Below are positions 1 through 64,000 of a DNA stretch of 64,000 nucleotides, in pieces (the first letter of the stretch is position 1; every line of letters begins with the position of its first letter). The stretch is taken from positions 256,001-320,000 of the forward strand of contig CAWCYD010000002.1 of the NCBI GenBank assembly GCA_963799775.1, in the 5' to 3' direction. The translations under genes and the position numbers were made by a program. The DNA is from an uncultured archaeon. GTDB taxonomy: Archaea; Thermoproteota; Nitrososphaeria; Nitrososphaerales; Gagatemarchaeaceae. Below the pieces are notes generated by a model that did no database searches, was not told the origin of the DNA, and saw only the letters and a program-made list of their open reading frames with translations.

Positions 1-504
1 GTGACCCACACCGATCATCCTCTTGCTGCAGGGGCACGCTGTCATCCCCTTGGCGGTGAACTTGTAGTGGAGCGACCCTCGCTGGCTCGCCTTGATGGAG
101 ACCGGGATGAACTGGTCTGAATACGGGAGCTCGAAGCTGCATGTGACCGACGAGCCCGGCTGGCTTGAGTTCACCTGCTTGCATATCCTCCTCAGCCAGG
201 AGACGATGTCCGAGCTCCCGTGCGAAGAGGCTGCGTGAACGAGCCTGCTCATGTGGACGCCCCTGTGGAGGCCGGTGGACGTCTGGATGGCGAGCGTGAC
301 GGGGAGTGCGACCTTGCCGTCGTGATAGATGACCTTGAGCTCCGAGACGCCGGCGTCTACCGCGAGTCCCGCGGGCTCGTTCTGAGTGTCTGCCAGCGTG
401 TCGATGTCCGTTGCCCTCGGCAACAACGCCTCCTCGAGAGCCATATCAACCGAGGAGACCCTGTCGGAGGAGGGCTTCTGCCCTGAACCGCGCCCCGGGC
501 GCAT
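1..504 (-). CDS. folE2: GTP cyclohydrolase FolE2/MptA family (3' truncated by window edge)
   Basis: Not in ORF track. Manual translation from ATG at 504 gives ...LADTQNEP...HRGVHMSRLV...GMTACPCSKRMIGVGH, carrying the DxQ, RGxHMSR and TxCPCS motifs. TATA-like TTTAAA lies about 25 nt upstream. Confidence 0.85.
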   Translation of the reverse strand, partial: MRPGRGSGQKPSSDRVSSVDMALEEALLPRATDIDTLADTQNEPAGLAVDAGVSELKVIYHDGKVALPVTLAIQTSTGLHRGVHMSRLVHAASSHGSSDIVSWLRRICKQVNSSQPGSSVTCSFELPYSDQFIPVSIKASQRGSLHYKFTAKGMTACPCSKRMIGVGH

Positions 505-704
505 GAAAATCTCGCCTATGGGTTGGACTTTAAACCTTTTTCGCGATGTTGAATGTTCTGGGTTGACCATGAGCGGATGAAGGGAGAAGAACGGCAGGAT
601 GGCCGGTCAGGCGTCGCCGCGCCGACCGCAGAAGCCGGGGGCAGGTACCTCACTCCGTGGGAGCTGAAGACGCAGGCCAAGGCATTCCAGCGCTAGACCT
701 CCCA

Positions 705-1661
705 CTAATACCCGCCGCAGCCATTGGTGCAGACGTACCAGGCATCTACGCTGGTGCCGTTGGCGACTACAGCCAACGGTCGCGTGCTGCCACCAGTGCC
801 CCAGTGGTCGAAGAGGACATCGTGGGTCGACCCATGGCACAGATCGCAATCACTTGGATAGATATAGTACGTGGCACCCGCAGTCAGACCGGTGAACGTA
901 TACCCGTTCTCGTCCGCGAATCCTGAAGCGATCGCGGTTCCAGCCGAATCATACAGCGTGACATACATCGACGCCCCGGGGCCGGTGCAGCTCGAGGTGC
1001 ACCACGCGGTAGGGTTGGCGCAGGCCGTCGCGAAGCACGGCGCCCAGTAAGTAGCGTAGACCCTGTGGTCATAGATCGTTATCGTTCCCGAGCCGCCAGG
1101 GGGCTGCGTGGTCGTGGATGTGGATGTCGTGCTGGTCGTGGACGTTGTCGTGGTGCTGGATGTCGTGGAGTTCGTGCTGGTGGTCGTGGGCGATGACGTT
1201 GTCGTGGTCGTGGTGGTCGTGGAAATCGTGGACGTCGTGCTGGTCGGGGATGTCGTAGTTGTCGTGGTTGTCGTCGTAGTCGTGGACGTGGTCGAGTTGG
1301 TGCTTACCGCAGTCGTAGTCGTGGTCGTGGTAACGCTAGTGGATGGCGCCGACGTTGTCGAATTCGTCATGCTGGGTTCAATTGTGGTCGACGAGGTGGT
1401 GGTCGTCGTAGGAGCCGCCGTGCTGGAAGTGCTGTTTGTGGTCGCTGTAGATGTAGTCGTAGTAGGTGCAGCCGTCGTTGATGTCGCGAACTGGGACGTC
1501 GTCAAAGGCGGCATCGTCGAGGACGAACTGGTCGCAGCCGTGAACGTCACCGAACTTGACGTCGAAGCCTTCGGCTGACCGTGGAATTCAGCCGCGGAAA
1601 AGGTAGCGACACCCAGGATGACCAAAAGCACTATGGCGGCGCCTAACGTCGTGTTGTTCAT
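705..1661 (-). CDS. Secreted or membrane-anchored Thr/Ser-rich protein with Cys-rich C-terminal domain
   Basis: N-terminal hydrophobic helix, long Thr/Ser stalk, C-terminal domain with many Cys (APCFATAC, WCTSSC, DCDLCH, VCTNGC). Confidence 0.75.
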   Translation of the reverse strand: MNNTTLGAAIVLLVILGVATFSAAEFHGQPKASTSSSVTFTAATSSSSTMPPLTTSQFATSTTAAPTTTTSTATTNSTSSTAAPTTTTTSSTTIEPSMTNSTTSAPSTSVTTTTTTTAVSTNSTTSTTTTTTTTTTTSPTSTTSTISTTTTTTTTSSPTTTSTNSTTSSTTTTSTTSTTSTSTTTQPPGGSGTITIYDHRVYATYWAPCFATACANPTAWCTSSCTGPGASMYVTLYDSAGTAIASGFADENGYTFTGLTAGATYYIYPSDCDLCHGSTHDVLFDHWGTGGSTRPLAVVANGTSVDAWYVCTNGCGGY

Positions 1662-1911
1662 GAGCTAATGGCTTCATAGGTCGGTGCTCCAATACGCTAT
1701 CCCATATCCGAGTCAGAACTATCTTGAAGGCCGCTGCACTGGTATGATCTTACGTAAGGAGGGCCTCAGGTAGAACGACCTGCCAGCGTGCTGTGCGATA
1801 GCATCGCCTTCCGGTTCGTGTTTTTTCGCAGCGTCCAGCATTGGAAAACTAGGGTTCCAGGGTTGACTGGCCAACCCTAGAATCCCTCTCTAGACTCCGC
1901 TGCATTCGTTC

Positions 1912-2100
1912 TTGACCCTGTATCGTGCGAACCCAAAGTATCCCTCGGGGAACTTCATGGACGCCATCAACCGCCTTGTTTCTGAGGGCTATCTGGAAGG
2001 CAAGGGAGATGGCTCCGTCGTGCATTACTCTCTTACAGGCAAGGGGCGAAACACGGTCCTCACGAACAACGGTGGAAGAGCGGCCGCTGGCGCTCCTTGA
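1912..2100 (+). CDS. Small winged-helix protein (5' end uncertain)
   Basis: AINRLVSEGYL...YSLTGKG is a typical wHTH recognition helix plus wing. Confidence 0.45.
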   Translation: MTLYRANPKYPSGNFMDAINRLVSEGYLEGKGDGSVVHYSLTGKGRNTVLTNNGGRAAAGAP

Positions 2101-2140
2101 GGCGAACCACGTTTCAACCTGGAGGCAGTCCGAAGAATAG

Positions 2141-2787
2141 TCAAGAAACCTTTTTCGAACGCAGAGGGTCGCCAAGGCCCGCAGCGGCAAAAGCCTCTGA
2201 CCTCGCCTTGCATCCATGGCACCTCCAGCAGTGTCGGGGGCCTGAGCGGTGACAGCTCCACGTAAGCTCGAGAGGGACGCCGAGCTTTGCGGCCAAGGAA
2301 ACGACTTCGGCCTTTGATTTCTTCTTCAGCGGTCTGAGTATCTGCAGACCCGACCGCCGGAGTCTCGGGGAGCCCTTGCAGGAAGGCATCTCGCAAGTCC
2401 TTGAAGAAGGCCTCGCTTGTGTCGGCGAAGGTCCGGGTGTCGTCCGCGTTGTGACCTCCGATGATGGCGCTGACTCCCTTCTCCTCCGCGTACGCGGCCG
2501 CGAGGGAGTAGTAGATCGCGTTCTTCATGGGGATGTAGGTGGGGGGGACATTCGAAAAGGGCCTCGAGCCAACGATGTCCCCGGCCTCCCTGAGTTCCGG
2601 GACGCTGACGAACCTGTGCTCTCGCACACCAACGCTGTCGCCCAGCTTCCGAGCGGCGTCCAGCTCCGGCCGGGCGGTCTCATGGATCCTTATCGTCAGG
2701 GCCCTCAGCGAGTGGCCATCTCTCTTTGCCAGATACAGGCATGTCCCCGAATCTATCCCGCCAGATAGGAGGACTATCGCTTCCGTC
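2141..2787 (-). CDS. queC: 7-cyano-7-deazaguanine synthase QueC (frameshifted; no canonical start codon)
   Basis: AIVLLSGGIDS at the N-terminus, TYIPMKNAIY, and C-terminal TWSCH...HCWRCHGC Zn motif across two frames. Confidence 0.85.
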
Positions 2788-3534
2788 TAGTCTCTGCTCC
2801 CCTTGCGTGTATCCGAGCCAGCAGGTGGGCCCCTTGTTCAGGCCTTCGTAGACGTAGATACCCACGGCCTCGACGTTCTCTGGCATCTTGGGAGCGATCC
2901 TCGTCAGGAGTTCTCGCGCGAGGTTCTCCACCGTAGCCTCGCCGTCCAAGAGGACCGTGGTCTCGACGGGGACGTGTAGGCTGAAATCGCCGTGGACGGT
3001 CATGAACGCGAGGTCCACGTGGCTCGAGCTCCTCCCGGTGACATACTTTTCGTTGATGAACAGCTTGTGGTCGAGGTCAGAGATCGCCTTCTTGATGATG
3101 GGTTTCGCGTCGTTGAAATCGACGACCATGCCGTCGACGGGTCGACCCATTATCTCCACGAGCGCCGAGGAGGTGTGGCCGTGCATCACCGAGCACTTCT
3201 CAGTCTTCGGAAGAATGTGCGCGTAGTCGAAGTTGAAAGAAGGGTCGTCGAGGAAGATCGTTTGGAGCCTTTCGTCCTCGAGGTCGCTGGGGAGGACCGG
3301 TTCGTGCTTCTTCCTCCCGGTTCTGGAGGACCTCGCGTACCCTCCCTTGTCGAGTGACTCGAGCTGCTTCAATATCTGGGGGCTCGTGAGAAGCTCCTTC
3401 CCTCTCAGATTCGGCACGGTCTGCCGCGGTGCGCGGTTCGACTTATACGGGTTTTCTTGGGATCCGCGACCGTCGACCCGGAGCTTCCCTACGTAGTCGA
3501 GGACATGTACCTTCTCTACGTCGGAGGCGTTCAT
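2775..3534 (-). CDS. queD: 6-carboxytetrahydropterin synthase QueD (PTPS family) with N-terminal extension; 3' end uncertain
   Basis: FDYAH...CSVMHGH, GMVVDF, LDHK, EATVENLA and VYEG motifs; adjacent to queC. Confidence 0.85.
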
Positions 3535-3557
3535 ATCTCTTATAACGAAAAAATCTA

Positions 3558-4409
3558 GTGTACAATCTCATGAAGAGAGGAGTGGCGGTCGCGTTCCTTT
3601 TCATCCTCTCCTTCGCCATGCTCCATCTTCCCGCCTACGCGAGCGCATCGCCCGCGAAGTCTCCCACGAGCCTGCTTGTTCCGCTCTACAGCGCTCCTGG
3701 CAGCGAGTGGACCGCCTTGATCCAAGAGAGACAGGTCGACCCCGGCGTGCCCATGGTCGCCATCGTGAACCCGTCGAACGGTCCAGGGGCGTCCCCCTCT
3801 CAGGAGTTCACCGACGGGATCCAGCGTCTGCAGGAGGCGGGGATCAGCGTGCTGGGATACGTCGATACGAGCTACGGCGACAGGAACATCACGGTCGTCA
3901 AGGCCGAGATCGGGGACTACATGAGGTGGTACGGGGTGAACGGCACCTTCCTTGACGAGATGGCGGACAGTCCAGGGCACGAGGCATACTACTCGGCCCT
4001 GACAACCTACTCGCACGAGATCGGAGCCTATCTGGTGATTGGAAACCCTGGTCACGACGTTCCTTCGAGCTACGTCGGGACGGTCGACACCCTCGTCATC
4101 GCAGAGAACGCGAGCTTCTCGACGACGTCCTTCCTCGGGGGATGGCATTCCGAGTATCCGAAGAGCGACTTCGCGGCGATTACCTACGGCGCGGCGCTTA
4201 ACCAATCCTACTTGGAGGCCGCTTCGAGATATATCGGTTATCTCTATGTCACGAACGGGGCTCTTCCCAATCCCTATCTTTCGCTCCCGAGCTACCTGGG
4301 TTCTCTCGTCACCCAGTTGGCGGGCCTCGAACCTATCAACAGCCCGCCGGTCAACTTCACCCCTGTAGCTGTCGAACCGGAGCACTCGGTCCTCTCGTCC
4401 CAGAACTAA
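3558..4409 (+). CDS. Spherulation-specific family 4 (GH135-like) secreted protein
   Basis: Signal peptide; LVPLY, IVNPSNGPG, LGYVDTSYG, GTFLDE, IGNPG and VIAEN motifs. Confidence 0.8.
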   Translation: MYNLMKRGVAVAFLFILSFAMLHLPAYASASPAKSPTSLLVPLYSAPGSEWTALIQERQVDPGVPMVAIVNPSNGPGASPSQEFTDGIQRLQEAGISVLGYVDTSYGDRNITVVKAEIGDYMRWYGVNGTFLDEMADSPGHEAYYSALTTYSHEIGAYLVIGNPGHDVPSSYVGTVDTLVIAENASFSTTSFLGGWHSEYPKSDFAAITYGAALNQSYLEAASRYIGYLYVTNGALPNPYLSLPSYLGSLVTQLAGLEPINSPPVNFTPVAVEPEHSVLSSQN

Positions 4410-4490
4410 TCTATTCGACGCCTTCCCAGAGGGACGACGCTTAGCGATGAGATCAGAACGGACACAAGGCTCGTCGGCCCGAGCTCCACT

Positions 4491-4895
4491 CTATGCTGAC
4501 TTCTGCATGTCAGAATCTACAAGCTCTTCCGCCAGGTTGGCGATTTCCCCCTTGATCTGGCGCAGCAGTCGGAGAGAGTTGTAACGGATGGCGACTACGC
4601 CGTAGGGCAGTGGCCTTTTCGAGAAACTGGGGGCCTTAACCACGGTTTTGATGAAGTTGGAGTCGTTCAGAGCGGTCACGGTCTTCCAATAGTCTTTGCA
4701 CCTCGGCTCATTGTCTTGAACATGAATGGTGAGCCTCGCCCTAATCCTTTCCTCGATTATGTCCTTACTTCGGAGATATTTCATGAAGACTGCAACCATC
4801 TTTGGATCGGAGTTGACAAACTCCACCCGTCTGTCTTCCTCGCGCTTGCTACCCTCACACCAATAGAGGATTAATCCCGCTGTAGCGATGTCCAC
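4491..4895 (-). CDS. LAGLIDADG-like small protein
   Basis: GLILYWCEGSK...FVNSDPKMVAVFMKYL...YW...PYGV pattern resembles degenerate LAGLIDADG-like proteins. Confidence 0.6.
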   Translation of the reverse strand: MDIATAGLILYWCEGSKREEDRRVEFVNSDPKMVAVFMKYLRSKDIIEERIRARLTIHVQDNEPRCKDYWKTVTALNDSNFIKTVVKAPSFSKRPLPYGVVAIRYNSLRLLRQIKGEIANLAEELVDSDMQKSA

Positions 4896-4994
4896 GTTGC
4901 TTTAGGGGAGTCTAATAATTAAGCTCCTTCACCCAGTCGAAGCGGTCGACGCAGTAACCTCATTTATACCGGCTTTGGGGTTCGCAAGGGCTGC

Positions 4995-5091
4995 GCGGCC
5001 GTGATCCAGTGGTTAGGATTTAGGCTTCCCATTCCTGAAGCCCGAAAGGAGGAGAGAGCCTGACGCCCGGGTTCGAATCCCGGCGGCCGCA
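4995..5091 (+). tRNA. tRNA-Gly(CCC) with 25-nt canonical 37/38 intron (5032-5056)
   Basis: Acceptor stem GCGGCCG/CGGCCGC, D-stem ATCC/GGAT, anticodon CCC at 5028-5030, T-loop GTTCGAATC. The intron forms a bulge-helix-bulge (TTCC/GGAG central helix, TCCT/AGGA outer helix). TTTATA upstream. Confidence 0.95.
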
Positions 5092-5219
5092 TCTTTCTCT
5101 CAAGATGGTGACCGGGCAAGCCAGGGCAAAAACGGACAAAATCAGGCTTTTTCACGCAGTTATATGTGCCAATAGTCAAACTCCACCTGGAGCGATGTGA
5201 ACGTAGAATCCGTGAGAGC

Positions 5220-6032
5220 ATGACAGTTGGCAAGAAGATAAACGTCGGCGAAGTTCTGTCAAAGTCCACCAATCTTCTCACCGCGAACCCGTCCATCATC
5301 CTCATCCAGCTGCTCCCTGCGGTGCCTTCGCTCATCAGCGACGTCTTCTCGGGCCCCGCGATATTCAGTCCGATTGTGATCATAGCCACGCTCCTCTCTG
5401 CCATCTTCAGCGTGATAGCCAGCGGGGCCTACGCCCCGGTCGTCCGGGAGGCGCTCCAGGGCCGGCGCCTGACAATAGGCGAAGCGTTCGGGCACGCGTA
5501 CCGCAGGTTTTGGAACCTCGTTCTAGCAGGAATCGTAGTCGGTGTCATAGTCATCCTCGGCTCCATCGCCCTGATAGTGCCCGGGATCATTTTTGCGACC
5601 TGGTATGCCTACACCACCCCCGCGATAATGCTGGAGGACAAGGGAGCGTTCGATGGGATGGCAGCGAGCAAGGCCTTCGGTCGCGACAAGAAGTCGAGCA
5701 CTTTCGCCCTCTTCCTGACCTTCCTGTTGGTCTACATCGTGGTGGCGATAATCGGCGCCGTGCTGTCCCTCGGCGGCGGCGGAAGGGTCATCCAGACGCT
5801 CTTGGACATCCCTCTGAGCGCTTGGACCTCCGTCGTGATAGCCTACACCTACATCACTTGCGGTCCTTCGGCAACAGCTCCGCAAGCCGCGCAGCCCGGC
5901 TGGCAACAGCCTCCATCCACGATGCCCGGTCCCACTCCCGTCCCCCAGAGCGCGTCGGCCTTCTGCGCGAACTGCGGCGCGCCTCTCCAGCCTGACGCGA
6001 AATTCTGCCGCAACTGTGGAAAGCCGGTCTAG
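5220..6032 (+). CDS. Multi-pass membrane protein with C-terminal zinc ribbon
   Basis: Several TM helices, LIVPGI motif, C-terminal CANCG...FCRNCG. ATG at 5220 is preferred to the upstream GTG. Confidence 0.8.
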   Translation: MTVGKKINVGEVLSKSTNLLTANPSIILIQLLPAVPSLISDVFSGPAIFSPIVIIATLLSAIFSVIASGAYAPVVREALQGRRLTIGEAFGHAYRRFWNLVLAGIVVGVIVILGSIALIVPGIIFATWYAYTTPAIMLEDKGAFDGMAASKAFGRDKKSSTFALFLTFLLVYIVVAIIGAVLSLGGGGRVIQTLLDIPLSAWTSVVIAYTYITCGPSATAPQAAQPGWQQPPSTMPGPTPVPQSASAFCANCGAPLQPDAKFCRNCGKPV

Positions 6033-6513
6033 GCGCCAGGACCTCCGGGGTCTCCTTCTTCGCGGTAATCACGCTCTTCAGCGCCTCCTCGGCATGACGG
6101 GTCGCCTGCAGCTGCGATGAGAAGACCGACCTCACGACACCCTCGCCATCGATGACGTACGTGACCCTGCCGGGGATGATGCCCATCGACGAAGGCACAC
6201 CGTACAGCTTCCTCACCGAGCCCCCGGAGTCGCTGAGGATCCTGAACGGCAGGTTGCAGTCGCTCGCAAAGCCCTTGTGGGAACCGACCGAGTCCGAGCT
6301 CACGCCTACGACCTCGGCGCCCAGCTCTCCGAACTGCGTGTACTTGTCTCGAAAGGCCCCCGCCTCCTTGGTGCAGCCAGGGGTGTTGTCCTTAGGATAG
6401 AAGTAGACGACGACGGGCCCTCGGCTCACTAGCTCGCTGAGCTTCACCATGTTGCCATCCTGAGAAGGCAGCTCGAACTCCGGGGCTCGGTCCCCGACCT
6501 TGACTTTCGGCAC
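6029..6513 (-). CDS. bcp: Peroxiredoxin, BCP/PrxQ type
   Basis: FYPKDNTPGCTKEA motif. The ORF track runs to 5854, but a stop near 6029 in another frame avoids a long overlap (probable indel). Confidence 0.9.
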
Positions 6514-6532
6514 TGAAACGCACCCTTGCCAG

Positions 6533-6868
6533 TTATACGCCGGTGGTGGGTCTCAGGCCTATCGTCCCGCCTTTGATCTCGAGCTCGTATACCTCGTTTA
6601 CATCGAGCCTCATCGCGAACATGTCGTACTCGCTCTCGGTGAGGACCATCGTGATCTTCGGGAACGCCAGCTCCCTTACCTGGGGCATCAGGCCCATCCC
6701 CTGGAGCTGTGAGACCATGTTCTGGACCATCCTGTTCTCCTCGCCCCCTATCCCATACACCTGACCTGATACGCGCTGCCTTACCTCCACGAGCTCGATC
6801 TGTTTGGACGGGACGCCCGTGTATGGGTCGGTGACGCTGCTGATGCGATGGACCTTGACTTGCACCAT
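6533..6868 (-). CDS. Arcadin-1-like protein
   Basis: VTDP.TG...QIELVE and PKITMVLTESEYD.....DV..VYELEI..GTI match, from memory, Pyrobaculum arcadin-1 (DPTG..KIDVVE; PRITLWLTEEE..DV.D.IEI.I..GAI). Confidence 0.7.
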   Translation of the reverse strand: MVQVKVHRISSVTDPYTGVPSKQIELVEVRQRVSGQVYGIGGEENRMVQNMVSQLQGMGLMPQVRELAFPKITMVLTESEYDMFAMRLDVNEVYELEIKGGTIGLRPTTGV

Positions 6869-6916
6869 GCCTGGCGCTATTTTTCGCGGCGAGTTATATT
6901 GGTATCTAGTCCGGAA

Positions 6917-7519
6917 TTAGACCGTCTCTTCTCTTTGCTGTTCTTCTAGGTCTTCCTGCTCGTCCTCATCGGCGTCAGCCGCCTCAAAGTCATCCTCCTC
7001 CTCATCGGGAGGCATCGCAGGCTGGTCTCCGGCCGGCGCTGGTATCGGGGCTGGGGCTGGCGCTGACTCCTCCACGGAAGGAACAGAAGGCTCGGTCGGA
7101 GGCTGCTCTTGAGACTGCGAGGCCGGGTACATCTCACTCTCGCGCCTCGCCAGCTCCTCGACGTATTCCGGACTGATCACCCTCGCCATCGAGAGGTTCA
7201 CCAGGCTGTGGTTCGACGCGTCCCCGGTTACCCTTCCCATGGGTCCTCTGAGCTGTCTCCACTTTAGCTTGCTGTTGCCGCTCTTCGATGTGTAGATTAT
7301 CCCTAGCACCTCGTTGGCGTTGACGAACGAGATGTCGCGGATCCTCTTGAGCGTGACCTTGTCCGCCGCCTCGATGTAGATCGACCCCGGCTCGGACTCC
7401 TTCTCTGGGAAGACCTCCGGGTTCCTCAGGTAGGACTCGGGGATGAAACTCCGGCAGGTGCTGTTGACGAGGAACCTCCTGAACGCTTCGAGGTGGCAGT
7501 TGGCGTCGATCTCGACCAT
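6917..7519 (-). CDS. Hypothetical protein with Pro-rich and acidic C-terminal tail
   Basis: 200-aa ORF with host-like codon usage; globular N-terminal part and low-complexity acidic tail. Confidence 0.7.
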   Translation of the reverse strand: MVEIDANCHLEAFRRFLVNSTCRSFIPESYLRNPEVFPEKESEPGSIYIEAADKVTLKRIRDISFVNANEVLGIIYTSKSGNSKLKWRQLRGPMGRVTGDASNHSLVNLSMARVISPEYVEELARRESEMYPASQSQEQPPTEPSVPSVEESAPAPAPIPAPAGDQPAMPPDEEEDDFEAADADEDEQEDLEEQQREETV

Positions 7520-7800
7520 GATAACTCCCTACCGGGACTCTCGTGACTCCAAAGGGCTATTATTTGAAGATAGGGTGTTGTAGATTCGGACGCTGGCCAG
7601 TGCTTGGCTCGGTGACATGTCGGCTTGTCTGGGTCAGAATTCGCAAGACTCAAGAAACAGCTATCCCAAGAGTAGCAACGTGGGTAATGATCGCATTTAG
7701 CCTGTTGACCTCACATGAGAAAGATCTTGAGTCGAGAACCCACAAAGATTCGCCTTCCAACACGCTGCTAACGTTAATAAAATGTCATTGTACAGATTCA

Positions 7801-8093
7801 ATGGCTGAAGCGCTCTGGCAGACCCCTTAGAGCGGTTAGAGGAAAAGATTGAGAGAACGAACTCGCTTCTCATGGCGATTCTTCGGCTCACTCTTGACAA
7901 CCAGCCAAGTATAACTGTAATGCAGAAAATCGAAATTCTAAACAGCGTAGGATTGCGACCGAGCGAAATCGCTAGGATTCTAGGAATCGGTTCAAACCAG
8001 GTGTCGGTCACCCTTGTCAAGATAAGGAAACGAGGCGAACACTCTGCCACGCCGCACAAGTACAAGGAGAAATCAGCAGATTCTACCGGCTGA
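7801..8093 (+). CDS. Small helix+HTH protein 1 (long type); start either ATG 7801 with an indel or CTG 7815
   Basis: LERLEEKIERTNSLLMAILRL...KIEILNSVGLRPSEIARILGIGSNQVSVTL; TTAATAAA about 25 nt before 7801. Confidence 0.75.
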
Positions 8094-8598
8094 CACTCTC
8101 AGCTATCCTGTTTCTGTTTTCATCAGCTCGTCTCAAACAGAGTTCGAGACCATAAGGCAAGAAATCAAGAACGACCTAAAAGACCTGAGGATCGCGGAAC
8201 GACAGGTCTTTTCCCCAACCCTTGTTGAAATGGAACGAGGCGAACAAATCGAGCACGATATTGAAGACGCACTGAAAAAATGTGACATCTATGTTCTTCT
8301 CGTTGGAAACAAGTACTCTGAATGGACCGAAAAGGAGTTCAACATGGCGTGGACTTCTGGTATTCCCATCAAGGCCTATCTAATCAGAAGCAGACAAGTG
8401 CCGAGTAATCGGGAAGCCCAGAGGCAGAGACGGTTTCTCGAACTCGTTCATTCACGAGTGCGCCTCCAAGGGAAGGACAGGCCATATGGCAGGGGGAACC
8501 TCCTCCGCCTGTACAACGATATCGCGAATGACACGGCGGCAATTGTCTTGAAGAGCGTTCATGACCATGTTGCCATCCGACGTATTCTAAGACGCTGA
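8044..8598 (+). CDS. DUF4062 / TIR-like (flavodoxin-fold) domain protein; start uncertain
   Basis: The frame is open upstream of the annotated ATG 8230 and gives VFISSSQTEFETIRQEI...CDIYVLLVGNKYSEWTEKEFNMAWTSGIP, the DUF4062/TIR-like FISS and conserved-Glu pattern. Confidence 0.75.
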   Translation: MPRRTSTRRNQQILPADTLSYPVSVFISSSQTEFETIRQEIKNDLKDLRIAERQVFSPTLVEMERGEQIEHDIEDALKKCDIYVLLVGNKYSEWTEKEFNMAWTSGIPIKAYLIRSRQVPSNREAQRQRRFLELVHSRVRLQGKDRPYGRGNLLRLYNDIANDTAAIVLKSVHDHVAIRRILRR

Positions 8599-8659
8599 TT
8601 CGCGCATAAAACTGGCAAATTTTCTAGTACTTTCATTACCATATTCTCAACTTGCAGAA

Positions 8660-8691
8660 TAGCGTTCTAGAAAACGCTAAAATCCTTAAAT
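8660..8691 (+). promoter_or_regulatory. Inverted repeat TAGCGTT-n6-AACGCTA next to the TATA box of the HTH operon
   Basis: Perfect 7-bp arms at 8660-8679, followed by CTTAAAT about 25-30 nt upstream of ATG 8716. Confidence 0.55.
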
Positions 8692-8715
8692 CGTCTTGGG
8701 TGAGTTCAAAGACGC

Positions 8716-8871
8716 ATGGATGAGGAGAAATTCGAGACAATTCGAGACTTGCTCATTATTCTCCTCCTCAAATCGGGCGTGAAACACGAAGCCGTAGCGG
8801 AAGCCACTCATCTCGATCTCAAATATCTCAAGAACAAGTTTCCGCTGAGCAAGATTTCCAGAGAAGATTAG
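8716..8871 (+). CDS. Small helix+HTH protein 2 (short type, 51 aa; not in ORF track)
   Basis: MDEEKFETIRDLLIILLLKSGVKHEAVAEATHLDLKYLKNKFPLSKISRED*. Confidence 0.75.
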   Translation: MDEEKFETIRDLLIILLLKSGVKHEAVAEATHLDLKYLKNKFPLSKISRED

Positions 8872-8873
8872 TT

Positions 8874-9116
8874 ATGCCAAATGCCGAGCTCGATCCCGTT
8901 TCGAATCGTCTGGACGCCATCACTCGCTTATTAGTCGAGTTTCTCAAACAACAAGAGGAGATGAACGTCGGAGACATAGTGCTGTATTTGCAATCGGCTG
9001 GACTCAGAAGAGTTGAGATAGCGAAAATCCTCGGTGTCAAACATACCTCCATTCCTGGCATCGTCGCGCATGCTAAGAACAAGGAGCTGAAGCAAAAACT
9101 GGAGACCTCGAAATGA
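8874..9116 (+). CDS. Small helix+HTH protein 3 (long type)
   Basis: RLDAITRLLVEFL...IVLYLQSAGLRRVEIAKILGVKHTSI; paralog of the 7801-8093 protein. Confidence 0.8.
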   Translation: MPNAELDPVSNRLDAITRLLVEFLKQQEEMNVGDIVLYLQSAGLRRVEIAKILGVKHTSIPGIVAHAKNKELKQKLETSK

Positions 9117-9280
9117 GTGGCGAGACAAAAGAACTGCAAGATATCAAGAGACTCCTCATATTGCTCTTGCAAGCCAACAAGGTCAAGCAACCTGAGATCG
9201 CGAAAGCATTGGGAATCACCGATAGGCAAGTCCGGCGACTGATTAATTCGAGGGAAAGGCCCAATGCCGAAGAAGATTGA
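9113..9280 (+). CDS. Small helix+HTH protein 4 (short type, 55 aa; not in ORF track)
   Basis: MSGETKELQDIKRLLILLLQANKVKQPEIAKALGITDRQVRRLINSRERPNAEED*; ATGA overlap with the previous stop. Confidence 0.8.
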   Translation: MSGETKELQDIKRLLILLLQANKVKQPEIAKALGITDRQVRRLINSRERPNAEED

Positions 9281-9488
9281 TTATCCGGAGCAGGAATTGA
9301 AGACAATCCAATTGCTTCTTGCTGGATTACTCCTCAAGGAGGAACCCCGTCCAGATGTTGGAAAGTTGGAGAATCTAATTCACGTTCGCAAGGGCACACT
9401 GTCAGAAATCTTTCCTCAACGAAAAGCCAAGAAGTCAACGAAGTCCTCGGCTCATTCAGCCACCGGAGGTGAATCAAACGCCAAGTGA
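9264..9488 (+). CDS. Small helix+HTH protein 5 (diverged short type)
   Basis: ELKTIQLLLAGLLL...DVGKLENLIHVRKGTLSEIFP; shares the ELxxIxxLL helix and terminal FP. Confidence 0.7.
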   Translation: MPKKIDYPEQELKTIQLLLAGLLLKEEPRPDVGKLENLIHVRKGTLSEIFPQRKAKKSTKSSAHSATGGESNAK

Positions 9489-9645
9489 CGAAATCAAGGA
9501 ACTGACTAGCATCAAGAAGTTGCTAATCCTTCAGCTCCTCAGAGACGGTGCCACTTCAGAGGACATAGACAAAGCCACGGGCATGGGTGCGAGCAATATT
9601 CGCGGAATGTTCCCCAAGGTCAAGAAGAAGAGCCTTACCGACTAA
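9469..9645 (+). CDS. Small helix+HTH protein 6 (short type; not in ORF track)
   Basis: PSDEIKELTSIKKLLILQLLRDGATSEDIDKATGMGASNIRGMFPKVKKKSLTD*; GGAGGTGA upstream; TAATG overlap with the next gene. Confidence 0.8.
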   Translation: MNQTPSDEIKELTSIKKLLILQLLRDGATSEDIDKATGMGASNIRGMFPKVKKKSLTD

Positions 9646-10538
9646 TGGCAATTCATGTCACTGACGTGCGTTCTAACCCAGAGGACCAGATCGCACACGC
9701 AGCCAAGATACTACAGAAATCTGAACAGGCAAGAAGGCTGTTCCGAGCCATATATCGTGGTAAGACCAAGATCAAGACAATTTCAGCCCTCGTAAAGGCA
9801 ACGGGCTTAAGTGACAAGAGAGTTCTAATCGTCGGAGCCAAACTCGTAGGAAACCGCATCATAGCAGTCAATGACAAAAAGGTCGAGGGACGTATTGCGT
9901 ATGTCAAAGATCCATTCTACAACCAGCATCGCCAAAAGATACTAAGACTGGCTGAGAACCGTATTTCCCTAAAGAAGTACCCTACGAAATACAATGTTCC
10001 ATTCGATTCGGTCCGTGTCGTTCTAGACTTTCAAAGGCAGTCAATTCAGGTGACCAGTATCAGCGTTGACGACATTGACTCTTTCGCTCTTGTCCGGACC
10101 ATCCATGACGCCCCCAAACCAGTCGCAATTTCCGAATTGGCTTTCAAGAATGGGGTGAAGGAAATCTTGGGAGAGCAGGGAGAATTTCAAGACTGGGGAG
10201 GTGAGCAAAACGACCTCTTCACCACACGCCTCTTCATTGGGCGGCGAAGATTAACTGCTGCGTTCGGATTCAAAGGAAAAGGAACAAGCGGGATTCTCAC
10301 CCCCAAGAAAATGGGGAAGAATGGCGACCAAATACAAAGATTGTTCAGATCTACTGCGACTGTTTTCCTCGTTCAATATTGGGGACAAGTAGGCCAAACA
10401 ATTGTCGAACAGATGCATTCCCTCGCGACAGCAAAATCGGCCTTCGGGGGAAGAAGAATCTACTATGGAATAATTGATGGCGCGGACACTCAGAGGCTAG
10501 TTTCGGCCTATGCGGTTAATTTTCGGAACCTAACTTAA
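9645..10538 (+). CDS. Two-domain protein: N-terminal wHTH plus C-terminal restriction-endonuclease-like (PD-(D/E)xK) domain
   Basis: N-terminus: RLFRAIY...KTISALVKATGLSDKRVL. C-terminus: ELAFK...DWGGEQNDLF...AFGFKG...GDQIQRL, an E/D/K/Q spacing typical of REase-fold nucleases (inference). Confidence 0.65.
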   Translation: MAIHVTDVRSNPEDQIAHAAKILQKSEQARRLFRAIYRGKTKIKTISALVKATGLSDKRVLIVGAKLVGNRIIAVNDKKVEGRIAYVKDPFYNQHRQKILRLAENRISLKKYPTKYNVPFDSVRVVLDFQRQSIQVTSISVDDIDSFALVRTIHDAPKPVAISELAFKNGVKEILGEQGEFQDWGGEQNDLFTTRLFIGRRRLTAAFGFKGKGTSGILTPKKMGKNGDQIQRLFRSTATVFLVQYWGQVGQTIVEQMHSLATAKSAFGGRRIYYGIIDGADTQRLVSAYAVNFRNLT

Positions 10539-10548
10539 CGCCTTATTT

Positions 10549-10571
10549 CCGAAGCGCCGAAGGCGCTTCGG
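10549..10571. terminator. Perfect 10-bp hairpin CCGAAGCGCC-GAA-GGCGCTTCGG between convergent genes
   Basis: Read directly from the sequence; function inferred from position. Confidence 0.5.
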
Positions 10572-10614
10572 GCGCCAACATATGGATTCTCTCCCGTCCC
10601 CTTTCAATTCCGCT

Positions 10615-12108
10615 TTACACGATGAGCAGGAAGGCCCATATTGGAACGATTACCGCACTACCGTCTTCTTTGAGTTCATTCTTGCTCAACAGTAGTCCTG
10701 GGTTTTTTGACCCTGTTGCTTTGCCGAAGTCGATAAGCCCGTACTTGTCATCGCGGCCAATCGAGTTCTGATATTTCACTTCCACGGGGAAGAAAGTCGA
10801 ACGGTCTTCTTTCATTACGAAGTCCACCTCTCGATCCTTCTTGCTCTTCCAGTAGAACAAGCAAGTCTTGTACTCGAATAGCTGCTTTTGCTTGCTAAGC
10901 AAGAACGAGAGACGCACGAGGTGGTTGGCAACAACCGATTCAAGCAAGCATCCAACATTCCGTTCTTCCTTCAAGTACTCAATCGATGAAGAGAAGGGTT
11001 CAACTCCTTTGCACCAGGCTCTCATTGAATGAAAGAAGAACGGATCGTCGAAGAAGATTTTCTTGTCCTTCTCGTAGGCAGGATTCTTCTGATTCAAATC
11101 GAGCCTATGAAGATACACCATGGCAAAGGTGTCAGTGATGTGTTCGATGTAATCTGCCGCTGTCGCGTGACTCGCAATGTCGGTATCTTTTCGCAGAGTG
11201 TTCCAGCCAACAGGATTTCCCATCGTATCAATAACTCGACTGACGATTTGTCTTACGTATGTCTCGCGCTTCCCCCATCTCTGCAAATCTCCCAAGACCG
11301 AATCGACATAGGTCTTGTAGACGCCTTCGACGATCTGGCCCTTTGTCTTGTACTCGTTTACCACTTTCGGAATTCCTCCCGTAATCAGATATTCCGACAG
11401 CAATAGCTGAAGTTCCTTCGAGTATAGTGCAATTTCCTTCATTTCTTCGATCTTACCTTCGAATAGTCCTTTGAAGATCTGCTTGCGCGTCTCCCAAAAT
11501 AACCGAAAAGGTCCAATCACTTCTTTGGCGAGCTTAGGATTGACGGATTCCACGTATTCGACAAACTTCATGGGTAGCATTATCTTGTCTAAGGAATCGT
11601 TGAGATTACCTCTCCTGCCTGGCAGCCTTTCTGAGTTGGTTTTCACGTCAATTGAATGTGATCCCGTCAACACGACCGTCGCGTTGTCTAGAACTCCCGT
11701 ATCCGCAAGGTGTTTTACGCCCCTTTGCCAGTCCTTGACTGAAGATATCTCGTCTAGGAAAAGATAGGCCCGCTCCTTCTTGTTCCGTATTGTGTCCGAA
11801 TAGTTGGAGACAATGCTAGCCAATTCCTTCGGGTTATCCACCAAATTACATGTGTAGTAGAATACATTCCTTGGATTAGACTCCTTTAGTCGTTCGGAGA
11901 TCATTGTCTTAACCAGCGTGGTTTTACCAACCTGTCGCGGGCCCCTTAGAGTGTAGACCGCATCTTTTTTCCAATCGAAGAAGTGCTTTACTCTCGGCTC
12001 CCATTTTATCGTGCTTTGCTTGAGATTAACAATGTCCTTGTCTGAATCTATAGCTGCTTTGTTTCTCCACCAGGGGTTCTGTCCTGCTAATTCAATTGGA
12101 AAGGACAT
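10615..12108 (-). CDS. AAA_14 + DUF4143 ATP-binding protein (COG1373-like)
   Basis: QNPWW, Walker A GPRQVGKT, Walker B LFLDEI, TGS, LPGR, TGGIP; C-terminal EVDFV..PVEVK. Confidence 0.9.
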   Translation of the reverse strand: MSFPIELAGQNPWWRNKAAIDSDKDIVNLKQSTIKWEPRVKHFFDWKKDAVYTLRGPRQVGKTTLVKTMISERLKESNPRNVFYYTCNLVDNPKELASIVSNYSDTIRNKKERAYLFLDEISSVKDWQRGVKHLADTGVLDNATVVLTGSHSIDVKTNSERLPGRRGNLNDSLDKIMLPMKFVEYVESVNPKLAKEVIGPFRLFWETRKQIFKGLFEGKIEEMKEIALYSKELQLLLSEYLITGGIPKVVNEYKTKGQIVEGVYKTYVDSVLGDLQRWGKRETYVRQIVSRVIDTMGNPVGWNTLRKDTDIASHATAADYIEHITDTFAMVYLHRLDLNQKNPAYEKDKKIFFDDPFFFHSMRAWCKGVEPFSSSIEYLKEERNVGCLLESVVANHLVRLSFLLSKQKQLFEYKTCLFYWKSKKDREVDFVMKEDRSTFFPVEVKYQNSIGRDDKYGLIDFGKATGSKNPGLLLSKNELKEDGSAVIVPIWAFLLIV

Positions 12109-12123
12109 GCCGTAAGAGTATTT

Positions 12124-12147
12124 ACATCTTATTTATAAATAAGATGT
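12124..12147. promoter_or_regulatory. Perfect 24-bp palindrome ACATCTTATTTATAAATAAGATGT centred on the ATPase gene TATA box
   Basis: Equal to its own reverse complement; lies 16-39 nt upstream of the ATG at 12108. Confidence 0.75.
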
Positions 12148-12421
12148 CAGTGCAATTACATCGCGCAATCAAGCTCCGGCAAATAACCACAAATGCTGGA
12201 TTTCGCCCGGGAATCCGAAATTATTCCAATCACACACACAACGTCATAGCCCCAAAAACCTGAATTCAAAATAGAAGTCCTAATACGTCACACGTTAACG
12301 ATGAGTTAACGGTTTATCAAGATCATTTTCAGGCTAATGCGGCCATCACCCACGTTCGGGCCCGCTCCCGGCCGAAGCCAAAAACCTATCTTCAAATGGT
12401 AGCAGTAAGCGATCTGACCGA

Positions 12422-12988
12422 TTGCCCGTGCGTTTCCTTCTTCGTGCGATTCCCAACGACACGGACCGCCAACGCTTCCTCTCGTCCGCAAAGGGCATCG
12501 CCAAGAATCTCGGCGCAAGGGTGACGCACCCAAGATGGACTTCCTATGGTGCCCTCGAGATTGACGTCTTCACTCCTTCGGTGCAGGATTTCGAGCTCTT
12601 CAGCGCGGCCATCGAGCCTCTGGCGAAGCTAGAGTTCACCAAGAACTTGGACGAGGCGCCCCCGTTCAAGGAAAAGGAGCAGACGATCCGAGAGGCGGTC
12701 GGCTACTTCAACTCCGAGAGATACTGGGAGTGCCACGAGGTGCTGGAATCCGTCTGGCGGGCTTCCGAGGGCCAGGAGAGGCTTCTGGTGCAGGCCATCA
12801 TCCTGCTCTGCGCCGCTCAGGTGCATGAGCAGCGAGGAGAGACGGATGTCGCTCTCAACATCTACAGGAGGGCCTTACCCCAACTCGCATGGGAGAAAGA
12901 GCGGTATTACGAGATAGACATCCCACATCTGCGCAGAGACGTGGAACTCGGCCTCAAGAGAGGCGTAGTCGCGCCCCTCCGCATCTAG
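12422..12988 (+). CDS. DUF309 domain protein
   Basis: FNSERYWECHEVLESVW...QAIILLCAAQVH motif. Confidence 0.85.
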   Translation: MPVRFLLRAIPNDTDRQRFLSSAKGIAKNLGARVTHPRWTSYGALEIDVFTPSVQDFELFSAAIEPLAKLEFTKNLDEAPPFKEKEQTIREAVGYFNSERYWECHEVLESVWRASEGQERLLVQAIILLCAAQVHEQRGETDVALNIYRRALPQLAWEKERYYEIDIPHLRRDVELGLKRGVVAPLRI

Positions 12989-12999
12989 CTCTTCGAGAA

Positions 13000-13404
13000 T
13001 CAGCCGAAGACCGGGAGGTTGAGCGGGCTGTCCTTCTCCGAGAGCGCCTTCGAGGGCCTCGAGGCAACCACGTCGACGACGAGTGTGATGGCCGAAAGTG
13101 CCACTGCCGTTGCCTGGTCCATGGCTGGGTAGTTTCCCCACAGGAGCGCGACGCGAGCGATCATGATCGCTGAAAGGATCGCACCGAGAATGAAGCTCTT
13201 TCTCACTCCCGCGATGGCGACCAGCGAGGCCAAGACAAGGATCGCACCCACGACGCCCAGCCAAGGGTCTGCGTTGTGGAGGCCGCTAGGCGGATGTAAA
13301 CACGGGGAACATGTCGGCGAGGGGGCCACGATGTAACTGACGTATGCGGCCCACAGTCCTGTGACCACCCCCAGCACCGACCCAGCCACCCGAATCGGAT
13401 TCAA
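13000..13404 (-). CDS. Small membrane protein
   Basis: Four hydrophobic segments. Confidence 0.65.
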   Translation of the reverse strand: MNPIRVAGSVLGVVTGLWAAYVSYIVAPSPTCSPCLHPPSGLHNADPWLGVVGAILVLASLVAIAGVRKSFILGAILSAIMIARVALLWGNYPAMDQATAVALSAITLVVDVVASRPSKALSEKDSPLNLPVFG

Positions 13405-13407
13405 GGG

Positions 13408-13843
13408 CTACTTCAGCATCCGGAGCTTGTAGAATCCCGCTTCGATGACCTTGTTGATGTGGTCCTTCACGAGGAACAGCCGGTGTATCGTCTCGCCGTC
13501 GTCAGGAGCGATGGTCCAGTCGTCCCTCACGAGGAACTCGTGCTGCGTCCCGTTCCTTGGGCATGTGTGCTTGATCGTCTTGCCGGGCTTGACCCCGAGG
13601 CTCAACATGTAGACCCCCTTTATGTCGGTGCAGGTGAGGATCCCCCACTGCTCGTCCTCCGGGACACTCCTCGAATCCCACGCTGGGCTTCAGGGGCTCG
13701 CCGTAGCGCTTGTCGTCGCAGAAGAGCTTCTTGCATCCCCTGCAGACCCAGACGTCAACCACTCCCTGGAGGTAGTTGTCCCTGTTCACGTTTACCATTC
13801 CCGCCAGGACTATCTCGTGTTTGTGTTGTGCCCCCGCGCTCAT
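13408..13843 (-). CDS. Cys/His-containing hypothetical protein (one frameshift)
   Basis: The 13502-13843 and 13408-13608 ORFs join (HKH..CRGC..C...CP...H); start overlaps the upstream stop. Confidence 0.6.
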
Positions 13844-14298
13844 CTCGAAACTCCACCCTTCCCCTTTCGACCTACCCTCGGACTGCCAGGATTTGTGCTC
13901 TTCGATTCGTCCGGGAGGACGGCCAGCAGCTCAAGGGTGAGCTTGTCGACCTGCAACCTCTTCTCTTTCCTCTGTCTTATCGCCCTCTCCTCGTAGGCCC
14001 TGAAGAGATTCGAGAGAGCCATCCTCGGATGGACGGGCAGGTAGGAACTTCCGGAGGAGTCGACGATGAACATCCCGCGGGCGGCGAGCGACTTGGCCGA
14101 GGCCAGGGTCTGCGCGTTCATGGGGGTCACCCGCCCAGAACTCAGGGCCTCCACATACACCGTTGATTCCTCGACAGGGATCTCCAGAACCTCGTGGATC
14201 GCGGAGATCACGTCGCGGACGTCCCTAGGCACGACCAAGGGCCCGGGAGCAGCCGTTAAAAATCGTGACAACCATTCATCAAATTCCAGTCCTTTCAC
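13840..14298 (-). CDS. TrmB-like winged-helix protein
   Basis: ESTVYVEAL...AKSLAARGMF...YLPVHP followed by a coiled coil. Confidence 0.55.
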   Translation of the reverse strand: MKGLEFDEWLSRFLTAAPGPLVVPRDVRDVISAIHEVLEIPVEESTVYVEALSSGRVTPMNAQTLASAKSLAARGMFIVDSSGSSYLPVHPRMALSNLFRAYEERAIRQRKEKRLQVDKLTLELLAVLPDESKSTNPGSPRVGRKGKGGVSR

Positions 14299-14370
14299 CT
14301 GTTAGATACTGAAACTTTTGCAGGAATTCACTTCCAGGAACCCACCCGTTATAGGCGCTCGGACAGATAC

Positions 14371-17001
14371 ATGAGGCGTAATAGAATGAAATCAGGACAC
14401 TCCCGGCTGGATTCGGTTGCAATATTTGCAATATTGTTCCTCCTGGGTTTTGGCTTTGTAATTTATGCAGTCCCGGCCAACGCACTGCCGCCGGTCGCAG
14501 AGACCTCCTCTTCTCCGCCGACGAACGCGCAAGGCAACAGCGTCTACTACCGCCTAGAGTCGACATCGACGTCGGCTGGCGCGAACGCAAGCGGCTACGC
14601 AGGGATCGCGGTCAACGGACTGACGATGAACCTTGAGTGGTCGATAACAGGGGGCACCCCCGGAGAGGAGCTGACGATGGTGATGCAGGCGGTCGGCTCC
14701 ACGGGAGCGAGCAAGTCGTTCACCTTCGCGACCGTCACCGTCAGCTCGCAGGGGACGGCCGGAGCCGCTGATACGGCGACCCTTGACGCGGGCACCTATG
14801 CCGTAGGGCTGAAGGTGACCGACCCGACGACGACAAACACCAGAGTCATATTCACGAGCGACCCCTCGACAGCCCAGGTCACGCTGGCCGCGCAGTCGAC
14901 GGTCCAGACCTCCACGGCGTCGAGCAACGGGCTCAGCTACACCCTGGACCCGCTTCCAGTCTATCTCCATCAGGCGGTCACGACAGACTATCCCTTCAAG
15001 GAAGGCGGGGCGCTGATAGTCGTCTCTGGCGACACGCTGCAGGTCACGACCAGCTTTCTTGGGACCGCTAGCGCGGTCTTCACGAACGTCGTCCAGACGG
15101 CGAGCGCCAATCTCACAGTGGGAACGGTGGTCACGACCTCCACCGGAGGCGGCGTCTTCAAGGGTAACATCACACTCACTCCAGGGACGTATCAGATCGG
15201 GTTGCTTCTCTTTGCGAACGGTCAAACCGCCTCTCCCGTCGCCGTGAGCGTCCCGAGAGCAATCCAAGTGACCTTGGCACCGCTCGGTTCTTCTTCCAGC
15301 ACGACGACCACGCACTCCTCGACAACGACGACGAGCTCCTCGACCTCGTCTTCCACGGCGACCACACACACCTCGACAACCACGGCGAGCTCCTCAACTT
15401 CGTCAAGTTCGTCCTCGACGACGCACAGCTCCACCTCGACCACCCACGTCTCCTCCAGCACAAGCAGCTCGACCACCCACACGTCGGAGAGCTCCTCGAC
15501 GACCACCAGGACGAGCACTTCGTCTGCGACGAGCACGACGTCCGCGCCGCCTGAAGTCACAACAGGACACGTGGACTTTGGACAGGTCACGAGCGAGGAG
15601 GCTTCGAGCGACTACCTGTACGGGACGGGCGGCGGAGGCTACTCCGTGACGGGCGGGAGCATCTACTTCAGCCTCGCGTTCACGGGCGAGAGCCCGAGCT
15701 CGATCTATCAGCTGGTCCTTTCAGTCAACGGGAGCGCGAGGACCATCGGGACCTACGTGACCAACGCCAACGGCGGCGGCAGCTTCGTGGCGAGCACCTT
15801 CCTGGGGACCGGGAGGTTCGTCCTCAGCATGACGGTGACCGACGACTCGAGCTTCAACCAGCCCACCGTGGTCCTGCAGAGCGACCCCACGACCTTCACG
15901 GTCAACGCCTACAGCGGCTCGACGACGACTACTGAGACGACCTCCCCGGCAGCCATCGAGACGCCGAAGGGGCCCCAGTGGACGTTCAAGCTCTCGCCTT
16001 CGACGATCGTGAACGTGCCGAGCGGGTACAAGTTCGCTTCCTCGGGGACTGTCGTCGTGTCGCTGGAGACCCAGTATTCTATCCTCGACGTGGAGATAGG
16101 GTTCGAAGACGCGAACCCGTCAACCACCTACAACGCGGCCCTGATACTCAACGGGACCAGCGAGAACCTTGGCACGATGACGACGAGCAAGTCAGGCGGC
16201 GCCCTGCTCCATTCGAGCATCCAGGTCACCCCGGGCAGGTATCTCCTCGGCATCGAGGTCTTCGACGTCTCTGACATCCCGGAGTTCAACGCGAACGGCC
16301 CGGTCCTCGTGATGGTTAGCAGCCCCAACACCGAGCTCGCAGTGATCGTCCCGCCGAACGGCGAGTCCTCCTCGACCTCCACCTCGGCATCGACGTCTGG
16401 CGGCAACTCGTCTTCGACCTCCACGACCACCGTCACCAGGGTCGCGACCACCATCAGCGCGGGGACGCAGGTCCAGGACCAGATCAGGAGCGCTGTGAGC
16501 AACCTGACCATCCCGGCGACGATCCAGGTGACTCCCCTCTCGAGCTCGACCGACGTCCTCGACTCGAGGTTCTCCCTCTCGGTGGGTCAGCAGGCCGGGA
16601 ACGGTCTGGTTATAGCGATCTCAGGTCAGAACGTGACCGGCCCGCGTGTCTTGCTCATCAACATGAGCCGCACGTCGCCCTTGGCGCTGTACCCCGCCCT
16701 CAACGTGACCCTGGACGGCCAGCCGGTGGTCGAGGCCACCTCCGCGCTCCAGGTGCTCAACCCCGTGGCGACGAACCCGCCGATGTATGTGCTCGTCGCG
16801 ACCTCGGACTCGATCCAGCTTCTCGTCTCGATTCCCCACTTCTCTCTCCACCTGATCCAGGTGGCTGGCGAGATCGTCCACACTGTCGTTTCGACGCTCG
16901 CCCTGGACGCCCCGATACTGGTCGGCTCCATCATCGTGATCACCCTCGCGTTCGCCGGCGCCTACGCGGCAAGGAAGAGGTACTTCTCAGTCCTGCTATG
17001 A
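14371..17001 (+). CDS. Large cell-surface protein with repeated beta-rich modules, Ser/Thr linkers and a C-terminal TM anchor
   Basis: Signal peptide; about four repeated modules (GT..T...GGG...L.PG.Y.LG); terminal TM helix followed by RKR. Confidence 0.8.
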   Translation: MRRNRMKSGHSRLDSVAIFAILFLLGFGFVIYAVPANALPPVAETSSSPPTNAQGNSVYYRLESTSTSAGANASGYAGIAVNGLTMNLEWSITGGTPGEELTMVMQAVGSTGASKSFTFATVTVSSQGTAGAADTATLDAGTYAVGLKVTDPTTTNTRVIFTSDPSTAQVTLAAQSTVQTSTASSNGLSYTLDPLPVYLHQAVTTDYPFKEGGALIVVSGDTLQVTTSFLGTASAVFTNVVQTASANLTVGTVVTTSTGGGVFKGNITLTPGTYQIGLLLFANGQTASPVAVSVPRAIQVTLAPLGSSSSTTTTHSSTTTTSSSTSSSTATTHTSTTTASSSTSSSSSSTTHSSTSTTHVSSSTSSSTTHTSESSSTTTRTSTSSATSTTSAPPEVTTGHVDFGQVTSEEASSDYLYGTGGGGYSVTGGSIYFSLAFTGESPSSIYQLVLSVNGSARTIGTYVTNANGGGSFVASTFLGTGRFVLSMTVTDDSSFNQPTVVLQSDPTTFTVNAYSGSTTTTETTSPAAIETPKGPQWTFKLSPSTIVNVPSGYKFASSGTVVVSLETQYSILDVEIGFEDANPSTTYNAALILNGTSENLGTMTTSKSGGALLHSSIQVTPGRYLLGIEVFDVSDIPEFNANGPVLVMVSSPNTELAVIVPPNGESSSTSTSASTSGGNSSSTSTTTVTRVATTISAGTQVQDQIRSAVSNLTIPATIQVTPLSSSTDVLDSRFSLSVGQQAGNGLVIAISGQNVTGPRVLLINMSRTSPLALYPALNVTLDGQPVVEATSALQVLNPVATNPPMYVLVATSDSIQLLVSIPHFSLHLIQVAGEIVHTVVSTLALDAPILVGSIIVITLAFAGAYAARKRYFSVLL

Positions 17002-17026
17002 TTCGAGAGATGGAGAGCGAGCCAAG

Positions 17027-17311
17027 ATGCAACAATACCGAAACAGACTCAAGATAATTTCGGACGTCCTCTCGGTTGCTCTGATGTCGGGGCAGGAGGG
17101 GGGCGCCAGCACCTCGATCCTGATGAGGCGCTCCAACCTCTCTTATAGGGGCCTGGAACAGCTGCTCAAACAGCTTCTATCTGCGGGTCTCATGTTGGCG
17201 AAGCAGGAGGAGAGGGGGATCCGGTATGTCGTCAGCGAGAAGGGCTGCGAGTATCTCGCGCACTATCGCCAGTTCGAGACGTTCGCCGACTCTTATGGTC
17301 TGCACCTCTAG
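17027..17311 (+). CDS. Archaeal wHTH regulator (COG3432-like)
   Basis: YRNRLKIISDVL...LMRRSNLSY...Y.VSEKG.EYL. Confidence 0.8.
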   Translation: MQQYRNRLKIISDVLSVALMSGQEGGASTSILMRRSNLSYRGLEQLLKQLLSAGLMLAKQEERGIRYVVSEKGCEYLAHYRQFETFADSYGLHL

Positions 17312-17384
17312 CCTCGACATCCGCGGCGAAGATAGACCACAACTCCTCATTCTTTTTAACAAAGATGATAGCAAGTTGCAACAA

Positions 17385-18251
17385 TTGAGCGAGGAGGGGT
17401 TAGATTCAGCGAAGATAGTGCGGATAGTCAACCACCCGGTCCGCATGAGAATCATCGAGCTCCTCGCTGTGAAGCCGATGTCGTGGAAAGAGCTCTCAGG
17501 CGAGCTCGGGATCAAGACCGGCTCTCTCTATCACCACCTGGACACCCTGGAGAGGATTGTCACGAGGGACTCGGAGCGGAGGTATACGCTCACGAAGCTG
17601 GGGAGGGAGATATCCGCCCAGCTCAGCGACGAGAAGAAGACGCCTGCCCAGTCGATGCAGGGCATCGAGAAGGCGATGAAGAAACGGACCTCGGCGGGCA
17701 TGCTGCGAGAGGTCTTCGTGCCGAGGAGCCTCATCGAGCCGCTCACGTCGACGCGCTCCAGAGGAATCGCCAGCCTCGCCGGGTTGTCTGTCTTGGCGGT
17801 CGCGCTGCTGATCGTCTCGGGTGACGAGCTCGTCCTCTTCTCCTTCTCCCCCACAGGAAACATTATGCTCTCGGTGGCGACCTACGCCGCCAGTCTCGTC
17901 GCCCTCACCGCGGTCAGCTACGTCGCCCTCGCCGTCGCGTTCAAGGAGCGCTCGGACGTCATAACCCTCCTCACGTCCACGGCTCTCTCATTCATCCCGC
18001 TGCTTCTCTTCGGCGCCCTCCTTCACTTCGCCGGCGCCTCTCCAGCCTCGGCCTTTCCGCTCTCGCTCCTCGCAGACAGCGCCGCCGTGACAGTCGTCTT
18101 CGCATTCTTCCAGGCGTGGGGCGCAGGCGTGGTCGGCGCCGGGATGAGCGTCGCTTCTGGGCTCAGGGTCGAGAAGACGCTCGTAGTGAGCCTAGTCGTG
18201 CTCTACGCGACGATGCTGATAGTCCTCCTCCAGGGAGGCCGGCTCGCGTGA
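17385..18251 (+). CDS. ArsR-type wHTH fused to a multi-TM domain
   Basis: NHPVRMRIIELL...GSLYHHLDTL...YTLTKLG then several TM helices; TTG start about 25 nt after TTTTTAA. Confidence 0.8.
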   Translation: MSEEGLDSAKIVRIVNHPVRMRIIELLAVKPMSWKELSGELGIKTGSLYHHLDTLERIVTRDSERRYTLTKLGREISAQLSDEKKTPAQSMQGIEKAMKKRTSAGMLREVFVPRSLIEPLTSTRSRGIASLAGLSVLAVALLIVSGDELVLFSFSPTGNIMLSVATYAASLVALTAVSYVALAVAFKERSDVITLLTSTALSFIPLLLFGALLHFAGASPASAFPLSLLADSAAVTVVFAFFQAWGAGVVGAGMSVASGLRVEKTLVVSLVVLYATMLIVLLQGGRLA

Positions 18252-18254
18252 GCA

Positions 18255-19030
18255 CTAGGCCTTCTCTTTCACCGTCTCGCGCGAGTTCCAGAGGAACTGG
18301 AAGTAGTCCCTCGCGAAGCTAGCCAGGCCCGGATGGTGTGCCCAGATGGCGAGAGCCGAGTTCGCTCCCTTCCCTCCGCCCCCTCCAAGCAGGAGGACGA
18401 CGTCCTTCGAGTCCGCTATCACCCCTCCCCCGAACATGGTCTTCCTGGTTCGGACCTCCGCGCTCGCGGAGAGCGCCGAGAGCGAGTCTTCCGGGAGGTC
18501 GCCTGATGTGAGGATCGATATTTTCACGCCTCTCTCCTTCACGGCTGTGAGGAGGGTGGCCACCTGGTCTGCGTACGGGGCAATCCCGACGGGTAGTGCG
18601 ATGAGCAGCTCGTCCCTTGAGTTGACCACCGTGCTCTTGACCCTCGAGAGTATCTCGGCCGTCCCCCTCATGATCCAGACGTCCGGCCGTTCCTGCTCCC
18701 CCTTCTTCTCGAAGATGGTGGTCAGCTCGGCAAGCGCTACCTTCTCCAGCTCTCGGGCCTTCGTCTCGTGCTGCGACCTGAGCTCCTCGAGGGCGCCCTC
18801 GGGGGGCTTGGCGGTGTAGAGGATGGGCCTGCTGTGCTGCCTCTCGACCCAGCCCTTCTCGTGCAGCGCTTCGAGCGTGTCATAGACCTTGGAGTAGGGG
18901 CCCTCGCGGCCCTGCTCACCTCGCTCGCCGTCATCGTCCCAGCCTCGAGCAACGCCGCGTATGTCCGGATCTCGGTCTTGGTGAGTCCCAGGCCTTTGAG
19001 GGCAGAGAGGGCCTTCTCGCTGACGCTCAT
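18255..19030 (-). CDS. TrmB family transcriptional regulator (frameshifted)
   Basis: LKGLGLTKTEIRTYAALL...SKVYDTL N-terminus plus a C-terminal effector-binding domain. Confidence 0.85.
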
Positions 19031-19065
19031 CTCAGGCTCACCCTCTTGTCAGCTTGCCCGCGCGG

Positions 19066-19572
19066 TCAACCTGTCGCCGCATAGACCATGCATGCGACGA
19101 TGAGAAACAGGACGACCAGGCCGATCGCCGATGTCACCCTCAACCTGGCGGCCGCCTTCGTCAATCCTGCCGGGGGGGCGGACGCGGGGTTCTTCATCAT
19201 CTCCTTGGTGAACCAGACGACCCTTCGCGCCGCCGGCGTGACGAGCCCGAAACCTATCCCCCATGCCACTAGAGACAAGAGGGCCCCTATGGAGATGAAC
19301 TCTCCGAAGGTGTTCGAGAAGGAGAAGATGTTCGTGTTCCCGTGCGATATGTAGAGGGCGAGCGCGAGACCGAATATGGGCGTGATCAGCGTGAAGACCT
19401 GAACCCAGACGATGTACTTGGGGAACAGCTTGACTATCAGCTCGCCCCTCGAGGCCGGCGACAAGGTAGGGAGCGTCGGGCCTATCAGCATCCCGAAGAC
19501 CATGGCAGCCCCCATCCAACCGACTGCGCCTACCAGGTGAAGCCAGAGGAGCACGTCGAAGCCTAGTGACAC
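19066..19572 (-). CDS. Four-TM membrane protein (CopD/DUF2269-like)
   Basis: LHLVGAVGWMG motif and four TM helices. Confidence 0.65.
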   Translation of the reverse strand: MSLGFDVLLWLHLVGAVGWMGAAMVFGMLIGPTLPTLSPASRGELIVKLFPKYIVWVQVFTLITPIFGLALALYISHGNTNIFSFSNTFGEFISIGALLSLVAWGIGFGLVTPAARRVVWFTKEMMKNPASAPPAGLTKAAARLRVTSAIGLVVLFLIVACMVYAATG

Positions 19573-19608
19573 GATTCGCCACTTCCCTGTCGGACTAATA
19601 AGCAGTGC

Positions 19609-20547
19609 TCAAAAAACTGGGACGAGGAGCGCCGCCAAGGCGAAGGCGACCACCGGTATCACGACCCATGAAGCGACCACCTCAAGGAGGATTCTGCGGT
19701 TGATGATGGAGATCCTCTTCGTAAAGGCAGCTCCCAACATCCCGCCGATGAGGCACTGCGTTATCGACACGGGGATGCTGAGCTGCGTCGCGAGCCACAT
19801 CATGACTATCGTCCCTGTGAAGGCCGCAAGGACCCCCTGTGGGGACAGCGACAGCAGCCTGTCGCCCACCGTCCCTGCGACGTTCCCTCTCCCAAAGAGG
19901 GCCATCGCCACTATGGCGACGGCCGCGAGGATGAGGAGGTCCGTGATGGAGCCGGAGCTCTGGGTGCTTCCAAAGGCCGTTCCATAGATCAACCCAATGT
20001 TGTTCGCGCTAAGGACGTATGCCAGCGCGAGAGAGACGAGGACCACGCCCGCTCTGTCGAAGGCGTCGACCGAGAGCAGACTGATGTTGGCGGTCGCCCT
20101 CTCGATGGCTCTGTAGGCCACGAAGGTGACGGCCATCGTCGCGAGCGGCGCTCCGGCCCAGAAGAGCACGATCGTGGCCACGTCTTCACCTCGAATTATC
20201 GTAGAGGATGCGAAGGCCGCCCCCAAGAATGCTCCAACCATGGTGATGCTGAACGCCACTGGGATGGATGCGAGGGTCAACACCAGGGTCAGCGCTATCG
20301 AGATCGCCATCGTCGCCAAGATGATCGGGTCCGACGCCTGGCTCGAGATCGTCTTCGTGAGGCTCCCGTGCATCTGCGAGCCTTGTATCGCGACGCCCAG
20401 AATCATCCCTATCGAGCAGAGGGCGGTGGACTGCAGACCCGTGAGCGTGCCCGAGCCTCTCTGGTTGCCGATCAGGATGGAGCTGTTGTTCCAGCCGAAG
20501 ATGAAGGTGAGTATCCCCGCGAGGAGGAGAGCGAGGTTCTCATCCAT
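19609..20547 (-). CDS. Inorganic phosphate transporter (PiT family)
   Basis: GWNN and SANN signature repeats, PVSITQ; coupled to a DUF47 gene. Confidence 0.85.
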   Translation of the reverse strand: MDENLALLLAGILTFIFGWNNSSILIGNQRGSGTLTGLQSTALCSIGMILGVAIQGSQMHGSLTKTISSQASDPIILATMAISIALTLVLTLASIPVAFSITMVGAFLGAAFASSTIIRGEDVATIVLFWAGAPLATMAVTFVAYRAIERATANISLLSVDAFDRAGVVLVSLALAYVLSANNIGLIYGTAFGSTQSSGSITDLLILAAVAIVAMALFGRGNVAGTVGDRLLSLSPQGVLAAFTGTIVMMWLATQLSIPVSITQCLIGGMLGAAFTKRISIINRRILLEVVASWVVIPVVAFALAALLVPVF

Positions 20548-21218
20548 AGCCTTTCGCGACTAGGACCATCACGACGTCACTGGCGTGCTCCGCGTTGTCC
20601 GCGACGTCGTCTGCGCAGAAGACGAAATCCCTGACCAGTATCACGGTCAGGGGATCGATGCCCCGGGACCTGTCGAACAGCGCGGTCAGAATCTTTTGCT
20701 TGAACCCGTCCGCAGCCTCCTCGTAGTCCTCCACCGCTCGCACTCGCTCGACGACCGTCTTGCGGTCTATCCGGAACGCCTCGATGAGACTTTGGAGCGC
20801 GACCACGGCCATGTCGAGGTTCGAGAGGAACTGCCTCATGTCCTCGGACCGCAGGATCTCCTTCGCGTTAGCGTCGGTGATCTCAGCGAGAGTTATCAGC
20901 CGGGCGGCGTCCTTCGCCTTGTCGGCTATCTTCTCTATCTTGTCGAGAAGGTTGAGGATGTCCTCCCTGACGCCGCCGAAGAACGCCCCCTCCGCTATCC
21001 TCGCGCTCAAATCCCGCTTTGTGGCTGCGCACTTGGCCTCCATCTCGAAGACCTCGTCCCTCTTGCTCATGGAGGACGGCCAGTCCCCGTCTGCCACGGC
21101 CTCGACGAGACCCGGAATCCCCTGCTCGGTCTCCCTCACGATGCTCAGGGCCCTCGTGTAGCCGGCTGAGGATGTCGCCCTCCTTCCTGCTGAACGAGAT
21201 CCCTGGAAGACTCACCAA
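20540..21218 (-). CDS. DUF47 phosphate transport regulator (frameshift near 5' end)
   Basis: REDILNLLDKIEKIAD, EEAADG, DDVADNAEHASD. Confidence 0.85.
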
Positions 21219-21311
21219 CGACGCTCGCCTTGCGACGACCCGCGATACTTAAGCTAGGTATCGCAACCGTGTCGACAAGCGGCCCCTTCCGGGAACCCGT
21301 TCCCCTCGGGT

Positions 21312-21854
21312 CTATCCTTGTTCGCCGGTCGGGATGGGCCCGAAAGTTATGTTCCACTCCTCGAAACTTATGAGCCACGTCCCGCTTTGTCTGACGTAGT
21401 CGACGTGGGTGGTGACCAGGGCGGTCTGGAAGTTCTCGTCGGAGTCGTACCCTTGAATGACAAAAGTGGAATTCAGAGTCGCCTGGTTTCCGTTGACGCT
21501 GACTGTGTAGTTCTCGTGGGAGATCGTGGGGAGCGCAAAGTATAGGAAGATTGCGCCGAAGCCGTTCCCTATGTTCTGCAGGCCGGTGAAGTTGCCGGTG
21601 TTGTCGCCTGCTTGGGTGGGGTCGACAAAGATTACACTGGCGTCTGGCGTGAATGCCTGCTCTATCCCTGAGACGTTCATGTAATGCACATCGAGAAGGT
21701 GAGCAGTGTAACTGGACTCGATCGCCGCCTTCGAGTCGACCGCCCCGGGGAGAAATCCGCCCGAGGACTCGAAGACTGCGACTGCTGCGATCGCCACGAC
21801 CGCGAGGACGCAAAGGACGATGATCGCTCTAGGATGCTTCGCTTTGCCGAGCAA
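21312..21854 (-). CDS. Membrane-anchored NTF2/SnoaL-like protein (paralog 1)
   Basis: N-terminal TM; HL....MN...FTPDA; WLISFEEWN. Confidence 0.75.
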   Translation of the reverse strand: MLGKAKHPRAIIVLCVLAVVAIAAVAVFESSGGFLPGAVDSKAAIESSYTAHLLDVHYMNVSGIEQAFTPDASVIFVDPTQAGDNTGNFTGLQNIGNGFGAIFLYFALPTISHENYTVSVNGNQATLNSTFVIQGYDSDENFQTALVTTHVDYVRQSGTWLISFEEWNITFGPIPTGEQG

Positions 21855-21980
21855 GTGAGAGGCGCCATCTCGAACCTATGCCGCAGATAAGAAGGATTCG
21901 CCCCCGGGGCCTTCTCACAGCAAATTCAGAAAATACGACTATTGCATAAGATAAATACCGACCAAGAGGCTGTAAAGCCC

Positions 21981-23119
21981 GTGCAACGGACGCTGTCATC
22001 CTCCTCCGCGCCCACCGTTGACATCGAGCCAGAGACGATGGAAGAGGAGGGACCGACCGGCCCTTGGCCACGCTCCTCGGCACTGCTTGTAGTCCTCATC
22101 GTCGCCTTTGTCTTCGGCGCTCTCTCGTTCTTGCCTCTCGTGGGAGGTGTCCTCTTCTACCCTGCCGGGCTCCTTAGTCCTTCCCCGGACTTCATCACGA
22201 GGTCCGCCGCCGGGGACTTCCTGCAGATACTCTACCAGCTCCTTCTCGTCGAGCTTGGATACGTGATCGGGAAGAGGATCCTTTTCGAGAGGGACGGCCT
22301 CCTGCTCTTGCTGCCGGCTTACTTCGGAGCCGTCATCGGGTACCTCATCGGCATCCCAGGCCTAGAGTCGACGACCGTAGCCGGGGGAATCTATGTGTTC
22401 CAGACCAGCACGCTGGACTCTACCCATGTCGCATCAGCCTTCCTCAACTCACCGACGCTGATGGGGATGCTCATAGCCGGAGTAGGGCTCGCGTTCGTCT
22501 TCGGAAGGAGGTCCTCAGCACTCTCGATGCCGGGCGCGGAGGATGAGCTGACGAGCACGATTCGTCTGCTCCTCGTGTTCCTGGCGGGCGCTCTCCTGGC
22601 GTTTCTCGCGTACCTCATGCCGCCGATATTCTACGTGATCTTCAAGTCAGCTTTGGGTCCGGGCGCGGCGACGACCGGGTCCCGTACACCATCGAGTCGA
22701 ACTCGAGCATCATCGCCAATCCAATCCTCTTCTTCTTTCTCCTGTTCGCGGTAGGCAGTCGGGTGAAGCTATTCCGGGATACAGGCACGGTGATAATCAT
22801 GTTGTTCATCGCGGTGGTCGTCGGTGCTATCGCGGGCAACCCGATAGGAAGCTTCGTGACGTCATACGTCGCCATCGGGAGCGGCGCCTTCCCGAACTAT
22901 CTGGCCAACAGCACGGAGTTCACCACCTTCATAGCCTCTGTGGTCGCAGTCGGCTTTGCCGGGACGTTCCTAGGCTACTCCGCCATAGTCGAGTCGGGCA
23001 CGAGGACCCTTGTCAAGACCGGGAAAGTCCCCCCTCCCGCGCCCGAGGGAGAGGTCGCTCCTGCGCAAGAGGAGCCCCTGCCTGCAGCCACGGCAGCACC
23101 GGCACCTCCGGGCGCCTGA
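21981..23119 (+). CDS. Polytopic membrane protein (frameshifted)
   Basis: Two consecutive hydrophobic ORFs that join across about 22670. Confidence 0.65.
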
Positions 23120-23200
23120 GCATCCAGGCATCTGCCAGGACGCGGTCGCAGCTCTGCGCGAGGCAATGCGTATCTACGAGGAAGTCGCGTTGAGAGCTCT

Positions 23201-24223
23201 TTGACTGCCTCGGCCAAGGCGGACGGGCAAACACAAAGAAAGTTGAGGACCATCATCCTCCCCTACGCGATAGTAGCAGCTGCCTTCGGCGCGGTCGAAT
23301 ACGTTCTGGACTTGGTCCCAGGCTCCGTCTTGGGCGTCCAAAGCCCTTACTACGACGTCGTTGACGCGGCCGCTCGGGCCGTCCTGGTACCGTTCGCGCT
23401 CTTGGCGACCTTCTACGTCCTCGCCCGTCGGACACAGCCCGATCCGAGGCTATCGCACATCGCGATCGCAGCCTCGATCTTCCTCGGGACGCTCCTGGTC
23501 TTCGTGCCAGTCGATCTAGGCCGACAAATCACCGGGACGCCGCTGCCTGGCTTCACGATAGGCCAGACCGAGATCATCTCGATCGGTGACGCCGTCTCCT
23601 CCTCTATCAACCATGTCTTCATCGGCTTCTTCGCCGTCTTCCTCTGGGAGCTGCTCGAAAGGCCCCCCTCGATCTCTTCGGCCGGGGCGCTCCACGGGAC
23701 TGAAGACGTGTCGTTGGTAGGGGTCGTCATGGTCGGGGTGTACGCGTGGGAATACCTCGCGCAGGCCTACCAGTCGACCTACCAGTTGGGCGTGGGGAAC
23801 GTGCTCGCCTCGTCCCTCGCCTCCGTCCTGGGGGCGGGCTCGCCCGCCTACTACGTCGTCGCGATCTGGCAGCAGATCGTCCTTCTCATGCTGCTCCCGT
23901 TCGCGCTGTTCTTCCTACTCGCGTACAAGGAGAGGCTCAACCCGTTCGTCCAGTCTCGCAAGATCATGGCGACCATACTCCTATGGAGCCTCTTCTTGCG
24001 CGCCTTCACGTCATACTTCTATGTCTACTTCGTGCAGCTCCTCAAGCCCGGGGCCTTGGCCGGCCAATCCTTCGCAGCCACGCTCGCTTCCGAGCTGAAC
24101 GGCCCGAGCCTCATAGGGATACTCGTCTCCACGCTCGGGTTCCTCTTCCTTGGGTTTACGGCGATCGTCTTCGGCTACTATGCGCGCGAGCGCTCCGGGA
24201 AGGCCGAAGAGGCGCCGCGTTGA
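23201..24223 (+). CDS. Polytopic membrane protein
   Basis: About eight TM segments. Confidence 0.7.
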   Translation: MTASAKADGQTQRKLRTIILPYAIVAAAFGAVEYVLDLVPGSVLGVQSPYYDVVDAAARAVLVPFALLATFYVLARRTQPDPRLSHIAIAASIFLGTLLVFVPVDLGRQITGTPLPGFTIGQTEIISIGDAVSSSINHVFIGFFAVFLWELLERPPSISSAGALHGTEDVSLVGVVMVGVYAWEYLAQAYQSTYQLGVGNVLASSLASVLGAGSPAYYVVAIWQQIVLLMLLPFALFFLLAYKERLNPFVQSRKIMATILLWSLFLRAFTSYFYVYFVQLLKPGALAGQSFAATLASELNGPSLIGILVSTLGFLFLGFTAIVFGYYARERSGKAEEAPR

Positions 24224-24226
24224 GAT

Positions 24227-24799
24227 TCAGCCGTGGCTAGTGACGTCGGTGAAGTTCCACAGCTCCTGTGAGATCATCCAGTTGCCTCCCGTATTAAGAT
24301 AGGTGGCGTGTAGGTCCACGGATGCGTAGACATCAGACCCGTCTAGGTTCGTCCCCTCCACGTCGAAGGTCGAGTGCACCATAGCGACGCTCCCTGACAC
24401 ACTCACAGTGAAGTTGGCGTTGGTGATGTGGGGGATGACAAAATCGGACAAAAAGACTCCCGAGAACAAGCCCCCGATCTGTTCAGGACCATGACCCGTA
24501 TCGGAGATCGCCTTGCCCGCGCTCCCCCCCAGAAAGTAGTCGCCCACGCCGGGAGAGTAGAACTCGGTGGACGCGTTGGCGGTGTACTCACCTCTGAGTG
24601 CCGTGATGTTCATCGCCTCAATCTCGCCTAGGTGATTCGAGAAAGCCGCCCTGACTAGGCTCGACTGTGATGCTTGCGTTCCTGAGTTCAGGCCCGAAGG
24701 CTGGTTTGCGAACTCGACCACGCCGACAAATGCGATGACCGCGATGGTGGCGATTATGGCAAGGTAGACGAGCTTGGAGCGGCCACGCCGAGGTTCCAC
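24227..24799 (-). CDS. Membrane-anchored NTF2/SnoaL-like protein (paralog 2)
   Basis: HLGEIEAMN..YTANA..EFYS..STFDVEGTNL..WMISQELWNFT. Confidence 0.75.
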   Translation of the reverse strand: MEPRRGRSKLVYLAIIATIAVIAFVGVVEFANQPSGLNSGTQASQSSLVRAAFSNHLGEIEAMNITALRGEYTANASTEFYSPGVGDYFLGGSAGKAISDTGHGPEQIGGLFSGVFLSDFVIPHITNANFTVSVSGSVAMVHSTFDVEGTNLDGSDVYASVDLHATYLNTGGNWMISQELWNFTDVTSHG

Positions 24800-24984
24800 A
24801 GCTCCGAAACCAGGCCACTAGGATAAGAGTGATTCGCAGAGCAAAGAGTTCCGGTTATAGGCCCTCTCTAGCCGTTCTAAGCCATCCACTCTTCCTCAAG
24901 GTAGCTCAGGACTTTGTCCGCACACTCTCAGGAATACAGATGGAAGACTTGCGTCGGAGCCGCGCCTTTTGTGCTGGGTGCATC

Positions 24985-25566
24985 TCACCCCTGACTAGCG
25001 AACTGAGTGAAGTTCCACAGCTCATATGAGATAAGCCAACTCCCACCCGACCCCAGATAGGTCACATGGAGATTCACGGTTGCTTCGACTCCGGCCCCGT
25101 TTAGATTGGTGCCTTCGACGTCCAATGTCGAATTGACCGTTGCAACATTGCCGGCCAGGCTCACGGTGTAGTTATCTGTGGTGATGCTGGGGTCAGCGAA
25201 GTCTGCGAGAAGAACGCCAGAGAACAGTGTCTCGATCTGGTGAGGACCAGTCGCGTTCACTGAGATGTGGTCCGTGGCGTTGGAACCCGCGACGTATTCG
25301 CCTTCACCGGCGGAGTAGAATTCAGCCGTCGCGTTCTGCGCGTATTGACCCTGAATCGCGCTGAAGTTCATCGCTTGCAGGGAATCCAGATGGCTCGCGA
25401 AGACCGCGCCGACCTCGTCCGATGCATTGGCGCTCCCGTTCGTCGCTGATCTCGCAGGGCCACGTGGGGGATTCATGAACTCCGCTAGGCTGACAATTAG
25501 GACGATTCCGATGATTGATATCACGAAGGGAACGAAGAGTCTGGATCGTTTCTTCTGCGCCGCCAC
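24985..25566 (-). CDS. Membrane-anchored NTF2/SnoaL-like protein (paralog 3)
   Basis: HLDSLQAMN..YAQNA..EFYS..STLDVEGTNL..WLISYELWNFT; close paralog of the previous gene. Confidence 0.75.
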   Translation of the reverse strand: MAAQKKRSRLFVPFVISIIGIVLIVSLAEFMNPPRGPARSATNGSANASDEVGAVFASHLDSLQAMNFSAIQGQYAQNATAEFYSAGEGEYVAGSNATDHISVNATGPHQIETLFSGVLLADFADPSITTDNYTVSLAGNVATVNSTLDVEGTNLNGAGVEATVNLHVTYLGSGGSWLISYELWNFTQFASQG

Positions 25567-25784
25567 GGTCTGTGGACGCTCCCCGCCACGATAAGAGTGA
25601 TTCGCCCCGGGCGGAGGGCGCTGTCAAGTTAAGCGTTTTCGCCCCGCCTAACTTTCCCTACAGGCTAATCCCCATCCATGAAGTGTAACCTCAGCCGAGC
25701 CTTCATGTCTTATGAAGATTGGCATTGTGCATACGCTATGATTAATAATAAATACTTATATGATATTAACTGGAACGAGCGGGT

Positions 25785-25958
25785 ATGAGCACGGAACACA
25801 AGGAAGTAGACGCGATACATGACGAAGTACACGCAGTACACACAGTACACACAGAGGTAGACTCGCTGCACAAGGAGCTCGATAAGGTCCACAAGGAACT
25901 GGACAGGCTTCACAAGCTGGTGGATTCAGTCCACAAGGATGTTCTGCGAAAGAAGTGA
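25785..25958 (+). CDS. 57-aa His-heptad coiled-coil miniprotein (not in ORF track)
   Basis: MSTEHKEVDAIHDEVHAVHTVHTEVDSLHKELDKVHKELDRLHKLVDSVHKDVLRKK*; AT-rich promoter with CTTATAT about 25 nt upstream. Confidence 0.7.
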   Translation: MSTEHKEVDAIHDEVHAVHTVHTEVDSLHKELDKVHKELDRLHKLVDSVHKDVLRKK

Positions 25959-26229
25959 GTTTGCAACCCTAGGCTGCGTCCATCGCGCTCGTGGCGGGGG
26001 CCAAGCTCTACTCGTAGACAGAGTCAGATTGGCCACGGCCCCGCCTTTTTCTTTAACGGAGACGAACGACTCTAGTGATGAGCAGACAGAGTAGACTGCC
26101 AACCCCTAGCTTGACAGCGCCGGGCGCCGTGCCTCAAGATTCTAGAAGGGGCCAGTGCTGCTCCTGGACCGGGTGGAGGTTCATCGTCCCGCCATATCTC
26201 CGCCAAGGCTCTGATGCGACCAAGAACCT

Positions 26230-26688
26230 TTAGGAGTTCTTTGCCATCCATTTCTTCTCTTCGACGGTCGGCGTCAGCTTGTGACCGACAGACCACAGGA
26301 ACATCCTCGCCGTCGAGGGGCCGACGTGCTTGAACCTGCTCTGGATGTCGTCTTGGAGGCGCTTTTCATCCTTGCCGAACGAGGCGAGGTACTCCTTGAA
26401 GGATCCGAACTCCTTCCCGATCTTCAGGACCGCTCCCGCGTTGTGAACCGTCGCTCTAATCTTCCTCTCGTTCCTCACTATCTTCTCGTCCCTCATCAAC
26501 GACTTTACGTCCTTCTCTGTCATCTTCGCGACTTTCTGCGGCGCAAAGTCTGCGAACGCCTTTCGGAACCCGGGCCATTTCTTGTCGACCATGGACCAGC
26601 TCAACCCGCTCGTGAATAGGGTCTTGCTGAGCCTCTCAAAGTATCCGGCGTCGTCTTTGGGAGGGGTGACTTTCATCCCAGGAGGCAA
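26230..26688 (-). CDS. tag: DNA-3-methyladenine glycosylase I
   Basis: FE.L....FTSGLSW...KW..FRKAF..F, IVRNERKIRATVHNA, FKHVGPST. Confidence 0.85.
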   Translation of the reverse strand: MPPGMKVTPPKDDAGYFERLSKTLFTSGLSWSMVDKKWPGFRKAFADFAPQKVAKMTEKDVKSLMRDEKIVRNERKIRATVHNAGAVLKIGKEFGSFKEYLASFGKDEKRLQDDIQSRFKHVGPSTARMFLWSVGHKLTPTVEEKKWMAKNS

Positions 26689-26821
26689 GCTCGGGTCAGC
26701 TTGCCGACGTCATCTAAAAACCATTTCACACGTTGATGTGTCAGATTCGCTCACACTCTCCAAGCTCTCCGGATAGGGAGCGGGACGCCCTGTGTCAAAG
26801 GTCCATTGTGGGATGCGGACG

Positions 26822-27019
26822 TTACTTCTTTGAAGGGAGCACCATCTCGACGGCACTCTCTACCCTGAATCCCGATCTTCCTGGACCGAGATTCAGGTTT
26901 GCAATATTCTGCCTGACCATGTCAATGGCGTCCTGTTCTTCGTCGGCGCTTACGATGACGTGTCCAACCACATTGACGACAAAGGTCTTTGGCATGGCGA
27001 ACACCACCTGCGTCTTCAA
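26822..27019 (-). CDS. Small hypothetical protein
   Basis: 65-aa ORF with a beta-alpha-beta pattern. Confidence 0.4.
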   Translation of the reverse strand: MKTQVVFAMPKTFVVNVVGHVIVSADEEQDAIDMVRQNIANLNLGPGRSGFRVESAVEMVLPSKK

Positions 27020-27168
27020 TTAATGTCTTTGGGTCGCCCCTCTTGGGCGGCCATTCCTTTCCGAATTGCCCCTTACTTCTTAGGACCTGCAGTCACAGGG
27101 GCGGATTTCACTTTTCACCGTATAAGTAGTTAAAATCCTTATATTACATAGCTCGGCTACGTAGCCTA

Positions 27169-28844
27169 ATGGCTCAGATTGTAGACATCTCCCTTGACCT
27201 CCGAAAGGAGAGCGCAAAGGGTAGATTCATTCGGCAGACGCAATCGATCTGCCCGGATTGCAACAGGATCTTACCTGCTATCGTTTTCGAACGGGACAAC
27301 AAGGTCTTCATGACAAAGACGTGCCCGGAGCACGGAGAGACAGAGGAACTTTATTTCGGCGACTACCAGATGTATGCAAAGTTCGCTCGCTATTGGAAGG
27401 ACGGCAAGGGGACGCACGCGCCAAACGTCCCCATGGACGTCTGCTCCTGCCCGGCGAACTGCGGCCTCTGCTCGAACCACCTCTCTCACACGGGATTGTC
27501 GAACATCATCATCACGAACAGGTGCGACCTGACGTGCTGGTACTGCTTCTTCTACGTCAAGAAGGGTCTAGAGGGCGCCTACGTCTACGAGCCGACCCTC
27601 GACCAGGTCAGGGAGATGGCGATGGACGCTAAAGTCTGAGAGGCCCGTCCCCGGGAACTCCGTCCAGCTCACAGGCGGCGAGCCCACGATCAGGCCCGAA
27701 CTTCCTCAGATCATCAGGATGATGCACGAGGAGGGCATCGACCACGTCCAGCTCAACACCAACGGCATCAACCTGGCGCTAGACCCATCCCTCGCAGGGC
27801 GTCTCAGCGAGGCGGGAGTCTCGAACCTGTACATGTCCTTCGACGGGACGTCGCCGAAGACCAACCCGAAGAACCACTGGGAGGCACCCTACACTCTAGA
27901 GGCCTGCAGGAAGAACGGCATCGGCGTGGTGCTAGTCCCGACGGTCATCAAGTCGGTCAACGACCATGAGCTCGGCTCGATAATCGACTTTGGGCACAAG
28001 TACCTCGGAACTGTCCACGCGGTGAACTTCCAGCCTGTCTCCCTCACGGGCAGGATGACGAAGAGGGAGAGGGACAAGTACCGCATCACGATACCCGACT
28101 GCATCAAGAGGATCGAGGAGCAGACCAACGGCGAGATAACGTCCGACGGCTGGTTCCCTGTCCCGTCGTGCTCGCCGCTGACGAGCTTCATCGAGGCCTT
28201 CACGAAGAAGGAGCAGTACGAGCTCTCCATACACTTCGCGTGTGGAGCGGGCACCTACGTCTTCGAGGATGCAGAGACGAAGAGGCTCGTCCCGCTGACG
28301 AACTTCGTCGACATCCAAGGGCTCATCGAGTACCTCGAGGAGAAGACGGAGGAGATCTACTCGGGCACGAACAGGTACGTCGTAGCTGGCAAGGTCCATC
28401 ACGCAGATATCGCGCTTCGTCAACAAGGAGAAGCAGCCAAAGGGCATGAGCTTCGCGAAGATGATCTCCAACGCGCTGATCAGGCATGACTACTCGGCGA
28501 TCGGGGACTTCCACACGAAGAGCATGTTCATCGGAATGATGCATTTTCAAGACAAATATAACCAGGACGAAGAGAGACTACAGCGCTGCGACATCCACTA
28601 TCTGACGCCCGACCTCCGCATCATTCCCTTCTGCAGCTTCAACGTCATACCGGAGTGGTACAGGGACAGGATCCAGCAAAAGTTCGGCATGCCCATCGAG
28701 CAGTGGGAGGCACAGAACCACCGCAAGCTAGAGGACGGGCTCTACCGTGGAACCCTGAGGCGCGGCACCCACCACGCGGGCTGCGGATGCGCCCTCGGCG
28801 AGAACGGCGAGGAAGTCCACATCCAGCCGATTACGGGCACCTAA
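27169..28844 (+). CDS. tes: Tetraether lipid synthase Tes (GDGT macrocyclase, MJ0619-type radical SAM); two frameshifts
   Basis: N-terminal SICPDC...KTCPEHG, CPANCGLC..H..HT, radical SAM CDLTCWYC, GGEPT, NFQPVS, HFACG, and C-terminal RCDIHY..PD..IPFCSFN. Confidence 0.85.
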
Positions 28845-28984
28845 AGAGCAATCGCGCGCCGTAGGGGCGCCTTGCAATGGGTCGGGACGGAAAAGTTTCG
28901 CCCTCCGTTTTGGTTCCTAGCGCGCTCGGCGGTTCGAGGTTATATCCTCTGACCGAAGTTAGAATGTAGAGCTCAGAGTTTGCC

Positions 28985-29401
28985 ATGAACGACGAAATCA
29001 GCTATCCCACGATGAAACAGATCGAGCGCCTGTATGGTAGGGTCATTGAAATGACAGGCGGGGAAAGCGGCTACCTGAGCAAGTCGAACTTGGAGTACCT
29101 GCTGGAGACCGTCAGGGACGTCGGCGAGAGACTGGACAGGAAGCGCGCGATCATCAAGAAGGCGGCCTTCTTGCTCTACAACATCGTGGTACTTCATCCG
29201 TTCGTCAATGGGAACAAGAGGACGGCTTACGAGCTTGTCAGGCTCTTCTTGCAAGCGAACGGTTACGATATTGTCGCCAGCTCCGAGGATGAATATGAAT
29301 ATCTTCTCGACGTGGCAAGCGGCAAAGACTCTGCGGCAGGTGTCGAGCGCTGGATAGCAACGAATTTAGCAGACGTCGGAAGACGAGTATCTCGAGAGTA
29401 G
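28985..29401 (+). CDS. Fic/Doc (death-on-curing) family toxin
   Basis: HPFVNGNKRT motif; the Lys is Doc-type. Confidence 0.9.
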   Translation: MNDEISYPTMKQIERLYGRVIEMTGGESGYLSKSNLEYLLETVRDVGERLDRKRAIIKKAAFLLYNIVVLHPFVNGNKRTAYELVRLFLQANGYDIVASSEDEYEYLLDVASGKDSAAGVERWIATNLADVGRRVSRE

Positions 29402-29721
29402 TGGCTCAGAGAACGAGGGTCGCAAAGGAGATCGGGGACAAGGAATTCGACCAGCGGATGGCCAGGGTCCATCGCAGAGGACAAAGAGCTTCTCGAAAAC
29501 CTGGCGAAGGTCTAGTCATGTATCCAGAGAAGCTTGGCATCGAATACGACCAGAAGAGCGATGTCCTCTACATCTCCGTGGGCAAGCCCAAGGAGGCCGA
29601 CGATTCAATCGAGCCACAGGAAGGAGTGGTAATGAGGACGAGACAGGGCACGCTCATTGGCATTACGATTATTGGCTTGAAGGGGACACGCAGGGGCGAA
29701 AGCCCGAAACATAAAACCTAG
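29401..29721 (+). CDS. DUF2283 domain protein with N-terminal extension (candidate antitoxin)
   Basis: EYDQKSDVLYI...GVVMR....LIGITI. Confidence 0.7.
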   Translation: MAQRTRVAKEIGDKEFDQRMARVHRRGQRASRKPGEGLVMYPEKLGIEYDQKSDVLYISVGKPKEADDSIEPQEGVVMRTRQGTLIGITIIGLKGTRRGESPKHKT

Positions 29722-29916
29722 GGCAGGGTACCTTGGTAACGGCGAAAGAGCGTAGGCGGCAAATCGAAAAGTATCATCTAGTGAAATTGAACGGCAGGTA
29801 CCACACGCGCCTTATGGGAAGATACATTCCTTACACTTTCGGCCAAAGATGTCCTGACAAGACCCGATGCAAAGAATGCTACGGCTGCTCCGTGGGATGC
29901 AATTGCGTCTCCGCGG

Positions 29917-29966
29917 TCGGCGAGCAGGGCGAAGAGTCCACATCCAGCCGATTACCGGGCACCTAG
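29917..29966 (+). repeat. Degenerate copy 2 of the tes 3' end
   Basis: TCGGCGAGCAGGGCGAAGAGTCCACATCCAGCCGATTACCGGGCACCTAG matches the last about 50 nt of tes. Confidence 0.85.
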
Positions 29967-30040
29967 ATTCCTCACCGCCGCCAGCTCTGCCTTCGACTAG
30001 AATGTGTTTATCTACTCAGCAAGCGTCAATTCCATCGACT

Positions 30041-30280
30041 TTGAAGACAAAGGGGCACGATTTCACGGTCGCTATCGAAAAGGGGGAGGATGGCTACTAT
30101 GTAGCCAGTGTCGTCGAACTGCCTGGCTGTTATATTCAAGCAAAGGCTGTGAAGGAACTCGACAAGAGAGTGAAGGAAGCAATCGAGGTGTATCTCGAGG
30201 CCAAGGGCAAAACCCCTAGTTCCTGGGTCTCCTCATCGAATCATGCACGTAGTCGCCAAAAGCAGGTCGTTTGCCCATGA
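30041..30280 (+). CDS. HicB/UPF0150 family antitoxin (orphan)
   Basis: FTVAIEKGEDGYYVASVVELPGCYIQA...KEAIEVYLE. Confidence 0.8.
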   Translation: MKTKGHDFTVAIEKGEDGYYVASVVELPGCYIQAKAVKELDKRVKEAIEVYLEAKGKTPSSWVSSSNHARSRQKQVVCP

Positions 30281-32227
30281 GACAGTCGCTGATGATGGGC
30301 ATGGGCTTTGGAGCCTTTGCGCTGATACTCGCATTTTCGCCGATGGCGACAGTCAGCGCTGCGGCCAACGCTCCATCCATTACAGTCACTCCAACGACCG
30401 CTGTCGTAGGTGCGACGATCAACGTTGGTGGAACAGGATTCCCTCCCAACGTCACGCTCACTCTTCAGTGGGCTTCAGTGAACGCCGCCTGGCTCGTGCA
30501 GGCCATACCAGTTCCGCAGGTCACGGGCCTCAAGACCAACGCCGTACAAATCACGCTGGGGTCTGCGCAGACAAACTCGTCCGGAGCATTCTCCGCGAGA
30601 TTGGCGGTCCCCACAGACTACGGTGGACAGCACTTTATCCAAGCTTTCCTTGGTAATGGGACTGCCCTCCCACCGAAAGCCGTATTCGGTGTTGAGCCTT
30701 CTTTTCACATATCGCCAACGAGCGGGCCTGATGGTACTCCGATCGAGGTAAGAGCGACGGGGTTGAGCTATGGCACTTACTCCACTAGCTATCATGTCGC
30801 TTGGGACAACGATTATACCGGCTACATGACCGCACTTGGTTCGCAGGGCGCTACCAACTTTACGATGTACGCGTCCGGTGTGCCGGGTGTCCATTACATC
30901 GACATCTACCAGGGTTATCCAGGTCCTGCTTACTTGAACCCGCAGCAGGGGCCCCCGTCTTCTGAGACACAGTCGATATTCGATGGCTACATTCCGTTCT
31001 TTGCGAACTTTACCGTTACTCCCGAACAGGTTCTGTCTTCCCAGACCTCCCTACAGACGACTACCGGCACGGCGGCACATGGTGGAGTCATCCCGGGAGT
31101 CGGATCTCTCTTCCTCCTTCTCTCGCTCGCAGGGATAGGGTTGTTCATCACAACGAGGACAAGCAGTGAGAGGAAGGCGCTATCCAAACTCGTTATGGCC
31201 GCCCTGATAATCGTGCTAGTTGGAGTCGCGGGCATCGGCATCTATGTGGCAACTACCGCTTCCACCTCGACAACGAGTAACTCGACTCTCGCTTCGTCGT
31301 CCTCGAGTTCGCCGTCAACAACATCCCAAGTGTCGTCTATTCCTCAGGTATCCTTTGTCCCAGTCGCTACGGTCTATCGGCCACACGTAACAGTGCCTGT
31401 GAACAACGCGACAACAGGGCCACGCATAAGCGTCACTCCGACAATCGCGAGCGTCGGTGACAACATTACGGTGAATGGAGCAGGCTTCGCGCCTAATGCT
31501 TCCCTTCCACTCACGTGGTCGACCCGGCAGGGGAGCAATCTCCTGGGCTTCAAGCTCGTAAGCAAGCCGCTGAGGCTGGTGACAGCCACGAGCTCGGGGA
31601 GCCTTTACACTGAACATGAAGGTGCCTCCTGATCTTGGAGGTGACCACTTTATTGCTGCTGGGAACCTGACGCAGAACTCTAACGGCACTGTCTTCATCC
31701 AGAGAAGCGCCGTGCTGAGCACGACTAAAGGACCGCAGGGTACGCAGATTCAGGTGATAATGCACGGAGTGGGATGGGACTTCAACACAAACATAGTCGC
31801 CGTCGATTACGACAACTCGTACATCGGATACGCATGCGGGTTCAATAGCGGGGGGAACGTGACAGTAACGATCGTGGCCACGGGTGAGCCTGGAATACAC
31901 ACAATCGACGTGTATCCCTCGGAGTGGTGGGGTGGGTCGAACTTTGCCTCGCAGCAGGTTGTAGAGTACAGATACCCGTTGTTGACTCCGCAGGACCATC
32001 CAGAACAGATGCCGTCTTTCCATTTCACTTTCCTGATGACATCCAGCAGCAACTCGACACAGACAGCCGGTGTGACGAACAATGGCGGGCTGGTCACAGC
32101 ATTGGGAGGGGCCTCGGTTCTAGAGTCTTCAGCTCTTGTTGCAAGTGCGACAGCGCTCTTTCTTTTCAGACCTCTGACTGCGAAGAGTGAGCAATGGACC
32201 GAACATCGGACGATCTATCTTCTATAG
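30271..32227 (+). CDS. Surface protein with duplicated Ig-like modules and internal TM helices (frameshift near 31610)
   Basis: Two similar halves (P.I.VTPT.A.VG..I.V.G.GF.PN..L.L.W; VP.D.GG.HFI.A; GP.GT.I.V; DN.Y.GY; G.PG.H.ID.Y). Confidence 0.75.
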
Positions 32228-32290
32228 GCTAGATCTTGGCGCTGGACCTATCAGGCGCAGAATAGGAGTCCTGGCGGTAGGATGGAAGCA

Positions 32291-32562
32291 ATGAAGAGGA
32301 TAGACGAGTCTCTCGAGGTGAGGACAATTTGGCTCTTGTTGATAGTCTCTGGCATTTCCATCTTCGGGATTTGGGCGCTGAACACCTAATGGTCTCGGGA
32401 GAATCGTTATATGGTGCCGACGTCTCAATCGACCTGTTGTCCTTCGCAATGTTCTCGTACATCTACAGGACCACCAAGCTTGGCAATGACGTTCGCCGTA
32501 CTGCGCTGATTGGCGGCTCTTGCATGCAGGCGATGCTTGTCTTCCTGGGGCTGTCGCTCTGA
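32291..32562 (+). pseudogene. Fragmented membrane-protein gene
   Basis: Hydrophobic coding-like segments broken by a stop or frameshift. Confidence 0.3.
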
Positions 32563-32899
32563 TTGGATATAGATGGCTCCCTACGGCTCAGATTCCCGAG
32601 AGGCGCATCACCGTTGAAAATGAAGCAGTTAGGCATCTCAAATTCATGTCAAAGCTCGTCTAGTCCTTCGATAGATTGCCTATGTCAAGAGACTTGCCCG
32701 AACGAGAGGTCTCCGAGCCTCATCAGAGCGAATGCCTTTGCCGATTTGGGAGCGATCTTATCGATTTGTTGACCATGGTTGTTCATGCGGCTACAGAGGA
32801 CAAGGCAGGGGAAGAACTCTCGCGAACAGGGCTACACCCTTCTTTCTTCGAACTGATCGCCGAAGACAGGAACCGAAGTTCGGAACTGGTGAGAAACGC

Positions 32900-33772
32900 G
32901 TGAAGACGCGGTCAGGCATCGGAACCCAAACCCTTGCGGCTGTCGCACTTGTCGTGATAATCGTCGTCGGCGCAGGAGCATACTTCGCGCTCTCTGGACC
33001 GAGTTCCAAGTCGAACAGAACTACCACTAGTTCGATTCCAGAGCAGTCGACTTCGACCACAACAAGTTCCAGCTCAACAAGCAGCGTGACAACATCGACA
33101 ACGACCACTAGCAGTGCTACGTCTACCTCTTCTACCTCACAGGTCACAACTCAGCCGTCGACGTCTCAGGCGGGTTTTGGGTTCACCATGACGGCGAACG
33201 CCGCTCAGGCTGTCCTGTCCCCCGGCGACAGCACTAACTATCTGGTCCTAACGCTTACACCTTATCCGAGTGCCAGTGGAAGCGAGACGGTATTCTTCAA
33301 CGGGACAGTTTCGAGCGGTCTGGGGGTGTCGTTCGCCTTCAAGTCGCTCCCGCTTCTTGCTGGGTCGCCCCTAACCGACAACATCTTTCTTAGTGCCTCC
33401 AGCTCGGAGAACGTGGGCAACTACACGCTAACTGCGTCCGCTACTTCGCAGGGTCAGGTTCAGTCCACCTCTATTCAAGTGAGAGTCGTTCAGCACCTGG
33501 TGTACCTGTCATTTTTCCAATTCTCGCCGGCCAACTTTACCGTGCCGAAGGGCTCTACCGTCTACTTCTACAACACGGATGCTCCGCATAATTGGTGCGG
33601 AGAATCCGATTCGGGTGACAAGACAATAAGTTTCACAAGCATAGTGAGCACGACCTCTCCTACGATAGCATCATTCAGTCTTTGGAGCATCACACTCGCT
33701 CAAGGCGGGACATACTCATACATGGACACTGAACACACAACGAGCGGAACCGGAACGATCGTCGTAGATTAG
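32900..33772 (+). CDS. Membrane-anchored Ser/Thr-rich protein with C-terminal cupredoxin-like domain
   Basis: Class III-like signal (RSG/IG..hydrophobic); FSPANFTVPKGSTVYFYNTD..H...GTYSY...H...GTIVV. Confidence 0.7.
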   Translation: MKTRSGIGTQTLAAVALVVIIVVGAGAYFALSGPSSKSNRTTTSSIPEQSTSTTTSSSSTSSVTTSTTTTSSATSTSSTSQVTTQPSTSQAGFGFTMTANAAQAVLSPGDSTNYLVLTLTPYPSASGSETVFFNGTVSSGLGVSFAFKSLPLLAGSPLTDNIFLSASSSENVGNYTLTASATSQGQVQSTSIQVRVVQHLVYLSFFQFSPANFTVPKGSTVYFYNTDAPHNWCGESDSGDKTISFTSIVSTTSPTIASFSLWSITLAQGGTYSYMDTEHTTSGTGTIVVD

Positions 33773-33864
33773 CAATAAGTCAAGATTTCGAAGACCACCA
33801 AGGAATCCTTCACCGACAAGCGCTCGATTCCAGTCAAATGATTTGAGAGTCAGCAGGAGGGGTT

Positions 33865-34082
33865 CAGTCTCAAGCGGCAGGCAACGGATTTCAACGAGCG
33901 CGCCCCTCTTGTGCTCTCCCTGGGCCCTGTCTCGAACCTGTATCCTCCCGCCGTATCTCCCGACGACTAGGGCATGGACCATCGACATTCCGAGCCCCCT
34001 TGCGTTCACGTCCTGGGGCTGAGTGTACCTGGAGAATAGGGAACGCTTCACCATATCTGAGATACCGTCTCCAACATCGTCT
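33865..34082 (-). pseudogene. C-terminal fragment of a histidine kinase ATPase domain
   Basis: D.GDGI..LF..GLGMSMV..LV..YGGRI.V G-boxes; truncated at the tes-tail repeat. Confidence 0.65.
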
Positions 34083-34091
34083 ATGTGCTCG

Positions 34092-34284
34092 CGGAATGGT
34101 ATCGCGACCGCATCCAGCAGAAGTTCGGCAAGCCCGTCGAACAGTGGGAGGCTGAAAACCACCGCAAGCTCGAGGACGGCCTCTACAGAGGAACCTTGAG
34201 GCGCGGGACCCACACGCGGGTTGCGGATGCGCGCTCGGCGGGAACGGCGAGGAAGTCCACATCCAGCCGATCACGGGAACTTAG
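34092..34284 (+). repeat. Diverged copy 3 of the tes 3' end (about 190 nt)
   Basis: Encodes EWYRDRIQQKFGKPVEQWEAENHRKLEDGLYRGTLRRGTH...EEVHIQPITGT*, nearly identical in protein to 28653-28844 with mostly third-position differences. Confidence 0.9.
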
Positions 34285-34337
34285 AACCACCCGCTTCTTA
34301 GCAGGCTTTGCCGCGTGCGCTCACGCGGGCCGAGGGG

Positions 34338-34712
34338 CTAGGCGAGAGCCCGCCGGTACGCGGCGACAAACTCCGCGTCGGCGACCCCAGAAACCAGCTT
34401 TTCCCTGCCGTCGGGGAATATTATTGGGAACGCCGTGGCTTGGTATGGAAGGTCTAGCAACTCGGTCTTATCTTCGCTGTCGAACTCGTTGACCTTCACG
34501 CAGTCTCCCTGGTCGCACTGGAATTGGTACACCGCGAGTATTCGCCTCTCGCCGAGGCCCCCTCCCCTGGTCCCAGACGTCGTGCGGAACCCTTCCGGGA
34601 GGCGCAGCACGAAGATGGTGTTGGGGGCGTCGAGCTTCGTCAGGTCTATCTCTCGCTCGGAGACGTACACGCAGCGCATGTTCGACCGGACTAGCTCCAC
34701 GAATTCTTGCAA
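34338..34712 (-). CDS. Hypothetical protein
   Basis: 124-aa ORF, GGGLGERRI motif, host-like codons. Confidence 0.65.
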   Translation of the reverse strand: MQEFVELVRSNMRCVYVSEREIDLTKLDAPNTIFVLRLPEGFRTTSGTRGGGLGERRILAVYQFQCDQGDCVKVNEFDSEDKTELLDLPYQATAFPIIFPDGREKLVSGVADAEFVAAYRRALA

Positions 34713-34822
34713 GTCGCTTTCCCCTCGACGCGTTGTCGCGGTCGCTTAAAGCCTAAAGCGACAGCACCTGTTCCGCGTCGCCATCGGTGCGGTTATTATC
34801 GAGGCAGGCGCGCGCGCTCTCG

Positions 34823-35398
34823 ATGACGACCGTCGACCTGAACTTCGTGGGGTTTGACATCCCCGTCCTCGTCTCAGCCTCGATTGTCGTGGGCCTTGGC
34901 TCTTACAGGCGGTTCAGAATAGGCGCGCGGAGTCTCGCATCCTACGCAGCAATCTTCCTCGCCATCTCTCTCGCCGGCGTCCTTCTTTTCGAAGCCGCCC
35001 CTGCTCCCAGGAGCCTGAACATCCCAAACGATTGGAGTCTGCTTTTCATGATTGGGTCCGGAGCCCTCTACGCAGCGTTCTTTCAGTCGAGGAGAGCTAT
35101 CCTCGTGGGAATGATCGAATGCTACGCCATCGGCACGTTTGCAATGGTCTTCTGCGACGTGGTCAGGACATGGGTAATCGGGCTGCCGGTCAACCTGCCC
35201 GTCGTGTACTTCGGAGGCGACGGATTCGACGACATGATTTTGAACGTAGGAATATTCATGCAGAGCACCTACGCGACTATCTCGGCCGCCCAGGGCTTGT
35301 GGGACCGGAACCTCGTGGAGAGAGTAATCGGACGCAAGTTGGCCGCCAAGCTCTGGCAGGAGTACCATGGTCGGAGCCCGACCCTTCTAGACGCGTAG
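34823..35398 (+). CDS. Membrane protein
   Basis: Several TM segments; GGDGFDD motif. Confidence 0.65.
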   Translation: MTTVDLNFVGFDIPVLVSASIVVGLGSYRRFRIGARSLASYAAIFLAISLAGVLLFEAAPAPRSLNIPNDWSLLFMIGSGALYAAFFQSRRAILVGMIECYAIGTFAMVFCDVVRTWVIGLPVNLPVVYFGGDGFDDMILNVGIFMQSTYATISAAQGLWDRNLVERVIGRKLAAKLWQEYHGRSPTLLDA

Positions 35399-35534
35399 AG
35401 GGGAGCATAGGAAGGGAGATTCAGCTAGCGAAAGCAATCAGCGGCCGCGGCTCTGCTTCTGCACTAGGCTCTTTTCCGACAACGCCGCGGCGACCCCCAT
35501 CGAGAGCGCGAGGCCCTCCAGTAGTGGCTTGACC

Positions 35535-35756
35535 TTACTTTGACGCCTTCAACGCCGCGACCTCGACCTCCAGCTTCGCCAGCCTTTCCGCGACCTCGAG
35601 CCTGGTCTCGAACGCAGCGATCCTGCTTTCGATGGCGGCAAGCCTCGGGTCCATCTTTGCGGACAGCTCCAGGTCGACCGTTTGCTTCACCGCCTTGTCG
35701 ACTATGCTCTGGAACCCCTTCTTTCCGAGTTGAGTGCCTAGATTGACCGTTGCCAA
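35535..35756 (-). CDS. Small coiled-coil protein
   Basis: Heptad C-terminus RLAAIESRI..RLEVAERLAKLE; TTATAT upstream. Confidence 0.6.
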   Translation of the reverse strand: MATVNLGTQLGKKGFQSIVDKAVKQTVDLELSAKMDPRLAAIESRIAAFETRLEVAERLAKLEVEVAALKASK

Positions 35757-35950
35757 TTGGAGTTTCTCGAAGTAAAGGCCCGAACGCGAGATATAAGCGT
35801 CGCGTCGCCGATCGATTCACAACCAACTAGAGACGAGCGAGGTGTGACCACTTCTCCAGAGCGGATCTAAAGGGCGATTCGGGGTCGCACGTCCCCGTTG
35901 CCACACCCTGGTCGAACCTGCAACGAGCGGTTCAGGGGCTGAATTCGGAT

Positions 35951-36160
35951 ATGTCGTTCCCTCGCGAGGGCAAGCCCCAGCTGGAGGAGAAGATCCTCAG
36001 CTCCCAGTCCGAAGGCCCCCGGAACTTCGCCGAGCTGACCGCTCTCACAAGCGCGACGCGCGCCGACCTTGTGCAGGCCTTGGAAAGCCTCATGGCTAAG
36101 GGGACCGTCATCAAGAGTTCGGACGGCTTCGGGACCATCTACTCGCGACGCCAATGTTAG
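35951..36160 (+). CDS. Small winged-helix protein
   Basis: FAELT...LVQALESLMAKGTV...Y. Confidence 0.45.
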   Translation: MSFPREGKPQLEEKILSSQSEGPRNFAELTALTSATRADLVQALESLMAKGTVIKSSDGFGTIYSRRQC

Positions 36161-36217
36161 CCGGTCGAATCGGCTTCGCCGACTCCTTAATCTGCGGCAG
36201 CGTCCCAGGCCCAGGTC

Positions 36218-36676
36218 ATGCACCTTGAGGTCTCCGCTGGGCTGAATGTCCCGCCCGAGACGGCCTTCTCGGCGTTCACCGACTTTGAATCGATGCCAAA
36301 GTGGTCGAAGGGCCTCGTCTCGGTGAGGGTCACAAAGCGGGAGGGCGACGTCGTATTCTTCGAGACCCTCGAGTCTTCACCTACGGGAGAAGTGCGCAAG
36401 GTGGCAGGCAGCGTGACCCTGAGTGACAACAGGGTAGACTCGAAAACTGAGACCCGGTTCTCGGTGGTCACCCGGTCGGTCGTGTTCGACGCGGCTCCAG
36501 GAGGTGGCACTACTGTCACGGCCGCGCTCGACATAGAGTTCAAGGGTCTCTGGGGCGCGGTCCTCCGGAGCAGAGCCAAGAAGGAAAAGGCCGAGACTTC
36601 CGCCCGAGAGGAGCTAGCGTCGTTCGCTCGCTATGTCGAAGGCCTCGGCAAAGTCGGGTCCGGCCTTCTCGCGTGA
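36218..36676 (+). CDS. SRPBCC/START family protein
   Basis: VPPETAFSAFTDFESMPKW...GGTTV, C-terminal helix. Confidence 0.8.
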   Translation: MHLEVSAGLNVPPETAFSAFTDFESMPKWSKGLVSVRVTKREGDVVFFETLESSPTGEVRKVAGSVTLSDNRVDSKTETRFSVVTRSVVFDAAPGGGTTVTAALDIEFKGLWGAVLRSRAKKEKAETSAREELASFARYVEGLGKVGSGLLA

Positions 36677-36677
36677 G

Positions 36678-38141
36678 CTATGTCGGGTTCGACCGCCGCT
36701 TCGTGGCCACGACCAGCAGAGCAGCGACCGCCAACGTCCCCGCCCATCCAACGACCCAAAGAGTCGGCACTCCTTCCTGAGGCCCTTGGATGGTCACCGT
36801 CGACGTCTCGTTCGTTGTGATTGTCACGGCCGGCGGTGTCTCTGTCGATGTCACGGTCGACAAGACCGTGGAGGTCAGAGTCAGAGCTCGGCTGGTAGAG
36901 TTCGTTCCCGCGGAGAGCGTCCCGTTGGGATACTCGAGGGGGTAGTGGTTTGCGATGAAAGGCCCAGGCAAGGTCAGCGGCGAGTTGGGCGCTTGACCAA
37001 AGTCGAAGGCCTCCATCAGATTGTTCGCGAGGCCGTCGCGGCTCGTGAGAGGCTGCAGAGAATACGTCGTCTCGATGAACTTGAGGATCGACGTGAAGTC
37101 GCCCTGCGTGTGGTCGACGAACGCCTCTTTCGCGTAGGGTGAGATCACTATGCAAGGGACGCGCATCCCGTAGCCGAATCCGTCCACCTGAGGTGGTGGG
37201 ACGTGGTCATACCACCCTCCCCAGTCGTCCCAGGTGAGGAAGATGGCGGTGGAGCCCCAATAGGGGCTGTTCATCACCGCGTTAATCATCTGCACGACGG
37301 CCTGCTCCCCTCGGGTCACGTTCGCGGGCGGCTCCTCGCTCAAAGTGTCGTTGGCTGGCATGACAAAAGAAACGCTGGGAAGGTTGCCTTCCTTGATGTC
37401 CGTCATGAACTGGCTTGTCTCGGTCAGGCGGTTGAGCCTGGTCTGGTTGTCCATGAACGATGTGAACGCGGGCAGCGGGTTCCAGTTCGTCAACTCCTCG
37501 GAGTACCCCGCGTAATACTTCCAAGACACGTGGCTCGCATCAAGCTCGTCGAAGATTGAGGGGAGGGTGATCTTGTTGTTCTGTATGCTGCTCGAGGTGA
37601 AATTTATCACGCCGTTCCTTTCGTCGGAGGTCCAGCCACCCGACTGCGCTGAGACCAGATAGAGGTGGTTCGGCATGCTCGGGCCCATCACGGACGTGAA
37701 GAAGTTGTCCATCAGGACGAATCGGGACGCGTAGTCCCAGTAGTAGGGTATCGCGTGGTAGTCGTAGTAGCCCATCGTGAGGTTCGAGCCCTCGGCAGTC
37801 ACAAAGCCGTCCATCTTTCCGTTGTCGTAGGCCGCGTGGGCGGCGGCCCAGCTGTTGTCGAGGTTGTGCGCAAGCGTGGTGTTGGTGAGGAGGTAAGGTG
37901 TCACCGACGGAGCGCCGCCGGGAGTGGTCGGGAGCGAGCTGTAGTTGCTGATGCCGTTCGCCCCCGGATAGGTGCCAAAGTAGTTGTCGAAGGTGTGGTT
38001 CTCCTGCACCATCACCACCACGTGCTTGATCGGGGATTGACCAGGGCTCGAGTAGGCATTTGGAAGCTCGGCCATGCTCAGGGAGAGCACTAGGACGACA
38101 AGTAGAGCGATGACATTCGAACGAAATCTCTTTCCCACCAT
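36678..38141 (-). CDS. Phosphoesterase (phospholipase C / acid phosphatase family), membrane anchored
   Basis: [43 protein letters not shown]. Confidence 0.9.
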
Positions 38142-38211
38142 CGTCTCTCCGCGCCACCTTGAATCTCAAGGCCCTTAAATAACGAAAATCCCGCGAGGAA
38201 ACTGCGACGGA

Positions 38212-38920
38212 ATGGAACGCCCAATCTCCAGCGCACTCATCGCTGAGGCATACGGGCAACTTTCTCCTCACGTTCGTCGGCGGGATGGCCATCGTCGTCG
38301 CATCGGATTCGCAAGTCTTCGGGGCCGGGGCCTCGTTCGGTCTCGGCTTCATAGGGCTCGCGCACGGGTTGGCGCTCCTCGCTGGGATCGCGTCGGTTGG
38401 GAGCATCTCTGGTGGTTTCTTCAACCCAGCCGTAACGATCGCGATGTGGGCAGGGGGAAGGTTCCCAGGGAGACGAGTGTTGCCTTACTTCGGGGTACAG
38501 CTGATCGGTGCTGCTCTTGCGGCGCTCGTGATGCTAGCTATCGTCGGGATGAAGGTAGGGTCGATCTCGGATCTTGGGAGCCAAATCCCGAACCCGAGCC
38601 TACCGCTGGTGTCATCGGTCCTCGCCGAGATAGTGGGGACAACCTTCCTTGCAATGGCCGTCCTCGGGTCCACCGACCACGACTCGCAAGGGATCGCATG
38701 GGCGACGTCGGGCATCGGGTTCGTCTTGGCGGCGACCATCTTCGCCCTCGGCGCCATCTCCGGTGCCTCCCTCAACCCCGCGAGGAGCTTCGGGCCGGCT
38801 CTCGTCTCGCTGCTGTTCAGCACCCAGCCGATGCAATACTATCCGATCTATCTGGTCTGCCCGATCATCGGGGGCCTCTTGGCGGCGGTCCTCTACAGGA
38901 TGATCTACAAGCGTTCCTGA
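38212..38920 (+). CDS. MIP family aquaporin (frameshift near 5' end)
   Basis: SGGFFNPAVT and GASLNPARSFGPA. Confidence 0.9.
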
Positions 38921-38938
38921 GGTCTGTCTAGACGGCCC

Positions 38939-41217
38939 TCACCGCGCGTTGCCGCCGGACTCCACCCTGTGGACGAGTTCCTTGACCTTGACCACGGTGT
39001 CCGGATTGACCGAGACCGAGTCTATCCCGAGCGAGACCAGGTACTCGGCGAACTCCGGGTAGACAGACGGGGCCTGGCCGCAGATGGACACCGTGATGCC
39101 CTTCCTGTGGGCCCCGTCGATCAGCATCTTGATCGCCTTCTTCACCGCCTCGTTCCTTTCGTCGAAGTAGCCCATCCTTGCGAGCCTGCCCGAATCCCTG
39201 TCGATCCCGAGTATCAGCTGGGTGAGGTCGTTCGAACCGATGCTAAAGCCGTCGCAGAGCTTGGCGAACTCCTCCGCTAGGAAGACCATCGAAGTGAACC
39301 TCCGCCATCAGCCAGACCTTGAAGGTCTCGCCCCGTCTCAGTCCCTCCTCCTCGAGCAGCTCGAGGCACTTCACCACCTCCGACGTCGTCCTGACGAACG
39401 GGAGCATGACCCAGACGTTCGTCAGCCCCATCTTTTCCCTGACCCTCTTGATCGCCTTGAGCTCCATCCGGAATGCCTTCACGTAGTCTGGGGAGATGTA
39501 GCGCGAGACGCCCCGCCACCCGATCATCGGGTTCGACTCGACGTCCTCGAACTTCCCGCCGCCCTCGAGCTCCTTGTACTCGTTCGTCTTGAAGTCCGAG
39601 AACCTCACGACGAGAGGGCGAGGTCTTATCTCCCTCGCGACCGTGGCGATCCCTTCCGAGACCCTGTCCACGAAGACGCTCTCCCTGCCCGTCTCGATGA
39701 GGTGCATGGGATGCTCCCCGACGTAGCTCGCGATGATGAACTCCACCCTCATGAGGCCTATCCCGTCGAACGGGATCTTGGCGTAGTCCTTGATCTTCTC
39801 CGGCACGCCGAGGTTCATGTAGATCTTCGTGCGGGTCTTGAGCTTCCTCGCCGCCTCGATCTCCTCCGCCGAGATTGTCGCGGCGGCCACGGGGGCCACC
39901 TTCCCCTTGAATACCAGCCCCCTCGAGCCGTCCACGGTGACCGTCATGCCGTTCTTCAGGACCTTGGTCGAATTGGACGTCCCGACGACACAGGGGACCC
40001 CCAGCTCCCTGCTCACGATCGCGGCGTGGCTGGTCATGCCTCCCTCATCGGTGACTATCCCCGAGGTCTTCACCATCAGCGGGACGTAGTCAGGGGTCGT
40101 CATCCTCGTGACGAGGATGTCCCCCTTGTCCACCTTTGCGAAATCCTTCGGGTCCAGGACCAGTTTGACAGGCCCCGTCCCTATGCCGGGGGAGGCGCCG
40201 AGCCCTTTGACGATCGGTCTCTCCTCGATTACGCCTTCGTCCCTTTTCTTCGAGATTACGGTGACCGCCCTCGTCTGGACGAGGTAGGTCTTGCCGCCCT
40301 CGATGGCCCACTCAAAGTCTTGGGGATACTTGTAGTGCTCTTCCAGCCGCTTGCCCAGCTGCCACAGTCCCTCAAGCTCCTTGGCGCTGAGGACCGGCTT
40401 GTCCCTGAGGCTCGCGGTGAACCTGGACCGTGACGAGGCCTGAGGCCTGCGCGCTCGCCTTCTTCATCTGGGTCTTGCGTGCGAGCCGCCGATCTATGAC
40501 CTTGCCCGTCGTCTTGTCCAACGTGAAGGTGTCAGGGGCCAGCCGTCCGGACACAATCTCCTCGCCCTGCCCATAGACCGCCTCGATGACCGCCTGCGTG
40601 CGGTCTCCCGTCATGGGATGGATGGTGAACCCTACGCCGGCCTTTTCGCTCATTATCTGCTTCTGGACGACGACGGCGGTGGAGATGGAGTGGGAGCCGA
40701 ACCCTCGCTTTGCCCTATAGAATATCGCCCTGGCCGTGTAGACCGAGGCCCAGCACTTCTTTATCGCAGCGAGCACCTCGTTCGCGCCCTTGACATTGAG
40801 CAAGGTTATCTGCTGCCCAGCGAAGCTCGCGTCGCGCAGATCCTCCATCGTCGCGGAGCTTCTCACAGCGACCGCCAAGGCCTTCGAGTCGCCGCTCAGT
40901 TCCCTGTACGCGAGGGCCACCTCGCCGGCGACCTCGCCGGGCATGGTGGACGACTCCACCAGTTTCCTTATCTTGGCGGCTCCCTTCTCAAGGCTCTCGA
41001 GGTCGTCCAGGTCTATGCCCTTTAGGGCCTGCTGAAGCTTCTCGTCCAGTCCATGCCACTTTGCGAACCCCTTGTACGCCTTCGTGGTGACGACGAAGGC
41101 TTCGGGGACTGGGAGCCTCGCTCGATACATCTCTCCCAGGTTCGCTCCCTTGCCGCCCGCGAACCCCACGTCGAACTTGGTTATCTCGTCCAGAGACCGG
41201 ATATACTGCGAGTTCAA
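38939..41217 (-). CDS. ppsA: Phosphoenolpyruvate synthase (several frameshifts)
   Basis: [62 protein letters not shown]. Confidence 0.92.
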
Positions 41218-41336
41218 GATGACCTGAACGTCGGGACCGTCCCGGCCATCCTTAAGAGTTAGCCAGAAGAAAGTTCGCCCCGTCAGCTCATTCGCAAAGC
41301 TCTTCCGTCCCGCCTTATCTGGGAAGGGCGAGGACC

Positions 41337-42052
41337 ATGCCATCGTTGGGCTTCTTTGTGGGGGTCTCGGGCTTCAGCTACGCGAGCTGGAGGGGCAGGT
41401 TCTATCCCAAGGAGATGAAGGGCGAGGAGTTCCTAGCTTTCTACTCCAAGCACATGAACAGCGTCGAGATCAACCGCTCGTTCTATGCCATGCCCAAGGA
41501 GTCGACCGTGAGCAGTTGGGCCGAGAAAACAAGCGAGGACTTCAAGTTCGCGTTCAAGGCCCCGCAGCAGATCACTCACATCCTGAAACTGGGCGCGGGC
41601 TCAGCTGAGGCCGCAGAGAGGCTCTGGAAGGTCATGGACGCCCTCGGTCCGAGGAAGCTGCCCCGTCCTCTTTCAGCTGCCTCCCTACTCGAAGCATGGA
41701 CCTCAAGCGCCTTGAGGAGTTCCTTGCCCAGACCTCGACAGTCGAGGATAGGGTCTTCGAGTTCAGGCACGAATCATGGTTGGCGGAACCGACCTTCGCG
41801 CTTCTCGACAGGCACGACGCCGGCTTTTGCGTGGCCGAGACCGAGGATCTGGAGCCGGTCCTAAAGGCGACTGGAGGCTTCGCATATTTTCGGCTCCGGA
41901 AGGACTCCTACGACGAAAAAGGCGTCGACGCCTGGGCGAAGAAGATCAAGGGGCTAGCTGCGGGCTCAAGAGAGTGCCACGTCTACCTCCGCCACGACGA
42001 GACGGGTGAGAACGCGGTCCTGGCTCAGAGGCTCTCAGCGAAACTCAAATGA
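41337..42052 (+). CDS. DUF72 family protein (frameshifted)
   Basis: VGVSGFSY..W...FYP, VEINRSFY, FKAPQQITH, EFRHESW, YFRL. Confidence 0.9.
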
Positions 42053-42063
42053 CGACGGCAGGC

Positions 42064-42713
42064 CTAGGGCCTTCTGCCTTCTAGCCAAGGGGCGAGGTCC
42101 TTCCTCAGCGTCGCCAAGGACGTGAACCTGAAGGCCCACCTGATGCCGAAGCTCCGCGCCCCATCGACGTTCGCCTCCTTGTCATCGATGAAGACGACCT
42201 CTGAGGGAACCGCGCCGATCTCTCCAGGGCCCTCCTGAAGGCCAGAGCTTCGGGCTTGACGCTCCCCAGTTCGCATGAGCAGAGGAACCCGTCGAAGAGC
42301 CTGTCCCACTTCTTCCTCCGAACAAGGCTTGCATGCGGGGGAGAGGTGTTCGAGAAGAGGTAGACCAGGAAGCCCGTGTTCCTCAATGTCTCTACGAGCC
42401 TCACGGTGCCGGCACTGAACTTCACGAGCCGCTCGAAGGGCCTGGTCCAGAGCTCATCGGGAGAGTCTCCCTCCTTCAAGTGTTTCCCAAACTTCGCCAG
42501 GGCATGGGCAAGATACTCATCCATAGAGAGCTTGCCAGACTCGAGCCTCAGGAGAGAGGATTCAAGGGCGACCCTCATTTCTTCTCGGGGGACTCCGTAT
42601 CTCTTGGCGACGTAGTCAAAGATGGGGTTGTTGTTCTTCCACTTGATCACGACGCCTCCAAAGTCGAAGATGAAGACCGGGAGTCTAGCGCTTTTCTTCC
42701 CCCTCGAGCCCAT
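42064..42713 (-). CDS. HAD family phosphatase (frameshifted)
   Basis: FDFGGV, FSNT, KP and FIDD motifs. Confidence 0.85.
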
Positions 42714-42851
42714 GCTCCGGCACCCGCGAGTTGCGGTTATAGTCTTGCGCGCGCCCACCGCTGGATATTCCTAAATGGCATAAAGTGAATAGTTGATTAT
42801 TATTATTTTATTCCTTGTGCTTAAATTGTTCTGGAAAACTGGTAGTCCAGT

Positions 42852-44270
42852 TTGAACAACAGAAACGTCGCGGTGGCAGGCGTCGGGGTCCTTGTCATAC
42901 TGGTTGTCGGAATATTCATCATCGCGGCCCCAGGCGCCCAGAAATCCTCAAGCTCCTTGTCTTCGTCGAGCTCGCCTAGCTCTTCAAGCTCCTCGGTCTT
43001 GTCAAGTTCGTCCACGCCGCCGAGCTCGTCGTCATCGTCGAGTTCGAGCTCCCTTACCTCTTCTTCATCCAACTCATCCTCCACCCCGAGCTCTTCGTCC
43101 TCAACGTCAAGCTCCTCGTCGTCGAGCACGCCCAGCACGACGACCACTACTTCCAGCTCGTCCAGCTCCTCAAAGTCCTTGACCTCGTCCAGCTCGTCGA
43201 GCAGCTCGACCACGACCTCCGCAAACGGTTACTACTTCCTGGTCTTCACGCAGAAGGGGGTCGCCGAGCTGACATCGACGGACGGGACCGTCCTCGGGTA
43301 CACCCGCCTCTTCAACATCTCTGACAGCGTCCCGGCGCAGGCATACTACTGGGAGGGCTACCCCGTGCAGGGGGCGGGACAGTCCAACATGTTGGTTCCT
43401 CTCAACAACGGGACCGTCGTGGTGGTGAACTCGACCCAGATGAAAGTGACGCAGAGGTTGAGCATGGGGGTAGCTACCGGGTTCATCGGAGTCGCAATAT
43501 CCCCCAACGAGCAGTACGCCGCGATCGCTGACGGACCCTCCGGGTTGGTCGAGGTCTTCAACCTGGCCACGCTCCAAGGGGTCTGGCAGCACCTCTTCGA
43601 TCAGCCCAGCGGCGTGACCGCATTCCCTTGCGACATCAGGTGGTCGCCCGACGGTAGCACCATCGTGATCCCGATGAAGAACAACGGCACGGTGGACGTG
43701 ATCAGCGGGACAACCGGAAGCATTGTGGCTACCGCCTCTCTGCCCATCGCCTCGCAGCCGTTCATGCTCTCGGTCAACGCCCAGGGAAACATGTTGGCTG
43801 TGGAGCTCTCCGGCAACAAGACCGACGTCTTCTACTCCTACCCCAACCTGCAGCCGCTGGGCAGGACGAGTTTCCCAATCTCGACCTTCAGCCCGACCCG
43901 CGGCGTCTTCACTCTTGACGGCAAATACTACCTGGAAGCCTCTAGCTCTACAAACGTCATCGAGGTCGTCTCGACGAGCAACTTCGCCGTTGTGAACACA
44001 ATCAATCTCCCAGCGTCGTCGGCCCCGGGGCTGGCCGATATGGAGATCACCCCTGACGGCTTGAACGCCTACGTTGTGGAACACGGTACCCCGGCCACGG
44101 GCGGGATAGTCTATCTCGTCTCGCTGGCGACCGTCATGACGGCATCAGGGCCGTCGGGCAGCATCCCCCTCACCACCGCCCCGGCTTTCGCGATCCCGAT
44201 TTCGATACAGTTCGGGACTTACCTCGCGGACAACGTACTCCTACCACCTGTTACAGGGTTGCACTGTTAG
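42852..44270 (+). CDS. Membrane-anchored YncE-like beta-propeller with Ser-rich stalk (paralog 1)
   Basis: TM helix, poly-Ser stalk, repeated ISPN/WSPDG/ITPDG blades. Confidence 0.8.
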   Translation: MNNRNVAVAGVGVLVILVVGIFIIAAPGAQKSSSSLSSSSSPSSSSSSVLSSSSTPPSSSSSSSSSSLTSSSSNSSSTPSSSSSTSSSSSSSTPSTTTTTSSSSSSSKSLTSSSSSSSSTTTSANGYYFLVFTQKGVAELTSTDGTVLGYTRLFNISDSVPAQAYYWEGYPVQGAGQSNMLVPLNNGTVVVVNSTQMKVTQRLSMGVATGFIGVAISPNEQYAAIADGPSGLVEVFNLATLQGVWQHLFDQPSGVTAFPCDIRWSPDGSTIVIPMKNNGTVDVISGTTGSIVATASLPIASQPFMLSVNAQGNMLAVELSGNKTDVFYSYPNLQPLGRTSFPISTFSPTRGVFTLDGKYYLEASSSTNVIEVVSTSNFAVVNTINLPASSAPGLADMEITPDGLNAYVVEHGTPATGGIVYLVSLATVMTASGPSGSIPLTTAPAFAIPISIQFGTYLADNVLLPPVTGLHC

Positions 44271-44516
44271 AGAAGTGCGGAAATGCGGGAACAGGAACCG
44301 CTGAAACGGACTCACCCCACGTTATTTTAGCTCGCAGGGATGAGCGAAAGTGGAGTGTGTATGCGAACCATCAGCCCAAGCGCCTGCGCTCCGCAATGGA
44401 CGGTCATAGTATTATGCAGCCCTACTGGTTGATATTCCCTATTGGCATAATGAATAGTTTATTATTATTATTTTATTCATGGCGCTTAAATTGCTCCAAA
44501 AACTGGGAGAATCTGC

Positions 44517-45983
44517 TTGAACAACAGAAGTGTAGCTGTGGCCGCCGCCAGAATCTTGATTATTAATGTCCGCAAGCCCTCCCGTAGGAAGTCGGGCAAG
44601 CCGGGAATCGCGACCTCGATCGCTGCTGGACTCATCCTCGTGATACTTGTCGTCGCTGGAGCTACCGTTCTGTACACCACCACAAGGCCCGCCACCACGG
44701 TGACAGCCACTTCTGTCTCAACTTCCACGGCTACTGCTACTTCAGTATCCACAGCCACGTCAATATCGACGGCTACTTCAGTATCCACAGCCACGTCAAT
44801 ATCGACGGCTACGTCAATATCGACAGCCACTTCGACTGCTACTTCGGTCTCCACAGTCACCGCAACGTCAACGTCGACCGCAACCAGCACGACTACGGTC
44901 ACCGCGAGCACGACCGTGCAGAACAACGGCTATGATTTCCTGGTCTTCTCTCAGAAGGGCTACGCCGAGCTGGCATCACCCGCTCCCACCCTCTCGGGTC
45001 TGGGGAGCCTTGGGTACGCCACCCCATACAGCATCCCTACCAGCAACCCTATCCAGACGGACTACTGGGAGAGGTACCCTGTACAAGGCGCGGGGCAGTC
45101 CAACTTCGTCGTCCCACTCACCAACGGGACGATTGAGGTTGTCAACGGGATGACCCTGAAGGTGGCTGAGAGGCTGAGCGTAGGTACAACCACCGGATTC
45201 GTCGGTGTCTTCATCTCTCCCAACGAGCAGTTGGCAGCGATTGTCGACGGTCCTACGGGCGTCGTGACGGTCGTCAACCTGGTAACGCTAAAGACCGCGT
45301 GGACGCAGACCTTCCTCACCTCGACGGGGGTGACGCAGTACCCGTGCGACATTTACTGGTCGCCCGATAGTGCTAGCCTGGCGGTCCCGATGAGGATGAA
45401 CGGCGCAATAGACGCCATCAATTCGACGACAGGCGTCATTACGGCGACCGCCAACGTTCCCGTCGCCGCTGATCCAGTCATGCTGACCGTCAGTCCCGCG
45501 GGCAACCTGTTGGGCGTCGAGCTAGGCAACAAGACAGACGTCTTCTATTCGTTCCCATCCATGACGTACCTGGCCCACGTTAACTTCCCCATCTCGACCT
45601 TCGTCCCCGTCGAGGGGCTTTTCACCCCGAACCAGGCGTACTTCTTAGAGGTCTCGAGCGCCACGAACGTCGTGGAAGTCATCTCCATGAACAACTTCGC
45701 TATTGTTAACACCATCGACCTCCCTGCCTCGGCATCCCCCGGACTGTCGTCGATCAACATCACTCCGGATGGGAACAACGCGTACGTCGTGATGCACGGG
45801 CACCCGGCCACCGGCGGGATAATCTATCTGTTATCGCTCGCGAACGTCGCCACGGAGACAGGGCCGTCGGGCAGCATAGCGCTCTCCACCTCAATCGGGA
45901 CTGTCATCCCGATAACGTCGCAGTATGCGACCTACCTGGAGGACTACGTGCTCTTGCCTCCAGTCGCGGGTCAACAGGGTTAA
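44517..45983 (+). CDS. Membrane-anchored YncE-like beta-propeller with Thr/Ser repeat stalk (paralog 2)
   Basis: Collinear with paralog 1 (YWE.YPVQGAGQSN, PCDI.WSPD, HG.PATGGI). Confidence 0.8.
   Translation: MNNRSVAVAAARILIINVRKPSRRKSGKPGIATSIAAGLILVILVVAGATVLYTTTRPATTVTATSVSTSTATATSVSTATSISTATSVSTATSISTATSISTATSTATSVSTVTATSTSTATSTTTVTASTTVQNNGYDFLVFSQKGYAELASPAPTLSGLGSLGYATPYSIPTSNPIQTDYWERYPVQGAGQSNFVVPLTNGTIEVVNGMTLKVAERLSVGTTTGFVGVFISPNEQLAAIVDGPTGVVTVVNLVTLKTAWTQTFLTSTGVTQYPCDIYWSPDSASLAVPMRMNGAIDAINSTTGVITATANVPVAADPVMLTVSPAGNLLGVELGNKTDVFYSFPSMTYLAHVNFPISTFVPVEGLFTPNQAYFLEVSSATNVVEVISMNNFAIVNTIDLPASASPGLSSINITPDGNNAYVVMHGHPATGGIIYLLSLANVATETGPSGSIALSTSIGTVIPITSQYATYLEDYVLLPPVAGQQG
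44736..44807 (+). repeat. Two exact 36-bp tandem units within a coding ATS(V/I)ST repeat
   Basis: GCTACTTCAGTATCCACAGCCACGTCAATATCGACG x2, in frame. Confidence 0.85.
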
Positions 45984-46914
45984 GAACCGAGGGCGCCTTG
46001 GATTGAAGGCTCTCAATCCACTCCTGTTCGTCCTCCTGTTCTTCGACGCCACCTGTCTCGCCCCGGTCGTCATGACGGGCTTGAGGGTCGTCGACATATG
46101 GTACTCGCCCATTGCGAACACGGGCCAGGCATCATTCCTGTACCCCTTCTTGGAATTCGTCGCTGTCTGCGTCGCGGTCAACGTCCTGGCTTTCCTTGGG
46201 CTGCGGAGGCTGGACTGGGGCCGCTTCATCCCTCTGGACGGGGCGATCGGGATCAGGTCGATGGTCAGAGCGGTGCTCGCAGACAGGATGGGGCGGGCCA
46301 TACTGTCGGTCTTCGTTCCCCTCTACTTCCTCTCGTTCCTAGTGAGCAGCGGCCAGTTGCTGGTCCCGAACTTGAACATAAGCTCCTACTTCCTAGGCTT
46401 GACCCACATTGTCTTCAAGGCCGTCGGCGTCCCACTGATAGGGGCGCTCGCCTTGAACCTCGACGTGATGGCGGTGGGGGTCGCTAACCTCTTCTTCCTC
46501 TCGCTCTCCCTCGTGTTGGGCTATTATGTCGTGACGCTGGTCTACACCTCCCAATCGAGCGCGAGCTTGGGCGTGCCGGGGTCTACGCGCCTGATTGCGA
46601 CCCAGACGGCAGGAGGATTGCTCGCGACCTCGGTCCCTGCGCTCGCGACCTCTGCGGCCATATGTTGCCTCACTCCCACCGGAGTGAACTCGCTACTCTA
46701 CCTGGTCTCCGCCTCTTCTTCTTTCTTGAGCAAGAAGGTGCTCTTCGGCTACGGGACTATCTCGGGCGTCTTCTGGTTGGGGGGACTTTTCCAAGGAGTC
46801 GAGCTGTTCTCGACGGTCATCCTGGGAGTGGCTCTGCTTGGGCTGTCCGTCTACCAAGTCAGGAAACTGTCTAGGACCGTTGCACAGCGGAGGGTCCTGA
46901 CACTGAGCTCCTAG
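45925..46914 (+). CDS. Polytopic membrane protein with intramembrane CC motif (true start probably near 46000)
   Basis: Several TM helices; SAAICCLTP. Confidence 0.7.
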   Translation: MRPTWRTTCSCLQSRVNRVKNRGRLGLKALNPLLFVLLFFDATCLAPVVMTGLRVVDIWYSPIANTGQASFLYPFLEFVAVCVAVNVLAFLGLRRLDWGRFIPLDGAIGIRSMVRAVLADRMGRAILSVFVPLYFLSFLVSSGQLLVPNLNISSYFLGLTHIVFKAVGVPLIGALALNLDVMAVGVANLFFLSLSLVLGYYVVTLVYTSQSSASLGVPGSTRLIATQTAGGLLATSVPALATSAAICCLTPTGVNSLLYLVSASSSFLSKKVLFGYGTISGVFWLGGLFQGVELFSTVILGVALLGLSVYQVRKLSRTVAQRRVLTLSS

Positions 46915-47579
46915 CCTCTTGATTGAGAGGATTGCGTCGAGGCTTCTAGGACCTTCGCCGCGAAGGCCTCTTCGCTCGGTGCGCCGTCGAACTGAAGCCT
47001 GTCATTTATGACCGTCCGGGGCACCCCCACCACGTTGTACCTCTTGGCGAGCTCTGGGAACTCCACCGTATCGACCATGAGGGCGCGTATCATAGGGTTC
47101 TCGAGGGCGAACCGATGCGCGGAACGGACCACGAGAGGCGAGTATGGGCAGAAGGTCGTGACGAAGACCATTATGATTGTCGGCGCGGTAACGCGCCTGA
47201 TTATGCTCCGGGTCTGTTCGTCCATCTGCGTCCCGCCACGAGAAGCATTGATTATGTCCTCCACAAGGCACTTTAGCTGACGTCCCGCGGGCATCCCGAC
47301 GAAGTGCAGCGTCGCCCCGTTGGAAGCGACGATGACAGTCGTGGGCACCAAGTCAACTCCCATCGCCTTCCCCCTTGCTCTCTCTTCGTCGTTGTCTAGG
47401 ACATCGAGTTTGACCTTGTCTGAAATCGACGATACCTCCTCTAGCAGCTTCCTCGTCCGGTCGCAGTACTGGCATCCATCCTTCGAAGTGAAGAGTACGA
47501 CCTTGACATCCCCCTCCAGGCCGGTGCGGAAGATCCGCTCAATCTCGGCTCTGTCCTCCTTCCCGATCAAGGCGGTCAT
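46911..47579 (-). CDS. Protein disulfide oxidoreductase (double thioredoxin fold)
   Basis: CQYC at site 1, CPYS at site 2, VVGVP cis-Pro motif. Confidence 0.85.
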   Translation of the reverse strand: MTALIGKEDRAEIERIFRTGLEGDVKVVLFTSKDGCQYCDRTRKLLEEVSSISDKVKLDVLDNDEERARGKAMGVDLVPTTVIVASNGATLHFVGMPAGRQLKCLVEDIINASRGGTQMDEQTRSIIRRVTAPTIIMVFVTTFCPYSPLVVRSAHRFALENPMIRALMVDTVEFPELAKRYNVVGVPRTVINDRLQFDGAPSEEAFAAKVLEASTQSSQSRG

Positions 47580-47635
47580 GGCCTAGCGCCAGCGCGGCCG
47601 CCGCATGATGTGCATATCGAGAGGCTGGGACTAGC

Positions 47636-48316
47636 TCATGCGGTGCGTGCGAGCGCAGCCTTCACCTTGTGGTCTATGTCCGCGATCTTCTCCAAGCGCT
47701 CCACGAACTCCCCCAGCTTCTTCGCGTTCAACGTGACGACTATCTCTGATTCGGGATATCCCGACCTGGTCCTGCTCGCCGTGCATCCAAGGCCTATCAC
47801 CACGTCGCCCTCGTTCGCGAGCGGCAGGCCCTGGCAGGTCGGCTTGACCGTGACCTTGCTGTCGGGAGCGGCTTCCTTGATCAGTGCCGCCTGCTGGGAA
47901 TCGGCGAAGAGAAGCACGACGTCAGGGACGAACGGGACTTCGTCCAGCGGGCCGTACCCGATGTTCCGCTGCGCTTCGAGAGGCAGCGCCGGCAGGCCGA
48001 GGATGTCGCTCTTCCCGATCCAACCCACGCTCGAGAGGAGGTCGATATCAGCCAGCCCGGCGCCTGGGAGCGTGTCCTTCGCGAGCCTGTACCCGTGGGT
48101 GACTGCGCCCACCGAGCAGTGCTGGTGCTGGTCAGGCGTGGTGTAGAACGCGCTGTCAAGGGCCTTGGTCCAGAAGACGCAGCTCGACTCGACGACGTCG
48201 GTCGACCTCTTGAGTTTGGTCACGTCGGGGCTGAATGTCACGGCTACGATAGGCTTTGAAAGGCCCAGGGCGGTCTCAAGCCGCTTTCCAAGGATGTTGT
48301 AATCGGATGTTACCAA
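47636..48316 (-). CDS. DUF169 family protein
   Basis: L.L.KPIVAV, SCVFW, HCSVGA, YGPL..PDVV, PTC, GC..SR. Confidence 0.75.
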   Translation of the reverse strand: MVTSDYNILGKRLETALGLSKPIVAVTFSPDVTKLKRSTDVVESSCVFWTKALDSAFYTTPDQHQHCSVGAVTHGYRLAKDTLPGAGLADIDLLSSVGWIGKSDILGLPALPLEAQRNIGYGPLDEVPFVPDVVLLFADSQQAALIKEAAPDSKVTVKPTCQGLPLANEGDVVIGLGCTASRTRSGYPESEIVVTLNAKKLGEFVERLEKIADIDHKVKAALARTA

Positions 48317-48363
48317 TTCACTCGAAACCGGCCTCCGAGCGGGTATTAACCTTGAGGAATTCT

Positions 48364-49144
48364 CTATTCCTGCGCTGTGCCGGGACGGCCCTTGCCTTCC
48401 CCGATTTGTCTGATGTATTCGGTCACGACCAACTTCTCGACTGCCCTCCCCGACCTGAAGGCCTCGGGGTCTGCCCGAATGCGCTCCTCCGATCTTGACG
48501 GCTCGATCCCTCTCTCGGCGCACTTCATCCTCGCGACCTCTAGGGCCGTCGCTTTGTCTAGCGGCGGGAACTCGATGGGGTACAGCCTGTCCTTCAAGGC
48601 GTTGTCCAGAAGCTGGAACTTGTTCGTCGTCATTATCAGTGCTGTCTGGGCCGTGTCGAGGTCGTCGATCTGGTGAAAGAGTATGTTGTTCTGGGCGACG
48701 TGCCAGCTCTCTCCCTTCATCCAGTCTCTGTCCGGGAAGACTGACTCGGCGTCGTCGATGAGGATCAGCGACCTCTTCTTCCTTGCCTCCGCGAACACCT
48801 TGACTATCTGGCGCTCGGACTGGCCGTAGAGCTCTCTCGCGATGACCGATCCGTCGACAAAGAAGAGCGAGAGTTGGAGCTCCTTTGCGAGCACTCGGGC
48901 CATCAGGGTCTTCCCGTTCCCGGGTTCCCCGTAGAAGATGAATCCCTTGATGCCCTTCAGGGTGCGGTTTCCCAGTTGGTGCGAGATGACGTTCCTGGCT
49001 TCCGTGTAGATCCGGTGGAACTTCTCCCCTTTGCAGTTCTTCAATGACTCTGGGATGTCCTTCCATGATGTCTCAAGGCTGTCTCGTCTGGAGCTCGAGT
49101 CTGCTCGCGTTGCGACTACCTCTTTCGGCCGTTCCTCCTTGGCA
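48364..49144 (-). CDS. AAA+ ATPase (5' end uncertain)
   Basis: GEPGNGKT, ILIDDAE, TTN, DNALKDR. Confidence 0.85.
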
Positions 49145-49243
49145 CGTTATAAGCGATGAACGGCCCTCGAGCGGATATTCCCCTCAGTGACATTTTATGA
49201 AGGGCGTTTATTAGCCGGCTTCATCACGCGCCTCATCAAGGTC

Positions 49244-49507
49244 ATGACACTCTCTTCGGAGTCGGAACGTCCGCTGTGGGCGAAGGCAGACTTCTCGGTC
49301 GACGTCACGGGCGAGAGCTGTCCCATACCGGAGCTGACCGCCGCGAAGAAGCTGAAAGAGATGCCAGACGCCAAGGTCCTTGAAGTGCTCACCGACCATC
49401 AGGCGTCAGTGGACGTAACCCTTCCAGACCTCGCAAGAGGCAAGGGATACCCTTTCTACTCGGAGAAGAGCGGCGACCTATATCGAGTCTTCATAGCAAA
49501 GCGGTGA
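49244..49507 (+). CDS. TusA/SirA family sulfur carrier
   Basis: DVTGESCPIP...VLEVLTDH. Confidence 0.88.
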   Translation: MTLSSESERPLWAKADFSVDVTGESCPIPELTAAKKLKEMPDAKVLEVLTDHQASVDVTLPDLARGKGYPFYSEKSGDLYRVFIAKR

Positions 49508-49511
49508 GCCG

Positions 49512-50771
49512 ATGCCTGCTCCCACGATGCTGCCCGAGCACGTGCTCCCCTTCGGCTACGTCTTCGTCTATGCGGCCTTCGGCGTAAGCGGCTTCATCTT
49601 GGGGTGGGTGGCACAACGGGGAAACTACTGCTTCGTGAACGCGATGTCCTCCGTGTTCACGACCAGGAGCTACGATAGGTTCGGGGCGCTCCTCATCCTC
49701 TTTGGGGGGTCCGCACTCGCGACGGGGTTGTTGGTAGTCGCGGGCGTGGTCCCTGCTGTCGACCAATACTATGACAACTACTTCTCAGGCTGGTACATCT
49801 TGGTCGGCGCCGTGGTCTTCGGCTTCGGCGCCACGATGGCCGGGGGGTGCAACCTCTCGATGTTGTACAGGGCGGCTAGCGGTTACGTCCAGAACTGGCT
49901 GGAGCTCGTGGGGATGATGGTCGGGACTTACCTCTTCGCCGTGTTGGTGTGGCCGTTCCAGTCGCTCACCATGCAGAACGGGATTCTCTCCACGACAATG
50001 GGCGCCTACAAGGAATATCTCCCGTACGACCTCTTCCACTCCGTCTCGGCGACCACGGTGGGCGTCACGGCCCTGCTGGTCGGGGTGCCCTTGATCGCTG
50101 CGGGGTTCTACCTCCAGTCCAAGACGCGCTCCCGACGATTGCTAGAGACAGCCGGCTCGCCGATATCCGGCCTCCCGATGCCGATGGCGTCCCTCTCCCG
50201 CCAGGCCAGCGTGGGCCCGCTTCCATCCATCGGGTCCCCAACGCCTGGACGCAGCCTCGGTGGGGCCAAGGAGATCCTGCTCCTAAGGCGACCATACGGC
50301 GCCAACCTCTCAACGCTATTGCTCGGCGGGTCGCTACTGCTTGTGTTCGTGGCTGGGGCGGGTTACACGTTCAACTATCTCGTGATCACTTCGTCCGATG
50401 GGGGGAGGTTCCTAGAGTACATTCTGATGCCCTTCGGCGTGAACCTGGCACTGGGCACGCCCTGGTATGACAACGCTCTCCCGATCGTCGACCCAAGCGT
50501 CCTCATGGTGGTGATGCTCATAGTGGGCGCGTTCCTTGCCAGCTACCTGAGCAAGGACTTCAAGGTAAGGATCCCGCGACAGAGGAAGAGGCTCGCCATC
50601 GGGTTCGGCGGCGGCATTCTGGTCGGACTCGGTGTGAGGACCGCTCTCGGCTGCAACGTAGGCCTCATGTGGACCAACTTCGCCCAGCTGGGCTATGACG
50701 GGATGCTCTTCCTTCCGTCGATGCTCTTCGGCGTCTGGATCGCGGTCAAGGTCCAAAGGAGGCTCGTATGA
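49512..50771 (+). CDS. YeeE/YedE family thiosulfate/sulfur transporter
   Basis: QRGNYCF, GATMAGGC and ALGCN conserved Cys loops; coupled to TusA. Confidence 0.88.
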   Translation: MPAPTMLPEHVLPFGYVFVYAAFGVSGFILGWVAQRGNYCFVNAMSSVFTTRSYDRFGALLILFGGSALATGLLVVAGVVPAVDQYYDNYFSGWYILVGAVVFGFGATMAGGCNLSMLYRAASGYVQNWLELVGMMVGTYLFAVLVWPFQSLTMQNGILSTTMGAYKEYLPYDLFHSVSATTVGVTALLVGVPLIAAGFYLQSKTRSRRLLETAGSPISGLPMPMASLSRQASVGPLPSIGSPTPGRSLGGAKEILLLRRPYGANLSTLLLGGSLLLVFVAGAGYTFNYLVITSSDGGRFLEYILMPFGVNLALGTPWYDNALPIVDPSVLMVVMLIVGAFLASYLSKDFKVRIPRQRKRLAIGFGGGILVGLGVRTALGCNVGLMWTNFAQLGYDGMLFLPSMLFGVWIAVKVQRRLV

Positions 50772-51076
50772 CCACTCAAGCGGTTTCCACGAGGGAGAGC
50801 TACCTCCGACTGGTCGCGCCCATCGTGCTGGTGCTCTTCGTGGTGGGGTGGTATCAGTTCTCTCTAGTCTACATTCAAGGGGCGGACAACCAGCTGGTTG
50901 CAGGCGGAAACCTCGGGGTCTACGTCCCTGTCCAGCAGGTCCAGGGCTATCTCGACGCCCTTCTCTACGCGACATACGTCGGCGCCGCCCTGGGCCTTGT
51001 CGTCTTCTTCTACAACCTGGCCAAAGTCCTCGGAACCCGTTCCCGCCGCGGTTTAGCCAAGCACGCTCAGGGCTAA
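50768..51076 (+). CDS. Small two-TM protein
   Basis: ATGA overlap with the YeeE gene; two TM helices. Confidence 0.6.
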   Translation: MTTQAVSTRESYLRLVAPIVLVLFVVGWYQFSLVYIQGADNQLVAGGNLGVYVPVQQVQGYLDALLYATYVGAALGLVVFFYNLAKVLGTRSRRGLAKHAQG

Positions 51077-51951
51077 CTTGGACTGACTCCTCGGAGCCTC
51101 AGAGCAAGAAGCATGGTGAGCACGACCGCGGATATGAACGCCGCCGACGAGAGCATCGGCACCAGTGCCGAAAGAAGGGTCACGCTGGCGCTCGTCGCTG
51201 GAACAGGGGGCGCCGTGATGTTCAGGGACCCCACGTACGCCGAGTAGGCCACAAGGATTGCAGGGACCACGCCGAACGCCGAGGAAGCCCGTGACCCGCT
51301 CCTGGTCATCGCAAGCGCTAAGACGACGAGCGTCGCGAGGAGAAGGGCGCCCAGCCCCTCGTGAATGAGAAAGGGCGGCGATGATTCCGCGTTCAGAAAG
51401 GCTGGAAGCTCCCGTCCCAAAGGAAGAGAGAAGACGGGGCCCGCGACAAAGAGATTCACATACATCCCGGAGACGAAGACGAGGTAGAAGAGCAGCAGTG
51501 CAGCGTAGCTCAGGAGCAATCGTCCCGCGCCTTCGTCGGCACGCGCTTCACCCCCGAGCGAGAGAACAGAGAGGAAGGTCAGGAACATCCCCGTCCCGAA
51601 CGCGACAGCCATTATCATGCTCTGGACGGACACCGACGCTCCCCCTAGGACGAAGGCTAAACCTGACTCGCCTGCCAAGACCATGGACGCCGAAGCAAGC
51701 AAGCACAACAGCAGGTGGGGCCTCTTCCCATTCGCCCATGCCAGCGCGAGGATGAATACGCTCGTCGCCGCGCTCAATGAGGCGAATATGACGTGGATTT
51801 CGACAGGCGGCGTCGTGAGGATCGAGGAGGCGCTGGTCCCGGGGATGATGATGACGAACCCGTTGACGTAGATCCCTGCCAGCCAAGTCACAGAGAGGAA
51901 GACGAGCTGTAGCCGCGAGGCGTCCGCTATCTTGCGGGCGAGCGATGCCAC
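51073..51951 (-). CDS. Membrane protein with duplicated His-bearing halves
   Basis: GIYVN.F..H and GMYVN.F..H repeated motifs. Confidence 0.65.
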   Translation of the reverse strand: MASLARKIADASRLQLVFLSVTWLAGIYVNGFVIIIPGTSASSILTTPPVEIHVIFASLSAATSVFILALAWANGKRPHLLLCLLASASMVLAGESGLAFVLGGASVSVQSMIMAVAFGTGMFLTFLSVLSLGGEARADEGAGRLLLSYAALLLFYLVFVSGMYVNLFVAGPVFSLPLGRELPAFLNAESSPPFLIHEGLGALLLATLVVLALAMTRSGSRASSAFGVVPAILVAYSAYVGSLNITAPPVPATSASVTLLSALVPMLSSAAFISAVVLTMLLALRLRGVSPS

Positions 51952-52065
51952 GATTGGCCCAGGGCCGCTCCCATGTTATTTAACCGACTCTGGCGTCGGC
52001 GTCAGTAGTGGGACTCCACATCGGCTATAACCGGAAACGGTTCGCGGGCTAGGGGGCGGGTCGTC

Positions 52066-53366
52066 TTGACTAGGTCCAACAAGGAAGAGCGCAGCAGCCG
52101 CTGGTTCTACTCCCAGCTCCCGGTCGAGATCGCCGTCGGGCCGGTGAGCACTCTCATCCAGCTCTACATCCTGGAGCTCCACGGGACCGTCATCGACGTA
52201 GGCCTCGCCATAACCTTGTTCAACGCCGTGAGCATACCCGCGGCTATCATCTGGGGGTACGTGACCGACCGCTTCCAGAGCAGGAAGACTATACTCGTCC
52301 TCTCCTGCGTCGCCATAGCCGCCAACCTGATCCTCCTGCCGCTCGCGACTAGCATTTCAACCGCGGCTCTCGTCTATGCTCTCTTCGCACTCGTCTCGTC
52401 CGCGTCCGCCACGCCGGCGAACCTCCTGATCATGGAGACGAACCGCAAGTCAAGATGGGCGTCAGCTTTCGCTCGCTTCTCGATGATCTCAAGCGTGGGC
52501 GTCACCTTGGGACTTCTCCTCGGCATCGCATGGTCCTCCTATCTCCCCCTCTCGCTCTTCGTCGTCCCCTTGGCGGCGCTCTCAATCGTGTCTGCAATCC
52601 TCTCGGTTGTCATGATCAAGGAGCCACCGATGCCCTTCGAGAGAGAGGTCATCGCTATGCAGAAGCGTAGCTTCCAGCAACGCCTCCTCGCCCTCCCTCT
52701 CCTCTTCCTTCGACTCCCCAACATAGTCGACTTCAAGTCGGTATTCACGGGACTGAGGAACACACTCACCAGCCAGCTGCCTCTCCTCTATCTCTCGGTC
52801 TTCACCTTCTACGTCGCTAGCGGCCTGTTCAACACGTCCTTCATCCCGTCGCTGGGCGCCGCCGGGCTGAGCGCGAACGAGGTCCATCCTCATCACGATG
52901 CTGGCGAACTTTGCGCAGACGGCCTCCTTCTACTTCGCCGGTCCTTATGTCGAGAAGAGGGGTGAGCATGAGGAAAACCGCGGTGGCTGGGCTGCTCATC
53001 CGCCTTGCGTGCTATGGCTCGATAGGCGCCCTAGCCGGATTCACAAGAGGGCTATACTACTTGGTTGGGACTGCCGTATTCTATCCCATCGCCGGCGGTC
53101 TCGCCTTCGCGATATACTACACCTCGTCCAACACGATGATATTCAACACTCTCGGCGCCAAGAACCAAGGATCTAGGCTCGGAGTCTACAGCCTTGTCGT
53201 CGGCGTTGCCACCATGATAGGGTCGTTCATCTCGGGCTACCTCTCTTTCTATCTGGGCTTTCTCGCGACCTTCGTCCTGGCCGCGGGGCTGCTCGCTCTG
53301 AGCGCGACCCTCATCCCTTATGTCTCCGGGAGCCAACAGGAGAACGCAGTCAGTCTGTTCGATTGA
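52066..53366 (+). CDS. MFS transporter (frameshifted)
   Basis: WGYVTDRFQSRK motif A; multi-TM layout. Confidence 0.85.
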
Positions 53367-53396
53367 AGGGAGAGCGAAGGCAGAGTTTGAGAGACG

Positions 53397-53972
53397 TCAA
53401 CCCTGCCTCCATTGCCCTGCCCGACGCCGCCGTGTCCACTGGACGTAGAACCCTGCGAGCGCGAGCACGAGCGAGATGACGAAGGCCACAACGGGAGTGG
53501 CGCCGAAGAAGATCAGAACCCCGTAGAGGATCACTCCCCCAACGATCGCCGTGACGAGCTCCAGGAGCTTGCTCGATATAGCCACACCGATGAAGAAGAG
53601 GATTATTCCGACGACAACAGCGAGCAACTCAGAATGGACTAGGAACCTCGTTGCGAGATAGCCGAAGTATCCAAGCGCCAGACCCATTCCTATGTGGACG
53701 AGGAGAAGCCCGATCAGGCCTCCGAGGACGAACCCGACGACTCCGCCGATTATCGCTCCTATCACTCCCAGGAAGAGGCCTCCTGCAGCCAGCCCAAACG
53801 CGGCTCCGGCGAACCCGACTACGAGGAAAGCGAGCCCCTTGATGATCGAGCGTCCCGCGAACATCAAGGCCACTGAAAGGACGACCAGAATGAGGGCGTA
53901 GAGGGTTCCGCCTATACCCGATAAGAAATGCGGAAAGAAACTGGTCGCGAGCTCCGCCGGTGAGAAGCTCAT
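53397..53972 (-). CDS. Gly-rich membrane protein (DUF4203-like)
   Basis: Several TM helices. Confidence 0.65.
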   Translation of the reverse strand: MSFSPAELATSFFPHFLSGIGGTLYALILVVLSVALMFAGRSIIKGLAFLVVGFAGAAFGLAAGGLFLGVIGAIIGGVVGFVLGGLIGLLLVHIGMGLALGYFGYLATRFLVHSELLAVVVGIILFFIGVAISSKLLELVTAIVGGVILYGVLIFFGATPVVAFVISLVLALAGFYVQWTRRRRAGQWRQG

Positions 53973-54070
53973 GTGGGGCTAGGACCGCACCAGACCGCCT
54001 CGTCAATAAGCCTTGTCAGGTCTAGGTAGGCGATGACGAGAATATTTACCTCCTGACGGACGTCTCGGGC

Positions 54071-54872
54071 TTGCCCTTGAAGCAGGGGTTGACCGACTAT
54101 CCGATTGGCAATGGGCGGGGACAGGTCTACGTCTCCGAACCAAAAGGCCCTCGACCGCTCGGCCAAGTCATCGTTATTCACGAGGTCTGGGGGTTCACCC
54201 CCTTCATCGAATACGTCTGCGGGCGGCTCGCGCAGCAGGGATTCCGCGCCGCGGCTCCCCTCCTTTATTGGAGGGAGAAGGCCCATCTTCTCCCCGGAGA
54301 GGGTCCGCAGAGGCCTCAAGCTCGTTTGGAACCTGAGCCTCAAAGAGAGGTATCAGCCTGGCAAGCTGGAATCGGCCCTCAGCCAGGGCCGCGCTTCACC
54401 CGAGACAGCCAAGATGTTGCGGCTCCTCTACGATAGGCGGTTCAGGGTGGCTATCCTTGACGACGTGCGTCATCTGGCTAGGTCTCTCTCGACCGAGCAC
54501 CCGGGGACAGGTCTGGCGGCAATGGGCTTCTCCATGGGTGGAAAGCTCGCGCTAGAGTTGGCCGCCGCCTTCCCAGAAACGAGAGCCTGCGCCGCCTTCT
54601 CCGCAGCGCCAGTGCGTGGAGCGGCGCTTCGGAAGATCCGTTGCCCCATACTCTTGCTCTACGGGAGCAAGGACACGTTCATGACTGGCGACCTCCCGGA
54701 CTTTTTGCGCGACGCCATGGACTCGGGGAAAGACCTGACCCTGAAGATCCTCCCATCGGCAGGCCATGAGTTCTTCGACAACACCGCCAAGTCTGGATAC
54801 AACGCCCCTGCGTCGAGTGCCGCGTGGTCTGCGTGCCTGAATCTTCTACAGGCAGCATTCTCGAACAGGTGA
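54071..54872 (+). CDS. Dienelactone hydrolase family protein (frameshifted)
   Basis: IHEVWG, GFSMGG, YGSKD, AGHEF. Confidence 0.85.
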
Positions 54873-55059
54873 AAACTGGAACCGCATCGGCTGCTGCGAA
54901 GAGACGACACATGCTGCTTGTGCCAGAGGCAGGGGCTTTTCCGCGGCCCCACCCTCGGGCAACCCTACTTCCTCGATAGCAGAGAGAAGCGAGCGGCCCT
55001 GGATAATAATCAATTTTGGTGCAAGCGTCTAAAAATCGAGCCAAACTCAGCGATTTCGC

Positions 55060-56007
55060 CTACGTCGGCGGCGGGGGGACTATCTCGTCCAGAGCTCTCA
55101 ACACCTCTTCCGGAGGCCTCGCTTCCAGCTGCTTGACGTTTTCTTCCACCTGCTCCGGATTGGAGGCCCCCACTATCATCGATGTGACGGCGGGGTTCTT
55201 CGCGATCCAGCCCAGGGCGACCTGAGACAGCGACATCCTTGCCGACTGCGCGAGGGCCTTGAACCTCTCCAGGACGGCGTAATTCTGATGCTGGTTCATC
55301 CTCCCCCAAAACTTCGGGTAGAGCGCTCCCCTCGTCCTGGTCGGGGCAGGAGCCCCTTCGGAGTACTTCCCTGTCAAGAAGCCGCCGGCCAGGGCGGAAT
55401 AGCTTATGACGCCGAGGCCCTCAGATTGGCAGTAGGGAAGCAGCTCCTTCTCCGCCTCCCGGTTCAGGAGGTTGTAAGGGGGCTGTAGCAGCACTATCCT
55501 CTCCAGCCCCAGCCTGCCGCTCACCTCATTCATCGCGCGGATGTTCTCAACCGTGAAGTTTGAGCACCCGAGGTAGAGCATCTTTCCGTCCCTGATCAAC
55601 TCGTCGAACGTCTTCAGGCTCTCGTCGAGGGGCGTCTCGGGGTCGAACCTGTGCATGTAGTAGATGTCGAGGTGGTCGGTCTGAAGCAGGCGCAGGCTCT
55701 CCTCCAGCTGCCACAAGATGTGCTTCCGGGAGAGGCCCGAGTCGTTCGGGCCTTCACCCACATCGTGCCCCAGCTTCGTCGCGATCACGAACCTGTCCCT
55801 GTCGCCCTTGATCGCCTTGCCGATGATCTCCTCGGACTTCCTCTTCGTGTAGACGTTGGCAGTGTCGATGCTGACCACTCCGAGGTCGATCGCCTTCCTA
55901 ATCACGCGGATGGAGGTCTGCTCGTCGACGTCTCGCCCAAAGTTGTTGGTCCCGAGCGTCATCCTCGACACCTTGAGGCCTGTCTTCCCGACCGACCTGT
56001 ACTCCAA
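55060..56007 (-). CDS. Aldo/keto reductase
   Basis: IDTANVY, IATK, SLRLLQTDHLDIYYMH, YSALAGGFLTGKY. Confidence 0.92.
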   Translation of the reverse strand: MEYRSVGKTGLKVSRMTLGTNNFGRDVDEQTSIRVIRKAIDLGVVSIDTANVYTKRKSEEIIGKAIKGDRDRFVIATKLGHDVGEGPNDSGLSRKHILWQLEESLRLLQTDHLDIYYMHRFDPETPLDESLKTFDELIRDGKMLYLGCSNFTVENIRAMNEVSGRLGLERIVLLQPPYNLLNREAEKELLPYCQSEGLGVISYSALAGGFLTGKYSEGAPAPTRTRGALYPKFWGRMNQHQNYAVLERFKALAQSARMSLSQVALGWIAKNPAVTSMIVGASNPEQVEENVKQLEARPPEEVLRALDEIVPPPPT

Positions 56008-56112
56008 CGGCGTTGCGCCGGCACCGAACGCGGTTGAAATCTCTTTCCGACGCTCCGAAGGGTTCGTGCATCAGAGTGGGCTAAATACCGGGACGGTCGC
56101 GGGTGGCTTCAG

Positions 56113-57054
56113 ATGGATTTCCGGAGCAGGAGGTTCCAGGCAGTGACCGCCGTGGTCGTGGTCGCGCTGATAGCCGGGACCTTCGCCTACTACACGACAA
56201 CTGGTGGAGTCACCTCCACGAGCACTGTAAAGTCGACCCCCTCCACGGAGGTCTCCTTCCCCAGCACATCAGGAGGGTCCTCCGGCACCTCGCAGACCGT
56301 GTCGACCAACTCCCAAAAGACCCTGACGGTTGTCTCCTCAACGACAATCCCTTGCACCTCTGGCGTCGGTGCCGGGGCGACCGGGACCTCGACCACGACG
56401 GCGACGAGCCTTCCAGACTTCATCCCGCTCTTCAGCACCGTCTCGGCGATGACAATGCTCGCCCAGCAGGTGATAGTGGACCAGTACGGGAGGGTCAATT
56501 CCACGACAATCCTGGCTAGCTATCAGGTGACAGGCAGGGTCCCGATGGAGGGGACGAGCGCCTACGTCGTCAAGATGAGCGTGGCCGCGAACCAGACTAG
56601 CTACGCGGTAGTCAATGGGACAAGCAACCAAGGCAACGCCACGGCCTACTTCGACCCTGAAGGGGATCTCCTTCTCTACACGCAGACCAACCTGAACCAG
56701 ACCGGGCCGGCGGCCATCCCTCTGGCAGCGCTCTACTTGGACTGGTTCGACAACGAGCTCATCTCGACGCAACAGCTCGCCAGCTACGCCAATCCGGGTC
56801 TCGACTCGAACTTGAACACGACCGCGGTCAACCTCGGCCCGACGTCGATGAACGTCACCTTTGCCCAACCGAAGGCCATCCCATACAGCGTCACCCAATG
56901 CGGGGGGACGACCATCGTGGAGGACGTCCTCTTCGCCTACGGCGTGGTGCCAGGGACGCAGACGCCGGTGATCACATACTACTACTCTATAGGGACGGAC
57001 GGCGGCGCGAACGAGGACCTTGGGTACGAGTCCTTCTCGATAACTCCCGCTTAG
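56113..57054 (+). CDS. Membrane-anchored Ser/Thr-rich secreted protein
   Basis: N-terminal TM, S/T linker, beta-rich domain. Confidence 0.7.
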   Translation: MDFRSRRFQAVTAVVVVALIAGTFAYYTTTGGVTSTSTVKSTPSTEVSFPSTSGGSSGTSQTVSTNSQKTLTVVSSTTIPCTSGVGAGATGTSTTTATSLPDFIPLFSTVSAMTMLAQQVIVDQYGRVNSTTILASYQVTGRVPMEGTSAYVVKMSVAANQTSYAVVNGTSNQGNATAYFDPEGDLLLYTQTNLNQTGPAAIPLAALYLDWFDNELISTQQLASYANPGLDSNLNTTAVNLGPTSMNVTFAQPKAIPYSVTQCGGTTIVEDVLFAYGVVPGTQTPVITYYYSIGTDGGANEDLGYESFSITPA

Positions 57055-57992
57055 CCTGTCTTCTCACTTTCCTGGCGGGGGATGATGGGGCCGTCCGTCT
57101 TCTCCAAGTCGTCGAAGAGGTTCAGGAGCATCTTCCCGATCGGGGTGACCTCATACATCCTCACGTTCCCGTAAGCGGCCTGTTCCCTCACGAACCCGTA
57201 CTTGTTGAGGATCTGAACATGCCGGTCGACCGTCTTCCAGTCCACACCCAGCTCCTCGGCAAGTTGGAGCCTGTCCTTCGGCGTGCTCAGGGTGTTGAGC
57301 ACCCTAATCCTTGTGGCACCTCCTTTCATCTTCATGAAGAGCTCGAACACGTCCGTGTCGAAGCCCATCTCCATGTAGCGAGACCTGAGCCTGCCGCGCC
57401 ACACCCACGCTCCTCCCAAGAGGATCCATGCCAGAGGAGCGACGAACAGGGACGCAGACTGCACGTCCCTCAGCATGGTCTCTCCGCCGGCCGCGGCCGC
57501 TAGGCCGCCCACGTTCGCGACCTGCGACGTGGCAGTCGTCGTAGAGGCTGCTGCCGTCGTGCTCCCGGCGACAGGTCGAGATTGCGCAGCCGTGCTCGTT
57601 GGCTGGACTGGGGTGGTCGAGGCGGTCACTGTCGAGGTCGTCGTGACGACGCTCGAGACCGTCGTGCGGGCGCCGGCAACCGTGGTAGTGCTCGCCGCTC
57701 CTTGCCCAGCCTCGGCAGTGCTGGAGGGAGTGGTGGTCGCGGTTACTGTGGTCTCGGCATTGGACGACTCCGTCGACGCGCTGGAGACAGTGCTGCTACT
57801 GGCCAGACCCGAGGCGGAGCTCGACTGCTGGGTCGACCCGGTGGGGACCGAGGTCTCGGTCGAGGTCGCGATCGTCGTGGAGGCAGCATATTGGTTGGCC
57901 GAAGGAGACCCGAGCAGACCCCAGACTGCCAGGGAAGACGTGAGGACGGCGATTACCATAAGGGAGGCTAGGATCGGCCCGGTCTTGTTCAA
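57051..57992 (-). CDS. TM - Thr/Ser-rich loop - TM - C-terminal ArsR-like wHTH
   Basis: GGATRIRVL...LQLAEELGVDWKTVDRHVQIL...YEVT. Confidence 0.8.
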   Translation of the reverse strand: MNKTGPILASLMVIAVLTSSLAVWGLLGSPSANQYAASTTIATSTETSVPTGSTQQSSSASGLASSSTVSSASTESSNAETTVTATTTPSSTAEAGQGAASTTTVAGARTTVSSVVTTTSTVTASTTPVQPTSTAAQSRPVAGSTTAAASTTTATSQVANVGGLAAAAGGETMLRDVQSASLFVAPLAWILLGGAWVWRGRLRSRYMEMGFDTDVFELFMKMKGGATRIRVLNTLSTPKDRLQLAEELGVDWKTVDRHVQILNKYGFVREQAAYGNVRMYEVTPIGKMLLNLFDDLEKTDGPIIPRQESEKTG

Positions 57993-58159
57993 GCAACGTT
58001 ACTTGGGCTCAGAGCGGGCCATTTTTCATAAATACTTTTGTCCGAACGACCAGTCCTTTCAGGCGCCCTCACCCCCGTGGCGACCTTTGGAAGGGTAGAG
58101 CTTTCTTCTGTAGGTCTGATGCGGGCCCACTAATATCCCATAGAGGCTTCCTTCACGCT

Positions 58160-59499
58160 TTGTTGGAAGAGCCCGAGGACGAGGATACGGAGTTCGTGGA
58201 GCTCCTCCTCGTGTCGAGGAGGACCCAGAGCGAGACGGATCAGTCCAGCGGAACGCCCCTCGAGGCGACGGGGGCAGGTGGTCGCCCTCCAGCCTTGCCC
58301 AGAGCCAGGGATTCGTGCCCATCCTCTTCGTCGCTACCGTCTTCTTCCTCATGTCTTTCTGGATGCACTTCCCCGGGATGAGCGGGAACGTCTACAGCGA
58401 CCTCATGGACACGCTCTGGCAGCGAATCCTGAACGCTCCGGGCATCGTCCCCTACGTCAGCTACAAGCTCGAGTATCCCGCGGTCTCGGCCATCGTCCTG
58501 TATCTCGCCTCGATTCCCAGGAAAATGCTCGCGTTCTACTTCTCGATGTCTGCCATCCTCTTCGCGAGCATGTCGGGGGCGATCTACGTCGTGTACAAGC
58601 TCCTCAGGGAGAGGGGGGAGAAGGTCCAAGCGATCTCGTACTTCATCGTCCTGACCCCGTGTTTCGTCTACTTCTCGATCTACAGCTTCGACTGGATAGC
58701 GGCCGCCTTCATGGTGGGGTCGATCTACTTCGCCTATCACAAGCGACCCGTTGAGTCCGGTCTCCTCGTTGGTCTCGCGACGGCCGCCCGCGTCATCCCG
58801 ATCATCATACTCCCTTTCCTCCTCCTCGAGATGAAGAGACGCAAGAACAGGACCGCGCTCCTCGGCTCGGCGGCGGCCTCCTGGCTCGCCGTCAACGCCT
58901 ACTTCATCCTATTTGACTTTCAGGGCTTCCTCTACCCCTATCAATTTCAGGCCGGATACTCTGTGGAGGACAGCTGGCTGGGTCTCGCGGGCCCCTACGC
59001 AAGGGAAGCGTCCGTTCTCCTCTTCGGAGCGTTCCTCGTCGTCCTCCTCCTTGAGCGGAAGAGGTTCAACCTCTTCCAGCAGAGCCTCCTGGTGACCCTC
59101 GCTTTCGTGCTGACCAGCTTCAAGTTCCCTCCCCAATACATGATCCTCCTCCTTCCGCTCTTCGCCCTGACGGCCGTGAGCTACGTCGAGTTCATGATCG
59201 CCAACATACTGGATGTCGTCATCCTGCTGTGGTACTTCACGCCGGCATTCAGCCTGGGCGACCCGCTCTTGGTCACCAGCCCTGTCCAGTGGGTGGCGTA
59301 CCTGCGCCAGTTCGTGCTCCTGGTCGTCTTTCTGAAGCTCTTCCTGAGAGGCGGGGTCAGGGTCGTCTCGAAAGGCGAGGGCGATGTCCCTCTTGAGCAG
59401 AGGATTCCCATCCCGGCGCCCGCGTTTGCGGCCTCGGAGCTCGATCCGCCGTCTGACAGCAACGGACTAAAGCTCCCTCGCGGTGCCTCCGAGCGATGA
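58160..59499 (+). CDS. GT-C fold glycosyltransferase (GT87/DUF2029-like); 5' frameshift
   Basis: YSD, LEYP, FDW, R.IP and PQY motifs; polytopic. Confidence 0.75.
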
Positions 59500-59983
59500 A
59501 GAGGCACACCTCCTCGGCAACGGTCCCGACCTGGTGCTGCGGGTACTCGAGCCTGGCGACCTCGCGAGAGGGTTCCTTGAGACCCTGGAAAGCCTGAGCG
59601 ACGTGGAGGGGCTCACACCTAGAGAGGCCCGAAAGATGTATGGCGAGATGCGGAAGACCCCATTCTACCACGTCATCGTGGCCGTAATCGGCAAGGAGGT
59701 CGTCGGGACCACCACCCTCCTTGTCGAGGAGAAGTTCATCCATCACGGAGGTCTTGTCGGGCACATCGAGGACGTGGCCGTGCGCAAGGGGTATGAAGGC
59801 AGAGGAATCGGTGGCTCCGTCGTCAAGGCGGCAGTGGATTTGGCGAGAGAGAAGGGGTGCTACAAGGTTATCCTGGACTGCAAGAGGGACCTCACCGGGT
59901 TCTACGAGAAGCTCGGGTTCAGCGCCCGCGACGTGGGCATGCGCATCGACCTCAAGCCGAGGAAGAGAACGAACGCGCGCTGA
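59483..59983 (+). CDS. GNAT acetyltransferase, glucosamine-6-phosphate N-acetyltransferase (GNA1)-like
   Basis: EEKFIH..GHIEDVAV...GCYKVILDC...FYEKLGF. Confidence 0.85.
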   Translation: MPPSDEEAHLLGNGPDLVLRVLEPGDLARGFLETLESLSDVEGLTPREARKMYGEMRKTPFYHVIVAVIGKEVVGTTTLLVEEKFIHHGGLVGHIEDVAVRKGYEGRGIGGSVVKAAVDLAREKGCYKVILDCKRDLTGFYEKLGFSARDVGMRIDLKPRKRTNAR

Positions 59984-59998
59984 ACCCCTCTCTAAGTT

Positions 59999-60522
59999 CT
60001 AGAGCGAATACCCGCAATTCGCGCACTGGTACCTGATGACCTCCCCCTTGGTCGCCAGCTTCTCCATGAACCCTGACCTGCAGTTCGGGCAGAGCACCTC
60101 TACCGGCTCGGCCTTGTCGTCGTGCAAGAACGCGTTGAGAAGCGGGCTCTGCCCCTTAGTGAGCCGCCTTCGAGCCCAGAGAGCGTCACCCAGCCGAGGA
60201 ACTTCTCACCTTCGAACACTCCGAGCCTCGTGGCCCCCTGCTCCAGGAGCCTGCGCTTCGCCTCTTTTGTCGAGGCGTCGGCGTCGATCTTGAAGAACGG
60301 GGACATCACCTCTTTGACTGTCACCTCTTCCGGCTTTTTGTTTAGGGGAACAAACCTTCGGAGTAGCCTCCGGTCAGTGATCATGCCGACCGCCTTGTCT
60401 CCGTTGAACACCACGACCCCCGACGAGCCTGCGTCGTTCATTATCTTGGACGCCTCTAGGACGCTCGTCGACGCGGAGACCCGGTCGACATTCGTATCCA
60501 TCACGTCTCTAACCTTGGCCAG
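59999..60522 (-). CDS. CBS-pair protein with C-terminal zinc ribbon (frameshifted)
   Basis: VRDVM..GMITDR..VKEVMS; tail CPNC...CANCGY. Confidence 0.8.
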
Positions 60523-60676
60523 CTAGCCCAGTCTCCTAGGCACTCATCGAGGGTCCGGGGAATATTCAACCTTTTCCAAGCGGCAACGTGATATTAACTC
60601 GGTCGTGATAACTGGTCGCCGTCGCCTCTTCTCCAAGTGTCAAGAGAGGCTGGCAGGGCCCCTTGAAGGCCCTTTC

Positions 60677-61589
60677 TCACTTTGTGACCAGGACGGACGA
60701 CGGAGCATAGTGGAGGACGCTGTTGGCCACGCTCCCGAGCAGGAGCTTCTTGAAACCGCCGTTGCCGCGTGTCCCGACGACGATGATGTCTACCCCATCG
60801 TGCTCTGCCAGCTGGACGATTCCCTGCGCCGGGGAGACGAGGTCAGTGACGAGCTCCGGTTTCGCGCCTGCGAGTCCCGACTCCGACGCGAACTTCACGG
60901 CCTTGTCAAGCAGCGCCCTTCCTGCCTCCTCGGCGTCCTCCTCGATCTGCTCAGTCGGGACGGCCGAGCCAGGCACTCCCATGGACCATGCCAGGGTCGG
61001 GACGAAGACCACGTGAGCGATGCGCAGCTCCGCATCCATCCCTTTCGCCATGTCGATTGCTGTCTCGAGGGCGCGTTGCGCGTTGGGCGAGCCGTCGACC
61101 GCGACCAGAATGCTCTTGATCGCTGCCCTCCCGTTCTTTCCGGACCTCACGACGAGAGTCGAGCATGAAGCGTGCTCAGCGACACCGCTCGACACGCTCC
61201 CCAGGACTGCCCTCTTGAATCCTCCAAGGCCTCTCGTCCCCATGATAATCAGGTCCGTCTTCTCCTGGACCGCGTAGTCGACTATCGTCCCGACGACCGA
61301 GGAGCGGTCCTGAGGGACGTCTTTCTCCAAGACCTCGACCCCTGCTTTCTTGAACACATCCGCAGCCTTGTCTACGTTGTCATCCGCGGCATTGACCAGA
61401 CGGGAGTAGTACTCTCCCTCCATCGGTGCCGCCGTCCTGCTTATCGAAGGGATGACACTGATGACCGTGACATCGGATTGGAAGCTCTTGGCGACCTCGG
61501 CCGCGAGCACGGCGGCTTTGCGCGAGCTTGGGGCACCCATCAGTGGCCACCAGGATCTTCGCAAATCGGCCCGGGATTCGCTTCGACAT
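60677..61589 (-). CDS. Tandem universal stress protein (frameshift near 5' end)
   Basis: ILVA.DG and GTRG.GGFK..LGSV each occur twice. Confidence 0.9.
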
Positions 61590-61729
61590 AAGGTCTGCTC
61601 AGCCTGACAGAGCTATTTTAGGTTGAGCCGGACCGATGAGGATATCGAGCGGCGTGCTGACCAAGAGTCAACTCTCTTCGTGCCGCAACCTGAAAAACCA
61701 CATTCGTCATCGCACGAGTGGGTCGTGCC

Positions 61730-62623
61730 ATGGCCGAGTCAGAACTCCATCGCTGCATGAAGGAGAGCGTGTCGCAACGTCTGACGGAAGAGGGGTACCT
61801 CGTCTTCTTCGAGCCGGCTTACGCCCCCTCGCGGTTCCTCAGCTGGGTGTCTTATCGGCCCGACGTCTTCGCGATCAGGGCCAGGGAAGACCTTCAAGAG
61901 TACGCGCTCGTCGAATGCGAGACGAGGCCCTCGCAGAAGAGACTGGCCTCGAAGAACTTTAGGAGTCTGGACATCCAGACAAGGCTCAACTCAAACATGA
62001 CGTTGAGGCGGATTCTCGTGGTCCCTCGGCGGACCTTCGCGAGCGTCGACCCTTCCATCCGTTATTCCTGGGAGGCGTGGATCTACGGGGGCGAGAGTTT
62101 CCAGATCTTTCCCATGGTTGCCCAACCTGAGGCAGGTGCCTTCGATCGTCCCGGCTCTCACAGTCACGAAGACGCACTGAGAACTGCTTTTCTACGTGAC
62201 GCGACCAGTCCGTCCACGTTGAAAGGGACCGACAACCTGGAGACAGTCCGCGCGTTCTTCGACGAGGTGATCAACTCCGGAGACGTCGATAGTATCCCGA
62301 GCTTCGTCAGCAGAGACGCCCTCGTCCCTCAGTCGATACCCGGACCAGAAGGGGTGAGAAGGCTCCTAGGCGAGTTGAGGGGTGCCTTCTCGGATCCCGA
62401 GTTCAAGGCGATGGACACCATATCGGACGGGGAGAAGGTGGCTGTGAGGCTATCGGGGAAGGCGACCCACACGGGGAAGTACCTGGGGCTCCCTCCGAGC
62501 GACAGAGTGCTCAAAATCTGGGGCGTGATGATCTTCAAGTTCGAATCGGGGATGATATCGGAGTTCTGGAGCCTGGTCGACGCACAAGGCATCCTCGCCC
62601 AGCTTCGCTCCCCGCCTCTCTAA
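61730..62623 (+). CDS. PD-(D/E)xK-like domain joined to an ester cyclase (SnoaL-like) domain; possibly two genes
   Basis: H..MK...RPDV...VECET, then AFSD..GTH-like (KATHTG)..ISEFW. Confidence 0.6.
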   Translation: MAESELHRCMKESVSQRLTEEGYLVFFEPAYAPSRFLSWVSYRPDVFAIRAREDLQEYALVECETRPSQKRLASKNFRSLDIQTRLNSNMTLRRILVVPRRTFASVDPSIRYSWEAWIYGGESFQIFPMVAQPEAGAFDRPGSHSHEDALRTAFLRDATSPSTLKGTDNLETVRAFFDEVINSGDVDSIPSFVSRDALVPQSIPGPEGVRRLLGELRGAFSDPEFKAMDTISDGEKVAVRLSGKATHTGKYLGLPPSDRVLKIWGVMIFKFESGMISEFWSLVDAQGILAQLRSPPL

Positions 62624-63438
62624 CCGCCCTTCGACCACGCCGCGCGGAATCCCTTGGATATCTGTAGGGGTGCCCCCCTCCATTTCAGCTTGGGGGCGAG
62701 AGAGACCACCTTTCCTATCACGATCACACAGGGTGCACGTATCGACTTGGCCGCGGCGGCGCCTTGTGCTGCCTCGCCCAAGGTCAAGAGGACGGTCCTC
62801 TGCCGTCCTGTGGTTCCCCATGTCGTGGCGGCCATCGGAGACTCCGGCTCTCGCCCTGACTCTAGCAGCCTTTTTGCCAGTTCTCTTACCCTCGCCGCTC
62901 CCATGAGGATCACAACGGAATCGGTCCCCCTGAGCGCCTTGGACCAGTCCTCCCTAGACTTTCCCCTCAGGTCGGACTCCCTGCCGGTCACTATGGTGAC
63001 GGACGAGGAGTGCTCTCGGTGGGTCAGCGGGATGCCTGCATATGCAGGGACGGCCATGGCCGAACTGACACCAGGAATGACCTCGAAATCTATCGAATGC
63101 TCGGCGAGAAATTCGGCTTCCTCACCGCCTCTCGAGAAGAGGAACGGGTCGCCTCCCTTTAGCCTGACCACCCTCTTCCCTTCCCTCGCCTTTTGCAGCA
63201 TCAACTCGTTCAACTTCTTCTGCTCCTTCTCAGAGTCAGAACCAGGATCCTTCCCTCCATAGATCCGCTCGGTCTTCTTCGGCAGCAAGCCCAGGATCTC
63301 AGCGCTGACGAGCCTGTCGTAGACGACGACGTCCGCCTGCTTTATCCTGTCCATCGCAGCGAGGGTGAGAAGACCGGGTGCTCCAGGCCCCGCGCCCACG
63401 AGGCTGACCTTCCCTTTCTTGTTATTCCCCTTGGCCAT
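62620..63438 (-). CDS. cobA: Uroporphyrinogen-III C-methyltransferase
   Basis: VGAGPG, YDRLV, RLKGGDPFLFSRGGEE, IPGVSS, GIPLTHR. Confidence 0.93.
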   Translation of the reverse strand: MAKGNNKKGKVSLVGAGPGAPGLLTLAAMDRIKQADVVVYDRLVSAEILGLLPKKTERIYGGKDPGSDSEKEQKKLNELMLQKAREGKRVVRLKGGDPFLFSRGGEEAEFLAEHSIDFEVIPGVSSAMAVPAYAGIPLTHREHSSSVTIVTGRESDLRGKSREDWSKALRGTDSVVILMGAARVRELAKRLLESGREPESPMAATTWGTTGRQRTVLLTLGEAAQGAAAAKSIRAPCVIVIGKVVSLAPKLKWRGAPLQISKGFRAAWSKGG

Positions 63439-64000
63439 CGGCGTTCGCCTCTCGGAGCATCTTCTCCGCCAGTTCTCGTGCGGCTGGATAATCCTTGTTT
63501 CTGAGAAGGGTCCCCGATCCGCTCGTCGTGTATCAGTCTGTAGGCGAACTCTTTCCTTGATTCAGGGTCCTTCAGCTGCTTCTTCCACGTCTTACGGATG
63601 TGCCCTTGCAACTTGACCTGAAGCACGTCTTCCGGACCCAATGACCTCTCGAGCTTTCCCCGGATGATGGATGCCATCGCCGGGCTCTTCCCCCCCGTCG
63701 AGACGCCGATTCTCACGTCTCCAACCTTTGCCATCGCGGGCATGTTGAAGTCGTTCAGCCTGGGGTCGTCGACGACGCAGACTATCGCGCTCTTGGCGCC
63801 TGACGATCTGGCGGTCCTAGCGAGCTGCTCGTCAAGGCGAGAGTCGCCCGTCGAGATGAATATCACTCGAGGCTGCTTCTTCTCGATGAGTCTCCTCAGA
63901 TTGGCAGGGGTCTCTTCGCCCTCTACCAGCGTCACCCTCCCTCTCTTCTGCGACGCGAGCCTCCGGAGCGCCGGAGTGAAGGTCTTGCCCAGGACGGTCG
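63422..64000 (-). CDS. sirC: Precorrin-2 dehydrogenase/sirohydrochlorin ferrochelatase (SirC/CysG N-terminal type); partial, frameshifted
   Basis: VVDDP..DF.MPA...IGVSTGGKSPA; upstream of cobA. Confidence 0.8.

Follow-up and report, generated by a model that had tools for sequence, protein, structure and literature searches.

The window, the 64,000-nucleotide stretch of archaeal DNA analysed here, carries six consecutive ORFs on its forward strand at positions 8,716-10,538. Five encode small helix-turn-helix proteins of 51-80 aa (mini-HTH 1 to 5) and the sixth encodes a 297-aa protein that we term the effector (Table 1). Read from the sequence in gene order, the junctions are a 2-nt gap, a 4-nt ATGA overlap, overlaps of 17 and 20 nt, and a 1-nt TAATG overlap in which the stop codon of mini-HTH 5 overlaps the effector ATG. 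The ORF listing and these junctions bear out the original prediction of five packed small ORFs running directly into a 297-aa gene.

This cassette is single-copy in the genome and lies in a low-GC island of ~4.8 kb, together with a TIR-like ORF and a PDC-S01 ATPase. The ends of the island, marked by an imperfect inverted repeat, are not repeated elsewhere in the genome, and a transposon reading of the repeat was rejected on this ground. The TIR-like ORF has its first canonical start at 8,230; its conserved VFISS N-terminus is encoded upstream of this start in the same open frame. The palindrome ahead of the first small ORF may be an operator, and the hairpin that follows the effector gene is likely a terminator.

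Table 1. Features of the cassette and its island (positions are those of the window)
Feature	Position	Strand	Description
Left arm, 25-nt imperfect inverted repeat	7556-7580		Left edge of island; 84% complementary to 12379-12403; GC drops from ~0.59 to 0.48
Sixth mini-HTH paralogue	7872-8093	+	73 aa, c1 type, upstream of TIR-like ORF; c1 HMM 3.4e-15, genome-wide 1e-14
TIR/DUF4062-like ORF	8113-8598	+	Pfam TIR_2 1e-4 (23.2 bits, below cutoff of 28), DUF4062 0.015; PADLOC ThsB 1.4e-4
Perfect 7-nt inverted repeat, TAGCGTT-N6-AACGCTA	8660-8679		37 nt upstream of first small ORF; candidate operator
Mini-HTH 1	8716-8871	+	51 aa, c2-like; c2 HMM 2.8e-8, genome-wide 8.3e-8
Mini-HTH 2	8874-9116	+	80 aa, c1 type; c1 HMM 1.3e-15
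Mini-HTH 3	9113-9280	+	55 aa; c2 HMM 1.5e-12
Mini-HTH 4	9264-9488	+	74 aa; weakest, most degenerate member; c2 HMM 7.7e-8
Mini-HTH 5	9469-9645	+	58 aa, GTG start, c2 type; effector-proximal, predicted core partner; c2 HMM 1.5e-16
Effector	9645-10538	+	297 aa; N-terminal winged HTH (~aa 10-110), linker, C-terminal alpha/beta domain
Effector C-domain	10026-10535	+	aa 128-297
GC-rich hairpin	10550-10570		9-bp stem, 3-nt loop; separates the convergent genes for effector and ATPase; read by eye; likely terminator
AAA_14 + DUF4143 ATPase	10615-12108	-	497 aa, convergent; AAA_14 7.7e-26, DUF4143 1.9e-15; PADLOC candidate PDC-S01 5.7e-33
Right arm of island-bounding inverted repeat	12379-12403		GC climbs from 0.40-0.50 to 0.58-0.61

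The mini-HTH proteins form one diverged family

Alignment of the mini-HTHs reveals a common pattern, an ELxxIKxLLxLxL helix followed by G....EIAxALG, with FP in ORFs 1, 4 and 5; a hydrophobic N-terminal helix and an HTH-like segment, ending in FP in three cases, had been noted before. HMMs built from the small upstream genes of other loci match all five proteins and the ORF at 7,872-8,093 with E values of 1e-7 to 1e-16, and by these HMMs all six belong to one family. Among the 19,286 ORFs of at least 40 aa across the 2.47-Mb genome, only these six island ORFs match strongly; the remaining matches have E values of 1e-4 or weaker and lie within larger proteins. The claim that the five are highly diverged also holds. 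Array members are 16-29% identical to mini-HTH 1 and BLAST at 1e-3 finds no mutual matches among the five, which are therefore old, diverged paralogues. Closer relatives are found in other loci: mini-HTH 5 is 71% identical to the effector-abutting gene of L003 and aligns with 34 effector-proximal homologues, mini-HTH 2 is 49-50% identical to the effector-proximal genes of L042 and L022, and the sixth paralogue is 45% identical to array members of L047, L032 and L024. Mini-HTH 4 has no BLAST match at 1e-3 in other loci.

Mini-HTH 3 is the only one of the six above a Pfam cutoff (HTH_23, 3.8e-7, 30.2 bits against a cutoff of 24.6; Sigma70_r4_2, 9.4e-4). ORFs 1 and 4 have no Pfam match, ORFs 2 and 5 have only sub-threshold matches to non-HTH families (CurL-like_PKS_C, DUF3489), and the sixth paralogue has only sub-threshold matches to HTH_23 and Sigma70_r4_2. 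The HTH_23 and Sigma70_r4_2 alignments cover residues 10-45 of ORF 3, which would most simply make the N-terminal helix the first helix of a sigma-region-4/LuxR-like HTH domain. These alignments, which include the helix in the HTH, do not support the earlier proposal of a separate oligomerisation helix, and no analysis that we ran supports hetero-oligomerisation of the small proteins or their binding to the effector as antitoxins. A predicted complex of the effector with the proximal mini-HTH family scored 0.00 in both runs, made without controls, and is evidence neither for nor against an interaction.

The effector combines a winged helix with a nuclease-like domain

The effector has more than 1,000 homologues (~40-56% identity) across bacteria and archaea and falls into no family of Pfam, NCBIfam, PADLOC or PHROG. 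In a Foldseek search of the PDB, the N-terminus of its model matched BpsR, TubR, AbsC, SarA and SmtB over ~90-130 aligned columns (probability 1.00, E 2.6e-3 to 5e-2, none reaching 0.001). The search confirms that the modelled N-terminal ~110 residues adopt a MarR/TubR-type winged-helix DNA-binding fold, the wHTH of the original prediction. Sequence profiles of the effector set against solved structures returned chance matches only (zwilch, streptolysin O and designed armadillo repeats).

Because the wHTH dominated the full-length search, the C-domain was refolded alone (pLDDT 93, pTM 0.89). Against BFVD, ranks 1, 2, 4, 5 and 6 are named 'Restriction endonuclease' (E 0.033-0.11, TMq up to 0.48) and rank 8 is an Mrr-domain protein. 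The best PDB match is Rpb5 (E 0.13, probability 0.91), the N-terminal domain of which has a restriction-endonuclease-like fold; Avs4 (TMq 0.40) and MUS81-EME1 rank lower. Nothing reached E 0.001 in PDB or BFVD, and the PDB search also returned many low-probability ABC-NBD matches. The best ten named ESM neighbours are all Mrr_cat or Mrr_cat_2, at scores of 0.80-0.88, a range below 0.9 that provides leads only. The model thus weakly supports a nuclease fold whose nearest structural neighbours are restriction endonucleases and Rpb5. The nuclease-like C-terminal domain that was originally predicted stands as far as its structural and ESM neighbours go, restriction endonucleases and Mrr_cat, but not on the strength of the matches (E 0.03-0.13) or of profile alignment to Mrr_cat.

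Mrr-type type IV restriction endonucleases, proteins of ~300 aa with an N-terminal winged helix and a C-terminal Mrr_cat domain, are an obvious point of comparison. The effector resembles them in length (~295 aa), in its N-terminal wHTH, in the neighbours of its C-domain, in a motif order that is collinear by eye (an E-containing helix, an acidic G-rich loop, hhhxK, hhDG..L) and in neighbourhoods that contain no conserved cognate methyltransferase (Methylase_S in 2 of 148 flanking genes). Unlike Mrr proteins, it lacks a Pfam Mrr_cat or Mrr_N match even at E 1-5: Mrr_cat does not match the full protein at E up to 1 or any of 61 C-domains at E up to 5. Alignment of the C-domain by hhalign to 20 Mrr_cat sequences (from 20 of 30 Mrr loci, the others being short matches or containing stop codons) gave a probability of 1.96% over only 23 C-terminal columns. 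Membership of Mrr_cat was rejected on these grounds. The Pfam scan of the 61 C-domains found no nuclease family; ERp29_N, the commonest of its weak matches (19 of 61), and other scattered ones were treated as chance.

The conserved residues of the C-domain permit a similar comparison. E164, D183-W-G-G-E187, D190, R202, K210-G, G224 and Q229 are invariant, and the DWGGE..D, FKG and GDQ motifs highlighted earlier are invariant or nearly so across homologues. The split-effector loci L018 and L019 are left out of the effector alignment. D183, E187 and D190 lie ahead of the first strand of a hairpin, the second strand of which ends at K210. The catalytic motif of Mrr_cat is D ... (Q/E)xK on the beta2-beta3 hairpin. 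In the effector a near-invariant glycine, Gly208, stands two positions ahead of K210 in place of Q or E, so that the canonical (D/E/Q)xK is absent, and there is an extra invariant GDQxQ helix.

Mini-HTH arrays precede the effector across loci

We recovered 131 effector relatives in species genomes from many bacterial and archaeal phyla and kept 80, with identities of 38-56%. Contiguous same-strand mini-HTH genes, one to six in number, lie directly upstream of the effector in 75 of 81 loci, window included, in agreement with the expectation that homologues would be preceded by variable numbers of small HTH genes. Six loci have none, and 19, 21, 15, 10, 8 and 2 loci have one, two, three, four, five and six, respectively. 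The matches cluster within 2 kb upstream of the effector and are absent beyond -2.5 kb and +0.5 kb, with ~30 kb of sequence available per 500-nt bin. The same 81 loci served to train and iterate the HMMs, and the per-locus counts therefore rest on three controls: the window's own genome; locus L115, which was outside the training set and has three same-strand and three divergent mini-HTH genes; and 30 canonical Mrr_cat loci (94 kb, 625 ORFs), which contain no mini-HTH match and differ in this respect, too, from the effector loci. Effector ORFs were left out of the array counts because the iterated c3 and c6 HMMs absorbed effectors. For the same reason we make no claim that the small wHTH proteins of group c3 are homologues of the effector N-terminus; the c3 HMM of the first iteration scored 1e-3 or better against just 2 of 83 effector ORFs, the best at 2.7e-5.

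Where a gene lies within 60 nt upstream of the effector, it is of c2 type in 44 of 67 loci. Distances among these proximal mini-HTHs correlate with effector distances (Mantel r=0.415, reached by none of 2000 permutations, n=60), a value that may reflect co-inheritance alone and is possibly inflated by the mix of c1, c2 and c5 among proximal genes. For the penultimate mini-HTH the correlation is r=0.089 (reached in 113 of 2000 permutations, n=37). Judged from sequence distances, co-divergence with the effector is limited to the proximal mini-HTH, which makes this gene and the effector the predicted core pair. Mean pairwise distance is 0.57 for the effector and 0.76 for the mini-HTH.

Mini-HTH genes and the C-domain change partners

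By raw count, HEPN-like genes accompany the cassette, within it or next to it, at 21 of 81 loci. Swt1-like HEPN genes (c4; PADLOC PDC-M34B, E down to 7e-51) have their own mini-HTH upstream in 10 of 13 matches, and Ymh HEPN genes (c7; Hypoth_Ymh, PD-Lambda-3_B-like) are likewise paired with a mini-HTH, as is the TIR-like ORF of the window. The C-domain is itself mobile: it is fused to TIR in protein P0271, and in viral contig L082 it lies between two AbiTii paralogues upstream and an AbiJ_NTD4 protein downstream, with an integrase nearby. These pairings bear out the effector swapping that was to be looked for. The HEPN B genes of PDC-M34 and PD-Lambda-3 are neighbours of the cassette and different proteins; the window has no HEPN gene, and its effector and mini-HTHs match no such PADLOC model.

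A defence context was expected as well, and the evidence is divided. The HEPN, TIR, AbiTii and AbiJ_NTD4 associations favour it, but many of the 148 flanking genes from 80 loci (of 152, less four whose proteins exceed 800 aa) have housekeeping roles, among them FTHFS, LytB and DNA ligase. Only 3 of the 148 are integrases. No methyltransferase family recurs among the top 25 (Methylase_S, 2; type IIG REase-MTase, 1), and the window island contains no methyltransferase.

The effector and the mini-HTHs match no named defence system in PADLOC-DB v2.0.0, in line with the original prediction. The effector has no family there; ORF 3 has weak matches to WYL, mad1, PRTase_III-A and CARF3 and ORF 2 to PRTase_III-A (E 0.0013-0.038), and the other four mini-HTHs have none. 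Matches to PADLOC systems are confined to neighbours, PDC-S01 and ThsB-like in the window and PDC-M34B in other loci. A full-text literature search found no description of the cassette, although supplementary tables, including those of the PADLOC and DefensePredictor papers, could list the family. The available parts of PMC3710099, PMC8195603 and PMC12839542 hold nothing relevant to it.

Discussion

We give roughly an even chance to the reading that this locus is an as yet unnamed conflict cassette, horizontally mobile and serving defence or addiction, in which HTH proteins resembling controllers or antitoxins govern a wHTH-nuclease effector. Its core would be a stand-alone sigma-region-4/LuxR-like HTH of ~60 aa (9,469-9,645), translationally coupled to the wHTH effector of ~295 aa; the zero to five further, diverged mini-HTH genes upstream would be accessory and turning over. 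The mini-HTHs may bind operators at the cassette promoter, of which the palindrome at 8,660-8,679 is a candidate, and would keep the effector repressed or neutralised in the manner of restriction-modification (R-M) controller proteins or HTH antitoxins. If invader DNA, disappearance of the cassette or titration of its HTH proteins ended this control, the effector would be free to act. The wHTH would then target DNA and the C-domain would cut it, with the D183/E187/D190 cluster and K210 as candidate catalytic residues.

R-M controller (C) proteins are single-copy, Xre-type regulators accompanied by a methyltransferase. As in operons of a C protein and a restriction endonuclease, a putative nuclease gene is directly preceded and overlapped by a small HTH gene, and a palindrome precedes the first HTH gene; the logic could be the same, delayed or limited expression of the nuclease. 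Unlike C proteins, the HTHs of the cassette are sigma-r4/LuxR-like, occur in one to six copies and have no accompanying methyltransferase. A second parallel is provided by abortive-infection systems of the AbiTii and AbiJ-NTD/HEPN kind, in which N-terminal or upstream adaptors are combined with swappable effector domains (Anantharaman et al., 2013, PMC3710099). The cassette shares upstream adaptor modules and exchangeable effectors with these systems, and contig L082 places its C-domain among them, but its adaptor is a separate tiny HTH protein rather than a fused domain. The part of that paper available to us does not mention the DWGGE effector domain or mini-HTH arrays.

The cassette could instead be a regulatory module of mobile islands, with nothing toxic in it: the effector would be a transcription factor with a ligand- or signal-sensing C-domain and the mini-HTHs its co-regulators. 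Such a module would account for the failure to detect a nuclease family by sequence, for a MarR-like wHTH as the only statistically clear fold assignment, and for the name 'predicted transcriptional regulator' that some sources give to c2 homologues; the conserved GKxGDQ and KGKG motifs could bind nucleotide, as the ABC-NBD matches might also indicate. We nevertheless consider it unlikely. The C-domain occurs without the wHTH in effector-type contexts (the TIR fusion and the AbiTii-AbiJ_NTD4 setting), the place behind mini-HTH genes can equally be occupied by HEPN genes, restriction endonucleases lead among its structural and ESM neighbours, and an invariant acidic cluster with a lysine on a beta-hairpin suggests catalysis.

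Alternatively, the cassette may be a selfish, toxin-antitoxin-like addiction module that stabilises its island and has no part in defence against viruses. The proximal mini-HTH would be the antitoxin, and the distal ones orphan or anti-addiction antitoxins acquired through cassette accretion. Several features recall type II toxin-antitoxin systems with HTH antitoxins: a small DNA-binding gene upstream of, and translationally coupled to, a larger putative toxin gene; one HTH type that is paired with HEPN, the TIR-like ORF and the DWGGE domain; co-divergence restricted to the proximal gene; and a mobile, sporadic, single-copy cassette in a small foreign island. However, arrays of up to six antitoxin-like genes are atypical and, to our knowledge, a feature of no known toxin-antitoxin system. 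The effector has a wHTH of its own and is far more conserved than typical toxins, and both its toxicity and its interaction with the HTH proteins are putative. Addiction on its own is rather improbable in our view, and it overlaps with the conflict cassette that we favour rather than excluding it.

A bolder reading, which we hold to be very unlikely, is that the mini-HTH array is a protein-encoded, modular targeting or sensing repertoire, each member recognising a different invader DNA motif or protein and licensing or recruiting the shared wHTH-nuclease. If so, what triggers the nuclease would shift as cells acquire or lose tiny HTH genes, and HEPN and TIR effectors would be armed from the same HTH repertoire. 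Most improbable of all is that the genes serve the mobility of a small element, transposable or integrative, with mini-HTHs as transposase-type DNA-binding subunits and a PD-(D/E)xK-like protein that cleaves: similarity to HTH_23, HTH_28 and HTH_29, the name 'transposase' that JGI gives to some c2 homologues, the inverted repeat around the island and the sporadic distribution agree with it, but the lack of further genomic copies of the element or its ends, the enclosure of unrelated cargo (TIR-like ORF, ATPase) by the repeat, the scarcity of integrases and an array size that varies, odd for a transposase, argue against it.

A family of more than 1,000 members that had no annotation anywhere now has a genomic signature that is conserved, together with a role open to testing. 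A defence or addiction module would bring with it a new effector domain, one also known in fusion with TIR. Its control architecture is unusual: variable arrays of 50-80-aa HTH proteins fall mostly below common gene-calling cutoffs, and small-ORF calling is needed to detect such systems. One mini-HTH family is common to partners of the nuclease-like, HEPN and TIR-like kinds, a hint that defence islands may share a regulatory or sensing currency. The cassette is spread across many bacterial and archaeal phyla and is sporadic; 2 of 301 genomes sampled from the archaeon's own phylum carry the effector. Collections of plasmid and phage records yielded three distant, partial C-domain matches only, annotated as 'hypothetical protein' or not at all. 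A search of sequencing runs found the sequence in no RNA run, and one DNA run, from a soil metagenome, contained 0.22 of its words.

A conserved operon in a foreign low-GC island

The effector gene closes a tightly packed block of six ORFs, all on the + strand and at the coordinates that the original prediction had listed. Five small helix-turn-helix genes (mini-HTH genes; ORF1 to ORF5) run into it in a coupled arrangement, with a 2-nt gap at the first junction and then overlaps of 4, 17, 20 and 1 nt. The small proteins share the expected pattern, in which G....EIAxALG comes after an ELxxIKxLLxLxL helix and three members carry FP, and are as diverged as had been claimed (only 16-29% identity to the first). 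Together, the mini-HTH array and the effector form what we call the cassette.

Features of the cassette and its island (window coordinates)
Feature	Position	Strand	Description
25-nt imperfect inverted repeat	7556-7580 and 12379-12403		84% complementary; both edges of low-GC island
TIR/DUF4062-like ORF	8065-8598		Conserved …VFISSSQTEF… N-terminus 5' of first ATG/GTG/TTG at 8230
Perfect 7-nt inverted repeat	8660-8679		37 nt 5' of ORF1; candidate operator
Mini-HTH 1	8716-8871	+	ORF, 51 aa
Mini-HTH 2	8874-9116	+	ORF, 80 aa
Mini-HTH 3	9113-9280	+	ORF, 55 aa
Mini-HTH 4	9264-9488	+	ORF, 74 aa
Mini-HTH 5	9469-9645	+	ORF, 58 aa, GTG start
Effector	9645-10538	+	ORF, 297 aa
AAA_14 + DUF4143 ATPase	10615-12108	-	PADLOC single-gene candidate PDC-S01, 5.7e-33

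The GC content of the cassette stretch is ~0.47, versus 0.57-0.63 in its surroundings. This low-GC stretch extends from ~7,550 to 12,400 (~4.8 kb) and contains, besides the cassette, the TIR-like ORF and the ATPase gene, which is convergent with the effector gene across a GC-rich hairpin (10550-10570). The island is foreign, and its ends have no further copies elsewhere in the window's genome. Elsewhere in the window, ARAGORN calls a 97-nt tRNA-like gene at 4995-5091 with an undetermined four-letter anticodon (attc), a possible archaeal tRNA with an intron if not a spurious prediction.

Mini-HTH genes accompany the effector

We called ORFs of at least 35 aa in 80 loci from other genomes and in the window, grouped the genes neighbouring the effector into clusters, and derived HMMs from the small upstream ones in up to three iterations. 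Under our own labels, c1, c2 and c5 describe proteins of ~55-90 aa, and c3, c6 and c9 proteins of ~95-150 aa with a winged HTH (wHTH). The HMMs match all five window ORFs and a sixth mini-HTH gene (7872-8093) with E values of 1e-7 to 1e-16. On the effector strand, 145 matches fall within 500 nt upstream, the three bins beyond hold 45, 19 and 12, and 40 lie immediately downstream of the effector; 29 are on the opposite strand. None was found beyond -2.5 kb or +0.5 kb of the effector, at ~30 kb of sequence per bin. Once overlaps and effector ORFs were removed, 75 of 81 loci proved to carry a contiguous same-strand array of one to six genes 5' of the effector, and the operon is conserved, its gene number varying as anticipated (one gene in 19 loci, two in 21, three in 15, four in 10, five in 8, six in 2). 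One of the 6 array-less loci has only 98 nt of upstream sequence, and the other five have nearby matches that are non-contiguous or on the other strand.

Because the HMMs were trained on these same 81 loci, three controls were run. Among the 19,286 ORFs of the window's entire genome, only the six island ORFs gave strong matches to the c1, c2 and c5 HMMs. Locus L115, which lies outside the training set in a different genome of the window's order, carries upstream of its effector three mini-HTH genes that overlap and share its strand; opposite this array, three further mini-HTH/wHTH genes occupy the divergent strand (3154-3853). Thirty canonical Mrr_cat loci (94 kb, 625 ORFs) yielded zero mini-HTH HMM matches.

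In 67 loci, no more than 60 nt separate the end of a mini-HTH gene from the effector start, and this proximal gene is of type c2 in 44, c1 in 14, c5 in 7 and another type in 2. Proximal gene and effector diverge together: their pairwise distances are correlated (Mantel r=0.415, reached in 0 of 2000 permutations, n=60), whereas those of the penultimate gene and the effector barely are (r=0.089, reached in 113 of 2000, n=37). The pattern fits a co-inherited core of two genes, whether or not their products touch, with accessory genes turning over. ORF5 shares 71% identity with the gene that abuts the effector in a Bathyarchaeota MAG; the remaining window ORFs have weaker BLAST relatives, and ORF4 has none in the other loci. 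The c2 family has 416 detectable homologues of 52-86 aa, which their sources name 'hypothetical', 'transposase', 'predicted transcriptional regulator' or 'sigma24 family'.

ORF3 alone exceeds a Pfam cutoff (HTH_23, 30.2 bits). HTH_23 and Sigma70_r4_2 alignments both cover its residues 10-45, including the N-terminal helix that the original prediction had set apart. The simplest reading of these profile alignments is that each mini-HTH protein would be a free-standing HTH domain of the sigma-region-4/LuxR-like kind, carrying a short basic tail; a coiled-coil helix joined to a separate HTH appears less likely.

Fold of the effector

Searches with the effector gave no significant match in Pfam, NCBIfam, PADLOC or PHROG. 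Its AlphaFold2 model (32-sequence alignment) has a pLDDT of 82, and the N-terminal part has the wHTH fold foreseen for it, matching MarR/TubR/SmtB-type winged-helix domains in a Foldseek search of the PDB. Folded separately with 61 sequences, residues 128-297 (the C-domain) give a confident model (pLDDT 93, pTM 0.89) of a five-stranded sheet with flanking helices. The structural neighbours of this domain are suggestive and below significance. The best PDB match is Rpb5 (E 0.13, prob 0.91), whose N-terminal domain has a restriction-endonuclease-like fold; Avs4 and MUS81-EME1 rank lower. In BFVD, five of the first six matches carry the name 'Restriction endonuclease' (E 0.033-0.11, TMq no higher than 0.48), with an Mrr-domain protein at rank 8. 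The ten best named ESM-Atlas neighbours, which serve as leads only, all belong to Mrr_cat or Mrr_cat_2 clusters (0.80-0.88).

Profile comparison with hhalign against 20 canonical Mrr_cat domains from the same phylum gave 2% probability, and Pfam nuclease families were found in none of the 61 C-domains. Homologue alignments show as invariant E164, D183-W-G-G-E187, D190, R202, K210-G211, G224 and Q229, which the model places on a helix, the loop before a hairpin, the hairpin and the following helix. Judged by eye, these residues are collinear with the Mrr motifs, but two positions ahead of the Lys, where Mrr usually has Q or E, the effector has Gly. Because the neighbours are weak, the Mrr_cat tests negative and the Q/E replaced, we grade the modelled C-domain restriction-endonuclease-like, unproven. 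The nuclease fold originally proposed keeps weak restriction-endonuclease neighbours, and neither hhalign nor Pfam assigns it to Mrr_cat.

Proposed mechanism and comparison with known systems

The cassette resembles several known systems. Its effector shares with Mrr the architecture of a wHTH plus a restriction-endonuclease domain but fails the sequence test for Mrr_cat. Controller-protein/nuclease operons are similarly built, although the cassette is without a methyltransferase, and so are toxin-antitoxin modules with HTH antitoxins. The view that the architecture matches no named defence system held up: PADLOC does not recognise the effector, and we found no precedent for the mini-HTH array and no description of the cassette in full-text searches of the literature. 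We would class the cassette as a nuclease-type conflict module under HTH control, distinguished by a new effector domain and an unusual array of mini-genes.

In such a module, the mini-HTH proteins would bind operators, the 7-nt inverted repeat upstream of ORF1 being a candidate, and would restrain the effector in the manner of restriction-modification controller proteins or HTH antitoxins. The effector, in turn, would bind DNA through its wHTH and cleave it through the acidic cluster and Lys. We give this joint reading an even chance. That the effector is a non-catalytic regulator seems unlikely to us. A purely selfish addiction module, which overlaps the joint reading, is likewise a minority prospect. 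Boldest is the idea that the array forms a swappable targeting or sensing repertoire, to which we assign a slim chance.

Distribution and conflict-system neighbourhood

A collection of 5.8 billion proteins contains 1,150 effector homologues at E 1e-3 or better; almost all that are named are 'hypothetical protein', and the best non-self ones are 55-56% identical and 292-323 aa long. A 50%-clustered library holds 1,060 family representatives at 1e-3 or better and 160 at 1e-30 or better. From a species-genome collection, 131 stretches had an effector relative, and we kept 80, which span many phyla of bacteria and several lineages of archaea; one bacterial cassette, L042, belongs to Chryseolinea serpens DSM 24574. 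The distribution is sporadic: the window's genome has one copy and is, with the genome of L115, one of only 2 effector-bearing genomes among 301 sampled across the phylum. High conservation together with this scatter points to horizontal spread of the family.

Mini-HTH partners are common to HEPN and TIR-like genes. HEPN-like genes lie within or beside the cassette in 21 of 81 loci. One cluster, c4, matches PADLOC candidate PDC-M34B (E down to 7e-51) and, weakly, Swt1-like HEPN, and 10 of its 13 hits have their own mini-HTH gene directly upstream; another, c7, matches Hypoth_Ymh (1.8e-16) and PD-Lambda-3_B. In the window, the sixth mini-HTH gene precedes the TIR-like ORF, whose frame is already open at 8065 and lies +1 relative to the mini-HTH gene ending at 8093. 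The odd start of this ORF could reflect a non-canonical start, a frameshift or decay.

The C-domain is mobile. It forms the C-terminus of a 684-aa protein that begins with a TIR domain (38% identity over 159 residues), a 622-aa protein with an N-terminus of unknown kind and, on a viral contig, a 437-aa protein. On another viral contig (L082, 4508-7575), it forms a stand-alone 227-aa protein that follows an integrase and a tandem pair of AbiTii paralogues (225 and 216 aa) and precedes an AbiJ_NTD4 protein. This layout repeats the cassette's order of tandem adaptor paralogues and effector, but with a different adaptor, AbiTii.

Several Pfam families recur in the 148 flanking genes taken from the 80 loci: Hypoth_Ymh (6), Phage_integrase (3) and, with two each, GIY-YIG, Gp49, HEPN_Swt1, AP2/HNH and Methylase_S; many of the other neighbours are housekeeping genes. 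That the cassette genes themselves serve element mobility is very improbable. In one Nitrospirota MAG, the cassette lies at the ends of two long contigs (L018 and L019), with the effector split into ORFs of 242 aa and ~60 aa; this may reflect either a repeat at which the assembly broke or a copy that was duplicated and is decaying.
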